NCBI GenBank assembly: GCA_046483495.1
Contig: JAWODC010000057.1
Location: 1-64,000 of the forward strand
Direction of reading: 5' to 3'
Source: Desulfobacterales bacterium
Lineage (GTDB): Bacteria > Desulfobacterota > Desulfobacteria > Desulfobacterales > UBA5616
DNA: 64,000 nucleotides
The notes beneath the pieces are model-generated. The model saw nothing but the letters and a program-made list of their open reading frames with translations. It did not search any database and was not told where the DNA came from. Shown here one piece after another: positions 1-64,000 of the stretch (positions are counted from its first letter, which is position 1; every line of letters begins with the position of its first letter). The translations under genes were made by a program, and so were the position numbers.

Positions 1-216
1 CGCACAACCATACAAGAGCCCTTGGCGGCAAAAATAGCAACGAATTAAGAGAATCAACGCACCTCGACTTTGATATCGCCTCCCCGTGCTTAGTTGGGCA
101 GCGCCATACGAAAACGCTTTTACGACCGGTTTCTTCATGAGAACGCCGATCGGCTGGACCGGAAATCCATGAACAAGACCGACACGGCTGCCGAATGAGG
201 AGCGAGCTTCAAAACA

Positions 217-417
217 TCAAGATTGTGCACGCAGCAACCTGTGCGACTTGATCTTCTGAAAAACCTTCATGGTTTCCAGCAAAGCGAGCACCTGCTTTTT
301 TTTCACGTCATCACCCACTTCCACGTAGGGCGGCTGATCCGGCGCGGGCCTTCGGTAAAACACACCGGCCATGGGCGCCCGAACTTCAACGGTTTTGATT
401 TCGGCTGAAATCGACAT
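217..417 (-). pseudogene. Biotin carboxyl carrier protein, C-terminally truncated
   Basis: VRAPMAGVFYRRPAP..YVEVGD..ETMKVF matches BCCP with the biotinylated MK motif. Similarity stops after IKS (~244), and no frame supplies the usual C-terminal half of the domain. Confidence 0.75.
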
Positions 418-527
418 GGAATTTTCCTTTCGATTACCTGATTTCGGATTTCGTGCTTCGATACGAAGGGTTCCTTCAGCATTTCATGCACGTTGATTTC
501 AATGAATCGCGTTTTTGCATGACCCCC

Positions 528-2084
528 TTATGTCGGACCGGTTCCGTGCATTTTTTTCCGCGGCGGCGGCATTTCCTTTTTCTTCCGGGTGATGTCCAGC
601 GCTTCGATAATGGTTCTACGCGTATCCTTGGGTTCGATTATCTCGTCCACCACCTGGGCCGAACTGCTGTATGCGGCATCGAAGACATCCACTTTCTCCC
701 GTGACGGATGAAGGTAGGTTTCAAAGGCATCATCTTCGATTCCCCGGTTGTATACCTTTCCATAATCCACCGAAGATGCCTCGATGCCGAACCGGGCGAT
801 CGGCCAGGCGAACGTCCAATCCGCCCCCAGGCCTTTCTGCCCCCCCATAATCAGGCTTCCGGCGTCCGCATAGGCTTCGCGCAGCACAACGCTGATTTTC
901 GGCACAGTCGTCGTGGCATACGTTTCGGTGATTTTGGCGATGTGGCGGATAAGGCCCACCGCTTCCTGCTGTTCTCCCGGGACGACGGGGGGTGTGTCCA
1001 CCACATTGACCAGCGGTATATTATAGGCATCCAGCACTTGCAAAAAGCGGTAGTATTTATCGCATGAATCGATCTCGAGGATGCTTCCCGGGTGTTTTGG
1101 ATTGTTGGCCACGATGCCGACAACCTCGCCGTTGAATCGGGCAAAACACGTAATGAGCCGGCGCGCATAGTCTTTTTTGATGTCCAGAATTTCGCCGTCA
1201 TCCACGATGGTGCCGATGACCTCGTACATGTCATAAACATCCGAAAATGTGTCGGGAACCCGGTCCGCCAATTCCGCCGTTTCCCGGTTCGCATCATCCG
1301 TCACCGGCCAGGCAGGCGTTTTTTCACGGCAGTTCTGTGGAAGGTATCGAATCAGTTCCCGGCATTGAAGGATGGCATCTTCATCATCCTTGCCCACGTA
1401 GTCGCAGGTCCCGCTGATCTCCATATGGTAATCCGCGCTGCCGATCCGCTGATCGACTTTCTCACCGGTGGCTGTTTCTCCCTGCCTTGGTCCTGCGATC
1501 CAGAGGTTTGCCGAGACACGACTCATAAAAAGAAAATCACACAACGTCGGTAGATACGCACCTCCGGCGATACAGGGCCCCATGAGCACCGTGATCTGGG
1601 GCACCAGCCCGGAATAAAGCGACTGGAGGCGGAACATCCAATCGATTCCGGCATAATGAACATCCTGGTACCCGAGACGGCCGCCGGATGAATCCAGCAG
1701 GTTGACTTGTGGAATTCCCCACCTGGCGGCCAGCTTGAGGCCGTGTACGTATTTCAGGAGGTGCTGATGGCCGGTGGATCCCCCCAAAACGGTAAAGTCC
1801 GGTGCATAAAGACTGATCCACCGCCCGTGAACTTTTCCCGTCCCCACCACGGAGCCGTCGCACGGGGCGAATGTCGGCCGGCCGTCCACGCGAATCGAGG
1901 TGGGTCCTACACATGAACCGACTTCCCTGAAGCTGCCGCGGTCGAGAAGTATCTCGATGCGCTCCCGGGCCGTCAGTTTTCCCCGTTCGTGCTGGCGGTC
2001 GATATGCTTCTGCCCGCCGCCCAACCGATTTGTCGCCTGAATATCCCGGTATTTTTTTATGGCATCTTGCATTCGTATTCCCAT
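528..2084 (-). CDS. Acyl-CoA carboxylase carboxyltransferase (beta) subunit, paralog 2
   Basis: GKLTARERI, DFTVLGGS, GPCIAGGAY and VDEIIEPKDTR motifs. Start moved to ATG 2084, which has an AGGAG RBS. Confidence 0.9.
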   Translation of the reverse strand: MGIRMQDAIKKYRDIQATNRLGGGQKHIDRQHERGKLTARERIEILLDRGSFREVGSCVGPTSIRVDGRPTFAPCDGSVVGTGKVHGRWISLYAPDFTVLGGSTGHQHLLKYVHGLKLAARWGIPQVNLLDSSGGRLGYQDVHYAGIDWMFRLQSLYSGLVPQITVLMGPCIAGGAYLPTLCDFLFMSRVSANLWIAGPRQGETATGEKVDQRIGSADYHMEISGTCDYVGKDDEDAILQCRELIRYLPQNCREKTPAWPVTDDANRETAELADRVPDTFSDVYDMYEVIGTIVDDGEILDIKKDYARRLITCFARFNGEVVGIVANNPKHPGSILEIDSCDKYYRFLQVLDAYNIPLVNVVDTPPVVPGEQQEAVGLIRHIAKITETYATTTVPKISVVLREAYADAGSLIMGGQKGLGADWTFAWPIARFGIEASSVDYGKVYNRGIEDDAFETYLHPSREKVDVFDAAYSSSAQVVDEIIEPKDTRRTIIEALDITRKKKEMPPPRKKMHGTGPT

Positions 2085-2130
2085 ATTTATCTCCTGATCC
2101 GGTGATCCATTCCGATAAAGAGCGCGTTGA

Positions 2131-3684
2131 TTATGCCGGTTTAACCCAGCGTCGCCGTTGTGGAACATCTTCGCGTTTATTTTCAGAAACGTGAAGGGCG
2201 TTGATGATACGCTGCCGCGTTTCTCTTGGATCGATGACCTCATGAACCGTGTACCAGTCCGTGAAGGATTTGCCCAATGTCATGACGCTGTACATGTTCC
2301 TGATCTTGCCGACGAGAGCCGTATACATCGCTTCGAAATTTCCGCTTTCCCCGGCCGCCGCCAGCTCTTTGTGAAAAACGGCATTGACCATCATTTCAGG
2401 CCCGGTAGGAGCGAATTCCGCCGTAGGCCAGCCATAAATGAAGTCGGGTCCCATACAACTGCATCCCATGACGATATTCGATCCGCCGTAAGAGCGGCGC
2501 AGAACGATCGTGATTTTCGGGCAGGTCAGATTGCTGTAGCTATGAAGGTTTTTCGCGCCGTGCCGGATAACGCCCATCCGTTCCCATCTGTCGCCCGGCG
2601 GGAAGGCCGTCGTATCGGACATCGTGATCAGCGGTATATTGAAGGCATCCAGGAAATTGATGAACCGGTCGTATTTGTCGGAGGAATCCGGCTCCATGAT
2701 GCCGCTGAGTTCCTCGGGATTGCTGGCGGCGATGCCTGCGGCCATGCCGTCAAAACGCACCAGACCGGTAAACATATTCGGCGCGAAATCCTCCTGCAGT
2801 TCACATATTTCCCCGTTGTCCACGATCAATTCAATTATATCGTGAATATCATAGGTGAATTTGACATCATCGGGCATAATGTCGATCAGTTCTTCCTCAG
2901 ACCGTGCCGGATCATCCGTCGGCTTGATTGCGGGCGGCATTTCCCAGCAGTTTTGCGGCAAATACGTCAGAAGCGTTTTTGCTTTTTCAATGGCCTCTTC
3001 ATCGGTATCGGCTATAAGATGGCATTGACCCGATTGAACCATGTGGAAGTCCGCCCCGCCGGCTTCGGCGGTCCCCGGCTGTCCACCCCACCACAGGAAT
3101 CCGGTTTTTGCATTCATGATGACAAAATCGGACAGCACGGGTATCTGAGCCCATGGACCCGTGCAGGGGCCCAGCACCAGGGATATTCTTGGTATGATGC
3201 CGGAATAACGGCAGTAGTTTCGCACCAGACGGGCCAGCCCATGCAGGCCTATCGAGCCGTTTTTCATGCCGATACGGGAGCCGGCCGAATCCCACATGCC
3301 GATAATCGGGACCTGTTCCTGGCCGGCCATCTTCATGAGCTCGGCCATTTTCCACGCCCCCTGATCCCCCACGGCTCCGGACATGACGGTGAAATCGGTG
3401 GCGTAAACCATGATTCTGCGCCCCATAACCGTGGCAAGACCCATCACCACACCGTCTCCCGGGCTTGGGAGCCCGCTGCCTTCCTGGCCGTGAAGTGAAT
3501 TTTCCCGGACAACCGTTCCGATTTCTTCAAATGATCCCGGATCGGCGAGCACCTGTATGCGCTCCCGGGCCGTCAGCTTCCCCAGTGAATGCTGAACCTG
3601 GATGCGGTGTTCACCGCCCCCCTCGAGGTTCTCCTGACGGACCCTTTCCAGCTTTTTCAAATACCCGTTCATCCACTGCCCCAT
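2131..3684 (-). CDS. Acyl-CoA carboxylase carboxyltransferase (beta) subunit, paralog 1
   Basis: GKLTARERI, DFTVMSGA, RRSYGG and EVIDPRETR motifs. ATG 3684 has a GGAGG RBS. Confidence 0.9.
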   Translation of the reverse strand: MGQWMNGYLKKLERVRQENLEGGGEHRIQVQHSLGKLTARERIQVLADPGSFEEIGTVVRENSLHGQEGSGLPSPGDGVVMGLATVMGRRIMVYATDFTVMSGAVGDQGAWKMAELMKMAGQEQVPIIGMWDSAGSRIGMKNGSIGLHGLARLVRNYCRYSGIIPRISLVLGPCTGPWAQIPVLSDFVIMNAKTGFLWWGGQPGTAEAGGADFHMVQSGQCHLIADTDEEAIEKAKTLLTYLPQNCWEMPPAIKPTDDPARSEEELIDIMPDDVKFTYDIHDIIELIVDNGEICELQEDFAPNMFTGLVRFDGMAAGIAASNPEELSGIMEPDSSDKYDRFINFLDAFNIPLITMSDTTAFPPGDRWERMGVIRHGAKNLHSYSNLTCPKITIVLRRSYGGSNIVMGCSCMGPDFIYGWPTAEFAPTGPEMMVNAVFHKELAAAGESGNFEAMYTALVGKIRNMYSVMTLGKSFTDWYTVHEVIDPRETRQRIINALHVSENKREDVPQRRRWVKPA

Positions 3685-3768
3685 AGCCGCAACCTCCTTG
3701 CAAGACGACCACGCGCCATCTGCCATTCGCGAAAAGCCGTTCGGCTGAATGTGCCGAGTTCGGCGTCG

Positions 3769-4920
3769 TTAAAACCCTTCCCGTTTGGCGATCACATCCC
3801 GCATGACCTCATCGGCCCCGCCGCCGATACTCAGGCCGATGGAATCCCTGTAATAACGGGATATGAGCGTTTCCTTCATGAACCCGATGCCGCCGTGCAT
3901 CCGAAGGCATCCGGCCACTATCGAATTGAAAATCCGGCCGGCGAACAGCTTTCCCATGGAGATTTCGCGTGTGGCATCCCGTCCGGCCGTTTTTATCCGT
4001 ACGATCTCATAGGACAGCTGGCGAAGGCACTCGATTTCCGTGAGCCAATCGACAAGCTGATGCTTCAATGCCTGGTTCTTGATCAGCGGCTTTCCGAATG
4101 CGACCCGCTGTTTTAAATAGTCCGCCGTCATGTCGATCACCAAGCGGGCCGAAATATACGTCGGCGGCAGCAGAGAGAAGCGTTCATGCTGAAATTGCTT
4201 CATCTGGTAGATAAAGCCCTCCCCCTCTTTACCGATGAGATTTTCCGCGGGAACGCACACGTCATCGAAAAAAATCTCCGCCGTATCGCTGCACCAGACA
4301 CCCAATTTTTCCAGCTTGCGGCCGACCCGAACACCGGGCAGGTCGGCGGGCACCACAAACAGGCTGAACGAATGCGCACCCGGCTCATCACGGGTTCGAG
4401 CCAGCAGCGTGTAGAAATCGGCCTGGGTTCCATTGGTGATGTAGATTTTGGACCCGTTCAACACATAAAAATCCCCATCCCGTTCGGCCCTGCTCTGAAG
4501 CCCCGCCACATCCGAACCCGCGTTGGGTTCCGTTACGGCGATGGCGCCGACCAACTCTCCTGAAATGGCGCCTCGCAAATACTTGTCCTTCAGGTATTCG
4601 CTGCCGAATTCCGCGATGGCGGGGGTGGCCATGTTGGTCTGCACGGTGATCGCCACCCAAAGACCCGGGGCGCGGATATATCCGAGCTCCTCCAGGAAAA
4701 CGGTCTCATACCAGTAGTCCAGCCCCTGTCCGCCGTAGGCAGGATCATACCGAATACCCAAAAAGCCCAGCCGTCCCATTTTTCTGAAAAGATCGTTTAG
4801 CGGTACGATGCAGGCATCCTCCCAGTCATCCACATACGGGTTGATTTCTTTATTCACAAAATCCCTTACGGATTTTCTGACCAGTTCGTGATCCTTATCG
4901 AAGTTCGGATTGAATCCCAT
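3769..4920 (-). CDS. Acyl-CoA dehydrogenase (AtuD/long-chain ACAD-like)
   Basis: AVTEPNAGSD, LNGSKIYITNG, RVAFGKP, HGGIGF and SIGGGADEVM motifs. Confidence 0.92.
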   Translation of the reverse strand: MGFNPNFDKDHELVRKSVRDFVNKEINPYVDDWEDACIVPLNDLFRKMGRLGFLGIRYDPAYGGQGLDYWYETVFLEELGYIRAPGLWVAITVQTNMATPAIAEFGSEYLKDKYLRGAISGELVGAIAVTEPNAGSDVAGLQSRAERDGDFYVLNGSKIYITNGTQADFYTLLARTRDEPGAHSFSLFVVPADLPGVRVGRKLEKLGVWCSDTAEIFFDDVCVPAENLIGKEGEGFIYQMKQFQHERFSLLPPTYISARLVIDMTADYLKQRVAFGKPLIKNQALKHQLVDWLTEIECLRQLSYEIVRIKTAGRDATREISMGKLFAGRIFNSIVAGCLRMHGGIGFMKETLISRYYRDSIGLSIGGGADEVMRDVIAKREGF

Positions 4921-4970
4921 TTCTTCCCCCGTTTTGTTTCACGCAGGCGGTCGCCCCGCAACGTCGGTTA

Positions 4971-6563
4971 TTAAACGCCATAAACATTCGCATATGCTTG
5001 TTTCAGCATGTGCTTTTTCACTTTCCCCGTTGCCGTCACCGGAAATTGGTCCAGAAATAAAACCTTTTTCGGCACTTCAAATCGTCCCAATTTCTTTTTG
5101 CAATGCTCCAGAATCATCTGTTCCGTCAATCGAAGGCCGGGGGTAAGGCTCACGAATGCGGTAACGGCCTCTCCCCAATGGGAATGGGGAAGCCCTACCA
5201 CCCCGGCATTGGCGATGCCCTCGAGTTCCAAAATCGACTCCTCGATTTTGATTGAAGAAACGTTTTCTCCCCCGGTTTTCACGATATCCTTGTTCCGGTC
5301 GATAAACCGCAACTGATTGTCCTCATCAATGAAACCGATATCGCCGGAGTGATGCCATCCGTGAGCCCGGGAAGCGGCGGTGGACTGCTCGTCTTTGTAG
5401 TAGCCCAGCATCACCTGCGGACTGCGCCAAACAATTTCCCCGACTTTACCCCTGGAAAGTATTCGCCCCTCTTCATCCATTATCGCCTGGTCACAGGTTA
5501 CGGAACCGTCTCCCCAATAATTTCCCTCTTTCACCTCTCCCCAAACAGGGGCGAGCCGGGTGGCCACCCCGGCGATTTCGGTTTGTCCGGAGCATAAACT
5601 GAATGTGCATCCGAACGTTCTGCCGAGCGATTTCAATGTCACGGCATCCATGGGCGCCATTCCGTACATGCATCGCTTCAAACTGCTGTAGTCATATCGG
5701 CCGATGTTCGGCGAAGCGGCCAGTGCCTTCCACATCAGCGGCAAAAGGGCCATCGTGTTAATCCGTTCCGATTCGATGAGGTGGAGTATGTCATCGGGTT
5801 GGAATTCGGCAACCAGAACCAATTTTCCCCCGAGGTGAAGCGACAGCAGCGCGGCCAACTCGGCGGTAATATGAAAAAGCGGCAGCACAATGCCCGTATC
5901 GGCGCTCTCCTGTCCGATACCGATGCTGAGGGCGCTGTTCAATGAGGTAATGAACAGGTTTTTATGCGACGCCACCACTCCTTTCGGCCTGGCCGTGGTG
6001 CCGCTGGTGTACATGATTTGGGCTGAATCGTCGTCTTCGATAATGATGTCCTCGATTTCGTCATCCGGATGCCCGTTGAGAAATGCATCCAGGGATGAAA
6101 AAGCCGACGTCTTCTTATCCCCCGCATCGTTAAACCCGACAAGGACGAAATCGTCTCCCGCTGAACATGCCATTTCTTCCATTCGGGGAAAAAGGCTGTA
6201 ATCGGCCAGAATGGCACGGGCGCCTGAATGATCGATCGTGTAGTGGATATCCTCCCGGCTTTGGTGATAATTCATCGGAACGGCGACAAAACCGCCTTTG
6301 AAGATGCCCAAAAGCGCCGTCATATAATCGATGGAGTTCGGACCGATTACCGCGACCCGGTCGCCCTGCCGTATGCCGGCCGCCCGCATGGCGGCCACGA
6401 ACCGGTTCAGGCGGGAATTCAGCCCGCTGTAAGTCAAGGCCAGGCGGTTTCCGGCCTTATATTCCACCAGGGCTTCCTGATTCTCATGACTTTGGGCTCT
6501 GCGCCGCACCATGTCGCCGAGAGCGATGCGACGAATCAGGTTTGTTTCAAGAGGGCTGCTCAT
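4971..6563 (-). CDS. AMP-dependent acyl-CoA synthetase / fatty-acid-CoA ligase
   Basis: YTSGTTARPKG AMP-binding motif, plus GQTE, WHHSGD, TGGENV and TATGKVKK. Confidence 0.93.
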   Translation of the reverse strand: MSSPLETNLIRRIALGDMVRRRAQSHENQEALVEYKAGNRLALTYSGLNSRLNRFVAAMRAAGIRQGDRVAVIGPNSIDYMTALLGIFKGGFVAVPMNYHQSREDIHYTIDHSGARAILADYSLFPRMEEMACSAGDDFVLVGFNDAGDKKTSAFSSLDAFLNGHPDDEIEDIIIEDDDSAQIMYTSGTTARPKGVVASHKNLFITSLNSALSIGIGQESADTGIVLPLFHITAELAALLSLHLGGKLVLVAEFQPDDILHLIESERINTMALLPLMWKALAASPNIGRYDYSSLKRCMYGMAPMDAVTLKSLGRTFGCTFSLCSGQTEIAGVATRLAPVWGEVKEGNYWGDGSVTCDQAIMDEEGRILSRGKVGEIVWRSPQVMLGYYKDEQSTAASRAHGWHHSGDIGFIDEDNQLRFIDRNKDIVKTGGENVSSIKIEESILELEGIANAGVVGLPHSHWGEAVTAFVSLTPGLRLTEQMILEHCKKKLGRFEVPKKVLFLDQFPVTATGKVKKHMLKQAYANVYGV

Positions 6564-6685
6564 GATAACCTCCGGGAGAACATTTGCCGTGGATCACTCC
6601 GACATTTTTTTGCGATCCTCCTTTGCCGTTGCGTTTCTCCTGATAGATCATTCATCAGGCCGAACCATCGCGAAAACGGTTTGCC

Positions 6686-6952
6686 TCATTTTTTCGAAAA
6701 CGAGGAGGTTTCCATTTTTAAAAAATCCGACATGCCGTACAAATCGATCTTATGTCGATAATGCCTGAGAAATTCGATGCCGCACCGGTCACAGTGAATA
6801 AGCCCGGAAAGCTGCAGCCGGATTTGCTTCTTTTCCAAGAGTGCTTTTTCGATGACTTTTTTTAAAACCGGCAACGATGATGCATTCAGTATGCCGTCGA
6901 CCTTTAAATTCAACACGTCGTTTCTTCCGCTTTTGTCTACGATATGGAGCAT
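6686..6952 (-). CDS. Small STAS-domain-like protein
   Basis: 88-aa ORF with LKVDGIL...IRLQLSGLIHCDRCGIEFL, a STAS-like pattern. First gene after the sigma-54 promoter. Confidence 0.6.
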   Translation of the reverse strand: MLHIVDKSGRNDVLNLKVDGILNASSLPVLKKVIEKALLEKKQIRLQLSGLIHCDRCGIEFLRHYRHKIDLYGMSDFLKMETSSFSKK

Positions 6953-7018
6953 ATAGTTATCACTGAATGCGGGTAGTGGTTGATACGGGCGACTGACGGT
7001 CGCATGCAGTCCATAGTT

Positions 7019-7034
7019 TGCAAATACCATACCA
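7019..7034 (-). promoter_or_regulatory. Sigma-54 (-24/-12) promoter of the acyl-CoA operon
   Basis: Minus strand reads TGGTAT-GGTAT-TTGCA (GG-N10-GC). It lies divergent from a GAFTGA activator gene. Confidence 0.7.
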
Positions 7035-7076
7035 TTGCCGTCATCACGGTTTTAAACCTGAATTTCAGTTCGTTTA

Positions 7077-7219
7077 GTGTCTATCCGGAAATGAGAAAAT
7101 TCGATTCCGTTCAAGGCGGCCGAGAAATTTTAACCGAATGAATACATTGAGAATTTTGAGGATTATAATTTCCCGGCCAACACCGAAAGTGAGCGAATCA
7201 GTCATTTCTGGATGGACAC
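7077..7219 (+). repeat. ~143-bp palindromic MITE-like repeat, copy A (full)
   Basis: Terminal IR GTGTCTATCCGGAAATG...CATTTCTGGATGGACAC. Closely similar to 18870-19012 and to the reverse complement of 35282-35424. Confidence 0.9.
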
Positions 7220-7271
7220 GGGTTCGTGCGGATGATCCCTGCACGCCCCCTGTTTTTTTAACTGGATAGTA

Positions 7272-7301
7272 TTGACATCACGAAATTTAGTGATTTATAA
7301 A
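7272..7301 (+). promoter_or_regulatory. Putative sigma-70 promoter of the activator gene
   Basis: TTGACA-N18-TATAAA about 30 nt upstream of ATG 7332. Confidence 0.4.
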
Positions 7302-7331
7302 AGAAACACACCTGAATCCAAGAGGCTGCCT

Positions 7332-10300
7332 ATGGCCATACCGATGCACCCACCGCGAGCAGATCGTAATCGCCCTTTAATCATTGCCTCGCTTTTCGAG
7401 GGGCGGTTTTCCATCGACTGGCTTTTGGAAATTACCGGCTTAACAGCGGAACAGCTGTTGTTGTCCATTGAAAAGGCGGTTGATGACGGCATACTGGTAA
7501 AGCAGGGCCCCGGCCGGTATATGTTTACGGATAGTCAACAGCGGCTGGATTACCATGCCCTCCTCATGCCGGAAGAAAAAGGAAGATACAGCCGATTGAT
7601 TACCCGTCTCCTTTTGCGGGAACCGGTGGATGAAACCGAGGCAGTGGATACCGTGGCAAACCATCTTTTGAAGGTTCCAAATTCTCTGGAAGGATGCCGG
7701 CGCCTGTTGACCTGCGGCGACACGTATCGCCGGAGCAATCGCCACAAAGAGGCCACCCACTGCTACCGGAAAGTGATCACCGACTTAAAGCGGGACAATA
7801 CGGAAGAGGCGGACCGGCTCGTCATCGATGCGGCGTTAGGCTATTCCAGGGTTTCCGATGCTGAAACGGACTTGAGATCCGTGACATCCGCCCTCAATGA
7901 CGCCATTTCCAGGGCTCAAAAGCACGACAGCAAGTCCCATGCGGCAATGTTGAAAATACATTTGGCCATGACGAATTGGATGCTGTTCGATTTCAAATCC
8001 GCTTTTCGTCATTTCAATCAAGGGTATGACATCGCCAAGGAAATCGACGACCCGTCCCTCAGGTATGCGGTAAACGCGTTTACTTCCCTTTTTCTTTTTT
8101 ATCAGGGACGTTTTAAAGAAGTCGTCAAAAATTATGAGGACATCGCACCCGTCATTTCGAAATACCCCAAAACACGGACGGCCATTCATGCCGCGTTTGT
8201 CACCGGCTGCGCGTACGCCTACACAGGAGATCTGACCCAGGGCATGGGTTTGCTGAATGCCCTTTATAACGACAACAAAAACAAAGGCGATCTTTATGTC
8301 GAAAGTACGCTGTCCCTTGCCATCGGGTGGATTCTGCTCGAAATCAATGACATCGACAACGCCCTTCTTTATCTGGAGGAAGCCGGAGAAAAAGCGGCTG
8401 CGGCCCCTCACTACATCACCCTGCTTTTCTGTCTCGATGCATTGGCGGCGGCGTACATCCGGAAAAAAGATGTAGGCCGCGCCAGCGAATATCTGAAAAA
8501 ATGCCTCGATCTTTGCAATAACATCAATTTCGAAACCTACCAGCTGTTCAATCTGCTCGAAATTTACTGGCATGCAGGGCAGGAAAACATCTCCGGGTTG
8601 GACCACTTCTCGGTCGATGCTGAAATCCAACGCGCCGTTCTCAGCAGGGACATTCGAAATAAAGGCGTGGCCTACCGCTACCAGGGCATTCTCAGACGGC
8701 AGAAAGGCCAAACGCACCAGAAGGTCATCCAATCCTTGTTGCTGTCCATCAAATGGCTGAAAGAGGCCGGGCATCGAACGCAGTTGGCAAAAACCCGCGT
8801 GGAGCTTGCCAGGGAATACATCTCAAAAGGAAGTGAAGACAGGGGCAGAAAAGAAATAGTGAAGATCGCGGGCGATGTCGATCTTTACGGGAATCACCTG
8901 GTACCACGGGATATGCGTTTTTTGCTGGAGAAGCGCCGTGAGGAGAAGGACCTTTTCAAGGAAATGATCAAGCTCGGCCAGGAATTGGTTATGATTCGGG
9001 ACTATCGGGAACTGGTGCGGCACATTATTTCAACGGCCAATCGTATTACAGGCGCCGAACGAGGGGCCATTTTCGTTCTCGATGAGGGGGCCTCCACCAC
9101 CGGACCGACCCTTCGAGCGGCCACCAATCTGAATGAGGCCGATGTCAGCCATCCCGACTTCACCGATTCCAAAAATATGATCCGAAAATCCCTGGCAACG
9201 GAAACGGGTGTTTTTCTGAATCGGGAACCCTCGGAAAGCGACGGCCGCAGCAGTATACCCCCCATTCGGAACTGCATCTGTGTGCCCATGAAAATAAGAG
9301 GCGGCACCGTGGGCGTTTTGTACCACGACAACCGGTTCTTTCCGAGCCGGTTCAAAGAGAAGGATCTCGAGATACTCTCGTATTTCGCCGCACAGGCGGC
9401 CATCGCCATGGACAATGCCGGTGCATACGAGGAAATCAAATCCTTAAATGAAATCCTGAAGCAGGAAAATGAATATTATGAAGAGCAGCATATCGCCGCA
9501 CACCACTTCGAGGAGATCGTCGGAGAGAGCGGCGCTGTAAAAGAGGTCATCGCGAAGGTGATTCAAGTCGCCCAAACGGACTCGAATATTCTGATACTGG
9601 GTGAAACGGGGGTGGGAAAAGAGCTCGTTGCAAGGGCCATTCATCGAAGAAGCAGCAGAAAAGACAAGCCGTTTGTCAGCGTAAACTGCAGCGCTTTTCC
9701 CGAATCCCTGATCGCAAGCGAATTGTTCGGACACGAAAAGGGCGCTTTTACGGGGGCTTCCCACCAGCGCACCGGCAGGTTCGAACTGGCGCACAACGGC
9801 ACAATTTTTATCGATGAAATCGGAGAAATTTCAAAGGATGTTCAGGTGCGTCTTCTCAGGGTGCTGCAAAGCAAGGAATTCGAGCGTCTTGGTGGGAAAA
9901 AGACGCTCTACTCAAACTTTCGTCTCATCACCGCAACCAACAGTGACCTTGTCCAGGATGTGAGGTCGGGGAAGTTCAGGGAAGATCTGTACTACCGGCT
10001 GAACGTTTTTCCCATTGTCGTTCCGCCCTTACGGAAAAGAAGGGAAGACATCCCGCTGCTGGCGTATTATTTCCTCGATATCTACGCACAGAAGCTGAAA
10101 AAAAAGGTAATGAAAATCACCGATGCAGACATGCAAAAATTGATTCAGTATGATTGGCCGGGCAATGTCCGCGAGCTTGAAAATGTCATAGAAAGAGGCG
10201 TTATATTGAGTGCGGGCGCCCGTTTTAAGATACCGGAACTGATCTACAAAAACACGAGGGATACGACGGAAAGCCCCCTGGTGACGTTTGCCGAAAATGA

Positions 10301-10448
10301 GCGCCGGCATATTATCCGCGTTCTGAAAATCACGGGCGGCGTTATTCATGGAAAAGGCGGGGCGGCGGAAATTCTCGATGTTCACCCGAATACGCTGTAT
10401 TCAAAAATGAAGAAACTCGGCATACGCAAACACGTATCCGTCGGCTGA
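7332..10448 (+). CDS. Sigma-54-dependent activator (helical/TPR-like N-terminus, GAF, AAA+, Fis HTH)
   Basis: GETGVGKE, GHEKGAFTGA, FIDEIGE, FREDLYYRLNV, WPGNVRELEN and a C-terminal HTH. Start codon uncertain. Confidence 0.93.
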   Translation: MAIPMHPPRADRNRPLIIASLFEGRFSIDWLLEITGLTAEQLLLSIEKAVDDGILVKQGPGRYMFTDSQQRLDYHALLMPEEKGRYSRLITRLLLREPVDETEAVDTVANHLLKVPNSLEGCRRLLTCGDTYRRSNRHKEATHCYRKVITDLKRDNTEEADRLVIDAALGYSRVSDAETDLRSVTSALNDAISRAQKHDSKSHAAMLKIHLAMTNWMLFDFKSAFRHFNQGYDIAKEIDDPSLRYAVNAFTSLFLFYQGRFKEVVKNYEDIAPVISKYPKTRTAIHAAFVTGCAYAYTGDLTQGMGLLNALYNDNKNKGDLYVESTLSLAIGWILLEINDIDNALLYLEEAGEKAAAAPHYITLLFCLDALAAAYIRKKDVGRASEYLKKCLDLCNNINFETYQLFNLLEIYWHAGQENISGLDHFSVDAEIQRAVLSRDIRNKGVAYRYQGILRRQKGQTHQKVIQSLLLSIKWLKEAGHRTQLAKTRVELAREYISKGSEDRGRKEIVKIAGDVDLYGNHLVPRDMRFLLEKRREEKDLFKEMIKLGQELVMIRDYRELVRHIISTANRITGAERGAIFVLDEGASTTGPTLRAATNLNEADVSHPDFTDSKNMIRKSLATETGVFLNREPSESDGRSSIPPIRNCICVPMKIRGGTVGVLYHDNRFFPSRFKEKDLEILSYFAAQAAIAMDNAGAYEEIKSLNEILKQENEYYEEQHIAAHHFEEIVGESGAVKEVIAKVIQVAQTDSNILILGETGVGKELVARAIHRRSSRKDKPFVSVNCSAFPESLIASELFGHEKGAFTGASHQRTGRFELAHNGTIFIDEIGEISKDVQVRLLRVLQSKEFERLGGKKTLYSNFRLITATNSDLVQDVRSGKFREDLYYRLNVFPIVVPPLRKRREDIPLLAYYFLDIYAQKLKKKVMKITDADMQKLIQYDWPGNVRELENVIERGVILSAGARFKIPELIYKNTRDTTESPLVTFAENERRHIIRVLKITGGVIHGKGGAAEILDVHPNTLYSKMKKLGIRKHVSVG

Positions 10449-10534
10449 ACATCAGTCTGCAACAAAACAGCTCGAAACAGGTGACAAGCATCCGGGCGCA
10501 TGCAGGCCGTTCTTCGTGGATTTACAAGAAGAGG

Positions 10535-12199
10535 TCAGAACAGCTGAAGCATATGCATCAGAAAAGGCGTTAGAATCCACGCCGAAATACCTGCCAGTAC
10601 GGCATAAAGAACGGCTACCGGCAGATTTTTTCTAACCACCGCCCCTTCTCTTCCCAGCAGGCCCACCGTTGTTAGCACCGCAACCACATTGTGGATACAG
10701 ATCATATTGCCGGCAGCCCCGCCGACTGCCTGCAACGCGAGAATCGGTATCTCGGGAAGCCCCACCTGATCGGCTGTATTGAGCTGAAAAGCGCCGAACA
10801 TGATATTCGAAACCGTATTGCTTCCTGATATGAAAGTGCCCAGAAGGCCGACGAGCGGCGCGGCCGGATACCATGCATCACCGAAAATTCGGGCGGCGGC
10901 CCCGGCCAGCAAAATCAGCATGGAGTCTCTACCGGTCGGGTCTCCCGATCGCATCATGATATAAACCATGCCGAGTGCGAAAACCAGCGCCACCGTTGCA
11001 GGTCCGATCGTTTTAAACGTCTCCTTCACAGTGCGGAGGGCGCTTTTCCATCCGGAGCCGTAGATCAAGGGTATCATCAGCGCCACCAAAAGAAAAGGCA
11101 CTATACCCGGATTGTACAACGGGGCAATGCCTCGGCTGATCGTTGTCCCCAGTATCGTGTTCCAGTTTATTGATACGGACTGCAAGAGCGGTGCAATCCC
11201 CAAAACCCTCAACCGGGTGAGGAGCAGCACGGCACCGATAATCATATAGGGCAGCCAGGCCTTTATCACGCTCATGCGTTTTTGCTCTATTCCGGACCCG
11301 GCCGATATCGTTCCCTCCCAGTCCTCAGGCCATTGGCTTTTCGGTGGAAAATCCCAGGTTTCTTCCGGAACGAAAAAACCGCGTGAGACGGCGAAAAGGA
11401 CGAGTAACAGCGCGAGAAGTGAACCCACCAGTGACGGCAATTCATAGTCGATCAGGATGGCTGTCAGCATCATGGGTAATGTGAATGTGATGCCGGCGAA
11501 AAGAGCAAGCGGCCAGACCGCCAACCCCTTTTTGAATGATCCCTCTGCGATTTTGGTAACGATGGCTGCCAACGTCAGCGGTATGAACGTACCCACCAGA
11601 AAATGCAGTACAGCCGCAATAATGCCGATATGCATCAGAAACGCATAAAATTGATTCCGGGATGCGGCAACCAGATGATGTAGAGGTTCGAACCCGCCCC
11701 ATATCGGCAGCCCCACGGCACCGAAGGTTACAGCGGTGCTGTCTCCGATCAGCGTGGATATTACTGCGATTAAGGGAGGAAAACCGAGCCCGACCAGCAG
11801 AGGAGCGCCGACTGCGGCCGGCGTTCCAAATCCCGCAGCCGCTTCAAAGAAGGATCCCATCAGCCAGGCGATGATGATCACCTGCACCCTTCGATCCCTC
11901 GAGACCGAGGCCATGGAGGCGGCGATGCTTGCAACAGCACCGGCCTCCCTCAATAACTGCAAAATCAACAGGGCTCCGAATACGATGATGAGGATGTCCA
12001 CCGCATTGATTACACCCGCAAGTGTTCCGGCACCGATCCACCGCAAGGGCATTTTCCAGGCAATGCCGGCAATAACGGCGGCCGTCAACCAGCCCACCGG
12101 CATGGCCAAAACGGCGGACCGGGAAAACACCACCATGAGAACGGCCACGGCAATGATCGGCATTGCAGCAAGTATCACCGGGAAGACGTTTATTTCCAC
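10535..12199 (-). CDS. lctP: L-lactate permease family transporter
   Basis: Highly hydrophobic, with DRRVQVIIIAW, EAAAGFGTPAA, SGSNTVSN and GGAAGNMI motifs. Confidence 0.88.
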   Translation of the reverse strand: MEINVFPVILAAMPIIAVAVLMVVFSRSAVLAMPVGWLTAAVIAGIAWKMPLRWIGAGTLAGVINAVDILIIVFGALLILQLLREAGAVASIAASMASVSRDRRVQVIIIAWLMGSFFEAAAGFGTPAAVGAPLLVGLGFPPLIAVISTLIGDSTAVTFGAVGLPIWGGFEPLHHLVAASRNQFYAFLMHIGIIAAVLHFLVGTFIPLTLAAIVTKIAEGSFKKGLAVWPLALFAGITFTLPMMLTAILIDYELPSLVGSLLALLLVLFAVSRGFFVPEETWDFPPKSQWPEDWEGTISAGSGIEQKRMSVIKAWLPYMIIGAVLLLTRLRVLGIAPLLQSVSINWNTILGTTISRGIAPLYNPGIVPFLLVALMIPLIYGSGWKSALRTVKETFKTIGPATVALVFALGMVYIMMRSGDPTGRDSMLILLAGAAARIFGDAWYPAAPLVGLLGTFISGSNTVSNIMFGAFQLNTADQVGLPEIPILALQAVGGAAGNMICIHNVVAVLTTVGLLGREGAVVRKNLPVAVLYAVLAGISAWILTPFLMHMLQLF

Positions 12200-12285
12200 T
12201 TGTTACACCGCCCTGCATGCGCACCCCTTAACAAGATGGCAGGCATACGGGTCATTTTTTCGCAGAAAAATCGATCAGCAGTTTA

Positions 12286-12690
12286 TCACCGGCGGCGGCC
12301 TCCACCTCCTCTGCCGCGGCCACCCATTTTTCCCGGGCCGCGCTCTATGGTCTCCGGTTCGAATTCTTCCAGGCTGTTTTGCTCGAATGCACTGACGGCG
12401 TCTTGAACGGTGCCGTGGTTGAACGAACAAACCCGGACTCCCGATCGTTTCATCACATTGGCCGCATTGGGGCCGATCTGACCGGTAATCAGCACATCGA
12501 TCCCTGCCTCGATTAAATCCTGCGCGGTTTGAATTCCGGTATTCCTGAACTGTTCACGCCGCGCTGAGTTGTCGACATAGTGTGGCTGACCGGTGCCGGT
12601 GTCATATATGACGAATCCCGAACTGCGCCCGAAACGGGGATCGACATCACTGTCCAGGGTTTTTCCCATTGCACTTACGGCAATTTTCAT
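12286..12690 (-). CDS. NifB/NifX family (Fe-Mo cofactor-binding / ORP-like) protein
   Basis: MKIAVSA..LDSDVDPRFGR..LITGQIGPNA, with a Gly/Arg-rich tail. Confidence 0.85.
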   Translation of the reverse strand: MKIAVSAMGKTLDSDVDPRFGRSSGFVIYDTGTGQPHYVDNSARREQFRNTGIQTAQDLIEAGIDVLITGQIGPNAANVMKRSGVRVCSFNHGTVQDAVSAFEQNSLEEFEPETIERGPGKMGGRGRGGGGRRR

Positions 12691-12791
12691 AACCTAACCG
12701 TCCTTTTTTTTTGGCCTTTATCCGCATGAAGCCATGAAGGTCCGCCATCGGCCCGAGACGGTTTTTACATGACACACCTCTCATGCGTTAT

Positions 12792-13220
12792 CTACCTTTC
12801 CGGTTCCGACGGCTGGGACACTTCTTTGATGACTTCGCCGGATTTCTCTTTGTCAAGGCTCACCGCCAGGTCGCCGATTGAAACGATACCGGCCACTTTG
12901 CCCTGGGCGTCTTTAACGAGCAGGCGGCGCAGTTGTTTGTCCTCCATCAAACGCACCGCTTCCTCTATGTCTGCATCAGAACTGCAGAATACCGGGTCTT
13001 TGCTCATGATTTCGCCGGCCTTGACATTCAATGGATCCTTGCCTTCAGCAACCAGGCGAACGGCTATATCCCGGTCTGTCAATATGCCGATGGCGGTGTC
13101 GCCGTCGAATATGGGCACCGCGCCGGCGTTGACTTGCCTCATGACCTCCGCGGCTCTTTTAACGGAATCACCCGAATAAACGAATTCAGGATTTTGCGTC
13201 ATGATCTCGTTTACTTTCAT
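12792..13220 (-). CDS. CBS domain pair protein
   Basis: MKVNEIMT..GILTDRDI..RRLLV..GIVSIGDL. GGAGG RBS before ATG 13220. Confidence 0.9.
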   Translation of the reverse strand: MKVNEIMTQNPEFVYSGDSVKRAAEVMRQVNAGAVPIFDGDTAIGILTDRDIAVRLVAEGKDPLNVKAGEIMSKDPVFCSSDADIEEAVRLMEDKQLRRLLVKDAQGKVAGIVSIGDLAVSLDKEKSGEVIKEVSQPSEPER

Positions 13221-13417
13221 GATAAACCTCCCACGTCCTTTTTCGTTCCTATGATAGAACCGGCGGCATCCGCCATTTTTTTCAAAAAGGGGATGCTGAT
13301 GATTCACCGGCCTCTTTTACCCTACTGAATCGGACCGTGAGGGTAAATAGGGTTAAACCCTTATTGAATACCCGTCTTCGTCGGTTTGTTCGCTTATTTC
13401 CTGTGAGTCCATGTTCG

Positions 13418-16189
13418 TCACGGCCGGCGAAATTTTTTATGGCCCTCATTGATGAGTATGGCTGTCAGTGCAATGCCCGCAGCCGCAGCCCAAGTGGCCG
13501 CATCCAGGGGGGTAAAGCTCAGCAGCTTTTGCGTCCAAGGAAAATACAGGGCCCCGATGTGGATTCCAAGAGAAGAAAGTACGCCGAGGAACAATACTTT
13601 ATTTTCCATCACGCTCTTTTTGAACAATGAGGTATATTCACTGCGGCAATTGAAAACATGAACTTTTTGAAACAGAACGAGTGTCGTCAGGGTGGCCGTC
13701 CTCGCAAATATCAAATCCTGTTCGCCCCCTCCCGATTTCCACCAGAACATCGCGAGCGTCCCCAAGGCGAGCCATACGCCCACAAGCACAAGCCGCTCCA
13801 GCATCAGCCGGTCCAGTACGCCTTCATTCGGCGAACGCGGCGGCCGTTCAAAAAGAAACCGTTCCCCGGGTTCGAATGCCAGAGCCACATCGGCGATGCC
13901 GTTGGTGACCACATTGCACCACAATATTTGCGCCGGCAACAGTGGAAGCGGCCACCCCACAAACAGGGCCGTCAGAATAATCAGGATATCGGCGGCACCC
14001 GTACTGAGGAGAAAAAAGGTCGCCATGCGAATGTTTCGAAACGCCGTCCGCCCCTCCTCCACGGCGGCATATACGCTGGCGAAATTGTCATCGGTGATGA
14101 CCATATCGCTGGCGTCTTTTGCCACGTCCGTTCCCGAACCCATTGCAGCACCGATATGCGCGCTCTTAAGCGCCGGGGCGTCATTGACACCGTCACCCGT
14201 AACGGCCACGATCTCATTGTTCTCTTTTATACGATTGATCAGCCGCAGCTTTTGGCCCGGCTCCACGCGCGCAAATACGTTTGTCCGTTTCAGCAGCCCG
14301 TCGAACTCCTCGTCACTCATTCTTCCGATCTCCCGGCCGGAAAAAGCGCGCAAGGCGTCTGCGTTCTCAATGTCTTTTTCCTTTCCCTCACCGTGTGCAG
14401 GCCCTCGCTCCAGGTGCAATTTGCCGGCAATGGCTGCCGCTGTTCTCGCGTGGTCGCCGGTGACCATCATCACCCGAATGCCGGACGCGTGGCACTGATC
14501 AACAGCCTCGACGGCGGTTGGTCTCGGAGGATCGATCATCCCCTGAAAACCCGCAAAGACAAGTCCCTCGGGGTTTTCGGTCTTGACCGTTTCGGCCGCC
14601 TTCTTACCGTGTCCTACGGCCATTGCCAACACACGCAAACCCTCGTCCGCCAATGCATCGCTTTTTTCCTTCAGAGCATCCGGATCAAGTTCGGATGCTT
14701 CACCGTTTTTAATGTATGTCGTGCACATCTCGAGGACTTTTTCAGGAGCGCCCTTAAGCAAAACCAAATTTTCTTGAGAGCCGCTTTCCCTGTCCTCATG
14801 AATGGTGGCCATAAACCGGCGTTCAGTTTTAAACGGCACTACATCCTTTCGCGGGAACCGGTGCTGCAGTTCGTCACGACTAAGCCCCCCTTTGCCTGCG
14901 GCAATAAGAAGTGCCGCCTCCATGGGATCGCCGCGCGTGACAAGCTCTTTTTTGCCGTTTTCAGATGCATTTTCGGATTCACGATCCGATTCATCATCTT
15001 TTTCAGCCGGACGCACCTCGGCTTCGTTGCAAAGAAGCCCGACCAGCAGGGCATGCCAAAGGCCTGTATCCTGCTGCGGCTGCATCTGTTCATCGTTTAT
15101 CGTGATATCTCCCGTGAACGTCGTCCCGCCGCCTGAAACCCGGAATGTTTTATCCTCCGCATAGATGGCCCTTACGGTCATTTGATTCTGGGTCAATGTA
15201 CCGGTCTTGTCCGAAACGATAACCGTAGTGGATCCAAGTGTATCTACCGCTGGAAGATTGCGGATAACGGCATGCCGTTGGGCCATGCGCCGCACCCCCA
15301 GAGCCAGGGCCACCGTCACGACGATGGGCAGGCCCGCCGGAATGGCGGCAACCGCCAGTGCGATACCCAACAAAACCATATTATATGGATCGCGGCCCAT
15401 CAGCCAGCCGGTTCCGGATGAGATCACGGCGACGATCAGAATGCCGAACGTGATGTATTTGGCCAGTCGACGGATTCTTCTCTCGAGCGGCGTTTCAATT
15501 TCCGCGGCCTCTCTGACCTGCTCGGCAATTCGCCCGATCCGGGTATCCCGGCCGGTGCGGACGACCACGGCTGCGGCACTGCCGGAAGTGACGGCAGTGC
15601 CCATAAATGCCATATTCTTCTGATCTGCGGTCGGCAGGTCATCCGGTGCATCGGGCATGGCCTCACGTTGCTTGCTCACCGGCACCGATTCGCCTGTCAG
15701 CGCGGACTCATTCACCTGTAATGATGTGACGTCGACCAATCGAACATCCGCGGGGATTACCTTTCCCTGCCCCAGACGGACGATATCGCCGGGAACCAGT
15801 TTGCTGCTGTCGACCTGCTTTTCTTTACCATCCCGAAAAACAGCCGCCTTGGGCGTGATCATTTTCATCAGGGACTGAACCGCGGATTCCGCCTGGTACT
15901 CCTGTATGAATCCGACCACGGTGTTGATCACCAGCACCGCACCGATGACAATCGCGTCCGAAAAACTCTGGATTGCCAGCGTAACCACCAAAGCTCCGAG
16001 CAGGACATAAATCAGGGGACTCGAAAACTGGTGCAGCAGCACCTCCCAAGCGCTGATTTCTCTTCCGCGCTGAATCCGATTGGGTCCGTACTCCTTCAGA
16101 CGCCTGACCGCTTGTTTTCCGGTCAATCCCTCTCGACCGGAATCCAATGCTTCAAAAACCTTGTCGGCGGTTTGCTTAAACCATTCCAT
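13418..16189 (-). CDS. Cation-translocating P-type ATPase (type II-like)
   Basis: TGES, DKTGTLT, KGAPE and TGDGVNDAPAL motifs. TM4 reads PAGL instead of PEGL. Confidence 0.93.
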   Translation of the reverse strand: MEWFKQTADKVFEALDSGREGLTGKQAVRRLKEYGPNRIQRGREISAWEVLLHQFSSPLIYVLLGALVVTLAIQSFSDAIVIGAVLVINTVVGFIQEYQAESAVQSLMKMITPKAAVFRDGKEKQVDSSKLVPGDIVRLGQGKVIPADVRLVDVTSLQVNESALTGESVPVSKQREAMPDAPDDLPTADQKNMAFMGTAVTSGSAAAVVVRTGRDTRIGRIAEQVREAAEIETPLERRIRRLAKYITFGILIVAVISSGTGWLMGRDPYNMVLLGIALAVAAIPAGLPIVVTVALALGVRRMAQRHAVIRNLPAVDTLGSTTVIVSDKTGTLTQNQMTVRAIYAEDKTFRVSGGGTTFTGDITINDEQMQPQQDTGLWHALLVGLLCNEAEVRPAEKDDESDRESENASENGKKELVTRGDPMEAALLIAAGKGGLSRDELQHRFPRKDVVPFKTERRFMATIHEDRESGSQENLVLLKGAPEKVLEMCTTYIKNGEASELDPDALKEKSDALADEGLRVLAMAVGHGKKAAETVKTENPEGLVFAGFQGMIDPPRPTAVEAVDQCHASGIRVMMVTGDHARTAAAIAGKLHLERGPAHGEGKEKDIENADALRAFSGREIGRMSDEEFDGLLKRTNVFARVEPGQKLRLINRIKENNEIVAVTGDGVNDAPALKSAHIGAAMGSGTDVAKDASDMVITDDNFASVYAAVEEGRTAFRNIRMATFFLLSTGAADILIILTALFVGWPLPLLPAQILWCNVVTNGIADVALAFEPGERFLFERPPRSPNEGVLDRLMLERLVLVGVWLALGTLAMFWWKSGGGEQDLIFARTATLTTLVLFQKVHVFNCRSEYTSLFKKSVMENKVLFLGVLSSLGIHIGALYFPWTQKLLSFTPLDAATWAAAAGIALTAILINEGHKKFRRP

Positions 16190-16374
16190 AATGCGTACAT
16201 CCTCGCGTTTGAAAAAGGCTGTCTCAAGAATTGCTGTTTCAATATCCGGCTTGCTGCCGTAATCCGATCGCGAATATGCTGATTCCTGTTTTCTGATTGA
16301 ATTACCCTTCCCGCATGTTCCAAAAAATGGGCTTATTTGTGTATATGGCTCATAATCGGATATGATTTTAAATC

Positions 16375-16414
16375 ATGCCTATCCGGAAATGGCTAATTCG
16401 CTTAATTTCGGCGT
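16375..16414 (-). repeat. MITE-like repeat, copy B (terminal fragment)
   Basis: ATGCCTATCCGGAAATGGCTAATTCGCTTAATTTCGGCGT matches the left end of the copy at 35282. Confidence 0.7.
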
Positions 16415-16554
16415 CGTCCATTGAAGAAGGGGCCGAAAGCATAAACCCCTCAACGTTTTTACCGGAATTTAATGGCTGCCGCAGCCCGGCAACGTTTACT
16501 TCGCCGGAATGCAATTGTTTATTGACTGCTGAAATCGTTTCCGATTATAGTCAG

Positions 16555-16687
16555 AGAAATGGCTGATTCGCTCCATTTCGGCGTTGGCCGGTAAATTGTA
16601 ATCCTCAAAATACTCAATGTATTCATGTGGTTAAAATGTACCGGCCCCCTTGAACGGAATCGAATTTTCTCATTTCCGGATGGGCAC
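16555..16687 (-). repeat. MITE-like repeat, copy C (one end clipped)
   Basis: Aligns along its length with 35282-35424 and ends ATTTCCGGATGGGCAC. Confidence 0.88.
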
Positions 16688-16827
16688 TGTTACAAAAAAA
16701 ATAGGTAACATGTCACCTCGGTTAACATTTCGCGGATGCATCTTAACCGATTCTTCATATTTTCAAAAACCTTACCCACGCGGTAATCATTCAGCCGGGA
16801 ATCGTCGAAACTGGGAGACTGAAAAAA

Positions 16828-18246
16828 ATGAAAACATCCGTAAAAGTCACAATGGTTCTTGTGTCGGTCTTTTTTGTCGTGCTGATTGCAGCATACACCT
16901 ACTTTTCGCCGATTTTCGAGGTTGGGACGGGATATGCAGCCAAAATTCTATGTTCATCAGCTTATGTTTCCGGCAGGGAATATAAAGACATTATAAATCA
17001 GGATCTGGATATGCCGGGGATCTCCCGATTCAATACCCGGCTCGTTAAAGAAGAAAGGGCCGCTGAAGCTTCTTTTTTGGGCATTTTCAAATCCCGGGCG
17101 ATCTTTCGACCGGGTCTCGGGTGCACGTTGTGCGTCGACGGTGTATCTGAAATCGAGCTCAGGCAGGAGGCAATGGGTATACGTGAACCCGATCCCACAC
17201 AATCCGATGAAATCTGGCCCGAAGGGAAGGCCGTTTCCGATCATATGTCGCTGTCGAAAAAACTGGCGTCCGCGCTCGATATGGCATTTGATGAAAATTC
17301 AGAAGCGTTGCGCCGCACGCGGGCGGTTGTAATCGTTTACAACGGCCGCATTGTGGCCGAACGTTACGCGCCCGGCATCACGAAGGACACCCCGCTTTTG
17401 GGATGGTCCATGACAAAAAGCGTCACCAATGCTTTGGTCGGCATTCTGGTAAAAGAGAACAAACTCGACTTGGCGCAAACGGATCTGATGCCCCAGTGGC
17501 GCAAAGAAGGAGATCCGCGCAGTAATATCACGCTGGATCAGTTATTGAGAATGTCGAGCGGACTGGCATTTTTAGAGGCATATGAAGAACCCATCACTTC
17601 TGATGTAAACAAAATGCTCTTTACGGCATCGAGCGCTTCCGATTTCGCCGCCGAAAAGCCTCTCGAAGCCGAACCGGGTTCGAAGTGGTACTATTCCAGT
17701 GGGACAACCAACATCATTGCCCGTATCGCAAGAGATGCCGCACAGATGAGTCAAACCGAATGGTTCAGATTTCCAAAAGAGGCACTGTTCGATAAAATCG
17801 GCATGAAAAGCGCTGTCTTGGAACCGGACCCTTCCGGAAACTTTGTGGGCTCCTCCTATATGTATGCAACCGCCAGGGATTGGGCACGCTTCGGCCTTCT
17901 GTATTTAAATGACGGTGTATGGAGTGGTGAACGCATTCTTCCTGAAGGGTGGGTAGCCTATTCCACCACCCCCACGCCGCACACAGAACCGGGCCAGGCG
18001 TATGGCGCCCAGTTCTGGTTGAACCATCCCAATCCCCAACGGCGAATTTCCTTCTTGCCCGATGATGCGTTCATGGCATTGGGGCATGAATGTCAGGCGG
18101 TGGTGATCATTCCCTCCCGAAATGCCGTCGTGGTACGACTCGGTCTTTATCGCGGGCCTGATTTCGAGGCCCCATTGGACTTTATCGAAAACGTCCTGCA
18201 GATTCTGCCGCCGGTCGAGGACCACCCGAAACCTGAAACCATTTAG
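16828..18246 (+). CDS. Serine hydrolase, beta-lactamase class C-like family, N-terminal membrane anchor
   Basis: WSMTKS (SxxK), WYYSSG, LLRMSSGL and ARDWARFGLLYL motifs. Confidence 0.88.
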   Translation: MKTSVKVTMVLVSVFFVVLIAAYTYFSPIFEVGTGYAAKILCSSAYVSGREYKDIINQDLDMPGISRFNTRLVKEERAAEASFLGIFKSRAIFRPGLGCTLCVDGVSEIELRQEAMGIREPDPTQSDEIWPEGKAVSDHMSLSKKLASALDMAFDENSEALRRTRAVVIVYNGRIVAERYAPGITKDTPLLGWSMTKSVTNALVGILVKENKLDLAQTDLMPQWRKEGDPRSNITLDQLLRMSSGLAFLEAYEEPITSDVNKMLFTASSASDFAAEKPLEAEPGSKWYYSSGTTNIIARIARDAAQMSQTEWFRFPKEALFDKIGMKSAVLEPDPSGNFVGSSYMYATARDWARFGLLYLNDGVWSGERILPEGWVAYSTTPTPHTEPGQAYGAQFWLNHPNPQRRISFLPDDAFMALGHECQAVVIIPSRNAVVVRLGLYRGPDFEAPLDFIENVLQILPPVEDHPKPETI

Positions 18247-18328
18247 ACCGCAGGAATACATCGAGTATTTTGAGGATAAAAATTTTCCGGCCAACGCCGA
18301 AATGGAGGAATCAGCCAATTATGGACAC
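18247..18328 (+). repeat. MITE-like repeat, copy D (3' half)
   Basis: ACCGCAGGAATACATCGAGTATTTTGAGGA...AACGCCGAAATGG...ATGGACAC, starting immediately after the hydrolase stop codon. Confidence 0.85.
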
Positions 18329-18334
18329 CATCCG

Positions 18335-18478
18335 GTGTTCATTCAGAAAGGGTAGGTTTTGGTCTGGAGCAAGGCATGAGCTCTTTTTGAAACCGCAGGA
18401 ATAGTGAACTATTTTGAGGATTTCAAAAAGGCGAAAAACGCCGCTCCGGGCCAAAAGATGCCCTTTCTGGATGAACAC
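18335..18478 (+). repeat. MITE-like repeat, divergent copy E
   Basis: TIR GTGTTCATTCAGAAAG...CTTTCTGGATGAACAC. It keeps CAAGGC, CCGCAGGAATA, TATTTTGAGGA and AACGCCG, but with different stems. Confidence 0.8.
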
Positions 18479-18852
18479 TACTTGAGGATTTCGGGCTTAT
18501 ACCCCTCCGGCAAATGAGCCGTCCCCTTAACACAAGTAAGACCGGAAGCTTTATGCGCCGCTTCCATGAGATCCTCTAAATGGTCGCAAAAACCATTTCC
18601 CTCGATCCATCCCTCATCGGTTTTTTTCGCAAATGAACACGTGACGAAATGGATCGCTTCAGCCCCCTTTGCTTTGAGAATCTTGGCCTGCTCCGGGATG
18701 TTATCCCCCGGACATCGACAGGTAAACACCCCAGCGGGATAACAATTTTCATATTCGGCAAATCCTTCTTTGGTTTCCATCATGCACTTCAGGCAGTTGG
18801 TCAATGGGCATCTGTTTTCATTTTTTTCACATCGAATAAAAGCGATTTTCAT
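18478..18852 (-). CDS. CGGC domain-like Cys-rich protein
   Basis: MKIAFIRC..CPLTNCLKC..FTCRCPG..IHFVTC..C..VKGTAH pattern. Confidence 0.75.
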   Translation of the reverse strand: MKIAFIRCEKNENRCPLTNCLKCMMETKEGFAEYENCYPAGVFTCRCPGDNIPEQAKILKAKGAEAIHFVTCSFAKKTDEGWIEGNGFCDHLEDLMEAAHKASGLTCVKGTAHLPEGYKPEILK

Positions 18853-18869
18853 TTTTTCTCCCGTAACCG

Positions 18870-19012
18870 GTGCCCATTCAGAAGTGAGAAAATTCACTTC
18901 CGTTCAAGGCGGCCGGGAAATTTTAACCGCAGGAATACATTGAGTATTTTGAGGATTAAAATTTTCCGGCCAACGCCGAAATGGAGTGAATCAGCCATTT
19001 CTGAATGGGCAC
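18870..19012 (+). repeat. MITE-like repeat, copy F (full)
   Basis: TIR GTGCCCATTCAGAAGTG...CATTTCTGAATGGGCAC; 143 bp. Confidence 0.92.
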
Positions 19013-19092
19013 TAACTGGTATCATGTTCGGCTTGCCGCCAGATTGCTCCGCATTGTGGATTTGCAGGTCGTATTCAAACCCGCAATGCGTT

Positions 19093-19527
19093 TTATCCGG
19101 TTTTCCGGCCCGACATGTATCGACTGAGGGCCTGCTGAAGGGTTTCCGCAGCCAGGTAGGCACAATGTACATCCTCTTCCGGCAACTGCCCGATTTCTTC
19201 GATTACGGCCTCACCGGTTATCTCGATCAGCTCGTCCGGATCTTTTCCGATGGATAGCTGGGCGGCAAAGGAACCGCAGATGGAGCTCGATGCACAGCCG
19301 TTCGTCATGTAAGATACTTCCTTCACCCGGTTGTTTTCGAACTTCAGGTATATTTCCATGGTGTCGCCGCACTTGCCCGTAACACGGGCATATCCATCGG
19401 GTTCAGCAATTCGTCCGTTGTATAATGGGTTACGCCAGCGTTCGAATCCTTTCTCTCCGTAAGCCCGTTTGGCTTCATCAAATATTCGATTCTGAAGGTC
19501 ATTGACAAAATCATCGAAGTCACTCAT
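19093..19527 (-). CDS. NifU/IscU N-terminal domain-like Fe-S scaffold protein
   Basis: GKCGDTM, TNGC and HCAYLAAETL, with three conserved Cys. Confidence 0.88.
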   Translation of the reverse strand: MSDFDDFVNDLQNRIFDEAKRAYGEKGFERWRNPLYNGRIAEPDGYARVTGKCGDTMEIYLKFENNRVKEVSYMTNGCASSSICGSFAAQLSIGKDPDELIEITGEAVIEEIGQLPEEDVHCAYLAAETLQQALSRYMSGRKTG

Positions 19528-19610
19528 GGTCTCATTCCACTATTGGTGTACCCGCCGTTGATGCCGGTCGGCTCCTGCCGATCACGCTTCGGCTCGAACC
19601 AAGAGCGTTT

Positions 19611-19626
19611 AGCAATCGACATGCCG
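19611..19626 (-). promoter_or_regulatory. Putative sigma-54 promoter
   Basis: Minus strand reads CGGCAT-GTCGA-TTGCT, 84 nt upstream of the NifU-like gene. Confidence 0.5.
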
Positions 19627-19797
19627 TTTCGATATTTTTTCCCGACCCGTCACCCGGCAACGTCATCTCTACATGCATGATTGACCGAGCACGTGTTTCT
19701 ACCGTATAAATTTGCATAAATGCAATTAACAGAGTTTCACTTTTGCAACAAACAAGCGACCACTCTGCCGCAATATAACAGACGGTAAAGGCGTGGA

Positions 19798-20511
19798 TCA
19801 ATCCCCGAGAAGGGTTTGGCTTTGAGACAAAATGGCATCCCATCCTTCCGTGACAGCCTCTAGATGACTTTCACTGGCCAGGGCCATACGCATGGCACGT
19901 TTCGTGTATTTTATCGAAGCAACCGGCCATTGAGCGATTTTCTTTGCCATTTGCATGGCTGCGGGCATCAGTTCGTCTCTGGGAACGACCTTGTTGACCA
20001 ATCCAATCCGCCATGCCTCTTGTGCATCGATCTGCTCACAGGTAAACAACAGTTCGTTTGCCTTTTGCCGGCCGACGGCGGCCGGAAGGACGGTAAACGA
20101 GCCGTAGCAGAGACCGCCTACCTTGGGGCCTATAAAACCGAGTATCGCATCTTCAGCCGCAATGATGATGTCACACAGCAGGGCCTGCTGCATTGCATCC
20201 CCCAAAGTATAGCCATGGACTGCGGCAATCGTTGGTTTGTCCAGGGTGAACAGCAGGTGTTCCTCTTTGAGGCTCGCAAATTCCGGCATATTTTCCAAAG
20301 GGTCATCATTGTCATGCCCCGATGAAAAAGCCCTGCCGGCCCCGGTCAATATCACCACCCTTATTGCATCGTTTACCTCCATTTCGGATAAGGCATCGGC
20401 TATTTCGTTTTTCATCTCGAGGTCCATGGCATTCAGCTTTTCGGGTCTGTTCATGGTTATGATCCCAATGAATCCTTCCTGCTCCACCAGGATTTTTTTG
20501 TATGTCTTCAA
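19798..20511 (-). CDS. Enoyl-CoA hydratase/isomerase family protein
   Basis: ITMNRPEKLNA, LTGAGRAFSSGHD, KPTIAAVHG and GLVNKVV motifs. TTG start at 20511 after GGAGG. Confidence 0.85.
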   Translation of the reverse strand: MKTYKKILVEQEGFIGIITMNRPEKLNAMDLEMKNEIADALSEMEVNDAIRVVILTGAGRAFSSGHDNDDPLENMPEFASLKEEHLLFTLDKPTIAAVHGYTLGDAMQQALLCDIIIAAEDAILGFIGPKVGGLCYGSFTVLPAAVGRQKANELLFTCEQIDAQEAWRIGLVNKVVPRDELMPAAMQMAKKIAQWPVASIKYTKRAMRMALASESHLEAVTEGWDAILSQSQTLLGD

Positions 20512-20542
20512 CGCAACCTCCTTGCCCGGCAATGACAATTTT

Positions 20543-20815
20543 TTACCGATTCGACTGACGCTCTACTATTCCACGTAAAAACGCTTCCATTTTTTCACCG
20601 GATAAAGCGATTTTCAGCGGCACCTTTTCCCCGTTCACAAAAACGGCTCCTGTACGTTTAACGCCGGCAGCTTCTGCTTCCGGGGAATCACTCGAATAAA
20701 CCGTCAAATCGAGGGAATCATCAAATAAGCGCTTCATGCTGCAGGCCACATCCATGGCCAATTCACACCCTTTTCAAGCCGGAATTCCGCCATGAAAAAC
20801 CGTTAAATGAATCAT
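20543..20815 (-). CDS. Probable thioredoxin-like selenoprotein (UxxC), 90 aa
   Basis: ATG 20815 reads MIHLTVFHGGIPA-TGA-KGCELAMDVAC..., in frame with the 72-aa ORF. TGA is at 20774-20776 with a SECIS-like hairpin downstream. Confidence 0.72.
20744..20759 (-). promoter_or_regulatory. SECIS-like hairpin
   Basis: GGCCAT-GGAT-GTGGCC stem-loop 14 nt after the in-frame TGA. Confidence 0.6.
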
Positions 20816-20971
20816 GTTGCTTCCCTTTTTCACATTGATATATTCGTATATCGGCATATCACCTGCGATCGTACCCCTGCGTAAATACATAACCATTTGC
20901 CTTATACAACCAATCGTGCCAGGCAAAATCCTGTAGATTCGAATATAGGCAAAATTATCCGGGGTAGGGCT

Positions 20972-21190
20972 CTATTCTCGCGTCATCGCCTTTCCGCAGC
21001 CGGGACACTTCTGCTCATAACAGGGGCTCCCCAATTGGTGGGCAACCCGTTTTCCGCAATTCGGGCAAACACAATATCCGCCGGGCCCGGCTGCAAATCC
21101 TCCTCCTCGACCGCCGCGACCGGTCCCCTGGCCGCCTCTCCCGGTTCCGGAGCCCTTGCCTCTTGGTCCTGTTCCATCTCCTCTCGGCAT
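20972..21190 (-). CDS. DUF5320-like Gly-rich protein with Cys-rich zinc-ribbon tail
   Basis: MPRGDGTGP.G.G..TGRG, then CVCPNCG..C..KCPGCG. Strong GGAGG RBS. Confidence 0.8.
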   Translation of the reverse strand: MPRGDGTGPRGKGSGTGRGGQGTGRGGRGGGFAAGPGGYCVCPNCGKRVAHQLGSPCYEQKCPGCGKAMTRE

Positions 21191-21325
21191 TTTACTTACC
21201 TCCTATCCTATTTGGTTATCCGATGTCAATTATCCCTATTTCCCAATTTTCCCATATTCTTATCATATTTCATCGTTGATGAGGACTATATTACCCGTAG
21301 ACATCCCGTCCGAAAACAACGGTGC

Positions 21326-22258
21326 TTACCTGTTCACCGCCTGGTAGTAGATATCCCGGTTAATGCGTTTGATGCGGATTCGATCATGCCGAAGAAGATT
21401 CCCAAGATATTTGGAAACTTCATTGAAATGCATTCCAAACGCATCGGCAACCGTCTCCGCCGTGCAGGGCCGCCGGCACAGCATGGAATAGATAGACGCT
21501 TCATTCGCCTGTATCGCAACGCCGCCTGTATTTTTGTAATGTTCAATCACCTCTGCCCGGGGGTGAAATAAGTTGGCTAAAGAAGCCATACGATCCCTGG
21601 AAACCGGCGCAACAAAATCTTCCGCCGGGGGACGGACGGCTGTATTCAAATGAATTCGGTCCGGACCGATCCGGTCCAGCAAAGAAGCAATCTCGACCAC
21701 ATCGGAAGAGACGGTATTCATCCCCGCCACAAGAAACACTTCAATCCAAAACCGCCCCTTGAATGTGCCGCGGAATACCTTCAGGCCTTCGATGATCCGA
21801 TTGAATTCAAGGTCTCGATGCGGACGATTGATCCAATTATAGCTCACCTGATCCCATGCGCTCAGAGAAACCTTCACGATATGCGCCCGGGCGGCTTCCT
21901 TGCGGACTTCCGGCAGATAGAACAGGGAACCATTTGTCAGTAATACCGTCTGAATGGAACATTTCCTCCTGAGAAACGCAAGAATATCCCCAAAACAGGC
22001 ATGAAGCGTCGGTTCTCCGGACCCGGAGAGCGTAATATAATCCGCCTTTCCATCCATTTTCAGCCATGTCTCGATTTCATCTGTCACGTCCTTGACAGGC
22101 ACATATTCACGGCGGGTAATCGTCGTGCGTGGGGTTCTGCCAAGCTGGCAGTAAACGCAATCCTGACTGCATGTCTTATAGGGTGTCACGTCCACTCCGA
22201 GGGAAAGCCCCAATCGCCTCGACGGCACCGGTCCAAACAAGAATGTGTATTCACCCAT
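21326..22258 (-). CDS. Radical SAM Fe-S oxidoreductase
   Basis: FGPVPSRRLGLSLG, CSQDCVYC (CxxxCxxC) and SGSGEPTL. Confidence 0.9.
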   Translation of the reverse strand: MGEYTFLFGPVPSRRLGLSLGVDVTPYKTCSQDCVYCQLGRTPRTTITRREYVPVKDVTDEIETWLKMDGKADYITLSGSGEPTLHACFGDILAFLRRKCSIQTVLLTNGSLFYLPEVRKEAARAHIVKVSLSAWDQVSYNWINRPHRDLEFNRIIEGLKVFRGTFKGRFWIEVFLVAGMNTVSSDVVEIASLLDRIGPDRIHLNTAVRPPAEDFVAPVSRDRMASLANLFHPRAEVIEHYKNTGGVAIQANEASIYSMLCRRPCTAETVADAFGMHFNEVSKYLGNLLRHDRIRIKRINRDIYYQAVNR

Positions 22259-22377
22259 CTAATGATCCTCTCGATGCATTCGATACACCGATATCTGCCA
22301 TCCCGGCGGCGGAAACTTGCCGGCCGAGCATTCTCGAGCCTTTTCAGTGCATCGCTCAACCACCTTTCCGCACTTTG

Positions 22378-22393
22378 AGCAAAATATATGCCA
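22378..22393 (-). promoter_or_regulatory. Sigma-54 promoter of the radical SAM gene
   Basis: Minus strand reads TGGCAT-ATATT-TTGCT, near consensus. Confidence 0.7.
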
Positions 22394-22442
22394 CGATATT
22401 TTTACGCAAAAAAGGTTACTGAGGCACTATCCGGCATTATCG

Positions 22443-22892
22443 TCAGATTTTCCTTGTTCGAATAATCAGCAGCGGTCGATCGACGCGCTGTAAAATACCT
22501 GCTGCCGTACTCCCGTAAAACAGCCTTTCAGACCCCCCGTATCCATGACTGGACATGGCGATCACGTCCGCATTCATCTCATCTCCTGTCTTCAATATAT
22601 GACTGACAACCGGCCCTGCGCCGACGCGGACGTCCACGGCAAATCCTTTTGCCGTATATTTGTTTTTAATTTTTTCAAGATAAGTCAAAGCATCTTGTTT
22701 GCGCTTCTCGAATGCTTCCTGGTATCGGGAGAGATCCGCAACTTCATCGCGTTCCGGCAGAAAAGGCTGATCTACAACCATAAGAAAAATGAGTTGGCCG
22801 TCTTTGGGATGGGTAATTTGTTCAACATGAGGCAGTATGGCCTCCGCACGCCGGGAACCATCCAACGGCACTAAAATCGTTTTATACATCAT
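22443..22892 (-). CDS. Universal stress protein
   Basis: YKTILVPLDGS..ADVIAMSSHG..GSTA..PLLII. Confidence 0.92.
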   Translation of the reverse strand: MMYKTILVPLDGSRRAEAILPHVEQITHPKDGQLIFLMVVDQPFLPERDEVADLSRYQEAFEKRKQDALTYLEKIKNKYTAKGFAVDVRVGAGPVVSHILKTGDEMNADVIAMSSHGYGGSERLFYGSTAAGILQRVDRPLLIIRTRKI

Positions 22893-22928
22893 CTCCTCCT
22901 TTTAGCGCTTGCCTATTTCCGATTTATT

Positions 22929-23351
22929 TCAAAACCCCTGCTCACCGGGTTGGGGGTGCGGCACCGATTCGTCCTGAAGGTGCCGACAAATTTCTTCCTT
23001 GATGCGATCTATTGGGAAATTACGATCCACGATAAGGTGTACCCCCCAATTCCGGGCATCCTTGACAACCTCTTGATGTTGCATGTCGACGATCAACATT
23101 TTAACAGAACTCGGAATCGAAGGATGAATCAGTTTCATAAATTTCAGTCCGTCAATCCCCGGGAGTAGATAATCGACGATGAATACATCGAATGCATGTT
23201 TTTGAAGCATCGCCATGCCTTCATCTGCCGTATCGGCGGTAGAGACACGGTATCCATCCGCATACAAAAGCGTTTTAAGCATATCGCTTTTGTGCTGATC
23301 ACGGCAAACAATCAGAACGGCAGGCGCTTTTCGTCGCTGCCCATAGTCCAT
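22929..23351 (-). CDS. Single-domain response regulator receiver (atypical)
   Basis: FDVFIVDYLLPGIDGL receiver core; the acidic pocket and conserved Lys look degenerate. Confidence 0.7.
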   Translation of the reverse strand: MDYGQRRKAPAVLIVCRDQHKSDMLKTLLYADGYRVSTADTADEGMAMLQKHAFDVFIVDYLLPGIDGLKFMKLIHPSIPSSVKMLIVDMQHQEVVKDARNWGVHLIVDRNFPIDRIKEEICRHLQDESVPHPQPGEQGF

Positions 23352-23410
23352 GTTTCGGCCCCCTTCCTCAAAGCATTTCCATGCACTTGCATATACCTGA
23401 AAGAAAATTA

Positions 23411-23426
23411 TGCACATTGAATGCCA
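23411..23426 (-). promoter_or_regulatory. Possible sigma-54 promoter
   Basis: Minus strand reads TGGCAT-TCAAT-GTGCA (GG-N10-GC), 60 nt upstream of the receiver gene. Confidence 0.45.
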
Positions 23427-23785
23427 ACAACGTATTTTTTATTCAGTGCTCGCCTTCGTATCGATTAAGAGGGCGGTTTTAAACCGCATTCATTATAATC
23501 CCCGAAATTGAGGATGTGCCAAACTGCGGCCCCGGGACCCCGAAAGCAGGATCACTACGAAAAATGGCATCGGCACAACCGATGAATGCCGACATATTAT
23601 AAAAATTGTTTCAGCCGCCGGAAAGAGGGTATCCCATTTATTCTGCACGATGTGATGGTTCATTTGACGCCCTGGAAAATTGTATTGCATCCCCGTATTA
23701 AACATGCTTAGCATGATTATCTGATGAAAATGTTTTTCAATGGAAAAACAGGTGGACATTTCGCGTTGCCGGGAATGGAAAAACC

Positions 23786-24847
23786 ATGCTTGACCGGATA
23801 AGATACCTGTCTGACAGAATCGGCAGCCCGGAACTGGACTGGATCCAGGTGGAGATCACCAGCCACTGCAATGCCGCTTGCATATACTGCCCCAACCCCC
23901 GCATCTCCGAAAAGCGGCACATGCCACTGGCATTGTTTAAAAAATTTTTACCGTTTGTAGGATACACGGACCTGATTTACCTTCAGGGCTGGGGAGAGCC
24001 TCTCCTGAATCGGGATCTTTTTGAAATGATCAGGCTTTGCAAGGCGAAAGGCAGGCGTGTCGGCTTCACCACCAACGGTATGCTGCTGGACGAGGAAAAC
24101 ATTCGAAAAATAGTGGACCTGAATGTGGATATTCTATGCGCCAGCTTTGCCGGCACCAAGCCGGAAACGCATGATCGCATCCGGACGGGCACTGACTTTT
24201 CGACAATCGTATCCCATTTGGATCGACTCCAAAATATCAAGGCAAACATCGGGACCGAACTTCCGGCTGTCCATATCGCCTATCTCATGATGAACCGTAA
24301 TTTTCAGGAAATATCCGAAATCCCCGAACTGGCAAACCGATTGTGTGCGTCCGAAATTGTTGCCAGTAATCTGACGCTGATTACAGCCCCGTTTCTCAGA
24401 AAGGAAGCCCTGTTCAACCATCCGGAAAAAAAAGGTTATTATTATGAGGTCCTGAAAAAAACCGCCGAAAAGGCAGCCCGGAAAAATATTCGTTTTTCGT
24501 TCAGCAGTCCATCGATCGAAAAAGGTACTGAGCACTGCAGTGAAAATGTATATTATTCCTGCATGATCACGGCAAAGGGTGACGTGAGTCCATGTGTTTT
24601 CAGGATGCCGACACTGCATCGAACTGATAATGAAGGAAGGCAAAAACCCATCACACATATCTTTCGGGACAGGCAGATGCCGCTCATGCCGACATCGTTC
24701 GGCAATATCGGCGAAGAAAGCCTGACCCGCATATGGAATAGTAAAGCGTATCTCGATTTTAAGAATTATTTCGATCCGGAGAAAAAAGTCTCGTATTTTA
24801 TTCAACCGCCGGGATGTGAAACCTGTTACAAGGGCCTTAACGCATGA
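23786..24847 (+). CDS. Radical SAM/SPASM domain protein
   Basis: CNAACIYC, QGWGEPLL, FTTNG and C-terminal GDVSPC..FGNI..IWN..CETC. Confidence 0.9.
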   Translation: MLDRIRYLSDRIGSPELDWIQVEITSHCNAACIYCPNPRISEKRHMPLALFKKFLPFVGYTDLIYLQGWGEPLLNRDLFEMIRLCKAKGRRVGFTTNGMLLDEENIRKIVDLNVDILCASFAGTKPETHDRIRTGTDFSTIVSHLDRLQNIKANIGTELPAVHIAYLMMNRNFQEISEIPELANRLCASEIVASNLTLITAPFLRKEALFNHPEKKGYYYEVLKKTAEKAARKNIRFSFSSPSIEKGTEHCSENVYYSCMITAKGDVSPCVFRMPTLHRTDNEGRQKPITHIFRDRQMPLMPTSFGNIGEESLTRIWNSKAYLDFKNYFDPEKKVSYFIQPPGCETCYKGLNA

Positions 24848-24959
24848 CGTGTTTTCATGAAAAAAACACCCAATCACGAGCCCTAAATCAGGGATTGCGG
24901 TTGTCGGGGAAGATAAACCTGTTCGGCGCTGTTTCCGGCATTGAATAGGAAGGGAGAAT

Positions 24960-25520
24960 ATGCGAATGGAAGACACCATCAGCGGCCCGTCACACATGCG
25001 GTTTGACCCTGTCGGCGAAGTGCACAGCGCCATTAAAACACCGATGCTTCTTGCCGGCCGATCCGATATCGAACTGCGGGAAAGAATGAAAAAGATTCGT
25101 GAATATCAAAAACGGATCGAAAATACCATTTGTGAACTTTTAATTTATACCCGGTTCGAGGAGCTCCTTGACGGTATCGAAGGCTTCAGCCACATCCTGG
25201 TGCTGTATTGGCCCCATCTTATCGCTCCGGAACGTCGGAGCCTTAAAAAAGTGCACCCCATGGGCCGAAAGGATTTGCCCCTGCAGGGCATATTTGCCAC
25301 CTGCAGCCCTGCCAGACCTAATCCCGTCCTGGTTTCGGCCGTTCCCTTGCTTGAAAGGCACCGAAATGTACTGAAGGTCAAAGGGTTCGAAGCGGTTGAC
25401 AAAAGCCCGATTATCGACATCAAACCGTATGTAAAACCTTATTATGGTGCAGACAATCCGAAAATTCCCGAATGGATGGAAAAACTGCACAATGATCTGC
25501 GGTCCGGCCGGCCCGAATAA
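24960..25520 (+). CDS. TsaA/TrmO (YaeB)-like SAM-binding methyltransferase domain protein
   Basis: LDGIEGFSHILVLYW, GIFATCSPARPNP and SPIIDIKPY. Confidence 0.85.
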   Translation: MRMEDTISGPSHMRFDPVGEVHSAIKTPMLLAGRSDIELRERMKKIREYQKRIENTICELLIYTRFEELLDGIEGFSHILVLYWPHLIAPERRSLKKVHPMGRKDLPLQGIFATCSPARPNPVLVSAVPLLERHRNVLKVKGFEAVDKSPIIDIKPYVKPYYGADNPKIPEWMEKLHNDLRSGRPE

Positions 25521-25651
25521 CACGCCTAATTTGCAACCGCAACGGCAGCAGCTTCGTCAGTTCGTATTTACGGGCATCAGCCGGGAAAGGCCGCTAACCG
25601 GAGATGACCGACCGGCTGTCGGCAAAAAGCGTGATTTACGATGGTGTTTCT

Positions 25652-26638
25652 TTATTCGGCGCCCGTGGGAGGAATGAGCGCTTGATAAACCCCCTCTTGA
25701 AGAAGCCGGTCCATGAACGATACTTCATAGGCTTCTTCAGGCGATTCCCGCACCATGCAATCCAGCCGTTTCGCGTCTTCACCTACGAGAATCCGCCATT
25801 GATTGTTTCGAACGCCGTCAAGGATAATGGAAGCCGCCTGTTTCGGTGTCAGGGGTGCGTTTTCACGAAAAGACTCCAATTGCATTTTAACCAGCGCCTT
25901 AATCTCCTGATCCGATATGCCGTCGGTGGGCAGCCCTCTTTTTTCCATGGTTTCCCGAACCTTGACGACCTCGGATTCCGGCCAGTCTTCGACAGCCGGC
26001 TTCCCAAGAATTTTCTGGCTGTTGTATCCGACATTCGTCCCGATATGCCCCGGCATCACCACGGAAACGTGAACATGCGGCGCATTTTGGCGCAAGTCGA
26101 TGATCAGTCCCTCTGAAAATCCCTTGACGGCGAATTTGGCGGTGCTGTAAGCCGTATGCGGGGTGTCGATGCCAAAGCAGGCATGAAATCCATTTGCGCT
26201 GCTCACATTGATGATATGCCCCTCTTCGGCGGCGATCAGCATGGGCATAAAGGCCCGCGTACAATAGTAAACGCCGAACCAGCAGACGGCAAACGTCTTG
26301 TCCCAGTCGGCTCGATCATCCCGAATAAAACTGCCGCCGCCGCCGATGCCGGCATTGTTGAATAAAAGGTGGATATGCTCGGTGCCGTGATCCTTTTTGA
26401 CGGCATCACGAAAAGCGATGACCTGGTTTTCCTGGGATACATCACAGTCATATACGCTGATCCGGGTGTCTTTTTGTGCCGCCTGACGGCATTCCTGTTG
26501 CGTTTGTGCCGCTGCATCGGACATGATGTCGCAGAGAGCAAGATGGCACCCTTCCGCGGCAAGAGCGAGTGCAAGCTCCTTTCCCATTCCGTTTCCGGCT
26601 CCGGTGACAACGGCTAACCGGTTTTTAAAATTCTTCAT
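25652..26638 (-). CDS. Short-chain dehydrogenase/reductase
   Basis: VVTGAGNGMG, FNNAGI and YSTAK (YxxxK). GGAGG RBS before ATG 26638. Confidence 0.92.
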   Translation of the reverse strand: MKNFKNRLAVVTGAGNGMGKELALALAAEGCHLALCDIMSDAAAQTQQECRQAAQKDTRISVYDCDVSQENQVIAFRDAVKKDHGTEHIHLLFNNAGIGGGGSFIRDDRADWDKTFAVCWFGVYYCTRAFMPMLIAAEEGHIINVSSANGFHACFGIDTPHTAYSTAKFAVKGFSEGLIIDLRQNAPHVHVSVVMPGHIGTNVGYNSQKILGKPAVEDWPESEVVKVRETMEKRGLPTDGISDQEIKALVKMQLESFRENAPLTPKQAASIILDGVRNNQWRILVGEDAKRLDCMVRESPEEAYEVSFMDRLLQEGVYQALIPPTGAE

Positions 26639-27070
26639 GGCGCTCCTCCCGGATAAAGGCTTTGCTAAGCCTCTAAATTTGAATTGTTTGAGATGATCTT
26701 CCGAACAACAGCAGCGAATGCCTTCCGGTTCAAATTTCAGCAGCCACACAACTCTGCCTTACTGCGAATGCCGAAAGTTGAGTTCATGGGCCGGTAAGCG
26801 GGAAATGCTCGGCCGGCATTCCTCTGAAGATATAAAAAGAAGAAGACGAGATATGCTTTACTCTTTAATCGGAAAAAATCATTTACGTCAAGCAAATTTG
26901 ATCCCATTTGCTCGACGTTGAAATCGTAGTGCCTGCAAGTAACCGATCACGTTATGCAATAAGCCCCGTTGATTAATATGGAAAGCTCCGATATAATAAA
27001 AAAGAAATAGACGGATCGGTGCATGGCCCCGGCATTCGGAACTCACGTTGAGAAGAAAGGCGATACAATC

Positions 27071-27808
27071 ATGTTCGATATCGTGGACCCTATTGCGTTT
27101 ATTGTGGCCGTTTCCGTGATCGGACCCGTCTTGGGTTCTGCCATCGGTATAATTAAGTGCCCTTCGTCCGGTTATATCTGCAGCATGCTCTGTTTCGCCG
27201 CGGGCGTCATGCTGGCCATTTCTTTTCTTGAGCTTATTCCGGAAAGTATCGCGCTCTCTTCGATCGGCGGCTGTGTGTTCGGCTTCATGGCGGGAGCGTT
27301 TGCCATGTACGGCGTAGACCGAATACTGCCGCACATTCATCCTCAAATGTGTTCTCAGGAACAGGGATGCAGTCTTCAAAAAACTTCGGCTTATCTCATT
27401 ATCGGTATTGCCATGCATAATTTTCCCGAGGGAATGGCGATCGCCGGAGGGGCGGTTGCCAATACCAAGGTGTCACTGGTGATCGCTTTAGCCATTGCCA
27501 TACACTGTATACCCGAGGGGATCTGCACTGCGGCATCGTATTTTTATACGACGGGCAATCGCATCAAATCATTTTTCGTCTCCGCTTCCACGGCACTTCC
27601 CATTCTTATTGGATATGCCCTTGTCCGCTACCTGTTCATTAATATCGAGCCTTACGCAATCGGCGTTATCATCGGGGCCACGGCCGGTTTCATGATTTAC
27701 ATCACCACCGATGAGCTGATTCCCAACTCCTGCGTGGGAAGCGACCACCGAACGATATTCGCCCTGATGGCCGGTGTGATATTCGTCATCCTGCTTGGCC
27801 TGATATAA
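27071..27808 (+). CDS. ZIP family divalent metal transporter (ZupT-like)
   Basis: FAAGVMLAISF, HNFPEG, IHCIPEG and DELIP. Confidence 0.9.
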   Translation: MFDIVDPIAFIVAVSVIGPVLGSAIGIIKCPSSGYICSMLCFAAGVMLAISFLELIPESIALSSIGGCVFGFMAGAFAMYGVDRILPHIHPQMCSQEQGCSLQKTSAYLIIGIAMHNFPEGMAIAGGAVANTKVSLVIALAIAIHCIPEGICTAASYFYTTGNRIKSFFVSASTALPILIGYALVRYLFINIEPYAIGVIIGATAGFMIYITTDELIPNSCVGSDHRTIFALMAGVIFVILLGLI

Positions 27809-27874
27809 TCGGGTGACCTGAACATTCGAAATCAAATCCGGCTTGAACGGCTGCATTTTCTTCAATCCGGCGGT

Positions 27875-28777
27875 TCACTTGCCCGTAATGGAATCGATCC
27901 GTCCGGCAATAACATCTCCTAAGCTGATGGTTTCGACATTCTTTTTTGCCGAATCGGAGGCGATACTGTCTGTTACGATCAATTTTTTAATCGAAAACGA
28001 CCCCAATTTTTCCAAGGCATTGCCCGAAAAAAGGCCGTGTGTGGCGGAGACATAAAATGCATCGGCGCATCCATAGGACAGCAGTATCTCCATAGCGGCC
28101 GCCATGGTCCCCCCTGTGCTGATCATGTCGTCTACGATCACCGGTACCCGATGCTGCACCGATCCGGTTAAATGGAGCGCCTCCACATGGTCCCCCCCGA
28201 TACGGAGTTTATTGACATAGGCCATGGGGAGATCGAGCAGATCGGCATACCGCTGGGCCAATTTGGCGGCTCCGAGGTCCGGAGCCACCACAACAGCCTC
28301 TCGGGGAACGGACGCACGAAGCAATTCCGCCAACAGCGGCAGGGCCGAGAGGTGATGGACCGAAATGGTAAAAAAACCTTCTATGGCCGGGTTATGGAGA
28401 TCCACAGTGATAATGCGATGGTAGCGTTCCGTTATCATATCCGCGACCATACGCGCCCCAACGGGTTCACCGTCCGTGACTCGCCGGTCCTGCCGGGCAT
28501 ACCCGAAGTAAGGCACGACCGCGGTCACCCGCCATGCCCCCGCTCTTCTGCAGGCATCGCCGATCAGCATGAGGGTCATCAAGTTTTCAGCAACAGGGGG
28601 GCCGGTTCCCTGCACGACGTAGACGTCGCTTTGATAAAGGTCTTCTTCGATCCGCACGTAGACCTCGCCGTCCGGGAAAGTGCGTATCATGCGGTCCGCC
28701 GGTGATTGGTCGAGGGCGGCTGCGATCCGCCGCCCCAAATCGGGATTGGATTTTCCAACGATGATATGCCGTTTCAT
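27875..28777 (-). CDS. prs: Ribose-phosphate pyrophosphokinase
   Basis: FPDGE, PYFGYARQDR, VAPDLGA and VDDMISTGGT. Confidence 0.92.
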   Translation of the reverse strand: MKRHIIVGKSNPDLGRRIAAALDQSPADRMIRTFPDGEVYVRIEEDLYQSDVYVVQGTGPPVAENLMTLMLIGDACRRAGAWRVTAVVPYFGYARQDRRVTDGEPVGARMVADMITERYHRIITVDLHNPAIEGFFTISVHHLSALPLLAELLRASVPREAVVVAPDLGAAKLAQRYADLLDLPMAYVNKLRIGGDHVEALHLTGSVQHRVPVIVDDMISTGGTMAAAMEILLSYGCADAFYVSATHGLFSGNALEKLGSFSIKKLIVTDSIASDSAKKNVETISLGDVIAGRIDSITGK

Positions 28778-28922
28778 GCGTTTTTCCTCTTTCAGGTGCT
28801 CAAACCGCCATTCTTGTAATGTTCAGCAAAAGAGGGGGTTTTGTATATAACGGCAAATCTTTATTCAAAGCCGTCCATGCCCGTATTGTCAAAGCGGTAG
28901 GCCTTCACCGCCACAACCCGGG

Positions 28923-30140
28923 CTATTCCAGGACACCTGTCATGACCAGTTCTGTAATTTCATCATCACTCAATTTCAGAAACGTTTTTAATACCGTTTC
29001 CGTATGCTCCCCTAAAAGAGGGGCTGCGAAAGAGGGTGTGGTTTCGGTTTTATCGAGTTTAAAAGGCGATGTCGCGATGGCGTAGGTTTCCATCTCGGCA
29101 TGGCTTAACCGGTGGAAGTGGTTTCGATGAATCAGCTGTGGGTCGCTGAACAAATCCGCGGCATTTTGGACCACACCCGCGGGTATACCCGCGGCCTGGA
29201 ATGTGTGCATCACCTCTTTTGCATCCCGTGTTATGGTCCATGCCTCGATACACCGATCCAGTTCGTCTTCATTGGCCTTTCGTGCCTCCAAACAATCGAA
29301 TTGCTGATCATCGGCAAGCTCCGGCCGGTCTATCGTCCGGCAGAGTGCCTGCCACTCCGTTTCATTCGTCACGGCAACGGCACACCAGCGGTCATCTCCC
29401 CTGCATCGGTAAGCGCCGTGTGGAGCTGCGCTGCTGTCGCGGTTTCCCATTCGGCGGCCGATCTTGCCGTTAGCTGCAAAATCCAGCAGTGCGGGAAGCA
29501 TGAACCAGAGCGAACTCTCCAGCTGGGACTGGTCGATGTACTGCCCTTCCCCGGTCCGACGCCGATGGTCCAGTGCCGCCAAAAGTGATATCAGAAGGAA
29601 ATTCCAGTCTACAAAATCACTGTATGCGGAATAAGGGCCTACCGGGTCCCCGTCCGGCCAACCGGTCAGTTCGAACCATCCGGCCAATGCGGAAGCCATT
29701 TGACCGTATCCCCGATGGGGCGATCGTGGTCCGGTCTGACCCTGCAGACAGGTGGACGCCATGATGATATCCGGCTTGATCTTTTTGATATCATCATAGG
29801 AAAGTTGCCATCGCGCCATAACTCCGGGGGCGAATGATTCGATCAGTATATCCGCCCAGCCGATGAGACGTTCGATAACCGGCCGGGAACCGGTTTTCTT
29901 CATGTTGATGGTGATGCTCAATTTGCCCGCGTTATGGGTTGCGAAATACCCGCTTCTGTCCATATGGGGCTCCTCGCCGGCAAAAGGGCTTGCAATCCTG
30001 GTGGTCTCGGGATGAGCCATGGATTCCACCCGCACCACGACGGCCCCGTTATCCGCCAGAAACCGGGTGGTGGTGGGGCCCAGGACCGTGTTGGTAAAAT
30101 CCAGAACATGCAATCCCGTCAAAGGCCGATCGGCAATCAT
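28923..30140 (-). CDS. CoA-transferase family III (CaiB/BaiF), BbsF-like subunit
   Basis: PLTGLHVLDFT, GAVVVRVES and NAGKLSIT; candidate catalytic Asp in AYSDF. Confidence 0.88.
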   Translation of the reverse strand: MIADRPLTGLHVLDFTNTVLGPTTTRFLADNGAVVVRVESMAHPETTRIASPFAGEEPHMDRSGYFATHNAGKLSITINMKKTGSRPVIERLIGWADILIESFAPGVMARWQLSYDDIKKIKPDIIMASTCLQGQTGPRSPHRGYGQMASALAGWFELTGWPDGDPVGPYSAYSDFVDWNFLLISLLAALDHRRRTGEGQYIDQSQLESSLWFMLPALLDFAANGKIGRRMGNRDSSAAPHGAYRCRGDDRWCAVAVTNETEWQALCRTIDRPELADDQQFDCLEARKANEDELDRCIEAWTITRDAKEVMHTFQAAGIPAGVVQNAADLFSDPQLIHRNHFHRLSHAEMETYAIATSPFKLDKTETTPSFAAPLLGEHTETVLKTFLKLSDDEITELVMTGVLE

Positions 30141-31394
30141 TTAAATAACCCCCTCTTCATGAAGTCTTTTCATCGTTTCGCGGGAAAGACGCAATAACCC
30201 CGAAAAGATCGGATCATTATGCTCACCGATTCGGGGCGCCCGGCTGTTCGGCCTCCATGGAGTACCGGACATTTTTACGGGAGCAGCCGGGAATCCGTTC
30301 TTTATCGTTTCGCCGTCCACGGATAAATCTGTCCAGAATTTTCTGGCTTGAAGTTGCGGGTCGGCATAAACATCGGCCACCGTGTTCACCGGCGCCATCA
30401 TAATCCCCCATTGGATGGCCTTGTCGAGCAGTTCCTTTTTGGTGCGGGTTTCGAAAAAACGGCTGAATGCCTCGGTAATGCTGTCAAGCTCGCTTACCGT
30501 GGTCGAAAAGGCGCTCATGTCCTCCCATTGAATGTTTTTTATCCAGTCTTCGGCCATTCCTTCTTCATCCATCCATTCCACCACACGGCGTTGTCCCTTC
30601 GCGCCGATAGCGCCGCCTGAGAACATAAACGTCACATACCCGTCTTTTGCCCGCCATACGGTTTTGATGAGGTTGGCGCCGAACTGGCGATATATCCCGC
30701 CCCGCCCCAGGATCTTTTTTTCGAGATCCCAAAAGGCGTAGGTATTGGTCAGCATCCAGGAGGGGCACTGTTGGGCTGAAACATCCACGTGCTGGCCCTT
30801 GCCCGTGGCGGAACGGTATTGGAGCGCCATGAGGCATCCCACGGCACCCTGAGCCGCCGCATGAAGAAAGGCCTGGGGAGGATGGCTGATTCTCAGCGGC
30901 GCTTTCCCGGGTTCTCCCGTCATCCACATGTATCCCCCCAGGGCCCAGGTAACGATATCCGGCCCCTTCCATTTCGCCCGGGGACCGGTCCGTCCGAAGG
31001 GTGTAATGGAGGCCATAATAAGACCGGGGTTGATGTATTCCAAATCGGGATAGTCTATTTTCAGATCCTTCATGCAGCCGGGGTCGAAGGATTCGATGAG
31101 AAAATCCGTTTGCCTTACCAGCCGTTTTAGCAGGTCTCGTCCCTCGGGCTTATGAAGATTCAGTGTAATGCTTTTTTTCCCGGCATTGTAAGCCAACCAA
31201 AACAGGCTTTTTTCCGGGTCCGGCACATGATGATAAAACGGCTCCTTGCTCCTCGCACTGTCTCCGCCGGGCGGCTCTACCTTGATGACTTCCGCGCCGA
31301 GATCGGCAAAAATCCGTCCGCATATCTGCGCCCTCTCATCGGTCAGGTCCAGCACCCGGTAGGGCGCCAGCGGTTTTCCGGCATTTTTCTTCAA
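30141..31394 (-). CDS. CoA-transferase family III, BbsE-like subunit
   Basis: PYRVLDLT, ADLGAEVIKVEPPGGD and NAGKKSITLNL. TTG start after AGGAG. Confidence 0.88.
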   Translation of the reverse strand: MKKNAGKPLAPYRVLDLTDERAQICGRIFADLGAEVIKVEPPGGDSARSKEPFYHHVPDPEKSLFWLAYNAGKKSITLNLHKPEGRDLLKRLVRQTDFLIESFDPGCMKDLKIDYPDLEYINPGLIMASITPFGRTGPRAKWKGPDIVTWALGGYMWMTGEPGKAPLRISHPPQAFLHAAAQGAVGCLMALQYRSATGKGQHVDVSAQQCPSWMLTNTYAFWDLEKKILGRGGIYRQFGANLIKTVWRAKDGYVTFMFSGGAIGAKGQRRVVEWMDEEGMAEDWIKNIQWEDMSAFSTTVSELDSITEAFSRFFETRTKKELLDKAIQWGIMMAPVNTVADVYADPQLQARKFWTDLSVDGETIKNGFPAAPVKMSGTPWRPNSRAPRIGEHNDPIFSGLLRLSRETMKRLHEEGVI

Positions 31395-31471
31395 TCTTGC
31401 TGCTCCTGATGTGATCGCGTTACGAAATGAAAACAACCATTCAGCATACACAATAGCGCAACCTGTCACTC

Positions 31472-31507
31472 CAAGCTATCTCAAAATAAATATTTTGAGA
31501 TAGCTTG
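31472..31507. repeat. Perfect 17-bp inverted repeat
   Basis: CAAGCTATCTCAAAATA-AA-TATTTTGAGATAGCTTG. Confidence 0.85.
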
Positions 31508-31513
31508 TATGAT

Positions 31514-32674
31514 CTATTTGCGCTGATTGAACCGCCTGCCGAATATCATTCCGGCGAGCGTTACCTTCAGCATCTGAATCGTGCCGCCGGCCAATCCCCA
31601 AGCCCGTGAATCCCGCACCATCCGCTCCAATGGAAACTCCTTGGAATACCCGTAACCGCCGAAAATCTGCATGGCCGTGTCGGTGACCTCCCGGGCCATT
31701 TCATTGGCATAGCACTTTCCCATGGATGCTTCATAGATCGAAGGCAGCCCCTTTCCGGCGCCGGAGGCAGCCCTGTAAACCAAAAGGCGGGCGGCATCCA
31801 GCTTTGTGGCCATCTCGGCGATCATAAACTGAACGGCCTGGAATTCGCAAATGGGCCGACCGAAAGCCTCCCGTTTTGCGGCATATGCCTTTGCTTCATC
31901 GAATGCACCACCGGCTATTCCAAGGCACATGGCCGCATTGCCGCACCGCTCGATGTCGAACGTCAGCATCAGTTTTGAAAAGTCGCCCCTCTGAAGGACG
32001 ACATTCTCCTTGGGAATCCTGGCATCGTTAAAATACAGGTCACTCGAGGGCATGCCCCTCAACCCCATGAAAGACTCCTGCTTTCCGAAGGTCAAACCGG
32101 GCATTCCTTTTTCCACGATCACCGCTCCGATTCCCTTGGCCCCGGGAACATCACCGAACCGGGTGTACACCAGATAATGGCTGGCATGACCACCGCCCGT
32201 GGTAAACACCTTCTGTCCGTTGAGGATCAAGTGATCCCCCTTGTCTTCTGCGTGTGTGGCAAGAGAGGTCAAATCCGATCCGGCTTCAGGTTCCGTCATA
32301 CTCACGGAGACGCTGTATTCACCACTGACCACCTTCGGAATAATTCGTTTTTTTTGCTCTTCGGTACCAAACATATCGATGGTGCGCACCGGTCCGACAT
32401 TGGATTCGAATACAGGGGCCGCAATAATCGGGCTGTATTTGGCCAGTTCTTCTATGGCCAAAATGGCGGAAAGCGAATTTTCATTTTGGCCGCCGTATTC
32501 TGCTGAAAGTGTCATCCCCAGCAGTCCCAAATCCGAATATGTTTCAATCAAGTGAACCGGAAATTCCCCTGTTTCCTCGATTCTCGCGGCAAGCTCCTTG
32601 AAATTTTCCCGCCGTGCCATATCCTTGAGACTGTCGATGAGCATGGTCTGCTCCCGTGTGAATGAAAAATTCAT
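31514..32674 (-). CDS. Acyl-CoA dehydrogenase
   Basis: MTEPEAGSD, LNGQK, REAFGRPI and QIFGGYGY. Confidence 0.93.
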   Translation of the reverse strand: MNFSFTREQTMLIDSLKDMARRENFKELAARIEETGEFPVHLIETYSDLGLLGMTLSAEYGGQNENSLSAILAIEELAKYSPIIAAPVFESNVGPVRTIDMFGTEEQKKRIIPKVVSGEYSVSVSMTEPEAGSDLTSLATHAEDKGDHLILNGQKVFTTGGGHASHYLVYTRFGDVPGAKGIGAVIVEKGMPGLTFGKQESFMGLRGMPSSDLYFNDARIPKENVVLQRGDFSKLMLTFDIERCGNAAMCLGIAGGAFDEAKAYAAKREAFGRPICEFQAVQFMIAEMATKLDAARLLVYRAASGAGKGLPSIYEASMGKCYANEMAREVTDTAMQIFGGYGYSKEFPLERMVRDSRAWGLAGGTIQMLKVTLAGMIFGRRFNQRK

Positions 32675-32740
32675 GCGTGTTTTTCTCCTTTACGTTGTTC
32701 GGATTGGATTCATGCGGCAAAGGCCGTAAAAGTCGGATGC

Positions 32741-33241
32741 TCACCGGGTCAATTCAAACAGTTGTTCTTTTATGATCCGACCCCACTGCTCGACCTCGTG
32801 CTCCTTGACAAGTCTGAAACCTTCTTTTTCATAAAGAAGCCTGGCGGCATCCAACCCCTCGAATGTCCAGAGAAACACCCGCCTGTGCCCGGCTGTTTCA
32901 CAAAATCGAATGGCGGCTTTCAGAAGCCGCTTTCCGACACCGGCCCCGTGAAGTTCAGGCGCTGTGATAAACCATCTCAGCCTTGCTCCCTCTTCGCCGG
33001 AGTTTCCGTCGATAGCGATACTGCCTGCAAACCGGCCATCTATTTTTCCGATCCAAATGCCGTCAGCATCAGCATTGAAGCGGGACATGAATTCAGAAAG
33101 CTCCGAGCTCACCTGAATTTCAAAGGATATGTCGAATCCCCAGATATTATGATAATAAACAGCGTGATATTGTGTGACGTGACCGATGGCTCCGGGATAA
33201 TATCCCGTAATCTGCATCCTACTGATGTGTTTCCTGCTCAT
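32741..33241 (-). CDS. GNAT family N-acetyltransferase
   Basis: ARLRWFI..HGAGVGKRLL..LWTFEGL.AAR.LYEKEGF. Confidence 0.88.
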   Translation of the reverse strand: MSRKHISRMQITGYYPGAIGHVTQYHAVYYHNIWGFDISFEIQVSSELSEFMSRFNADADGIWIGKIDGRFAGSIAIDGNSGEEGARLRWFITAPELHGAGVGKRLLKAAIRFCETAGHRRVFLWTFEGLDAARLLYEKEGFRLVKEHEVEQWGRIIKEQLFELTR

Positions 33242-33541
33242 AAATCATCCTTTACACCAAACCATCGCACCGGCGGTTTAACCCGGTTGCGTTCGACTTC
33301 AGATATATTTTCTATAATATTGGCAACTTACTCAAATTTCGGTTTCATATCGAAGGGGAGATCGGTCTGACTCATTTCTTAAACCATCTTCCTTATAAAA
33401 TGCAAGGGGTACCGGAGGTGCCCGGTTATTGACAAAAGATTCTAATTGCCTGGATTAAATACCAATATTCAATCTTTTTTCAAAAATAAGATTCCAAGGG
33501 GTGATACCGAAAAAAATTTTCAATAAACGTAAAAAAAGTGA

Positions 33542-33570
33542 TTGACATTCAGAAATAAATTTTATATTAA
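33542..33570 (+). promoter_or_regulatory. Putative sigma-70 promoter with no downstream ORF
   Basis: TTGACA-N17-TATTAA preceded by A-tracts (UP-element-like). Confidence 0.45.
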
Positions 33571-33615
33571 GAACTCAACTTCCGGCAGTAAAACGCCTTT
33601 TCTTATCACTCCTAT

Positions 33616-33657
33616 GGAAAAAGCTCCCTTATCCCCGAAGGGGGCTTTTTCCTTTTT
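33616..33657. terminator. Intrinsic terminator (potentially bidirectional)
   Basis: GGAAAAAGCTCCCTT-loop-AAGGGGGCTTTTTCC-TTTTT. Confidence 0.75.
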
Positions 33658-33733
33658 ATAATATTAATCACTTTCGGCCGGGTCCTTAAAAAACAAGAAC
33701 ACAAACAAAACAAGTAGCCGACAAAGCGCCCTT

Positions 33734-35092
33734 TCAGGCGCTCATTTTTTTCAGCAACTGATTGGCGGCGGTGAGCATCGGGTCCCACACCGGACCGAAA
33801 GGCGGTGCATACGCCAGGTCCGATTGAAAAAAACGTTCTACGGACATCTTTGCATGAAGCGCCACAGCAGGTGCATCGATGCGGTGGGTGACACCCTCCC
33901 TGCCCACCATTTGAACACCCAACAGCCGGGCGCTTTTTTTGTCCCCCACCATCTGTACGAAAATCGTGGAGGAGCCCGGATGGGCATGTGCTCTGGACCT
34001 CGATTGAATAGTCACTTCGACGGGCTCGAAACCTGCCGCGGCTGCTTCAGCCGAATTCAAACCGGTCCTGGCCACTTCGCACCCAAATACACGGAAAACC
34101 GTGGTTCCGGCGATCCCATCCAACTGAACCCTTTTTCCGCACACGTTGTCGGCGACGGCCCATCCCGACCGGTTTGCCCGAAGGGCCAAGGGAATCCATG
34201 TTTTTTCCCCCGTGACGACATGAATCGCATCGGCGCAATCCCCCGCGGCATAGATATGGGGGTCCGACGACAGGAGCGCATCGTCAACCGATATGGCATT
34301 GCCGGCACCCAAAGCAATTCCTGCATTTTTCGCAATCTCGCTGTTGGGAACCACACCTATCGCCACCAACACCATATCGCCGTACACGGTTCTATCGTCG
34401 CACACCACAGCAAGAGAAGCGCCGGTGCCATGGTTTGTCTGATCGATGCGTTTTATTTTCCTGCCCATGTGGAGCAATACGCCTTTTGATTCCACCTCCG
34501 CTTTAACGATGTCGGACAGCTCTTTAGCCATCCAGGGCAATAGCCCGGTCCTGAGTTTAATCATTTCCACCGATATGCCTAAGGCTACCAAGGCCTCGCA
34601 CATTTCCAAGCCTACATACCCCATTCCAATGATCACCGCTTTTTCAACCGGGCAGGATTGGATATAATCTTTTATCATTCGGCCTTCTTCGAGACTTTTC
34701 AGTTTCATCACTCCCGGAAGATCGAATCCGGGCAAAAGGGGTTTAAATGCCCTGGCGCCGGTGGCGAACAGCAGTTTATCATACGGAAGGTCAAAAAAAG
34801 TTCCGTTGTCCCTGACGCCGCTGAGCGTCTTTTTCTCTCTGTCAACACCGGTTACGCAATGCCCGGTCAGGAGGTTTATCCCTTGTTTCTCACGAAAAAC
34901 TTCCGCTTTTCTGACCACCAGCTCTTCCATGTTCCTCTCGGCATCGGCAATCGTATACGGCATTCCACAAGCACTGTAAGAAACATCCTTTGTCTGTTCC
35001 AGAACCGTAACATCGAAATCCGGCTTTTTCCGTTTGGCCCGACTGGCGGCACTCATTCCCGCAGCATCGCCTCCAATAATCACGAAATTCAT
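33734..35092 (-). CDS. FAD-dependent CoA-disulfide reductase / NADH oxidase family protein
   Basis: IIGGDAAGMSAA, SYSACG redox Cys, YAAGDC and DLAYAPPF. Confidence 0.9.
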   Translation of the reverse strand: MNFVIIGGDAAGMSAASRAKRKKPDFDVTVLEQTKDVSYSACGMPYTIADAERNMEELVVRKAEVFREKQGINLLTGHCVTGVDREKKTLSGVRDNGTFFDLPYDKLLFATGARAFKPLLPGFDLPGVMKLKSLEEGRMIKDYIQSCPVEKAVIIGMGYVGLEMCEALVALGISVEMIKLRTGLLPWMAKELSDIVKAEVESKGVLLHMGRKIKRIDQTNHGTGASLAVVCDDRTVYGDMVLVAIGVVPNSEIAKNAGIALGAGNAISVDDALLSSDPHIYAAGDCADAIHVVTGEKTWIPLALRANRSGWAVADNVCGKRVQLDGIAGTTVFRVFGCEVARTGLNSAEAAAAGFEPVEVTIQSRSRAHAHPGSSTIFVQMVGDKKSARLLGVQMVGREGVTHRIDAPAVALHAKMSVERFFQSDLAYAPPFGPVWDPMLTAANQLLKKMSA

Positions 35093-35281
35093 CTTGTAAT
35101 CCCTCTTTTAATGATTAAAATACAAGGGCTTGAATGAAGCGGTTTTTCAGCCCTGCCTTGGATCGCACAAAGGCCCGGCTCAAAACGACACCTCTTATCC
35201 GCTCTGTTTTTCACCGAACGCGCTTTGAATCGGTTAGAGGTTTAAAATCGCTTCTCGAGAAGTAAGTGTGAGTTTTAGTTG

Positions 35282-35424
35282 GCGCCCATCCAGAAATGGC
35301 TAATTCGCTCCATTTCGGCGTTGAACGGTAAATTTTAATCCTCAAAATACTCAATGTATACCTACGGTTAAAATTTCCCGGCCGCCTTGAACGGAATCGA
35401 ATTTTCTCATTTCCGGATGGACAC
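35282..35424 (-). repeat. MITE-like repeat, copy G (full)
   Basis: GCGCCCATCCAGAAATG...CATTTCCGGATGGACAC, 143 bp; reverse complement of copies A and F. Confidence 0.92.
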
Positions 35425-35481
35425 TAGTTAATTCAAAACCATGGTAAAATCAAATTTTTTGCCCGATTGATCGTATTTTTT

Positions 35482-38400
35482 ATGACGAAGATCCAACAGA
35501 CCCATGCCGAACCGGCCAAAGCGATGAGGCTCCAGTATATCCGTTCATTGCTGCCCGAAGCAATGCCCTTGGACCGGATGCGAATCGAAAAACAATTGAG
35601 CCGTCTATACAAACGTTTCAAAGATAAAAAACAAGAGGAATTCGTCCTGAAGAAGCTTGCCGCCCTGGAAAAACAGCTCGAAATCTCAAAAGCCGTCAAA
35701 AAGAGGAGGAAATCGAGCCGTCCATTCACCCGCTACCCATCGGGTCTGCCCATTTTGAGCAAAAAAAACGATATCGTAGAAGCCATTAAACGGCACCCGG
35801 TTCTGATCGTGTCCGGGGAAACCGGATCCGGAAAAACCACCCAGATTCCAAAATTCTGCCTGGATGCCGGCAGGGGTGTGGATGGAAAAATCGGATGCAC
35901 ACAACCACGGAGGATCGCGGCGGTTACCGTAGCGAACCGGATCGCTGAAGAACTGGGGGATGTGGGCAGCGATGCTGTTGGATACAAAATCAGGTTTACC
36001 GATAACGTCAAAAAAAACGCCTATATCAAAATTATGACGGACGGCATTCTGCTGGCTGAAACCCAGAAGGACCCCTGCTTATGCGAATATGACACACTCA
36101 TTGTGGATGAAGCCCACGAAAGGAGCTTAAACATCGATTTCGTGCTGGGGATTCTAAAAAAACTTCTGAAACAGCGTGACGACCTGAAGCTGATCATCAC
36201 CTCGGCAACAATCGACACCGAGAAATTTTCAAAAGCCTTTGACGATGCACTCATCATCGAGGTTTCCGGCCGTACTTTCCCGGTCGATGTGAGGTACATG
36301 GAAGCCGATGATGAAGATGATGCGGATGCCTCTTACGTCGATAAGGCGGTTTCGGCTGTCGATCATCTCATGAAAACCCGCACCCGCGGCGATATCCTTG
36401 TCTTCATGCCCACGGAACAGGATATCCTGGAAACCCGCGATTTAATTGAAGGCAGATCGTATACCCATGTCACCGTTATGCCGCTTTTTGCACGTCTCGC
36501 AGGCAAGAACCAGACAAAGGTTTTCGCCCGGACTCGCGAAAGAAAAATCATCGTTGCAACGAATATTGCTGAAACGTCCATCACCATACCCGGCATACGA
36601 TACGTCATCGATACGGGACTTGCCAGGATCCCACGTTATTCACCCAGGACCCGCACCACCTCGCTGCAGGTCTCACAGGTTTCCAAAAGCAGCGCCGACC
36701 AGCGGAAAGGCCGTTGCGGCCGGGTTGAAAACGGCATCTGCATCCGTTTATATTCAGAAAAGAATTACGAATCGCGCCCACTTTATACGCCGCCGGAAAT
36801 TCTGAGGGCCAATCTGGCTGAAGTCATTTTACGGATGATGTCGCTGAAAATTGGAGAGGTTGCAGCGTTCCCGTTTATCGATCCGCCCGCACAAAAAAGC
36901 ATCACCGATGGTTTTGACCTTCTCATGGAATTGGGTGCCATTCAACCCCTTTCGCCGGGAAAAAAATCGAAGCACTTTCGAATCACCCCGAAAGGACGTC
37001 TAATGGCCCGCGTGCCGGTCGATCCAAGAATTTCCTGTATGCTGATAGAGGCCGGCAGACAAGATTGCCTGAAGGGGATTTTGATCATCGCCGCAGCGCT
37101 TTCAGCGGTGGACCCTCGGGAAAGGCCTGTTGAAAAGGCACAGGCAGCGGATGAAAAACACGGCGCATTCAAGGATCCGTCATCGGATTTTCTGACCTTG
37201 GTCAATATCTGGAACCGGTATCAAGACCTTAAAAAAAGCGCTGTCAGCAACAATCGGTTGAGACTGTTCTGCAAGGAACATTTTCTTTCCTACAGAAAAA
37301 TGCGGGAATGGGAAGATATTCATCAGCAAATCGTTGATCTTTTGGAAGAAGCCGGTCCAACCGGGTTACACCAGGCCCGAAAAGCCCGTACGGATGGTAA
37401 AAAAGGATTCGATCCAACATATACGGCCATTCACAAATCCATTTTAAGCGGATTCTTATCCAACATCGCGGTTCGGAAAGAGAACAACCTGTACAAGGCG
37501 GCAAAAGACCGTGAAATCATGATATTTCCGGGCTCCACTCTTTTCGGAAAGGCCGCACCATGGGTTGTAGCCGGTGAAATCGTCAAAACCAGCCGCGTGT
37601 ATGCCAGAACCGTAGCTGCTATCGATGAAAAATGGCTGGAAGAAATCGGAAAGTCCCAGTGTACGTATACGTGGCACAATCCCCGATGGGACAGGCGCAG
37701 AGGAGAAGTGACGGCCACCGAACAGGTGAGCCTCTTCGGACTTGTCATTGTGCCGGGCCGAACCGTGTCTTACGGCAGAATAAATCCGAAAGAAGCCTCC
37801 GCCGTTTTCATTCAAAGAGCGCTGGTGGAAGGTGATGTTGACGAACCGTTTGCTTTTCTGGAACACAACGAAACATTGGTTGAAAATGTCAAAAACGTTG
37901 AAAACAAGCTGCGAAAACGAGACATTCTCATCGGTGAACAGGAATTCGTTTTATTTTACCAACGTCGACTTGGGGAATGCCGGGACATCAGGACACTGAA
38001 ACATATCATCAGGCAAAAGGGAGACGAATTTCTGAAACTGAACCAGGAAGATCTGTTCCTGTACACCCCGGAAAACGATGACTTGGCGCTGTATCCCGAC
38101 CGGGTAAAACTCGGCAAAACCGATTTCGCGTGTGAATATCGGTTCGATCCGGGGGAGCCTGAAGACGGGCTTACCATTAAGGTTCCTCTGGCCTTGGCTC
38201 CGCACATTCCACAAACCGATTTAGAGTGGCTCGTTCCGGGTTTTTACAAAGAAAAAATCACTGCACTGCTCAGAGGGCTGCCTAAAGCATATCGAAAAAA
38301 ACTGGTTCCGGTCGCTGACACCGTCGACGTTATCGTATCGGAAATGCCCAAAAACAGAACCTCCCTACTCACCGCTTTAGGCAACTTCATCCATGAACGT

Positions 38401-39495
38401 TTTGGCCTGGATATCCCGGCAGAGGCTTGGACAGAGCAACCCCTGCCCGACTACCTGAAAATGCGTATAGCCATTACCGGGAAAAAAGGACAGGAAATCA
38501 GAAGCGGGCGTGATCCATCCGTCCTCATCCGCAGGGATTCGGACAGTCCGGCAGACAATCGTCTTATTCCGATCAAGAGACAATGGGAGCGCCGGGGCAT
38601 TGTTGCATGGGATTTTGAGGATCTCCCCGAATCGCTGCAACATGAGGATAAAGACGGTACTCGGTGGGTTCTGTATCCCGGCCTTCAGGCGACCGGCCGG
38701 AAATCCAAAACAGGCGCTCGCATGGTCGATCTGCACCTCTTCCTGGATCGTCATGAGGCTGAAGCATCACATAAAGCCGGGGTAGGGGCACTCTATCGAA
38801 ACCATTTTTCGAACGATCTGAAATTTCTAAAAAAAAACCTGATACTGCCCGATGCGGCAAAACCCACTCTAAAACTGTTCGGCGGAAAAAAAGCAGTGGA
38901 AGAACACATTTATGAACACGTGGTCAAGCAACTCTTTTTTAAAAACATTCGGACCCAAACGGCGTTTGTGGCCCATGCCGGAGCTGTAGGCCCGGTTCTT
39001 ATCGAGACGGGACGAAATGTTTTGGAATACGCCATTCCTGTAATGACCGGCTTTTATGAAACGAAGAGCCGGCTCCACCGTTTAAAGGCGGAAAACCGCT
39101 TCACCCCTGTACTGTATGACTTCATCTGTGAACTTGACATGCAGGTGGACCGTCTTGTTCCTGAAAACTTCATGCGCCTTTATTCATCAGAGCGCTTGAG
39201 CGACATCAGGCGGTATTTACAGGCCGTGGTCATACGGGCCGGCAGAGCCCTGGTCAGCCCTGAAAAAGACAGGGCAAAAGCACATGAAATAAAGGTATTC
39301 ACCGACAGACTGGAGCGGTTTCTGGGGTCTTTAACTCCCCGAACGTCACCGGAAAAGAAAAACGCCATCGAATCCTTCTTTTGGCTGATCGAGGAATACA
39401 AGGTATCCGTTTTCGCCCAGGAACTAAAGACACCGGTAAAAGTGTCCTCAAAAAAACTTGCCGAACTGGCCGGCTCCATCGAGCGGATGGCATAA
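35482..39495 (+). CDS. hrpA: ATP-dependent RNA helicase HrpA
   Basis: GETGSGKTTQ, DEAHERS, SAT, QRKGRCGR and C-terminal EEYKVSVFAQEL. Start uncertain. Confidence 0.93.
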   Translation: MTKIQQTHAEPAKAMRLQYIRSLLPEAMPLDRMRIEKQLSRLYKRFKDKKQEEFVLKKLAALEKQLEISKAVKKRRKSSRPFTRYPSGLPILSKKNDIVEAIKRHPVLIVSGETGSGKTTQIPKFCLDAGRGVDGKIGCTQPRRIAAVTVANRIAEELGDVGSDAVGYKIRFTDNVKKNAYIKIMTDGILLAETQKDPCLCEYDTLIVDEAHERSLNIDFVLGILKKLLKQRDDLKLIITSATIDTEKFSKAFDDALIIEVSGRTFPVDVRYMEADDEDDADASYVDKAVSAVDHLMKTRTRGDILVFMPTEQDILETRDLIEGRSYTHVTVMPLFARLAGKNQTKVFARTRERKIIVATNIAETSITIPGIRYVIDTGLARIPRYSPRTRTTSLQVSQVSKSSADQRKGRCGRVENGICIRLYSEKNYESRPLYTPPEILRANLAEVILRMMSLKIGEVAAFPFIDPPAQKSITDGFDLLMELGAIQPLSPGKKSKHFRITPKGRLMARVPVDPRISCMLIEAGRQDCLKGILIIAAALSAVDPRERPVEKAQAADEKHGAFKDPSSDFLTLVNIWNRYQDLKKSAVSNNRLRLFCKEHFLSYRKMREWEDIHQQIVDLLEEAGPTGLHQARKARTDGKKGFDPTYTAIHKSILSGFLSNIAVRKENNLYKAAKDREIMIFPGSTLFGKAAPWVVAGEIVKTSRVYARTVAAIDEKWLEEIGKSQCTYTWHNPRWDRRRGEVTATEQVSLFGLVIVPGRTVSYGRINPKEASAVFIQRALVEGDVDEPFAFLEHNETLVENVKNVENKLRKRDILIGEQEFVLFYQRRLGECRDIRTLKHIIRQKGDEFLKLNQEDLFLYTPENDDLALYPDRVKLGKTDFACEYRFDPGEPEDGLTIKVPLALAPHIPQTDLEWLVPGFYKEKITALLRGLPKAYRKKLVPVADTVDVIVSEMPKNRTSLLTALGNFIHERFGLDIPAEAWTEQPLPDYLKMRIAITGKKGQEIRSGRDPSVLIRRDSDSPADNRLIPIKRQWERRGIVAWDFEDLPESLQHEDKDGTRWVLYPGLQATGRKSKTGARMVDLHLFLDRHEAEASHKAGVGALYRNHFSNDLKFLKKNLILPDAAKPTLKLFGGKKAVEEHIYEHVVKQLFFKNIRTQTAFVAHAGAVGPVLIETGRNVLEYAIPVMTGFYETKSRLHRLKAENRFTPVLYDFICELDMQVDRLVPENFMRLYSSERLSDIRRYLQAVVIRAGRALVSPEKDRAKAHEIKVFTDRLERFLGSLTPRTSPEKKNAIESFFWLIEEYKVSVFAQELKTPVKVSSKKLAELAGSIERMA

Positions 39496-39648
39496 CCGCC
39501 CGCCCGGGAAGCGGGAGTATGCTAAAGGCGAAAAACAACCTGCTTTAAGTAAATTGACTTTGTTTCGGAATTGTCTTAGTATTTTTAACATAAATATCGG
39601 TTATTGGAATTTCACCTGCATGATTCGATTCTTTTGGAGCGCATTTTC

Positions 39649-40785
39649 ATGGCAAAAGATTACTATTCAACCTTAGGGGTATCAAAAAACGCATCAAAAG
39701 ATGACATAAAAAAAGCGTACCGTAAGCTTGCCCGGAAATGGCATCCGGACATTAACCCCGGCAATAAAGAAGCCGAGCAAAAGTTCAAGGAAATTTCAGA
39801 AGCTTACGATATTATTGGAGATGAAAAAAAACGAAAGCTGTATGATGAATTCGGTGAGGAAGGGCTTCGCGCCGGATTCGACGCCGAAAAAGCCCGCCAA
39901 TATCAGCAGTATCAATCCTCCGATCGCTTTTCGGGATGGCAAAGTACCGGACAAGATTTTGGTCGATATGAGCGCTACGAAGATATTTTCGGAGATCTTT
40001 TCGGCTTCGGCGGCGGCAGAACCGGATTCAGGACCACGCGTTCCGCAAAAGGACGGGATCTCGAATATGAACTGACCATTGACATGATGGCGGCGTTGAA
40101 AGGTTCCGAAACCGAAATATCCATGCAAAAGCAAAAAGAATGCCCCGTCTGCGGGGGAACCGGTATGAACCCGGCACAGGGAGCGGCCACCTGCCCCACG
40201 TGTGGTGGAACGGGTCAGGTAAAGATGGCTGAAGGCCCCATGGATTTCACCCGCACCTGCCCCAACTGCAACGGCACCGGCCGGATTGGAACACCCTGCG
40301 GCCAATGCCGGGGATCGGGAGCGGTGATCGGGACTGAAAGAATAAAAGTGAACATTCCAAAGGGGGTTAAGGACGGCTCCAGGATTCGGGTGGCCGGAAA
40401 AGGGGAACCCGGGCAAAACGGCGGAAAGCCCGGTGATCTTTTTCTGGTGATTCGGGTCAGGCCTCATCCGCTCATCAAGCGTGAAGGGGACAACCTCTAC
40501 ATGGATGTTCCGGTTACCGTTTATGAAGCCATGGCCGGCGGGAAAATAACCGTCCCCACCATCGACGGGCCGGTAAGCGTGAAAATTCCACCACAAAGCC
40601 AAAGCGGTCAGCAGCTGAAATTGAAGGGAAAAGGCGCACCCGACCTCAAGACCAAGAAAAAGGGGGACCTATACCTGAAGCTGAATGTAAAAGTTCCAAA
40701 GACACGGGATGAGGAAATCCTTTCCGCTGCAAAAAGGCTCGATAGTACGTATGAAGAAAATATCAGGGGAGGTATGCGTCTGTAA
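39649..40785 (+). CDS. dnaJ: DnaJ family chaperone with zinc-finger domain
   Basis: J-domain HPD and four CxxCxGxG repeats. Probably a secondary paralog, since no dnaK is adjacent. Confidence 0.88.
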
Positions 40786-40813
40786 GCGAAAAACCCGGTC
40801 AAAACCAACGGGT

Positions 40814-41137
40814 TTATCTGCTGTGGTCGGTCTGAATGTCTTTTTCAAATTGCCGCCGCACTTCATCAAGTATATCATCGAACTGTTTTCGCATGGCAAT
40901 GATGTTCTGCCGCATGCGAAGAATAATTTCCACGCCCGGCATATTCACTTCCATTTCTTCGATCAACAGTTTGGCAATTCGAAATTTTTCCATTTCTTGC
41001 ATGGAAAAAACCCGGGATTTTGCATTCCCGGCTCGGGTTGGGCATACGATTTCATATTCCTCCAGTTCGGCGATAAATTTCTCCTCGACCTGGAAAATGT
41101 TCATGATTTCATGTACTGTCCAACAATCCTTGTCCAT
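40814..41137 (-). CDS. CbpM/MerR-like chaperone modulator
   Basis: RIAKLLIEEMEVNMPGVEIILRMR resembles the CbpM/HspR C-terminal signature; adjacent to dnaJ. Confidence 0.7.
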   Translation of the reverse strand: MDKDCWTVHEIMNIFQVEEKFIAELEEYEIVCPTRAGNAKSRVFSMQEMEKFRIAKLLIEEMEVNMPGVEIILRMRQNIIAMRKQFDDILDEVRRQFEKDIQTDHSR

Positions 41138-41247
41138 GTGTAAACCCCCGGCAGGCGATGTTCATCCTGTCTCTTCTTCAATCGACAAATTATCACAATC
41201 TCTGCTCGATTTCAAGTCGATAAGGGCTTACGACATATGGAACCCTA

Positions 41248-42678
41248 TCAATTATCCCGTTCTTGAACACGATATTCAACCGTCACCCGGTTTTCTCCCG
41301 AAGCCACGGATAAAGCCGGGCTATCCAGTATGACCCGCGCTGATATCCTGCCGCTTCTTCGGATATTATCCAGCGGTATTTTTTCTGTATATACGGTGTC
41401 GAGATCTTTCAGCAAATGGCTTTTTCCCGCAACTTTAATCGCCTGGGGCGTGACAGCGGATTCCGTCATGATCAGGTGATCCGGCAGTTTACCTATCCAA
41501 TGCGCCTGGACCGGAATTTTTTTCACAGTCGACTTTGTCAGAAAAACGGTGACTTCGGACGGTTCGACTTTTTTAAGCAAAACCCCCGGTGGCAGTGATA
41601 CTGCATCCAGCGGTATGTCGACCTGCTTTCTGCCCGTCGTTTCGGAAATATTCACCCTTACCCGTACCTGGCCGGGTCGAATCGATTTGATCAAAAAGCT
41701 CGAACCGCTCACATGCAGACGAACGGTGTTGGTGGAAGACTCGACGATCTCCACCTCGGGGTCGCTTTTTATATATTCGATCGGAACCTCGAGGGCTACC
41801 AGCGTGTCCGATCCGCGGGTGATGCTGTACCAGGTTATGAAAACGAATGAAAACGATAAAACTCCCGCCGTTATCAGATCACGCCGCTGCTTCAACAGCT
41901 CCTGTTCTTCTTTGGTCGACAAGCCCAAGTGGATGTTCAATGTTTCTTCAAGGCCCCTGGGATGATAGAAAACTTCCAGCCCCCTGTCCTTCGCCGCCAC
42001 GACTTCTCCTCTTTCTTCCGAGGCAAGCAGCACCAGGGCGTCCGTTCTTTCGGACAGTCCGAGCGCAGCCCGATGGCGGGTCCCCAGATATGAAGGAAGG
42101 TCGGTCCTTTCGGAGAGCGGGAGAATGACCCCGACTTTTTCGACACGTCCGCCCTTGATAACGGTAGCGCCATCATGCACCGGATTATCCGGGAAAAATA
42201 TGGAAAGCAACATTTCCTTGGAAACGACGCCCTGCCAATCGATGCCGTTGTTTAAATATTCATCGAGGTCGTCATTTCCCGGAATGACCAACAGGGCGCC
42301 GATTCGTTTTCGCGCGAGCTCGAACATGGACTCCACGATAATTTCTACCGGGGTTCCGTATACCTTTCCCGGTATTCCCCAGAAAATAGACTTGAGATCG
42401 GTTGCCTGGAAAACGGACCTGATCTCGTTTCTGAAAACGATGATGACAATTAGGGCGCCGGCTGCCGTGATGCCTTGTATGGCCCAACTGAACAGCACAA
42501 GTCCGAGAGCAAAGGCGGCACGCTGCAAAAACCACAAAAAAGCGATGCCCACGAGAACCCGAAAGGTCTTGGTCCCCCTGAAAAGCACGTATAAGCGGAA
42601 TAGAATATAGCTGTTCAAAAGGATGTCCACGATATCCAACCATCCTATTCCAGAAAAAAATGATACGAATCCGCCCAT
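41248..42678 (-). CDS. cdaA: Diadenylate cyclase CdaA fused to YbbR (CdaR) domains
   Basis: N-terminal TM helices, HDGA and GTRHRAALG DAC motifs, then a TM helix and YbbR-like repeats. Confidence 0.85.
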   Translation of the reverse strand: MGGFVSFFSGIGWLDIVDILLNSYILFRLYVLFRGTKTFRVLVGIAFLWFLQRAAFALGLVLFSWAIQGITAAGALIVIIVFRNEIRSVFQATDLKSIFWGIPGKVYGTPVEIIVESMFELARKRIGALLVIPGNDDLDEYLNNGIDWQGVVSKEMLLSIFFPDNPVHDGATVIKGGRVEKVGVILPLSERTDLPSYLGTRHRAALGLSERTDALVLLASEERGEVVAAKDRGLEVFYHPRGLEETLNIHLGLSTKEEQELLKQRRDLITAGVLSFSFVFITWYSITRGSDTLVALEVPIEYIKSDPEVEIVESSTNTVRLHVSGSSFLIKSIRPGQVRVRVNISETTGRKQVDIPLDAVSLPPGVLLKKVEPSEVTVFLTKSTVKKIPVQAHWIGKLPDHLIMTESAVTPQAIKVAGKSHLLKDLDTVYTEKIPLDNIRRSGRISARVILDSPALSVASGENRVTVEYRVQERDN

Positions 42679-42681
42679 GTT

Positions 42682-43116
42682 TTAATCCACGATACTGAAC
42701 CGAATGGTCTTGAGAATTTGTCCTGATTTATCAACGATTTCCACCCGCCAGGGACCCTTGTCCGCTTCTCTGAACTGAAGCTTTGAAACGGTAGACCAAC
42801 GCGGCGGTTTAAGGGTCAATCGGCGGGATGTGCTCAGCTGATCGCATCGATACCATTTGTGATAGACCACCGTTTCTCTGTGAATATCGGTGAAGGAGGT
42901 GAAGCAATACACCTCACCGATATCGAGCGAAAAAACGACCGCCCTGTTTACCGGAGCAATCCCCTCCACCGTCTCACACATAACGGCGGTGTCGAGCACC
43001 AGGCCGGATGCTGATTTCTTTTCAACGGGCCATGCAGGTCCAAGCAGCATCAGCAGGCAAAAACATACGACCGCCGGCACATAACATTTCCACAAGTTCA
43101 TACGAAAAAATTTCAT
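42682..43116 (-). CDS. DUF2914-like exported protein
   Basis: Signal-like N-terminus; VYCFT..VYHKWY..RWST.S.L..GPWRVEI. Confidence 0.7.
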   Translation of the reverse strand: MKFFRMNLWKCYVPAVVCFCLLMLLGPAWPVEKKSASGLVLDTAVMCETVEGIAPVNRAVVFSLDIGEVYCFTSFTDIHRETVVYHKWYRCDQLSTSRRLTLKPPRWSTVSKLQFREADKGPWRVEIVDKSGQILKTIRFSIVD

Positions 43117-43228
43117 CTTGCCTTCACACGATTCTCGAGCCCGTCCAACACATCCGCTTCCGTGATCAACCGGTAATTCAAAGTGGTTGACCGGATCTAC
43201 ACCGAAATATTCAGGATTCGAGAAACGT

Positions 43229-43657
43229 TTATCCAAATTCAGGTTCGAGTGAATTACCGGCGCCTTCATCGTCCGAATACCATCGACTTCGTTCGACAGC
43301 CGTTTTAAAGGATTTCGCCAGGAATTTTTTAGGAAAACTGTCGAGGGACAAATAAGAGGACGCTCCCAAAACCAAGGATCGGGCCATATTCGCTACCATT
43401 TGAGATTTTTCATGTTTATCGATAAAATGACGTTCCATTTTGGTTTCATACAGCAGCGATTCTCCGATCAGCCGTTTGACCCGGCCAAACGACGCATTCA
43501 TCAACGCCTCGTCGACCGTCTTCTCAGTAACCGGAACAGCGATTCTGAGGATGACCAAGACATACCATCTATCCCCCGCGATCTTCCTGGAACCGTCATA
43601 TAGATTCACAGTCAGCCCGTTTTTCAATTCGATTGAATCGATAAGTCGTTCCGTCAT
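43229..43657 (-). CDS. Hypothetical protein
   Basis: Co-oriented ORF filling the operon gap with plausible composition (LYDGSRKIAGDRW). Confidence 0.65.
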   Translation of the reverse strand: MTERLIDSIELKNGLTVNLYDGSRKIAGDRWYVLVILRIAVPVTEKTVDEALMNASFGRVKRLIGESLLYETKMERHFIDKHEKSQMVANMARSLVLGASSYLSLDSFPKKFLAKSFKTAVERSRWYSDDEGAGNSLEPEFG

Positions 43658-43703
43658 TTCAAAGACTTTAGCGCTGACAACCCCTTCCCCGCACAAAAAG
43701 GGT

Positions 43704-44576
43704 TCAACCGTTGCTTCGGCCGAATTCATATTGCATCGGCAAATGATCGAACGCATCCGCCTCCTCCATACGGCCCCGTTTTCTGCAGCCCTGAGCGTAA
43801 ATGCTGCATTTTTTTTTCAGCATGTGCAAGGCGGCCTTTTTTTGATGCGCCGAGAGCAGGCCGCTTGCCATTAACTTGCAAATGGCCCCTATCCTGAACC
43901 GGTCCAGTCCGGGAGCCCTGGAAAGCTGATCCTCATGACCCCCGCGCTTCACGATCAACGGCGCGTCGATCAGGTGAACCGGAAAACGGCAGCTGATTCT
44001 CAGCCAGAGCTCATAATCCTCGCAGGCGGGGAGATCTTCATCAAAGGCTCCTACGATGTCAAGCAGTTTCTTTCGCATCATCACCGCCGAAGGGCTTACA
44101 AGGCATAATGCCAGGGATCGCTCAAATATAAGGCCTGATGGTTTTTTGTGCCTCTTTTTCGGGTTCACCCGAATGCCGTTTCTTATCCAAGTTTCTTCAG
44201 TCTGACAGATATAGGCCTCCGGATTGCCATCGAAGAACGCAACCTGGCTGGTCAACTTACGGGGAAGCCATATATCATCGGAGTCCAAAAAGGCGACGAG
44301 ATCGCCGGAGGCCGTGCGGATGCCCCTGTTTCTGGCGGCGCTGACCCCTCTGTTTTCCTGGTAAATATACGTGATCTTGTTTTTAAAAGGAGCCAGCCGG
44401 TCTCGTGTGTCATCCGATGATCCATCATCGATAACGATTAATTCAAAATCCTGGAAATCCTGGTCCAGCACGGATGTTACCGCCTCAGCCACCATGCTCG
44501 ACCGGTTATACGTGGGAATTACGACACTGACAACCGGGAATTTTTTATGCACAAAAGGGTGTACGTTCACGGTCAC
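43704..44576 (-). CDS. Glycosyltransferase family 2
   Basis: VSVVIPTYNR, DDGSSD, FLDSDD and EDYELWLR. Confidence 0.92.
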   Translation of the reverse strand: MTVNVHPFVHKKFPVVSVVIPTYNRSSMVAEAVTSVLDQDFQDFELIVIDDGSSDDTRDRLAPFKNKITYIYQENRGVSAARNRGIRTASGDLVAFLDSDDIWLPRKLTSQVAFFDGNPEAYICQTEETWIRNGIRVNPKKRHKKPSGLIFERSLALCLVSPSAVMMRKKLLDIVGAFDEDLPACEDYELWLRISCRFPVHLIDAPLIVKRGGHEDQLSRAPGLDRFRIGAICKLMASGLLSAHQKKAALHMLKKKCSIYAQGCRKRGRMEEADAFDHLPMQYEFGRSNG

Positions 44577-44639
44577 GTCACTCGAAAAGCCGGTTTTATC
44601 ATCTTTAATACCCAGGTGGATATAGAGGTTGTGAGATCT

Positions 44640-45410
44640 TTAGGGTGGACCGTTTAACTTCAGCGGCTGAATGCCGGGTGCGGCTGAATGTTTGCTGTCG
44701 TACTTCAATGCCAGGGGTGTGGTCCGTAACCGCGGCACCGGACTGACGACGATCCCTGCAAATGACCCAACCGGAATCTTTCGGATAATGACCGCATCCT
44801 TCACCTGGAAGGGGGTTTTTTTAAAGTATTCGGGAACCCGGCATACGGTTTTCCAGGCAACGGGCACATTGCCGACTGAATTGCGGACGAGCTGCTTGAT
44901 GTCCCACACGCTGTAGAAGCAGGCATGCCGATAAATGGAATCGGAAAACACTGCTTTGATCCGCCGCCGAACCCATGTAACGGAATATCGGTTGTAAATG
45001 CCGATAAAAATTCTGTCCTTGGTTACACGGCAGGCTTCTTGAATGACTTTGGAGGCATCATCCACATATTCCAGTGTCGTTATCAAGGTGGAATAATGAA
45101 AGGCATTATCCTCAAAGGGGAGGTCTTCACCGTAATTACGAAAATATTCGACACGGTTTTGAAATTTCTCGCGACAGATATCCAACATGAAGGGGGATGG
45201 GTCCACCCCGCTGACGTTCAGCCCTTTTTCGACAAAGTCCGCCAGCCGGGCACCGGTCCCGCATCCGATATCCAGCAATTCCCGGCCTCGTCCCGGCTTG
45301 AGCATATCGAATACTAAACGGGCCTCCTGCTCAGCCGCATTCCGGTTCTTTGGGCTGTAGAACCACCGTTCATATGTCAAGGCATCTTTGTAGTCAAAAA
45401 CGTATCCCAT
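44640..45410 (-). CDS. Class I SAM-dependent methyltransferase
   Basis: LLDIGCGTG, GVDPS and EDLPFEDN. Confidence 0.88.
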   Translation of the reverse strand: MGYVFDYKDALTYERWFYSPKNRNAAEQEARLVFDMLKPGRGRELLDIGCGTGARLADFVEKGLNVSGVDPSPFMLDICREKFQNRVEYFRNYGEDLPFEDNAFHYSTLITTLEYVDDASKVIQEACRVTKDRIFIGIYNRYSVTWVRRRIKAVFSDSIYRHACFYSVWDIKQLVRNSVGNVPVAWKTVCRVPEYFKKTPFQVKDAVIIRKIPVGSFAGIVVSPVPRLRTTPLALKYDSKHSAAPGIQPLKLNGPP

Positions 45411-45456
45411 AAGGAGGACTTTTAAGGAAAAAATTGGAATTTTTCAAGGACAAAGC

Positions 45457-46932
45457 TCAGACCCCCCGGTTCCCCCCGGAATTTCCTTTGGTTTTGTTTT
45501 CAGATGACGATTCCGATGCCTCTTTTTTCTTTTTGCGTCTGGGTTTCCGTTTTCCTCCGGAATGCGCTTTTTTCGAATTGCTTGCTTCTGCAGCCGATTC
45601 CGTTTCCGGCGGCGGACCAAATCCAAAAAAGCTCCCGGGAAAAGATTTCCGGGATTTTCGTACCGGCGCCTTCTTGGACGGCCGGTGGTCGACGCGGCGG
45701 CCCAAGCGCCGTCGCACCTCTTTTTTTCTCCTTTTTGGGACGGACGGTTCTGCTGCGGATTTGTCCTCGAGATACCAGTCAACCTCGGGCCAGACAACCG
45801 GAATTTTATACCCCAACATATTCTCCAGTGCTTCAAGGTGAAACACATATTCCTCACATGCCAGGGATATCGCCGTTCCCTGATGGCCGGCCCGTGCCGT
45901 CCTGCCGATGCGGTGGATATAATTTTCTGCGTCCTGCGGGATGTCGTAATTGATTACATGGCTGATGTTTTCGACGTGAATTCCACGGGATGCGACATCC
46001 GTTGCGACCAGTATCTTTAAAGTTCCATCCTTGAATCGCTCCATCAAATTGAACCGGTTTTTCTGCGGCAAATCACCGGTGATGCCTTCGGCAGGCCGGT
46101 CGTTTTGCTTGAGCCTCCGCGCGATCTGCTCGACCCCTGCTTTTGTATTCACAAATATAAGAACCCGTTCCCAATCTTCTTTTTCCAGAATTCCGAGCAG
46201 CAGAGAAAATTTTTTTTCATTTCCAACATGCATCAGTGACTGCTTAACACCCTTAACGGTTTTTTCATCCGCCGTTACGGAAATAAACTCGGGAAGGTTC
46301 ATGTACTCGTAAGTCAATTCCATAACCCGATAGGAAAGTGTGGCGGAAAACAGCATGGACTGGCGTTTTTCAAAATGGGGAAGCTTCCTTAAAATATAGC
46401 GCATGTCCTTGGCGAATCCCAAATCCAAGAGCCGATCAGCCTCATCAATGACCACGATTTGAATGTCCGAGGTGATGAAAACACCCTTTTTATAATAGTC
46501 AATGATCCGGCCCGGCGTGCCGATGACGATGTCGACCCCGCTTTTCAGCTTGTCGGCCTGTTTTACATAATCAACACCACCAAAGACATTGACGAGTCGA
46601 AAATGTAAATAGCGGCCGATTTTTTCCGCCTCATCGAATATCTGGGAGGCCAACTCGCGCGTGGGCGCCACGATAAGGGCACGGGGATTTTTTTCTCCAC
46701 CCGCTGGAAGCAACGGCAATCGTGTAAAAATGGTGATTAAAAATGCGGCCGTTTTCCCGGTGCCGGTCTGTGCCTGCCCGGCGATATCCCGACCGGTGAG
46801 AGCGACCGGCAACGTTCGCGCCTGTATAGGCGTACAATACGTCAGGCCGATATCGTTGAGTCCGTTTAGAACGTTATCCGGCAGATTCAGGGATTCAAAC
46901 GTTGTCGAGGTTAGGAACTGAGGTTTTTCCAT
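45457..46932 (-). CDS. DEAD-box RNA helicase (RhlB-like)
   Basis: AQTGTGKT, PTRELA, DEAD, SAT and HRIGRTARAG, with a basic C-terminal tail. Confidence 0.93.
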   Translation of the reverse strand: MEKPQFLTSTTFESLNLPDNVLNGLNDIGLTYCTPIQARTLPVALTGRDIAGQAQTGTGKTAAFLITIFTRLPLLPAGGEKNPRALIVAPTRELASQIFDEAEKIGRYLHFRLVNVFGGVDYVKQADKLKSGVDIVIGTPGRIIDYYKKGVFITSDIQIVVIDEADRLLDLGFAKDMRYILRKLPHFEKRQSMLFSATLSYRVMELTYEYMNLPEFISVTADEKTVKGVKQSLMHVGNEKKFSLLLGILEKEDWERVLIFVNTKAGVEQIARRLKQNDRPAEGITGDLPQKNRFNLMERFKDGTLKILVATDVASRGIHVENISHVINYDIPQDAENYIHRIGRTARAGHQGTAISLACEEYVFHLEALENMLGYKIPVVWPEVDWYLEDKSAAEPSVPKRRKKEVRRRLGRRVDHRPSKKAPVRKSRKSFPGSFFGFGPPPETESAAEASNSKKAHSGGKRKPRRKKKKEASESSSENKTKGNSGGNRGV

Positions 46933-47042
46933 TAAAAATATTGCAATACATGAAATTGCATATCCGTCAAGTATAATTTTAAAAATACTGCAATTCTTAT
47001 TCGATTTGAACTGGTATAGGGTTTGTGATAACGTATTTTTTT

Positions 47043-48266
47043 ATGAAAGAATTTTTCAAGGTCATGCATTTGCGGGAGGTTTTGGCGCTTACAGCGGCAT
47101 ATTCACCTGTAGGCACGGAAGAGGTTCGTCTCAGCGATTCCTTCGACCGCATTCTCGGGTCGGAAATTATTTCCGATATCGATATACCGAATTTTTCCAG
47201 AAGCACCGTGGACGGGTATTCGGTTCTCGCCTCATCCACGTTCGGCGCGTCCGAGTCCAATCCGGCTTATCTAAACATCGTGGGATCGGTTGGAATGGGA
47301 GAAATGCCGTCTTTTTCGATCCGTTCTCAAGAAGCCGCCGGCATCCCGACAGGCGGCATGATGCCCGACGGCAGTGACGCCGTGATCATGGTGGAGCATA
47401 CCGACCGGCTCGACGATACGGCACTGGAGGTCTATAAAAGCGTGGCCCCGGGGCAGCATATGATCGGGATCGGCGAAGATATCCAAAATGGGAGCATCGT
47501 TTTGGAAAAGGGCCGCCGCATCAGGGCACAAGAATCGGGTTTTCTGGCCGCTCTCGGCAAAAACACCGTTACCGTCTTTCGAAAACCGGTGGTGGGTATC
47601 CTTTCCACCGGGGATGAAATTGTTTCCATCGAGGATACTCCCGGCCCCGGCCGAATCCGGGACATCAATTCGTTCACCCTATCCGCCCTGGTTCATAAAG
47701 CGGGAGGAATCGCCAAACCATACGGTATCGTACGCGACAATTACGATGCCCTCTTTGAAAAAAGCAGCCTGGCGTTATCCCAGTGCGATATGGTACTGAT
47801 TTCGGGGGGCAGTTCCGTAGGCACCCGTGATTTTACCACATCTGTTTTATCGGCCCTGCCGGATTCCCGTATCCTCGTCCACGGCATTTCGATCAGCCCC
47901 GGAAAACCGACGATCCTTGCTGAAACCGGAAAAAAACCGGTTTGGGGACTACCCGGGCATGTGACGTCTGCAATGGTGGTGTTTCAGGTCGTGGTAAAGC
48001 CCTTTATCGAACGGATCTCCGGATCAGCTCCTCAGCCGGTTTGGAAAATCCCGGCCATCCTCGATCGCAATATATCGTCCGCCCAGGGCAGGACCGATTT
48101 CATTCGGGTAAGACTGGTATCCGGAAATGGCGTACTTGCAGCAGATCCCATCCTTGGAAAATCCGGCTTGATCAACACCATGTTGAGAGCCGACGGATTA
48201 ATCGAGATCGGAGTCAACACGGAAGGGCTGGAAAAGGACACCCCGGTAGAGGTGATGCTGATATGA
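47043..48266 (+). CDS. moeA: Molybdopterin molybdotransferase MoeA
   Basis: SRSTVDGY, TGG..P.G.DAVIMVE, STGDE, SGGSSVG and PGKPT. Confidence 0.92.
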   Translation: MKEFFKVMHLREVLALTAAYSPVGTEEVRLSDSFDRILGSEIISDIDIPNFSRSTVDGYSVLASSTFGASESNPAYLNIVGSVGMGEMPSFSIRSQEAAGIPTGGMMPDGSDAVIMVEHTDRLDDTALEVYKSVAPGQHMIGIGEDIQNGSIVLEKGRRIRAQESGFLAALGKNTVTVFRKPVVGILSTGDEIVSIEDTPGPGRIRDINSFTLSALVHKAGGIAKPYGIVRDNYDALFEKSSLALSQCDMVLISGGSSVGTRDFTTSVLSALPDSRILVHGISISPGKPTILAETGKKPVWGLPGHVTSAMVVFQVVVKPFIERISGSAPQPVWKIPAILDRNISSAQGRTDFIRVRLVSGNGVLAADPILGKSGLINTMLRADGLIEIGVNTEGLEKDTPVEVMLI

Positions 48267-50227
48267 GCTTTGCGGAGAACGAAATGAAGCCGAAAAGAAA
48301 TGTTTACCTGAACATGAAAACACTGGAGGAGGCCGGAGAGATTCTGCTGGATGCCTTTCCGCGTAACCGGAATCCGGCGCATGAAACGGTGGACACCGTC
48401 GATGCCGTCGATCGAATTTTATCCGGTCCGGTATTTGCCGAAATGTCATCGCCGAATTTCCATGCCGCAGCTATGGACGGCATTGCCGTTAAAGCCGCCG
48501 TTACGTTCGGCGCCCACGAGGCAAATCCCAAAGTGTTGCGGGTCGGCAAAGAAGCCCACTTTATCAACACCGGTCATGTTATGCCGAAAGAAACCGATGC
48601 GGTCATTATGATCGAACATATTCAGGTGCCGGATGCCGGAAGGGTCGTCATCGAATCACCGGTAGTGCCGTGGCAGAACGTCCGCAAAATGGGAGAAGAT
48701 ATCGTTGCAACCGAATTGTTGTTTTCCCGGAATCACAAGGTCAGCCCGTACAGTATCGGGGCACTGCTTTCAGCCGGCGTATTCAACGTGAATGTCCTGA
48801 AAAAGCCGAAAATCATGATTATCCCCACAGGTTCGGAACTGGTTGATTGGCACCGGACAGACATTCATCACATGCCTGCCGGACGGGTCATCGAAACCAA
48901 TTCGTTCGTATTGGGCAAAATGGCGGAAGCGGCCGGCGCCGAATGGGTCCGTCATGAACGCATCATGGACGATATCCTCCGGATAAAATCGGCTGCAGAA
49001 AAGGCCCTTTCGGATGATTTCGACATGGTACTCATTCTGGGGGGATCGTCCGCCGGTTCCGAGGATTATTCACGACCTGTGATCGAGGCCCTGGGCAGCG
49101 TGTTGGTCCACGGGGTTACAATGATGCCCGGTAAACCGGTTGTGATCGGAAAAGCCTCCGGAAGGCCCATTTTCGGTGTTCCCGGATATCCTGTCTCCGC
49201 TATTATCGTATTTGAACAGCTTATCCGGCCTGTCATTCTGAACATGCTTGGTCAGACCGATGATCCAAGGCCGGTGGTTCCGGTAAAGCCCACGCGAAAA
49301 ATCGCCTCTAAACTGGGCACAGAGGAATTTCTCCGCGTCAAGCTCGGCCGGGTGGAGGACCGCATTGTCGCCACCCCCCTTCCCAGGGGGGCCGGCAGCA
49401 TCACCACCCTCACCGAAGCGGACGGCATTATTCGCATTCCGCACCACATCGAAGGATTGAAAGATGATGACCCGGTGACCGCCGAATTGCTCCGGCCGCT
49501 GTCCACCATCCAAAACACCATCGTGATTGTCGGGAGCCATGATAACACCCTGGACATTTTGGCGGATGAAATCCGGTGCCGGCATGACGGCATCGCGCTT
49601 TCCTCGAGCCATGTGGGAAGCATGGGCGGACTGACGGCCGTAAAAAGGCGTCTTTGCCATCTAGCAGGCTCCCACCTGCTGGATACGGAAACCGGCGGCT
49701 ATAACATCAGCTACGTCAAGAAATATTTGCCGGAAACGCCGGTTTGCCTCGTGAATCTCGTACTCCGGGATCAGGGGTTCATCATTCCCAAAAACAATCC
49801 CAAACACATTACCGGAATCGAGGACCTTTGCCGTGACGACATTCGATTCATCAACCGTCAGGCCGGATCGGGAACGCGGATATTGTTGGATTTTCAGCTG
49901 GCCCGCGCAGGCATTTCACCCGACCGCATCCGGGGATATCACCATGACGAATTCACCCATATGGCCGTTGCCGTAGCCGTTTTGAGCGGGGCTGCCGATG
50001 TGGGATTGGGCATACATGCCGCAGCCGGAGCTCTTGATCTGGCATTTATTCCCTTGATTACGGAACAATACGATCTGATCATTCCCGAGCAGTTTATGAA
50101 TACGCCCAATATCCGGCTGCTCATTGAAACCATTCAATCAGGCAATTTTAAACGCCGGGTCCTCGCTTTAGGCGGATATCATACTGAAAAAACGGGGACC
50201 GTTGTATGGCGGTCAACCGGCGCCTGA
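48263..50227 (+). CDS. moeA: MoeA fused to a C-terminal periplasmic-binding-fold (PBP) domain
   Basis: AAMDGIAV, PTGSE and PGKP, then VGSHD..HVGSMGGL..FINRQAGSGTR. Start is 48263 or 48284; the ORF-track extension overlaps the upstream gene. Confidence 0.9.
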   Translation: MSFAENEMKPKRNVYLNMKTLEEAGEILLDAFPRNRNPAHETVDTVDAVDRILSGPVFAEMSSPNFHAAAMDGIAVKAAVTFGAHEANPKVLRVGKEAHFINTGHVMPKETDAVIMIEHIQVPDAGRVVIESPVVPWQNVRKMGEDIVATELLFSRNHKVSPYSIGALLSAGVFNVNVLKKPKIMIIPTGSELVDWHRTDIHHMPAGRVIETNSFVLGKMAEAAGAEWVRHERIMDDILRIKSAAEKALSDDFDMVLILGGSSAGSEDYSRPVIEALGSVLVHGVTMMPGKPVVIGKASGRPIFGVPGYPVSAIIVFEQLIRPVILNMLGQTDDPRPVVPVKPTRKIASKLGTEEFLRVKLGRVEDRIVATPLPRGAGSITTLTEADGIIRIPHHIEGLKDDDPVTAELLRPLSTIQNTIVIVGSHDNTLDILADEIRCRHDGIALSSSHVGSMGGLTAVKRRLCHLAGSHLLDTETGGYNISYVKKYLPETPVCLVNLVLRDQGFIIPKNNPKHITGIEDLCRDDIRFINRQAGSGTRILLDFQLARAGISPDRIRGYHHDEFTHMAVAVAVLSGAADVGLGIHAAAGALDLAFIPLITEQYDLIIPEQFMNTPNIRLLIETIQSGNFKRRVLALGGYHTEKTGTVVWRSTGA

Positions 50228-50252
50228 AAAAGATTTCTTCGCCCCTTCGAAT

Positions 50253-50666
50253 ATGGTAGATTATTTTTTATTAAATCACACGGCGGATATAGGCATCACC
50301 GTTTTCGGCGCTGACCTGGACCATCTTTACAAAAATGCCGGGTACGCCATGTTCGATTTGATTGTTCAAGCGAATGCCGCCGGCATCCAGGATGTCTTTA
50401 AGGTAACGGCGGAAGGTGAGGACTGGCCGGATCTTATGGTGGCCTGGTTAAGGGAGCTTCTCTATTTATGGAGCGGAAAAGAGCAAATCGTAAACGCTAT
50501 TTCGATCGTAACGTCGCCTTATACCGTTTCAGCCGATATCCGGTGCACACCTTTCGATGCGAGTCGCCACTCCGTTCGACATGACATCAAGGCGGTTACC
50601 TATCACCGAATCAGCGTGGAACAGACCGCCGGCGGATGGAAATCCACCATTATTTTTGATGTTTGA
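50253..50666 (+). CDS. Archease
   Basis: HTADIG, WLRELLY, IKAVTYH and terminal IFDV. Confidence 0.92.
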   Translation: MVDYFLLNHTADIGITVFGADLDHLYKNAGYAMFDLIVQANAAGIQDVFKVTAEGEDWPDLMVAWLRELLYLWSGKEQIVNAISIVTSPYTVSADIRCTPFDASRHSVRHDIKAVTYHRISVEQTAGGWKSTIIFDV

Positions 50667-50675
50667 CATATACCA

Positions 50676-52115
50676 ATGACGTTCAAACTTAAAAAGATCG
50701 ACAATTTTCGATGGGAACTGCCGAAAACGGGCATGATGCGGGTTCCGGGCATTATTTATACGGGCGCCCCGCTGATCAATGCCGTCGAAAATGAAGAAGC
50801 ATTGAAGCAGGTTGCCAATGTCGCGACATTGCCGGGAATTGTAAAAGCCGCCATGGCCATGCCCGATATACACTGGGGATACGGTTTTCCAATCGGGGGA
50901 GTGGCCGCCTTTGATTGTGATGAAGGGGTGATTTCACCCGGGGGAGTGGGCTACGACATCAACTGCGGCGTTCGTTTGGCCGGCACTCAGCTGCATAAGA
51001 CGGACATCGACGGAAAAGTGAAGAAACTTGCCGATGAACTTTATCGTTCTATACCTTCGGGCGTGGGCAGCACAGGTGCCATAACGCTGAGCCTGAAAGA
51101 GGAAAAACAGGTGCTCTTGAAGGGAAGCCGTTGGGCGGTTGAAAACGGCTTCGGCGAAGAGGGTGATATTCTTCATGCCGAAGATCAGGGGTGCATGGAA
51201 AATGCCGACCCGGAGACAGTTGGGGACCGGGCCCTCGAAAGGGGACGCAAACAACTCGGCACCCTGGGATCGGGGAATCATTTTCTGGAAGTTGGTATTG
51301 TAGACACGGTATATGATGCAAAAGCCGCAAAGGGCATGGGGCTTTTTGAAGGCCAGGTGACCTTCCTCCTGCACTCCGGCTCCAGGGGTCTGGGATACCA
51401 GATCTGCGACGATTCTTTGATGGAAATGACACGTCATCTGCATCAGTCCTTTCCGAATATACCGGATCGACAGCTCGCCTGCGCCCGCATTCAGTCGGAG
51501 GCCGGCACGCGGTACTATAACGCCATGGCCTGCGCGGCGAATTATGCGTGGACCAATCGTCAGATCCTGCTTCACAGGACCAGAGAGGTATGTTACCGCT
51601 TTTTCGGCATCAGTCCGAAAACCCTCGACATGCGCCTGGTCTATGACGTCTGCCATAATATCGCAAAAAAAGAGCTTCACCACGTCAATGGTGAAGAACG
51701 CCTGCTCTGCGTTCATCGAAAAGGCGCCACCCGTGCTTTCGGACCCGGTCATAAAGACCTTGCCGGTGATTACCGGGATATCGGACAGCCCATTCTGATT
51801 CCCGGTGACATGGGTACGGCCAGTTATGTCATGAAAGGCACCCAAACAGCCATGGAAGAGACCTTCGGCTCCACCTGTCATGGCGCGGGTCGCGTACTCA
51901 GCCGCAAAGCCGCCAAAAAAGCAAGCAAAGGGCGTTCGATTTATCGCGAACTGGAAGATAAGGGCATCATTGTCAGGTGGACCGGGAAATCCACCATGGC
52001 GGAGGAAATGCCGGATGCCTATAAAAACATTTCCCACGTCGTCGATATTGTCCATGGAGCCGGGATAAGCCTTAAAGTGGCAAAGCTCAGACCGTTGATC
52101 GTTGTGAAAGGGTAG
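50676..52115 (+). CDS. rtcB: RtcB RNA ligase
   Basis: MPDIHWGYGFPIGG, GYDINCG, GSGNHFLE, HSGSRG, HRKGAT and STCHGAGR. Confidence 0.95.
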   Translation: MTFKLKKIDNFRWELPKTGMMRVPGIIYTGAPLINAVENEEALKQVANVATLPGIVKAAMAMPDIHWGYGFPIGGVAAFDCDEGVISPGGVGYDINCGVRLAGTQLHKTDIDGKVKKLADELYRSIPSGVGSTGAITLSLKEEKQVLLKGSRWAVENGFGEEGDILHAEDQGCMENADPETVGDRALERGRKQLGTLGSGNHFLEVGIVDTVYDAKAAKGMGLFEGQVTFLLHSGSRGLGYQICDDSLMEMTRHLHQSFPNIPDRQLACARIQSEAGTRYYNAMACAANYAWTNRQILLHRTREVCYRFFGISPKTLDMRLVYDVCHNIAKKELHHVNGEERLLCVHRKGATRAFGPGHKDLAGDYRDIGQPILIPGDMGTASYVMKGTQTAMEETFGSTCHGAGRVLSRKAAKKASKGRSIYRELEDKGIIVRWTGKSTMAEEMPDAYKNISHVVDIVHGAGISLKVAKLRPLIVVKG

Positions 52116-52116
52116 T

Positions 52117-52941
52117 ATGGAAATTATTCAAGCCGCTGTCTTAGGCCTGGTTCAGGGAATCACCGAGTTTTTACCGATCAGCAGCTCCGGACACCTGGTC
52201 CTTTTTCAACACCTTTTCGGGCTGACCGAACCCCACCTCGAATTCGGTATCGCCGTTCATATCGGCACCCTTTTGGCTGTTGTTCTTTTTTTCTTCGGAA
52301 ACATCCGATCCCTGGTTGCGACACTTGTACGGTTTCTTCTTCAAGCGGTGCGCCGAAACCGGCCGGATCCAATCGGTTACGCCCGCCTGGATTTGAAAAT
52401 GGCGGCCCTGATCGGCGTCGGCTGTATTCCGACCGCATTGATCGGGCTTGCGTTTTACCGCATCTCCGACACGCTTTTTTCTTCCATCTCTTTGGTGGGT
52501 GTGATGCTGATAATCACCGGGATTTTGCTTTATCTGACGCGATGGAAAAAAAAAGCGGAAAAAACAATCCAGACGTTTACCCTTACCGATGCGCTGATTA
52601 TCGGACTGGTGCAGGGAATGGCCATACTGCCCGGCATATCCCGATCCGGCGCAACGATAGCTGCAGCCGTTTTTTTGGGTATACGAAAAGAAATCGCGGC
52701 CGAATTCTCGTTTCTGCTCTCCATTCCGGCGATTCTCGGTGCCGGCGCGTTTATGGTGAAGGATGTTGTCGGGGAACCGGGTCCGTGGAATCTGAATGTT
52801 CTTTTGGCAGGTTCGCTCGTATCAGCCATTGTAGGGTACTTTTCCCTGTACGTCCTGGTTTTTATGATTAAAAAAGGGAGGCTTCATTTCTTTGCGCCGT
52901 ACTGCTGGCTTCTGGGGGCGGCCGTATTTATTATCATTTAA
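52117..52941 (+). CDS. uppP: Undecaprenyl-diphosphate phosphatase
   Basis: QGITEFLPISSSGHL, PGISRSGAT and FSFLLSIP. Confidence 0.95.
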   Translation: MEIIQAAVLGLVQGITEFLPISSSGHLVLFQHLFGLTEPHLEFGIAVHIGTLLAVVLFFFGNIRSLVATLVRFLLQAVRRNRPDPIGYARLDLKMAALIGVGCIPTALIGLAFYRISDTLFSSISLVGVMLIITGILLYLTRWKKKAEKTIQTFTLTDALIIGLVQGMAILPGISRSGATIAAAVFLGIRKEIAAEFSFLLSIPAILGAGAFMVKDVVGEPGPWNLNVLLAGSLVSAIVGYFSLYVLVFMIKKGRLHFFAPYCWLLGAAVFIII

Positions 52942-52964
52942 AAGAGACAGACAAGGAGTGAACG

Positions 52965-54317
52965 ATGAATCCTGACATTTTTCGGGAATACGACATCAGG
53001 GGTATCGCAGAAAAGGATATGACCATAGAAGAAGTGCTGTTAATCGGCAGAGGCATCGGAACTTATCTAAGGCGGCATAACTGTTCGAAAATCACCGTTG
53101 GAAGGGACTGCCGTCTCACCTCCAGTGATTATGCCGACAAAATTATCGAAGGGCTCATGTCAACGGGATGCAGCGTAACCGATCTGGGCGTTTGTCCCAC
53201 CCCTGTGTTTTATTTTTCGATACGCCATTTCCGGCAAGAAGGCGGCGTGATGATCACCGCCAGCCATAACCCTGGAGAGTATAACGGCTTCAAAGTATGC
53301 AAGGAATTGGATTCGCTTTACGGCGATGAGTTGAAAAAAATTCTCGACATCATCGAAAACCGTGATTTTGCAGCCGGAAAAGGATCATGCCGGAGCGACG
53401 ACATTATCCCGCCGTACAAAAAATACATCATCGACAACATATCAATTTCAAAACCTCTGAGAATCGGCGTCGATGCAGGAAACGGCACGGCCGGTGTCGT
53501 GGCGGTTCCGATATTGAAAGAACTGGGATGCGAGGTGCATGACCTCTACTGCGACATGGACGGAACATTCCCGAATCATGAAGCGGACCCCACCGTCGAA
53601 AAAAACCTGACCGACCTTATCCGGCTGGTCGCCGATAAAAATCTGGATGGCGGTATCGGCTTTGACGGGGATGGTGATCGCATCGGCGTTGTGGATGAAA
53701 AGGGGAACATCGTCTATGGCGATCGGCTGATGATTATTTTCTCCCGGGAAATTCTTTCCAGAAAGCCCGGAGCGGTATTCATCTCCGAAGTAAAATGTTC
53801 CCAGACCCTGTATGACGACATCGAAAAACACGGCGGAAAACCGATCATGTGGCGGACCGGCCATTCCCTGATCAAAAAAAAGATGAAGGAAGAAAACGCC
53901 GCCTTGGCCGGTGAAATGAGCGGCCACATGTTTTTTGCAGACCGGTATTTTGGATTCGACGACGCGACGTATGCCTGCTGTCGTCTGCTCGAAATTATGG
54001 CCGATTCCGGGAAAACGATATCCGAACTGCTGGCCGATATTCCCCAAACGTTCACGACACCGGAAATACGGGTGGACTGTCCTGATCGCATCAAATTCAA
54101 GGTGGTCAAGCAAATCACCGATCATTTCAAAAAAACCCATGAGGTCATCGACATCGACGGAGCCCGGGTCTTGTTTGGGGATGGGTGGGGTCTGGTCAGG
54201 GCATCCAACACCCAACCGGCCCTCGTGCTTCGCTTTGAAGCCCTCTCCCGAAACCGGTTACAGGAAATCCGGCAAACCGTTGAATCGGCGCTCAAAATCA
54301 TCAGTGATCGATTCTGA
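52965..54317 (+). CDS. Phosphomannomutase/phosphoglucomutase
   Basis: FREYDIRG, ITASHNP, FDGDGDR, GEMSGH and RASNTQP. Confidence 0.95.
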   Translation: MNPDIFREYDIRGIAEKDMTIEEVLLIGRGIGTYLRRHNCSKITVGRDCRLTSSDYADKIIEGLMSTGCSVTDLGVCPTPVFYFSIRHFRQEGGVMITASHNPGEYNGFKVCKELDSLYGDELKKILDIIENRDFAAGKGSCRSDDIIPPYKKYIIDNISISKPLRIGVDAGNGTAGVVAVPILKELGCEVHDLYCDMDGTFPNHEADPTVEKNLTDLIRLVADKNLDGGIGFDGDGDRIGVVDEKGNIVYGDRLMIIFSREILSRKPGAVFISEVKCSQTLYDDIEKHGGKPIMWRTGHSLIKKKMKEENAALAGEMSGHMFFADRYFGFDDATYACCRLLEIMADSGKTISELLADIPQTFTTPEIRVDCPDRIKFKVVKQITDHFKKTHEVIDIDGARVLFGDGWGLVRASNTQPALVLRFEALSRNRLQEIRQTVESALKIISDRF

Positions 54318-54396
54318 TGATGCCGCAGCAAGCTGTCTAAAAACAAGGCGGAGCAGCACCGGGGGCATACTCAACTGCAGGCCGTTCCGAGGTGCA

Positions 54397-55266
54397 TCAA
54401 TCCGCCTTGTGCTTGTGCCACTTTTCAGACAATATCTGCGCGTAAAGCCTGCGGGTTCCCGAATCAAACATCTGCTCGGCACGCGCCCTTCTTTCGGCTT
54501 CCACCTCGAAAAATCCGAAAAGCCTTTCATGCACTTTTCGGACGATTTCTTCTCTGCCCATGCCTTTTTTGATCATGGCTTCGGTCATAAACCACAGGCG
54601 TGTAAAGTATTCGATGAACCTCTCCAATTCATCCGCTCCGCATACCTCCCCATGGCCGGGAACAATGATTTCGACATCGTGAGACGCCATGCAGTTCAGG
54701 GCTGCAATCCATTGCGCGAAATCCGCGTCACCCTTATATGGATGCATCCCGGCCGTCAGATTGTCACCGGCAAACAGCACGTTTTCATTTTCAATATAGA
54801 TGCAAATGCTGCCCGGGGCATGACCGCCCACGTGGATCAAACGAATCACGTCCTCCCCGACATGGAGGATCATTTCTTTTTCGAACGTAATTTTCGGACG
54901 CACCAGGGGCGCCGAAAGGATAAAATCGACCTCCTTCTTCGTTCTTCCAGGCGCCGTCGGGGCCATTTCCTCTCGAAGGGTGCCGCCGGGTCTTTGCATG
55001 TGGGCCAATGCGGTCTCATGCATAATGAGGCAGCCGCCCATCGCCTCATTCCCAATGATGTGATCGTAATGATGATGCGTGGCGATGGTATAGCGCTCGT
55101 TTTCCGCCTCGAGTCCCGAGATGAATACGAGCCAATGCCGTATATCCTTTGGAAGCATGGGGGAGTCCACCAGAACCTGACCTCCACCCGTCTGAATACA
55201 GGCGACATTCGCCCCGTCATACGCCGTATTGGCATAAATATGCTTTTTGATTTTTTCGATTGCCAT
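54397..55266 (-). CDS. MBL-fold metallo-hydrolase
   Basis: THHHYDH, GHAPG, FAGD and VPGHG. Confidence 0.9.
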   Translation of the reverse strand: MAIEKIKKHIYANTAYDGANVACIQTGGGQVLVDSPMLPKDIRHWLVFISGLEAENERYTIATHHHYDHIIGNEAMGGCLIMHETALAHMQRPGGTLREEMAPTAPGRTKKEVDFILSAPLVRPKITFEKEMILHVGEDVIRLIHVGGHAPGSICIYIENENVLFAGDNLTAGMHPYKGDADFAQWIAALNCMASHDVEIIVPGHGEVCGADELERFIEYFTRLWFMTEAMIKKGMGREEIVRKVHERLFGFFEVEAERRARAEQMFDSGTRRLYAQILSEKWHKHKAD

Positions 55267-55324
55267 GGTTCACCCCCGCATGTCCGTATGCGTTCGATGC
55301 ATAATGGTTCACATACCACCGGAC

Positions 55325-55353
55325 TGGACACATCGTCAAGAAATGGTTATAAT
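55325..55353 (+). promoter_or_regulatory. Sigma-70 promoter of the microprotein gene
   Basis: TGGACA-N17-TATAAT. Confidence 0.65.
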
Positions 55354-55377
55354 GATGAAAAATTACAGGAGGTAATG

Positions 55378-55527
55378 ATGGAAGCCATAATTATGCTGTT
55401 GATTTTAGTGGGAGGATGGATCCTACTGCAGGCGTATATACTGCCTAAAATGGGAATCTCCACGTGAATGCGCCCCGCCTGTCGGGAGACGGGAAAAAAA
55501 CAATCCAAAACCGAAGATGAGGGATAA
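55378..55527 (+). CDS. Probable 49-aa single-TM selenoprotein (T-U-M-x-x-x-C)
   Basis: AGGAGG RBS, then MEAIIMLLILVGGWILLQAYILPKMGIST-TGA-MRPACRETGKKQSKTEDEG-TAA. A hairpin follows the TGA, and the terminator begins right after the TAA. Confidence 0.62.
55478..55493 (+). promoter_or_regulatory. SECIS-like hairpin
   Basis: CCTGTC-GGGA-GACGGG, 10 nt after TGA 55465-55467. Confidence 0.55.
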
Positions 55528-55530
55528 TTA

Positions 55531-55566
55531 AAAACGCCGGGAAACAATTCCCGGCGTTTTCATTTT
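55531..55566. terminator. Bidirectional intrinsic terminator
   Basis: AAAACGCCGGGAA-ACAA-TTCCCGGCGTTTT between convergent genes. Confidence 0.8.
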
Positions 55567-55612
55567 CAGGGGGCGATGCCTGTTATAGGCGCTTTTTCTT
55601 ATACAGCTTTAT

Positions 55613-56131
55613 TTAGAACCTGTAATGGACACCCGCCGTTACATTGATCCCGTCCAGTTTAAGTTCCGCATCCATATCATCGATATCAACATTGATAAAA
55701 TTGTAGCCGACTTCCCAGTTGAAACCCAGTTCCGGGAGTCCCTGAAAGCTGTATTCGGCACCGAGCATCGGACCGGCCATCCAGAGATTATCATCGGTAA
55801 AATCATCGATGTCGTATTGACCGTAAGCGAAATCGGCTCCGACATAGAACTTGCTGTTTTCACGGATCACGGCCGCATACATCAATTTGGCATCCAAGAT
55901 CCATATATCGGCTTCGAGGTCAGGACCGTCGACATCGGCATGGCCGTAGAAGAAGGTTCCCTCGTATCCAAATGCATCGCTCCATCCACGAACGCTGATA
56001 CCGCTTAGGAGATTGCTACCGGTACCGATCAGCCCTTGATATCCGACACTCAGCTCCTGTGCACCTGCCGAACCCACGCCAAAAGCCAGTGCTACCACCA
56101 ACGCTAAAACCCACAACGATCTTTTCATCAT
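55613..56131 (-). CDS. Outer-membrane beta-barrel protein
   Basis: Signal peptide ending AGA-Q, alternating beta-strand pattern and C-terminal GVHYRF. Confidence 0.8.
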   Translation of the reverse strand: MMKRSLWVLALVVALAFGVGSAGAQELSVGYQGLIGTGSNLLSGISVRGWSDAFGYEGTFFYGHADVDGPDLEADIWILDAKLMYAAVIRENSKFYVGADFAYGQYDIDDFTDDNLWMAGPMLGAEYSFQGLPELGFNWEVGYNFINVDIDDMDAELKLDGINVTAGVHYRF

Positions 56132-56347
56132 TTTCTCTCTCCTTTCTCCACCGCGCCCCTGAAACCGAAATGATATGTCGATTAGTGCTTTTTATTTGAT
56201 TTGTCAATCCATTTCGGCATAAATGGTATAAATATAACTTAATTATTACTATCTTTAACATTTTATGAACTTTGTTTAGTTGTTATGGTGTGTTATATTC
56301 GCAGTTTAATAGGGGGTGTAAGGTGGCTTCAGGAAGGTATGGATCCG

Positions 56348-56896
56348 TTATCGGGAAAGGCGGGAATCCCTCGTCAATGACGACATGTATTCCCGGTACA
56401 CGCGGTAATCCTTATCGGAAAAAAGGATGAAATACACCTTTTTGGGAGTGGCCCGGTTTTCCTTCAAAAAATCGATGGTGGTATCGATAGCGATGCTGCA
56501 GGCTTTGGCTATGGGATAGCCGTATACACCGCAGCTGATCGCCGGAAATGCAATCGATTGTATATCGTTCTGTGCCGCCAGCGCCAGGCTGTTCCGATAG
56601 CAGGATGCGAGCAGCATGGGGTCCTCGGGACGGTTTCGGTAAATCGGCCCCACGGTGTGGATGACATAAGCGGAAGGCAGATGATAGCCTTTTGTTATGC
56701 GCGCTTCTCCTGTCGGGCACCCGCCGAGGGTTTTGCATTCGGCCAGCAGTTCGGGCCCGGCGGCTCGATGAATGGCGCCGTCTACGCCACCGCCTCCAAG
56801 AAGGGAGCTATTGGCGGCATTGACGATTGCATCGGCCGTTACTGCGGTAATATCCGCTTGGAGGATCTCGATTCGGTTCAAACTTTCAGGGTCCAT
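56348..56896 (-). CDS. Macro domain O-acetyl-ADP-ribose deacetylase (YmdB-like)
   Basis: [27 protein letters not shown] and [11 protein letters not shown]. Confidence 0.93.
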
Positions 56897-56944
56897 AGCC
56901 GCTCCTTCGCGCCGGGAGGGTGATATGGCCTGCCAACCGGCCTC

Positions 56945-57433
56945 CTATAAATCGTAAAGCGTATCGTCATGCACCGGACGGAATACTTTCACTTGCTTGC
57001 CCTGGGTCCCCGGCATCAAAAAAGGATCTTCACTCTCCAGTATATCTCCCAGTTCGGCCTCGACCGTTTCGGGATCCTCTCCCTTTTCCATTCGGCTGAG
57101 CGCCTCCTCCATTCCGGAGCCCAGTTTAAGGCCGGACATATCGGACAATTTTCGCATCAATGCGGCCGCCTGTCTGGGGTCGTCCTCGTTGACGTTCTCC
57201 GCCTCGCCCGCCAGCATATTCATTGCCTTCTCCATTTTTGATTCGTCAAACGGGAAATCGCTCTCATCCTCCGAATCTTTTGCTTTTCCCGTAATGGCAA
57301 ACAGGCTTACCTGGCGCGTCAGTTTTCGAGTTTTGCATTTCGGGCAGTCCGGATTTTTTTTGGTGTTAACGGTTTTGGAAAAAAAATTGAAGATCCTATT
57401 GCAGTTATCGCAGTAAAATTCGTATATCGGCAT
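56945..57433 (-). CDS. FmdB family zinc-ribbon protein
   Basis: MPIYEFYCDNC..CPKC. Confidence 0.85.
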   Translation of the reverse strand: MPIYEFYCDNCNRIFNFFSKTVNTKKNPDCPKCKTRKLTRQVSLFAITGKAKDSEDESDFPFDESKMEKAMNMLAGEAENVNEDDPRQAAALMRKLSDMSGLKLGSGMEEALSRMEKGEDPETVEAELGDILESEDPFLMPGTQGKQVKVFRPVHDDTLYDL

Positions 57434-57672
57434 ATTCCAAGCCCCCCCGGCATCGACATGCCGCCGAAATCAGGTATCCAACCGAATCTCACAGCGGCAC
57501 GGCATTGATTGGACCAACAGGCGAACGTACATTGGAAATATAAAAATCAAGACGAAATTTGTCAACTTCATTCTCATTGCGATCTTTCATTCTCCAGACC
57601 TTCAAACGGCCATGCGGTTCGAAGATCCGGCAATACGTGTATCTGACAGCCGGATGGCCGGATTTTTGTGCA

Positions 57673-57701
57673 TTGACAAATTCAAATCATTTATTTATTT
57701 T
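57673..57701 (+). promoter_or_regulatory. Putative sigma-70 promoter upstream of the HesB-like gene
   Basis: TTGACA-N17-TATTTT. Confidence 0.5.
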
Positions 57702-57897
57702 AATGAGAATGCGATGGTATTGACCATCCACGGCATTTTCTTGGGCATTTTCTTGGATCGGTGACATGAATCAAAACTGTGTGATCGCTTCGTGAAAACT
57801 GCTTCGGATCAAAAGATGCCATTTTCAGATTGAAACCTGATAAGAACTATCGAATGGAACGGCTTCACATTCGGTAACAATCAAAAGGAGGAGACCC

Positions 57898-58209
57898 ATG
57901 GTCGAAGTTACGCAACAGGCTACAGAACAGGTTGCCGAGTATTTTAAAGAAAGAGAAATCTCTCCCATCAGAATTTTTTTGCATGAAGGCGGTTGAGGCG
58001 GACCATCACTTGCAATGGCTCTGGACGAGCCAAAAAGCACGGATGAGCGTTTCGAAATCGATGGTTTTGAATATATTATTGACAAAGAGCTCATGGAAAA
58101 AGCCAAACCCATCAAAATCGATTTTCAGGGGATGGGTTTCAAGCTCGACTGCGGGCTCGATTTCAGCGCGTCTCCAGGCTGTGCCGGGTGCGGTTCCTCT
58201 TGCGGATAG
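57898..58209 (+). CDS. HesB/IscA-like selenoprotein, 103 aa
   Basis: AGGAGG RBS, then MVEVTQQA...IRIFLHEGG-TGA-GGPSLAMALDEP..., the known GGUGGP..ALDE signature. C-terminal CAGCGSSC. Confidence 0.9.
58016..58032 (+). promoter_or_regulatory. SECIS-like hairpin
   Basis: TGGCTC-TGGAC-GAGCCA, 19 nt after TGA 57994-57996. Confidence 0.6.
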
Positions 58210-58234
58210 AAAAACAGCCGAACATGATCGTTAA

Positions 58235-58268
58235 GGGCAACACCGCCGCAAGTGGGTTGCCTTTTTTT
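58235..58268 (+). terminator. Intrinsic terminator after the HesB-like gene
   Basis: GGCAAC...GTTGCC followed by a T7 tract. Confidence 0.6.
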
Positions 58269-58332
58269 CATCGAATCTTTTAAAGATGGCGAAAATTACA
58301 TCAGGTTATGCGATCAGCTAAGGAGGTTTGAA

Positions 58333-58875
58333 ATGACGGATTTTATGGAAGTTGTCAAAGGAAGAAGAAGTATTCGGGTCTACCAGGAAAAGGTTGTGCC
58401 CGAGGCGGCGTTGAACCAAATCCTGGAATCGGTCAAGTGGTCTCCTTCCTGGGCCAATACCCAATGCTGGGAAATCGTTGCCGTTAAAGACGGCGCCCTT
58501 AAAGAGAAGCTCAAAGAAACCATCGCTCCGAAAAATCCGGCCACCAATGCGATTACCGACGCACCCGTAGTGCTCGCTGTTTGTGGAAAATTAAACAGCT
58601 CCGGATTTTATAAGGACCAGGTTACGACCAAATTCGGGGACTGGTTTATGTTCGATCTTGGAATCGCCACGCAAAGCATTTGCTTGACAGCCCATCAGTT
58701 GGGCTTAGGTACGGTAATCGTCGGGCTGTTCGATCAAGACAAGGCCAAAGCGGCTCTTAATGTACCGCAGGGATACGAGTTGGTGGTGCTGATCCCCCTT
58801 GGATATCCGGCAAAAGATTCACCGGCCCCCAAGAGAAGGGAAATCAGCGAGTTTTTGCATGAAAATTCGTTTTGA
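58333..58875 (+). CDS. Nitroreductase family protein
   Basis: RRSIR, SPSWANTQCW, GLGT and LIPLGYP. AGGAGG RBS before ATG 58333. Confidence 0.9.
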   Translation: MTDFMEVVKGRRSIRVYQEKVVPEAALNQILESVKWSPSWANTQCWEIVAVKDGALKEKLKETIAPKNPATNAITDAPVVLAVCGKLNSSGFYKDQVTTKFGDWFMFDLGIATQSICLTAHQLGLGTVIVGLFDQDKAKAALNVPQGYELVVLIPLGYPAKDSPAPKRREISEFLHENSF

Positions 58876-59018
58876 GTTTAGGCGGTGGAAGGGCGCATCG
58901 GTTTTTTGCCGGTCTAAACAAAAAATCCTATTACGCCATTCTGGGCGGTTGCGGTATTTTTATGATTGCATTCGGCATTTACCTGGGCGCCCCGCCTTTT
59001 TTGAGAACGGGCCTTTAG
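58876..59018 (+). pseudogene. Start-less 3' gene remnant resembling a LysE-type translocator C-terminus
   Basis: Open frame ..KKSYYAILGGCGIFMIAFGIYLG..TAG with no start or RBS. Confidence 0.35.
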
Positions 59019-59043
59019 TGTCTTTTGCCCATCACGTCTGCAT

Positions 59044-60906
59044 TTAATGCCATTGCTCTTCCATGCGATTCCACCGATCGCTGAACCCAGCCGTCTGTTC
59101 CTCCAATGTTCGAGTCAGGTGGTCAAGCCGGTCATATAGACCATCGATACGGGATTGGCACACGTAAATGGATTTCGAAATGTTCGCGATGCCGGCGCTG
59201 TCCATGTTCTCTGAAGCCGTTTGCATTTCGCGTGTGAGCTTCCCCAGTTTTTTTTCCTCCTCTTGGATGTCGTGTTCGGTTGTTGCTACTTTCTCTTTCA
59301 GCGGATTCAGCACCCCGGCACGTTCGGTGATGAATTCGGAGCGTATTCGCTTCATTTCTTTTTTTGTCGGTTTTGTCCCACGATCCTGCTTTTCGCCGGC
59401 CGACCATTCACGTTCGATGTTCTCGTCATCCCAACCGTATCGATCCAGAAAATCCTGGTAGCTTCCTTCAAACACCTCGATTCGGTCATTTAGGAAAATG
59501 ACCAGCCTCTCGGCTAAAGCATGCAGGAACAATTCATTATGGGTGACCATAAGAACGGTTCCTTCAAAATTATCGACAGCCGCCAGCATGGCATCTGTCG
59601 ATTCCATATCCAGGTGGTTCGTGGGTTCGTCGAGCAGCAGCAGGTTGACCGGTGTCACCAACAATTTCCCAAGCATAACGCGGCTTTTTTCTCCTCCGGA
59701 AAGAACCTGGATTTTCTTCAGGCCGTCATCGTCTTCAAAGAGCATGGCGCCGGCGATATTGCGGGCGGTCTGTGGGTCCACTTGCGGGTGGGTATATAAT
59801 ATTTCTTCAACAACACTGCGATTATCCACGAGCCCCTCCACCTGATGCTGTTCAAAAAATCCCCTTTCAACGGCCGGATGGTAGGAAATGGTTCCCTCCC
59901 AGGGCGGGAGCATCCCGGCAAGCAGTTTCAACAGGGTGGTCTTGCCCTTTCCATTCCTGCCGACAATGCAAATGCGGTCCCCCGCCCTCACGGGAAGATC
60001 GAGTTTTTCGATCAATGGTTTTTTCGGTTCGTACCCGAAGGTCAACCCCTCGATGCTGCAAACAAATTTGCCTGAAAACGGTTTGCTGCGGAAAGAGAAA
60101 TCAAGGTCCTTTATTTTTTCAAGCTTTTCCCGCTTTTCTTTTTTGGCGAGTGTTTTTACTCGCGATTGAACCATATTGGCGAGCCGAGCCTTGGCCCGAA
60201 AGCGGTTGATAAACTGCTCGATTTCTTTTTGCCGCTTTTCATCATTGACCCTGGTCTTTTCGTATATTTCCTCCTCTTGAGCGATTCGGCCGTAATATTT
60301 GCCGGTATCTCCCTGAATCTTTCTGATCTTTTTACGATGAATGCCCAGGATATGAGTTGCCACCCTGTCCATAAATCCGCGGTCGTGGGTGATGAGCATT
60401 ACCTCACGAGGCCAATTGGACAAAAAACGCTCCACCCACCTGATGGATGTAATATCCAAAAAGTTGGTCGGCTCATCGAGGAGTAAGAGGTCCGGTTCGG
60501 AAACCAGGATTTTGGCCAAATTGAGTCGAACCTGGTAACCGCCGGAAAACGCCAGTGGATCTTTTTCCAGGTCCTGCTCTGAAAACCCCAACCCGAAGAG
60601 AATCTTTTCCGCTGTCCAATGGTTGTTTTTTTGGTTTGCGGGAAGCCCGGTCATGCATTCTTCCAGGACCGTGTTTTGTGAAAACCGGATGTCCTGGGTA
60701 ACATACCCTAACCGGTACCGGCGCGGAATAACGATGGAACCGGTATCGGCGGACTCTTCCTGAACCAGCATTCTAAACAGGGTCGTTTTACCGTGCCCGT
60801 TGCGCCCGACCAAGCCGATGCGCTCCCCGGGATTGATCTGAAAATTGACATTATCAAAAAGCGTGTGGGGGCCGAACGCTTTGCCGACATTTTCGAAACG
60901 TATCAT
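59044..60906 (-). CDS. ABC-F family ATP-binding protein
   Basis: Two ABC cassettes (GRNGHGKT/FSGG/LDEPTN and GRNGKGKT/LSGGE/LDEPTNHLD), no TM segments, coiled-coil tail. Confidence 0.92.
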   Translation of the reverse strand: MIRFENVGKAFGPHTLFDNVNFQINPGERIGLVGRNGHGKTTLFRMLVQEESADTGSIVIPRRYRLGYVTQDIRFSQNTVLEECMTGLPANQKNNHWTAEKILFGLGFSEQDLEKDPLAFSGGYQVRLNLAKILVSEPDLLLLDEPTNFLDITSIRWVERFLSNWPREVMLITHDRGFMDRVATHILGIHRKKIRKIQGDTGKYYGRIAQEEEIYEKTRVNDEKRQKEIEQFINRFRAKARLANMVQSRVKTLAKKEKREKLEKIKDLDFSFRSKPFSGKFVCSIEGLTFGYEPKKPLIEKLDLPVRAGDRICIVGRNGKGKTTLLKLLAGMLPPWEGTISYHPAVERGFFEQHQVEGLVDNRSVVEEILYTHPQVDPQTARNIAGAMLFEDDDGLKKIQVLSGGEKSRVMLGKLLVTPVNLLLLDEPTNHLDMESTDAMLAAVDNFEGTVLMVTHNELFLHALAERLVIFLNDRIEVFEGSYQDFLDRYGWDDENIEREWSAGEKQDRGTKPTKKEMKRIRSEFITERAGVLNPLKEKVATTEHDIQEEEKKLGKLTREMQTASENMDSAGIANISKSIYVCQSRIDGLYDRLDHLTRTLEEQTAGFSDRWNRMEEQWH

Positions 60907-61059
60907 AGTGACTCTCTTTTTGCCTTGATTCAATATTCTCTTTTCCCATGGAGGTCAACAGGGAACCGATCATGGAGGGGTGTGGTGAAGCGGTATCGAT
61001 GGTGATGGTGGGACCGGTTGGAATCCTGCTCGATACATCAGGTGCCCGGCTGCATGCAC

Positions 61060-61749
61060 CTAACGAATCAAGCAGGTGCCGACACGGGATTCTGCGATGC
61101 ACTTTAAGTGAGAAAGTTCTGAATCGCCGAAGGAATGATTCGTGCCGCTGAAAAACTCAGGCAGAAGCACATCCCCATTGACAAACCGTTGAAGCACATA
61201 CAGGTCGGCCCCCTGGATCAGGTATGTAATCCTGTCCATAATAGCATCATCGACAAAAGGCCTGACACAAGTCGTTCTGAATTCATAGGGAACCCTTGCC
61301 TGCATAATGATGCTGATGCTTTCCCGAATGCTTTCCGGTGGGCAATGCGAGGCGATTGTGGGATTGTATAAATCGGGAGCGGTTTTTATGTCCATGGCGA
61401 TATAGTCAACGAGTTTATTCCGAATAAGCCGGGTAATCGCCTTCGGCCTGCTGCCGTTCGTATCCAGCTTCACCGGGTATCCCATGGACTTGACGTGTTC
61501 ACAGAAATCGGAAAGATCCCCCTGCAGCGTCGGCTCCCCTCCGGAGATGACCACACCGTCCAGCCATCCTTTCCTCTGCCGCAAAAAGTCAAGCACGGCG
61601 TCTCCGGAGACCCGGTTTCCGCATCCACTGACCAATTCGGGATTATGGCAGTAAGGGCAATGAAAGTTGCATCCGGAGGCAAACACGACGCAACTGATCT
61701 TTCCTGGAAAATCAATGAAAGAATTTTTTTGAATACCGCCGAAGCGCAC
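61060..61749 (-). CDS. nrdG: Anaerobic ribonucleotide reductase activating enzyme
   Basis: GCNFHCPYCHN, SGGEPT and KLDTNG; directly downstream of nrdD. Confidence 0.92.
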   Translation of the reverse strand: MRFGGIQKNSFIDFPGKISCVVFASGCNFHCPYCHNPELVSGCGNRVSGDAVLDFLRQRKGWLDGVVISGGEPTLQGDLSDFCEHVKSMGYPVKLDTNGSRPKAITRLIRNKLVDYIAMDIKTAPDLYNPTIASHCPPESIRESISIIMQARVPYEFRTTCVRPFVDDAIMDRITYLIQGADLYVLQRFVNGDVLLPEFFSGTNHSFGDSELSHLKCIAESRVGTCLIR

Positions 61750-61795
61750 CGCTTTTCTCTTGAAGGTTTTCTTATTTTTAACTCAAACAAGCCGG

Positions 61796-63913
61796 CTAAG
61801 CCGCCTTGAAGGTTTTCCGTTTGCTGAATTCGGCGCGTTTGCCGTTGTTCCATTGTTTTATAGGCCGCAGGTAACCGACCACCCTGGAATAAATTTCGGT
61901 CGGAGCGTTACAGGTAGGGCACACGTCGACCCGGCCCTTCAGATACCCGTGGGACGGGCATACGGAAAACGTCGGTGTCAATGTAAAATAGGGAAGCTTG
62001 TAATTCGTGGCGATCTTTCGAATCAGGCGCTTCACCGTTTCCACGTCCTCCACCATTTCTCCTAAAAAAACATGCATTACAGTGCCGCCGGTGTATTTGG
62101 ATTGAAGATCATCCTGAAGAGAAAGCGTTTTGAAAATATCATCCGAGTAGTCGACGGGCAGCTGGGTCGAATTGGTGTAATACGGATCGGCGCCTTTTCG
62201 ATAGTCCGATTCATTCGCACAAATACAATCGGGATAGATGGATTTGTCCAACAGAGACAACCGGTAGGAGGTCCCCTCGGCCGGTGTTGCTTCAAGGTTG
62301 AACAGGTCCCCTGTTTTCTCCTGGACCTCCGAGAGAACATCACGAATATGATCCATTACCTGTAATGAAAAATTCTGTCCCGCTTTCGAGCCGATATCCT
62401 CTCCGATAAAATTCATACAGGCCTCATTCATGCCGATAAGGCCGATGGTTGAAAAATGGTTTTTCCAATAGCGATCGTTGCTTTCCTTGATCGCTCTCAG
62501 GTAAAAACGGGTATAGGGGTAGAGGTTGCCTTCGCTGTATTTTTCAAGACTTTTTCGTTTGATGGACAGACTTTCTATCGCCAAAGCGAGATTATCATTG
62601 AGACGCTTGAAAAAATCGTCTTCGGATTCCGCCAAATACCCGATGCGAGGCAGATTGAGGGTAACCACCCCGATTGAACCGGTCAGTGGATTGGCGCCGA
62701 AGAGACCGCCGCCCCGTTTCAGCAACTCCCGGTTGTCCAACCGCAGCCTGCAGCACATTGATCGGGCATCTTCAGGTGACATATCGGAATTGACGAAATT
62801 CGAAAAATAGGGAATGCCGTACTTGCCGGTCATCTTCCAAACCGGTTCGAGATTGGGATTGTCCCAGTCAAAGTCATGGGTAATGTTATAAGTAGGAATA
62901 GGAAATGTAAAAACGCGGCCCCTGGCGTCTCCCTCCATCATCACTTCGGCAAACGTTCTGTTGAGCAGATCCATTTCCGGCTGAAACTGAGCATACGTTT
63001 CATCCATTTCGCACCCCCCGATAATGACCGGTTGGTGCTTCAATATCTCCGGAACATAAAGATCCATGGTGATGTTCGTAAAGGGCGTCTGAAATCCGAC
63101 ACGAGTGGGAATGTTGATGTTGAATATGAATTCCTGAAGGGCCTGTTTCACATCCGAATAGGTCAATGCGTCCTTTCGGATAAACGGCGCCAACAAGGTG
63201 TCAAAATTCGAAATCGCCTGCGCACCTGCAGCTTCCCCTTGCAGCGTATAAAAAAAGTTTACGATTTGGCCCAGCGCGGACCGAAGATGTTTCGGCGGAG
63301 CGCTTTCGACTTTCCCTTCCACACCCCTGAATCCTTGTTTTAACAAATCCTGAAGATCCCAGCCCACACAATATACCGACAGCAGGCTCAAGTCATGGAT
63401 GTGAATGTCACCGGCTTTATGCGCCCGCCTAACCTCCGGGGGATAGATTTTACTGAGCCAATACTCCGATGTCACATCGGAAGAAATATAGTTGTTCAAC
63501 CCCTGCAGAGAATAGCACATGTTGCTGTTCTCGTTTATTTTCCAATCCTGCCTGGTGATGTAATGGTCCACCAGATCGATATGGGCCTTGGTAGTGATTC
63601 GGCGGATCTGAGCGTGCTGTTCCCGATAAATGATATAGGCCTTGGCGGTATTGTAATAGGGAGAATCGATCAGCACCCGTTCGACGATATCCTGGATTTC
63701 CTCCACTTCCGGAATGGGTCCAAGCCTGAGTTCATGCGCCAATGTCAGAACACGAAGCGTCAGTTTCTTTGCTTCCCGGATGTCGAATTCGCCGGTCGCT
63801 TTACCCGCCTTCGTAATGGCGGCCGTTATTTTGGAGGAATCGAATTCCACGATTCTTCCATTTCTTTTTCTGATTTGCTCGAATGCCTGCTGCACTTCCA
63901 CCGTGTTGAACAT
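61796..63913 (-). CDS. nrdD: Class III ribonucleoside-triphosphate reductase with ATP cone
   Basis: IRKRNG ATP cone, SMCCRL, EATPAE, YTGG and C-terminal YSRVVGYL glycyl-radical motif. Start is 63913 or 63922. Confidence 0.95.
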   Translation of the reverse strand: MFNTVEVQQAFEQIRKRNGRIVEFDSSKITAAITKAGKATGEFDIREAKKLTLRVLTLAHELRLGPIPEVEEIQDIVERVLIDSPYYNTAKAYIIYREQHAQIRRITTKAHIDLVDHYITRQDWKINENSNMCYSLQGLNNYISSDVTSEYWLSKIYPPEVRRAHKAGDIHIHDLSLLSVYCVGWDLQDLLKQGFRGVEGKVESAPPKHLRSALGQIVNFFYTLQGEAAGAQAISNFDTLLAPFIRKDALTYSDVKQALQEFIFNINIPTRVGFQTPFTNITMDLYVPEILKHQPVIIGGCEMDETYAQFQPEMDLLNRTFAEVMMEGDARGRVFTFPIPTYNITHDFDWDNPNLEPVWKMTGKYGIPYFSNFVNSDMSPEDARSMCCRLRLDNRELLKRGGGLFGANPLTGSIGVVTLNLPRIGYLAESEDDFFKRLNDNLALAIESLSIKRKSLEKYSEGNLYPYTRFYLRAIKESNDRYWKNHFSTIGLIGMNEACMNFIGEDIGSKAGQNFSLQVMDHIRDVLSEVQEKTGDLFNLEATPAEGTSYRLSLLDKSIYPDCICANESDYRKGADPYYTNSTQLPVDYSDDIFKTLSLQDDLQSKYTGGTVMHVFLGEMVEDVETVKRLIRKIATNYKLPYFTLTPTFSVCPSHGYLKGRVDVCPTCNAPTEIYSRVVGYLRPIKQWNNGKRAEFSKRKTFKAA

Positions 63914-64000
63914 GTGAGACAATCCTTTCCTTCGTTTATCCGCTCAAATATAATAACGATGCCAGTATCGTTGAATCAGTGGTCTACCGGTTGAACCCGG

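Follow-up and report, generated by a model that had tools for sequence, protein, structure and literature searches.

A 49-residue membrane microprotein, very likely containing selenocysteine, from an under-catalogued family in Desulfobacterales

The window, by which we mean the whole 64,000-nucleotide stretch of Desulfobacterales DNA analysed here, contains a small gene that the first-pass annotation described as a stand-alone transcription unit for a selenopeptide of 49 residues. The promoter, ribosome-binding site, reading frame, TGA, hairpin, TAA and terminator were each found where that annotation had placed them, and the ORF track does indeed display the gene only as the closing part of a 510-aa frame. 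The features are as follows:

55325..55353, + strand: sigma70-type promoter-like site, TGGACA-N17-TATAAT, matching 11 of 12 consensus positions
55367..55372, + strand: Shine-Dalgarno sequence AGGAGG, 5 nt before the ATG at 55378 (from the sequence)
55378..55527, + strand: reading frame of a predicted 49-aa selenoprotein with a helix at about residues 2-22, LPxxG[IV]xT, Sec30, Cys35 and a charged tail (translation with TGA as U, and homologues)
55465..55467, + strand: in-frame TGA, codon 30, the predicted selenocysteine codon (conservation, and Cys replacement in homologues)
55478..55493, + strand: SECIS-type hairpin of 6 bp, CCTGTC-GGGA-GACGGG, overlapping the Cys35 codon (bacterial SECIS model, and covariation)
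55480..55482, + strand: Cys35 codon, the predicted resolving Cys of U-x4-C (conservation across 187 genes)
55531..55566, no strand assigned: intrinsic-terminator-like hairpin of 13 bp with an A-tract before it and a U-tract after it (-21.2 kcal/mol, z = -7.5)

There are 29 codons from the ATG at 55378 to the TGA, then 19 more, and a TAA at 55525-55527; an alternative ATG at 55375 sits only 2 nt from the AGGAGG. The TGGACA-N17-TATAAT match is weak when taken alone and is not beyond chance, as a scan found four promoter-like sites per 2 kb around the locus where 3.2 are expected. Of the 187 homologues, 42 have a T[GT]GACA element in the 90 nt before the gene, compared with 3 of 186 background windows. 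This element precedes only 6 of 75 distant homologues, and a -10 box (TA...T) accompanies it in only 11 homologues. The site at 55325-55353 may act as a promoter. At the other end of the gene, an outer-membrane beta-barrel gene (55613-56131, - strand) converges on the terminator, which is probably shared between the two genes and may be used in both directions; a simple terminator scan did not report this hairpin. The hairpin at 55531 is strong, but its fit to the TAA, as claimed earlier, is weak evidence, since it could equally serve the convergent gene. The gene is a stand-alone unit in the window's genome, whereas elsewhere the family is often found in operons.

An AlphaFold model of the protein contains a single membrane helix, with residues 2-20 at a pLDDT of about 90 and the remainder at low confidence, and hydrophobicity peaks at residues 4-22. 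The helix thus spans about residues 2-22 only, and not all 29 codons before the TGA as had been proposed. A conserved LPxxG[IV]xT linker joins it to Sec30-x4-Cys35, and the charged tail that follows is variable, with a median of 24 residues. Lys and Arg are commoner on the C-terminal side of the helix than on the N-terminal side in 186 of 187 genes. By the positive-inside rule alone the protein would be N-out/C-in, with the Sec30/Cys35 pair facing the cytoplasm. We also considered a lipoprotein in which residue 30 is lipidated. The lipobox rule calls for Gly, Ala or Ser at -1, directly after the hydrophobic stretch. This candidate was rejected because Thr occupies -1 in 180 of 187 genes; Pro, Lys, Arg or Gln stands at -2 in 42 of them, the lipobox is absent, and eight polar or kinked residues separate the helix from the Sec site.

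A tblastn-confirmed scan of GTDB genomes returned 248 relatives. The 80 of these that were listed are mostly from Desulfobacterales and other deltaproteobacterial genomes, and the host group appears to be the phylum Desulfobacterota. The gene was matched in 51 of 61 related genomes and, with the window's own genome counted, in 135 of 301 sampled genomes across the phylum (about 45%). A further sample, meant for another phylum by way of a Nitrospinaceae-labelled locus, fell in the same phylum; 43 of its 101 genomes were matched, many of them at contig positions already in the 301-genome sample. We found no second copy in the window's genome and no relatives in viral contigs or PLSDB plasmids. 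One relative, L107:1273-1659 (G047:C244), has the gene in two tandem copies, with the TGA and the Cys in both. Metatranscriptome contigs of relatives, from other organisms, cover a D. widdelii-like gene, and one of them continues into an ECF gene; such contigs cannot show transcription or translation. Outside the phylum, the range of the family is indicated by the LCP-89 entries of deep-Sep and by one unnamed ESM Atlas cluster at 0.88, which we treat as a lead only; five of its 123 members have a record, most often Planctomycetota.

By the first-pass annotation, homologues that end at this position with TAA or TAG would count against selenocysteine. What we found is TGA at codon 30 in all of the 102 distinct close homologues (110 close loci, 111 hits). 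The real ends of these genes use TAA, TGA and TAG alike, and ahead of the TGA the codons differ by synonymous changes, with Leu, Pro and Gly held constant. From 140 phylum-wide places we examined 90, the 30 best and 60 chosen down the ranking, and TGA was kept in 89: 88 at the aligned codon, with L188 having it one codon later. A weak hit of 17.6 bits, L200 (G161:C11:52757-52852), has TAA at the Sec site and a Cys six codons later; its genome has selA, and the hit is either a decayed copy or due to chance. The pooled set consists of 187 distinct TGA genes, for which 903 TGA stops in the window's genome served as controls. In every one of the 187 genes the frame remains open for at least 11 codons past the TGA, as compared with 68% of the control stops.

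Two database searches, from which we took the best 120 of 607 and the best 150 of 1017 matches, provided 263 homologous proteins. At the Sec site 184 of these end, 40 have Trp and 31 have Cys; the rest are five proteins with Arg, Gly or Ser at the site, one unrelated repeat protein and two proteins that lack the anchor motif. The Trp entries presumably come from gene calling under a code in which TGA is Trp. Both the Cys homologues at position 30 and the conserved downstream Cys for which the first-pass annotation had hoped are therefore present. The downstream Cys is found at +5 in 161 of the 187 TGA genes, at +6 in 11 and at other offsets in six, with none within 12 codons in the remaining nine. 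A Cys at +5 or +6 is thus found in 172 of 187 genes, against 4.8% of control stops, and it is one-codon insertions that shift it to +6, with the frame kept. In 30 of the 31 Cys forms, on which no SECIS imposes a constraint, there is also a Cys at +5 (C-x4-C), a figure that is inflated because the profile used to find these forms favours Cys35. TGC or TGT at the Sec site was confirmed in the DNA of 15 distinct Cys-form genes. The Met at +1 is kept in 21 of the 31 Cys forms; the persistence of this Met and of the +5 Cys points to constraints on a protein rather than to a restart signal or an RNA artefact. One branch (L151, L153, L172, L176, L177, L179, L181 and L193) retains the TGA and the hairpin and has lost the downstream Cys, making it a lone-Sec variant.

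The GGGA loop of the hairpin begins 16 nt after the TGA, and the fold has an energy of -9.4 kcal/mol (z = -0.35). By itself so small a hairpin is unremarkable, and it counts as evidence through its conservation. The passage of PMC13188914 that defines the bSECIS gives a loop 16-37 nt after the UGA, a G in the first two loop positions, a stem of at least 4 bp and an MFE of at most -7.5, and the window's hairpin satisfies the model as defined there. For the family we used a looser rule, which is not that of bSECISearch: a loop of 3-9 nt starting 15-29 nt after the codon, a G in the first two loop bases, at least four pairs and -3 kcal/mol or lower. By this rule the hairpin is present in 167 of the 187 TGA genes, whereas it occurs at 128 of the 903 control stops and in 3 of the 15 genes with a Cys codon. 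The 75 distant TGA genes have quite different sequences, and 73 of them host the hairpin. In a covariation analysis of 50 hand-picked sequences, 89% of the cells of a 7-bp stem were paired, and 30 changes were two-sided. This exceeds all 500 shuffles and all slid controls, in a test that kinship inflates, as the set is mostly close relatives; two further measures were not above the shuffles. The conserved hairpin that had been predicted is thus found, together with compensatory base changes.

The window's genome encodes tRNA-Sec, selA and selB. Across the phylum sample selA is above the cut-off in 281 of 301 genomes, which leaves little contrast for comparing TGA forms with Sec-encoding genomes. 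Five gene-bearing genomes lack a selA match, and all of them have selB and tRNA-Sec; a sixth, G341, has a weak selA match only. The recognised selenoprotein that had been noted in the same window is real: an IscA/HesB-family selenoprotein (NF038090, scoring 103 bits where the cut-off is 85) lies at 57898-58209 on the + strand, with its TGA at 57994. It is 2.4 kb from the 49-aa gene, and the ORF track begins it only after the TGA.

In sequence comparison, the invariant TGA, the exchange of Sec and Cys, the conservation of Cys35 and the covarying hairpin all support selenocysteine. We are therefore highly confident in predicting that the in-frame UGA is read as selenocysteine, resulting in a membrane protein of 49 residues. 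The checks proposed on Cys homologues, the downstream Cys and the hairpin all came out in favour, and they strongly support the original proposal that read-through at Sec gives a membrane protein of 49 aa bearing a U-x4-C pair.

The accompanying claim of an unannotated, novel family fared less well, since the family has been predicted before. The 49-aa gene belongs to a family that has already been predicted in supplementary tables, with no function described in the literature searched. One entry of that family, from D. widdelii PP31, contains the translation of our locus L037; over 49 residues L037 and the window protein share 59% identity (E 4e-13). All six entries show the helix, LPxxGxxT-U and downstream Cys that are seen in the window protein. 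Table S3 of PMC5029168 (2016) lists "Unknown (Geobacter lovleyi)" in five organisms; this is probably the same family, a link made by name alone as the table is without sequences. Pfam gave no match for the window protein or for 29 Cys forms, while NCBIfam, with an E-value limit of 1, gave no family for the window protein and only sub-threshold, unrelated hits for the Cys forms. None of the 119 prokaryotic selenoprotein families in Table 1 of a 2026 review names it. The paper that first predicted the family was not traced: the term "lovleyi" is missing from the main texts of PMC2398784, PMC5029168, PMC9312934, PMC13188914 and PMC12013277, and from the supplements of PMC2398784 and deep-Sep Table S1. 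PMC1914089 lists other Geobacter candidates, and the first part of the BSepDB supplement is a genome list. A full-text search for "lovleyi" and "selenoprotein" found no functional study of the family; subscription journals, bioRxiv supplements and BSepDB lay outside this search. What this analysis adds to the previous listing is breadth, the Cys homologues, covariation in the SECIS, the topology and the genomic neighbourhood.

At the window's locus the neighbours are a metallo-beta-lactamase-fold gene and the outer-membrane barrel, and an FmdB-type zinc-ribbon protein is encoded nearby (56945-57433, - strand). Short FmdB zinc-ribbon genes also lie directly upstream of the distant homologues L129, L163, L187 and L194. 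We surveyed 76 distant loci, scanning 74 upstream and 72 downstream ORFs. At five of the 76, the co-directional upstream gene within 38 nt is a thioredoxin (three) or AhpC/TSA (two). The window's genome has only four and two matches to these families, respectively, and from these six matches a rough expectation is about 0.1, assuming an estimated 3,800 or so genes and with kinship uncorrected. Further neighbours at the distant loci are NifU, DsrE, CMD, rubrerythrin, ArsR, MerR-family (four) and FmdB zinc-ribbon (three) genes; most neighbours are unrelated to redox. At 27 of 188 loci a 4Fe-4S protein (with a Tat signal hit in one) and a Pfam-less membrane protein precede the gene, which apparently closes an operon for a membrane redox complex (e.g. 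L043:149-628, L107:502-1065 and L023:1078-2523).

The Cys forms add to this picture. Among 20 Cys-form metagenome loci, 11 (L201-L211) place the gene between a thioredoxin and a CcdA/DsbD gene, which in L201 is a thioredoxin fusion; these 11 are one related clade and so are not independent evidence. Three further loci follow a thioredoxin-like gene. In the L201-L211 clade a DUF6132 (PF19628) gene is directly upstream of the Cys form, as seen in the five loci that were translated, where it lies between the Cys form and the thioredoxin: L201, L202 (456-659), L204, L206 and L209. DUF6132 is itself a small membrane protein, with a C-x-S-G-x-C loop that resembles the C-M-S-G-A-C of Cys forms. However, two hydrophobic segments flank its loop, and the likeness is an analogy only. 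Membership in DUF6132 was rejected, as neither the window protein nor 29 Cys forms hit PF19628 while the neighbouring gene does. A full-text literature search for DUF6132 returned no relevant paper.

Given selenocysteine, a membrane-tethered Sec/Cys redox mechanism is reasonably probable. In this explanation, which we favour by a little, the single-helix protein would be a cytoplasm-facing Sec30-x4-Cys35 redox switch that is recycled by thioredoxin; judging from the topology and the gene neighbours, a redox-switch job is likely. SelB would bind the hairpin and deliver selenocysteine at the UGA. At the membrane surface Sec30 could then react with an oxidant, with reactive sulfur species or with a partner disulfide; Cys35 would resolve the oxidised Sec30 into a selenenylsulfide ring, and cytoplasmic thioredoxin may re-reduce this ring. 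Redox rings of the C-x4-C type occur in the large flavoproteins glutathione reductase, lipoamide dehydrogenase and mercuric reductase. The spacing is the same, but the 49-aa protein is without a folded domain or a cofactor site. Points against the selenocysteine redox switch are the gene neighbours, mostly unrelated to redox at distant loci and a metallo-beta-lactamase-fold gene and an outer-membrane barrel in the window's genome, the lone-Sec genes, the TAA in L200 and the Arg, Gly or Ser in five database proteins. Because nine of the 187 Sec genes have no second Cys in the next 12 codons, the ring cannot be essential everywhere.

These same lone-Sec genes would suit a one-residue carrier, and an alternative that we consider unlikely is that the selenoprotein is a membrane carrier or sensor of sulfane sulfur (persulfide or polysulfide), possibly feeding an ECF sigma and zinc anti-sigma pair. 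Genes consistent with this lie next to it in the same direction, namely DsrE (L139), NifU (L156), a metallo-beta-lactamase fold (L199), NrfD (L188) and DUF302 (L162 and the Cys form L214), or on the opposite strand, namely a rhodanese (L134) and a YeeE-type transporter (L197). Each of the sulfur-handling neighbours is seen once, however, and thioredoxin-fold neighbours recur more often. An ECF sigma factor is downstream in 55 of 188 loci and a soluble zf-HC2 anti-sigma in 52, but the ECF link is found in 51 of 102 close loci and 2 of 76 distant ones; being nearly confined to close relatives, it is not independent evidence. The window's genome has no close match to the ECF sigma (32% identity at best) and none to the anti-sigma.

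The regulators and zinc ribbons nearby raise another idea, a rather improbable one: that the Sec/Cys pair provides ligands for an Fe-S cluster or for a soft metal or metalloid (Hg, As, Cu), making the protein a membrane-anchored chaperone for a transporter. An ArsR-family gene (L193, 2 nt away), MerR-family genes (L169, L174, L190 and L192) and the FmdB zinc ribbons are found upstream, and some Cys forms are near RND efflux genes (L218 and L219). MerR-family hits need not be metal sensors. Moreover, the protein offers two ligands only, one of them dispensable, and Pfam scans of the flanking ORFs contained no metal ATPase and no mer or ars structural gene.

Finally, it is most improbable that the TGA is a true stop that ends a 29-aa membrane peptide, followed by an RNA element or a tiny second ORF restarting at the next ATG: the 29-aa form of 184 of the 263 database proteins, the ATG found right after the TGA in 115 of 187 genes and the position of the Cys35 codon within the hairpin stem are set against a site that never carries TAA or TAG in close homologues, 63 of 187 genes with no start codon at +1, in-frame shifts of the Cys to +6, and Cys forms that are continuous ORFs with the +1 Met largely kept. 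Stop and restart was rejected on these start-codon counts and on Cys-form conservation. UGA read-through is usually incomplete, so a short form probably exists as well.

Returning to the thioredoxin-recycled redox switch, a broader proposal, and for the present a doubtful one, is that the family is an anchor of about 50 residues without an enzyme fold. It would be a minimal Sec-x4-Cys shuttle linking cytoplasmic thioredoxin to CcdA-type trans-membrane electron transport, with a DUF6132 partner on the other face, and would rank among the most frequent selenoproteins in sulfate reducers and their relatives. An architectural analogy, and only that, can be drawn with the eukaryotic membrane selenoproteins SELENOS and SELENOK. 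SELENOS has been proposed, in the account given in PMC3628699, to form a Sec188-Cys174 selenosulfide, and SELENOK is described in 10.1101/2021.05.15.444318 as carrying Sec in a disordered segment. Both differ from the window protein in being much longer and in having a 3'-UTR SECIS, and the Sec of SELENOS is far from the membrane.

In summary, on the strength of its homologues the microprotein is real and very likely contains selenocysteine, and its family is uncharacterised and under-catalogued. The gene corrects a gap in annotation and opens no new class. Gene callers cut the family to 29 residues or read its TGA as Trp in 224 of the 263 database homologues, and the 2026 catalogue, Pfam and NCBIfam all omit it. 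Nevertheless, about 45% of the genomes sampled in the phylum carry it, against five organisms recorded in 2016. The redox model is cheap to test, as a peptide of 49 residues can be synthesised and assayed directly. If the proposed shuttle is true, it would be a bacterial counterpart of SELENOK and SELENOS and the simplest membrane selenoprotein that could serve as a tractable model.
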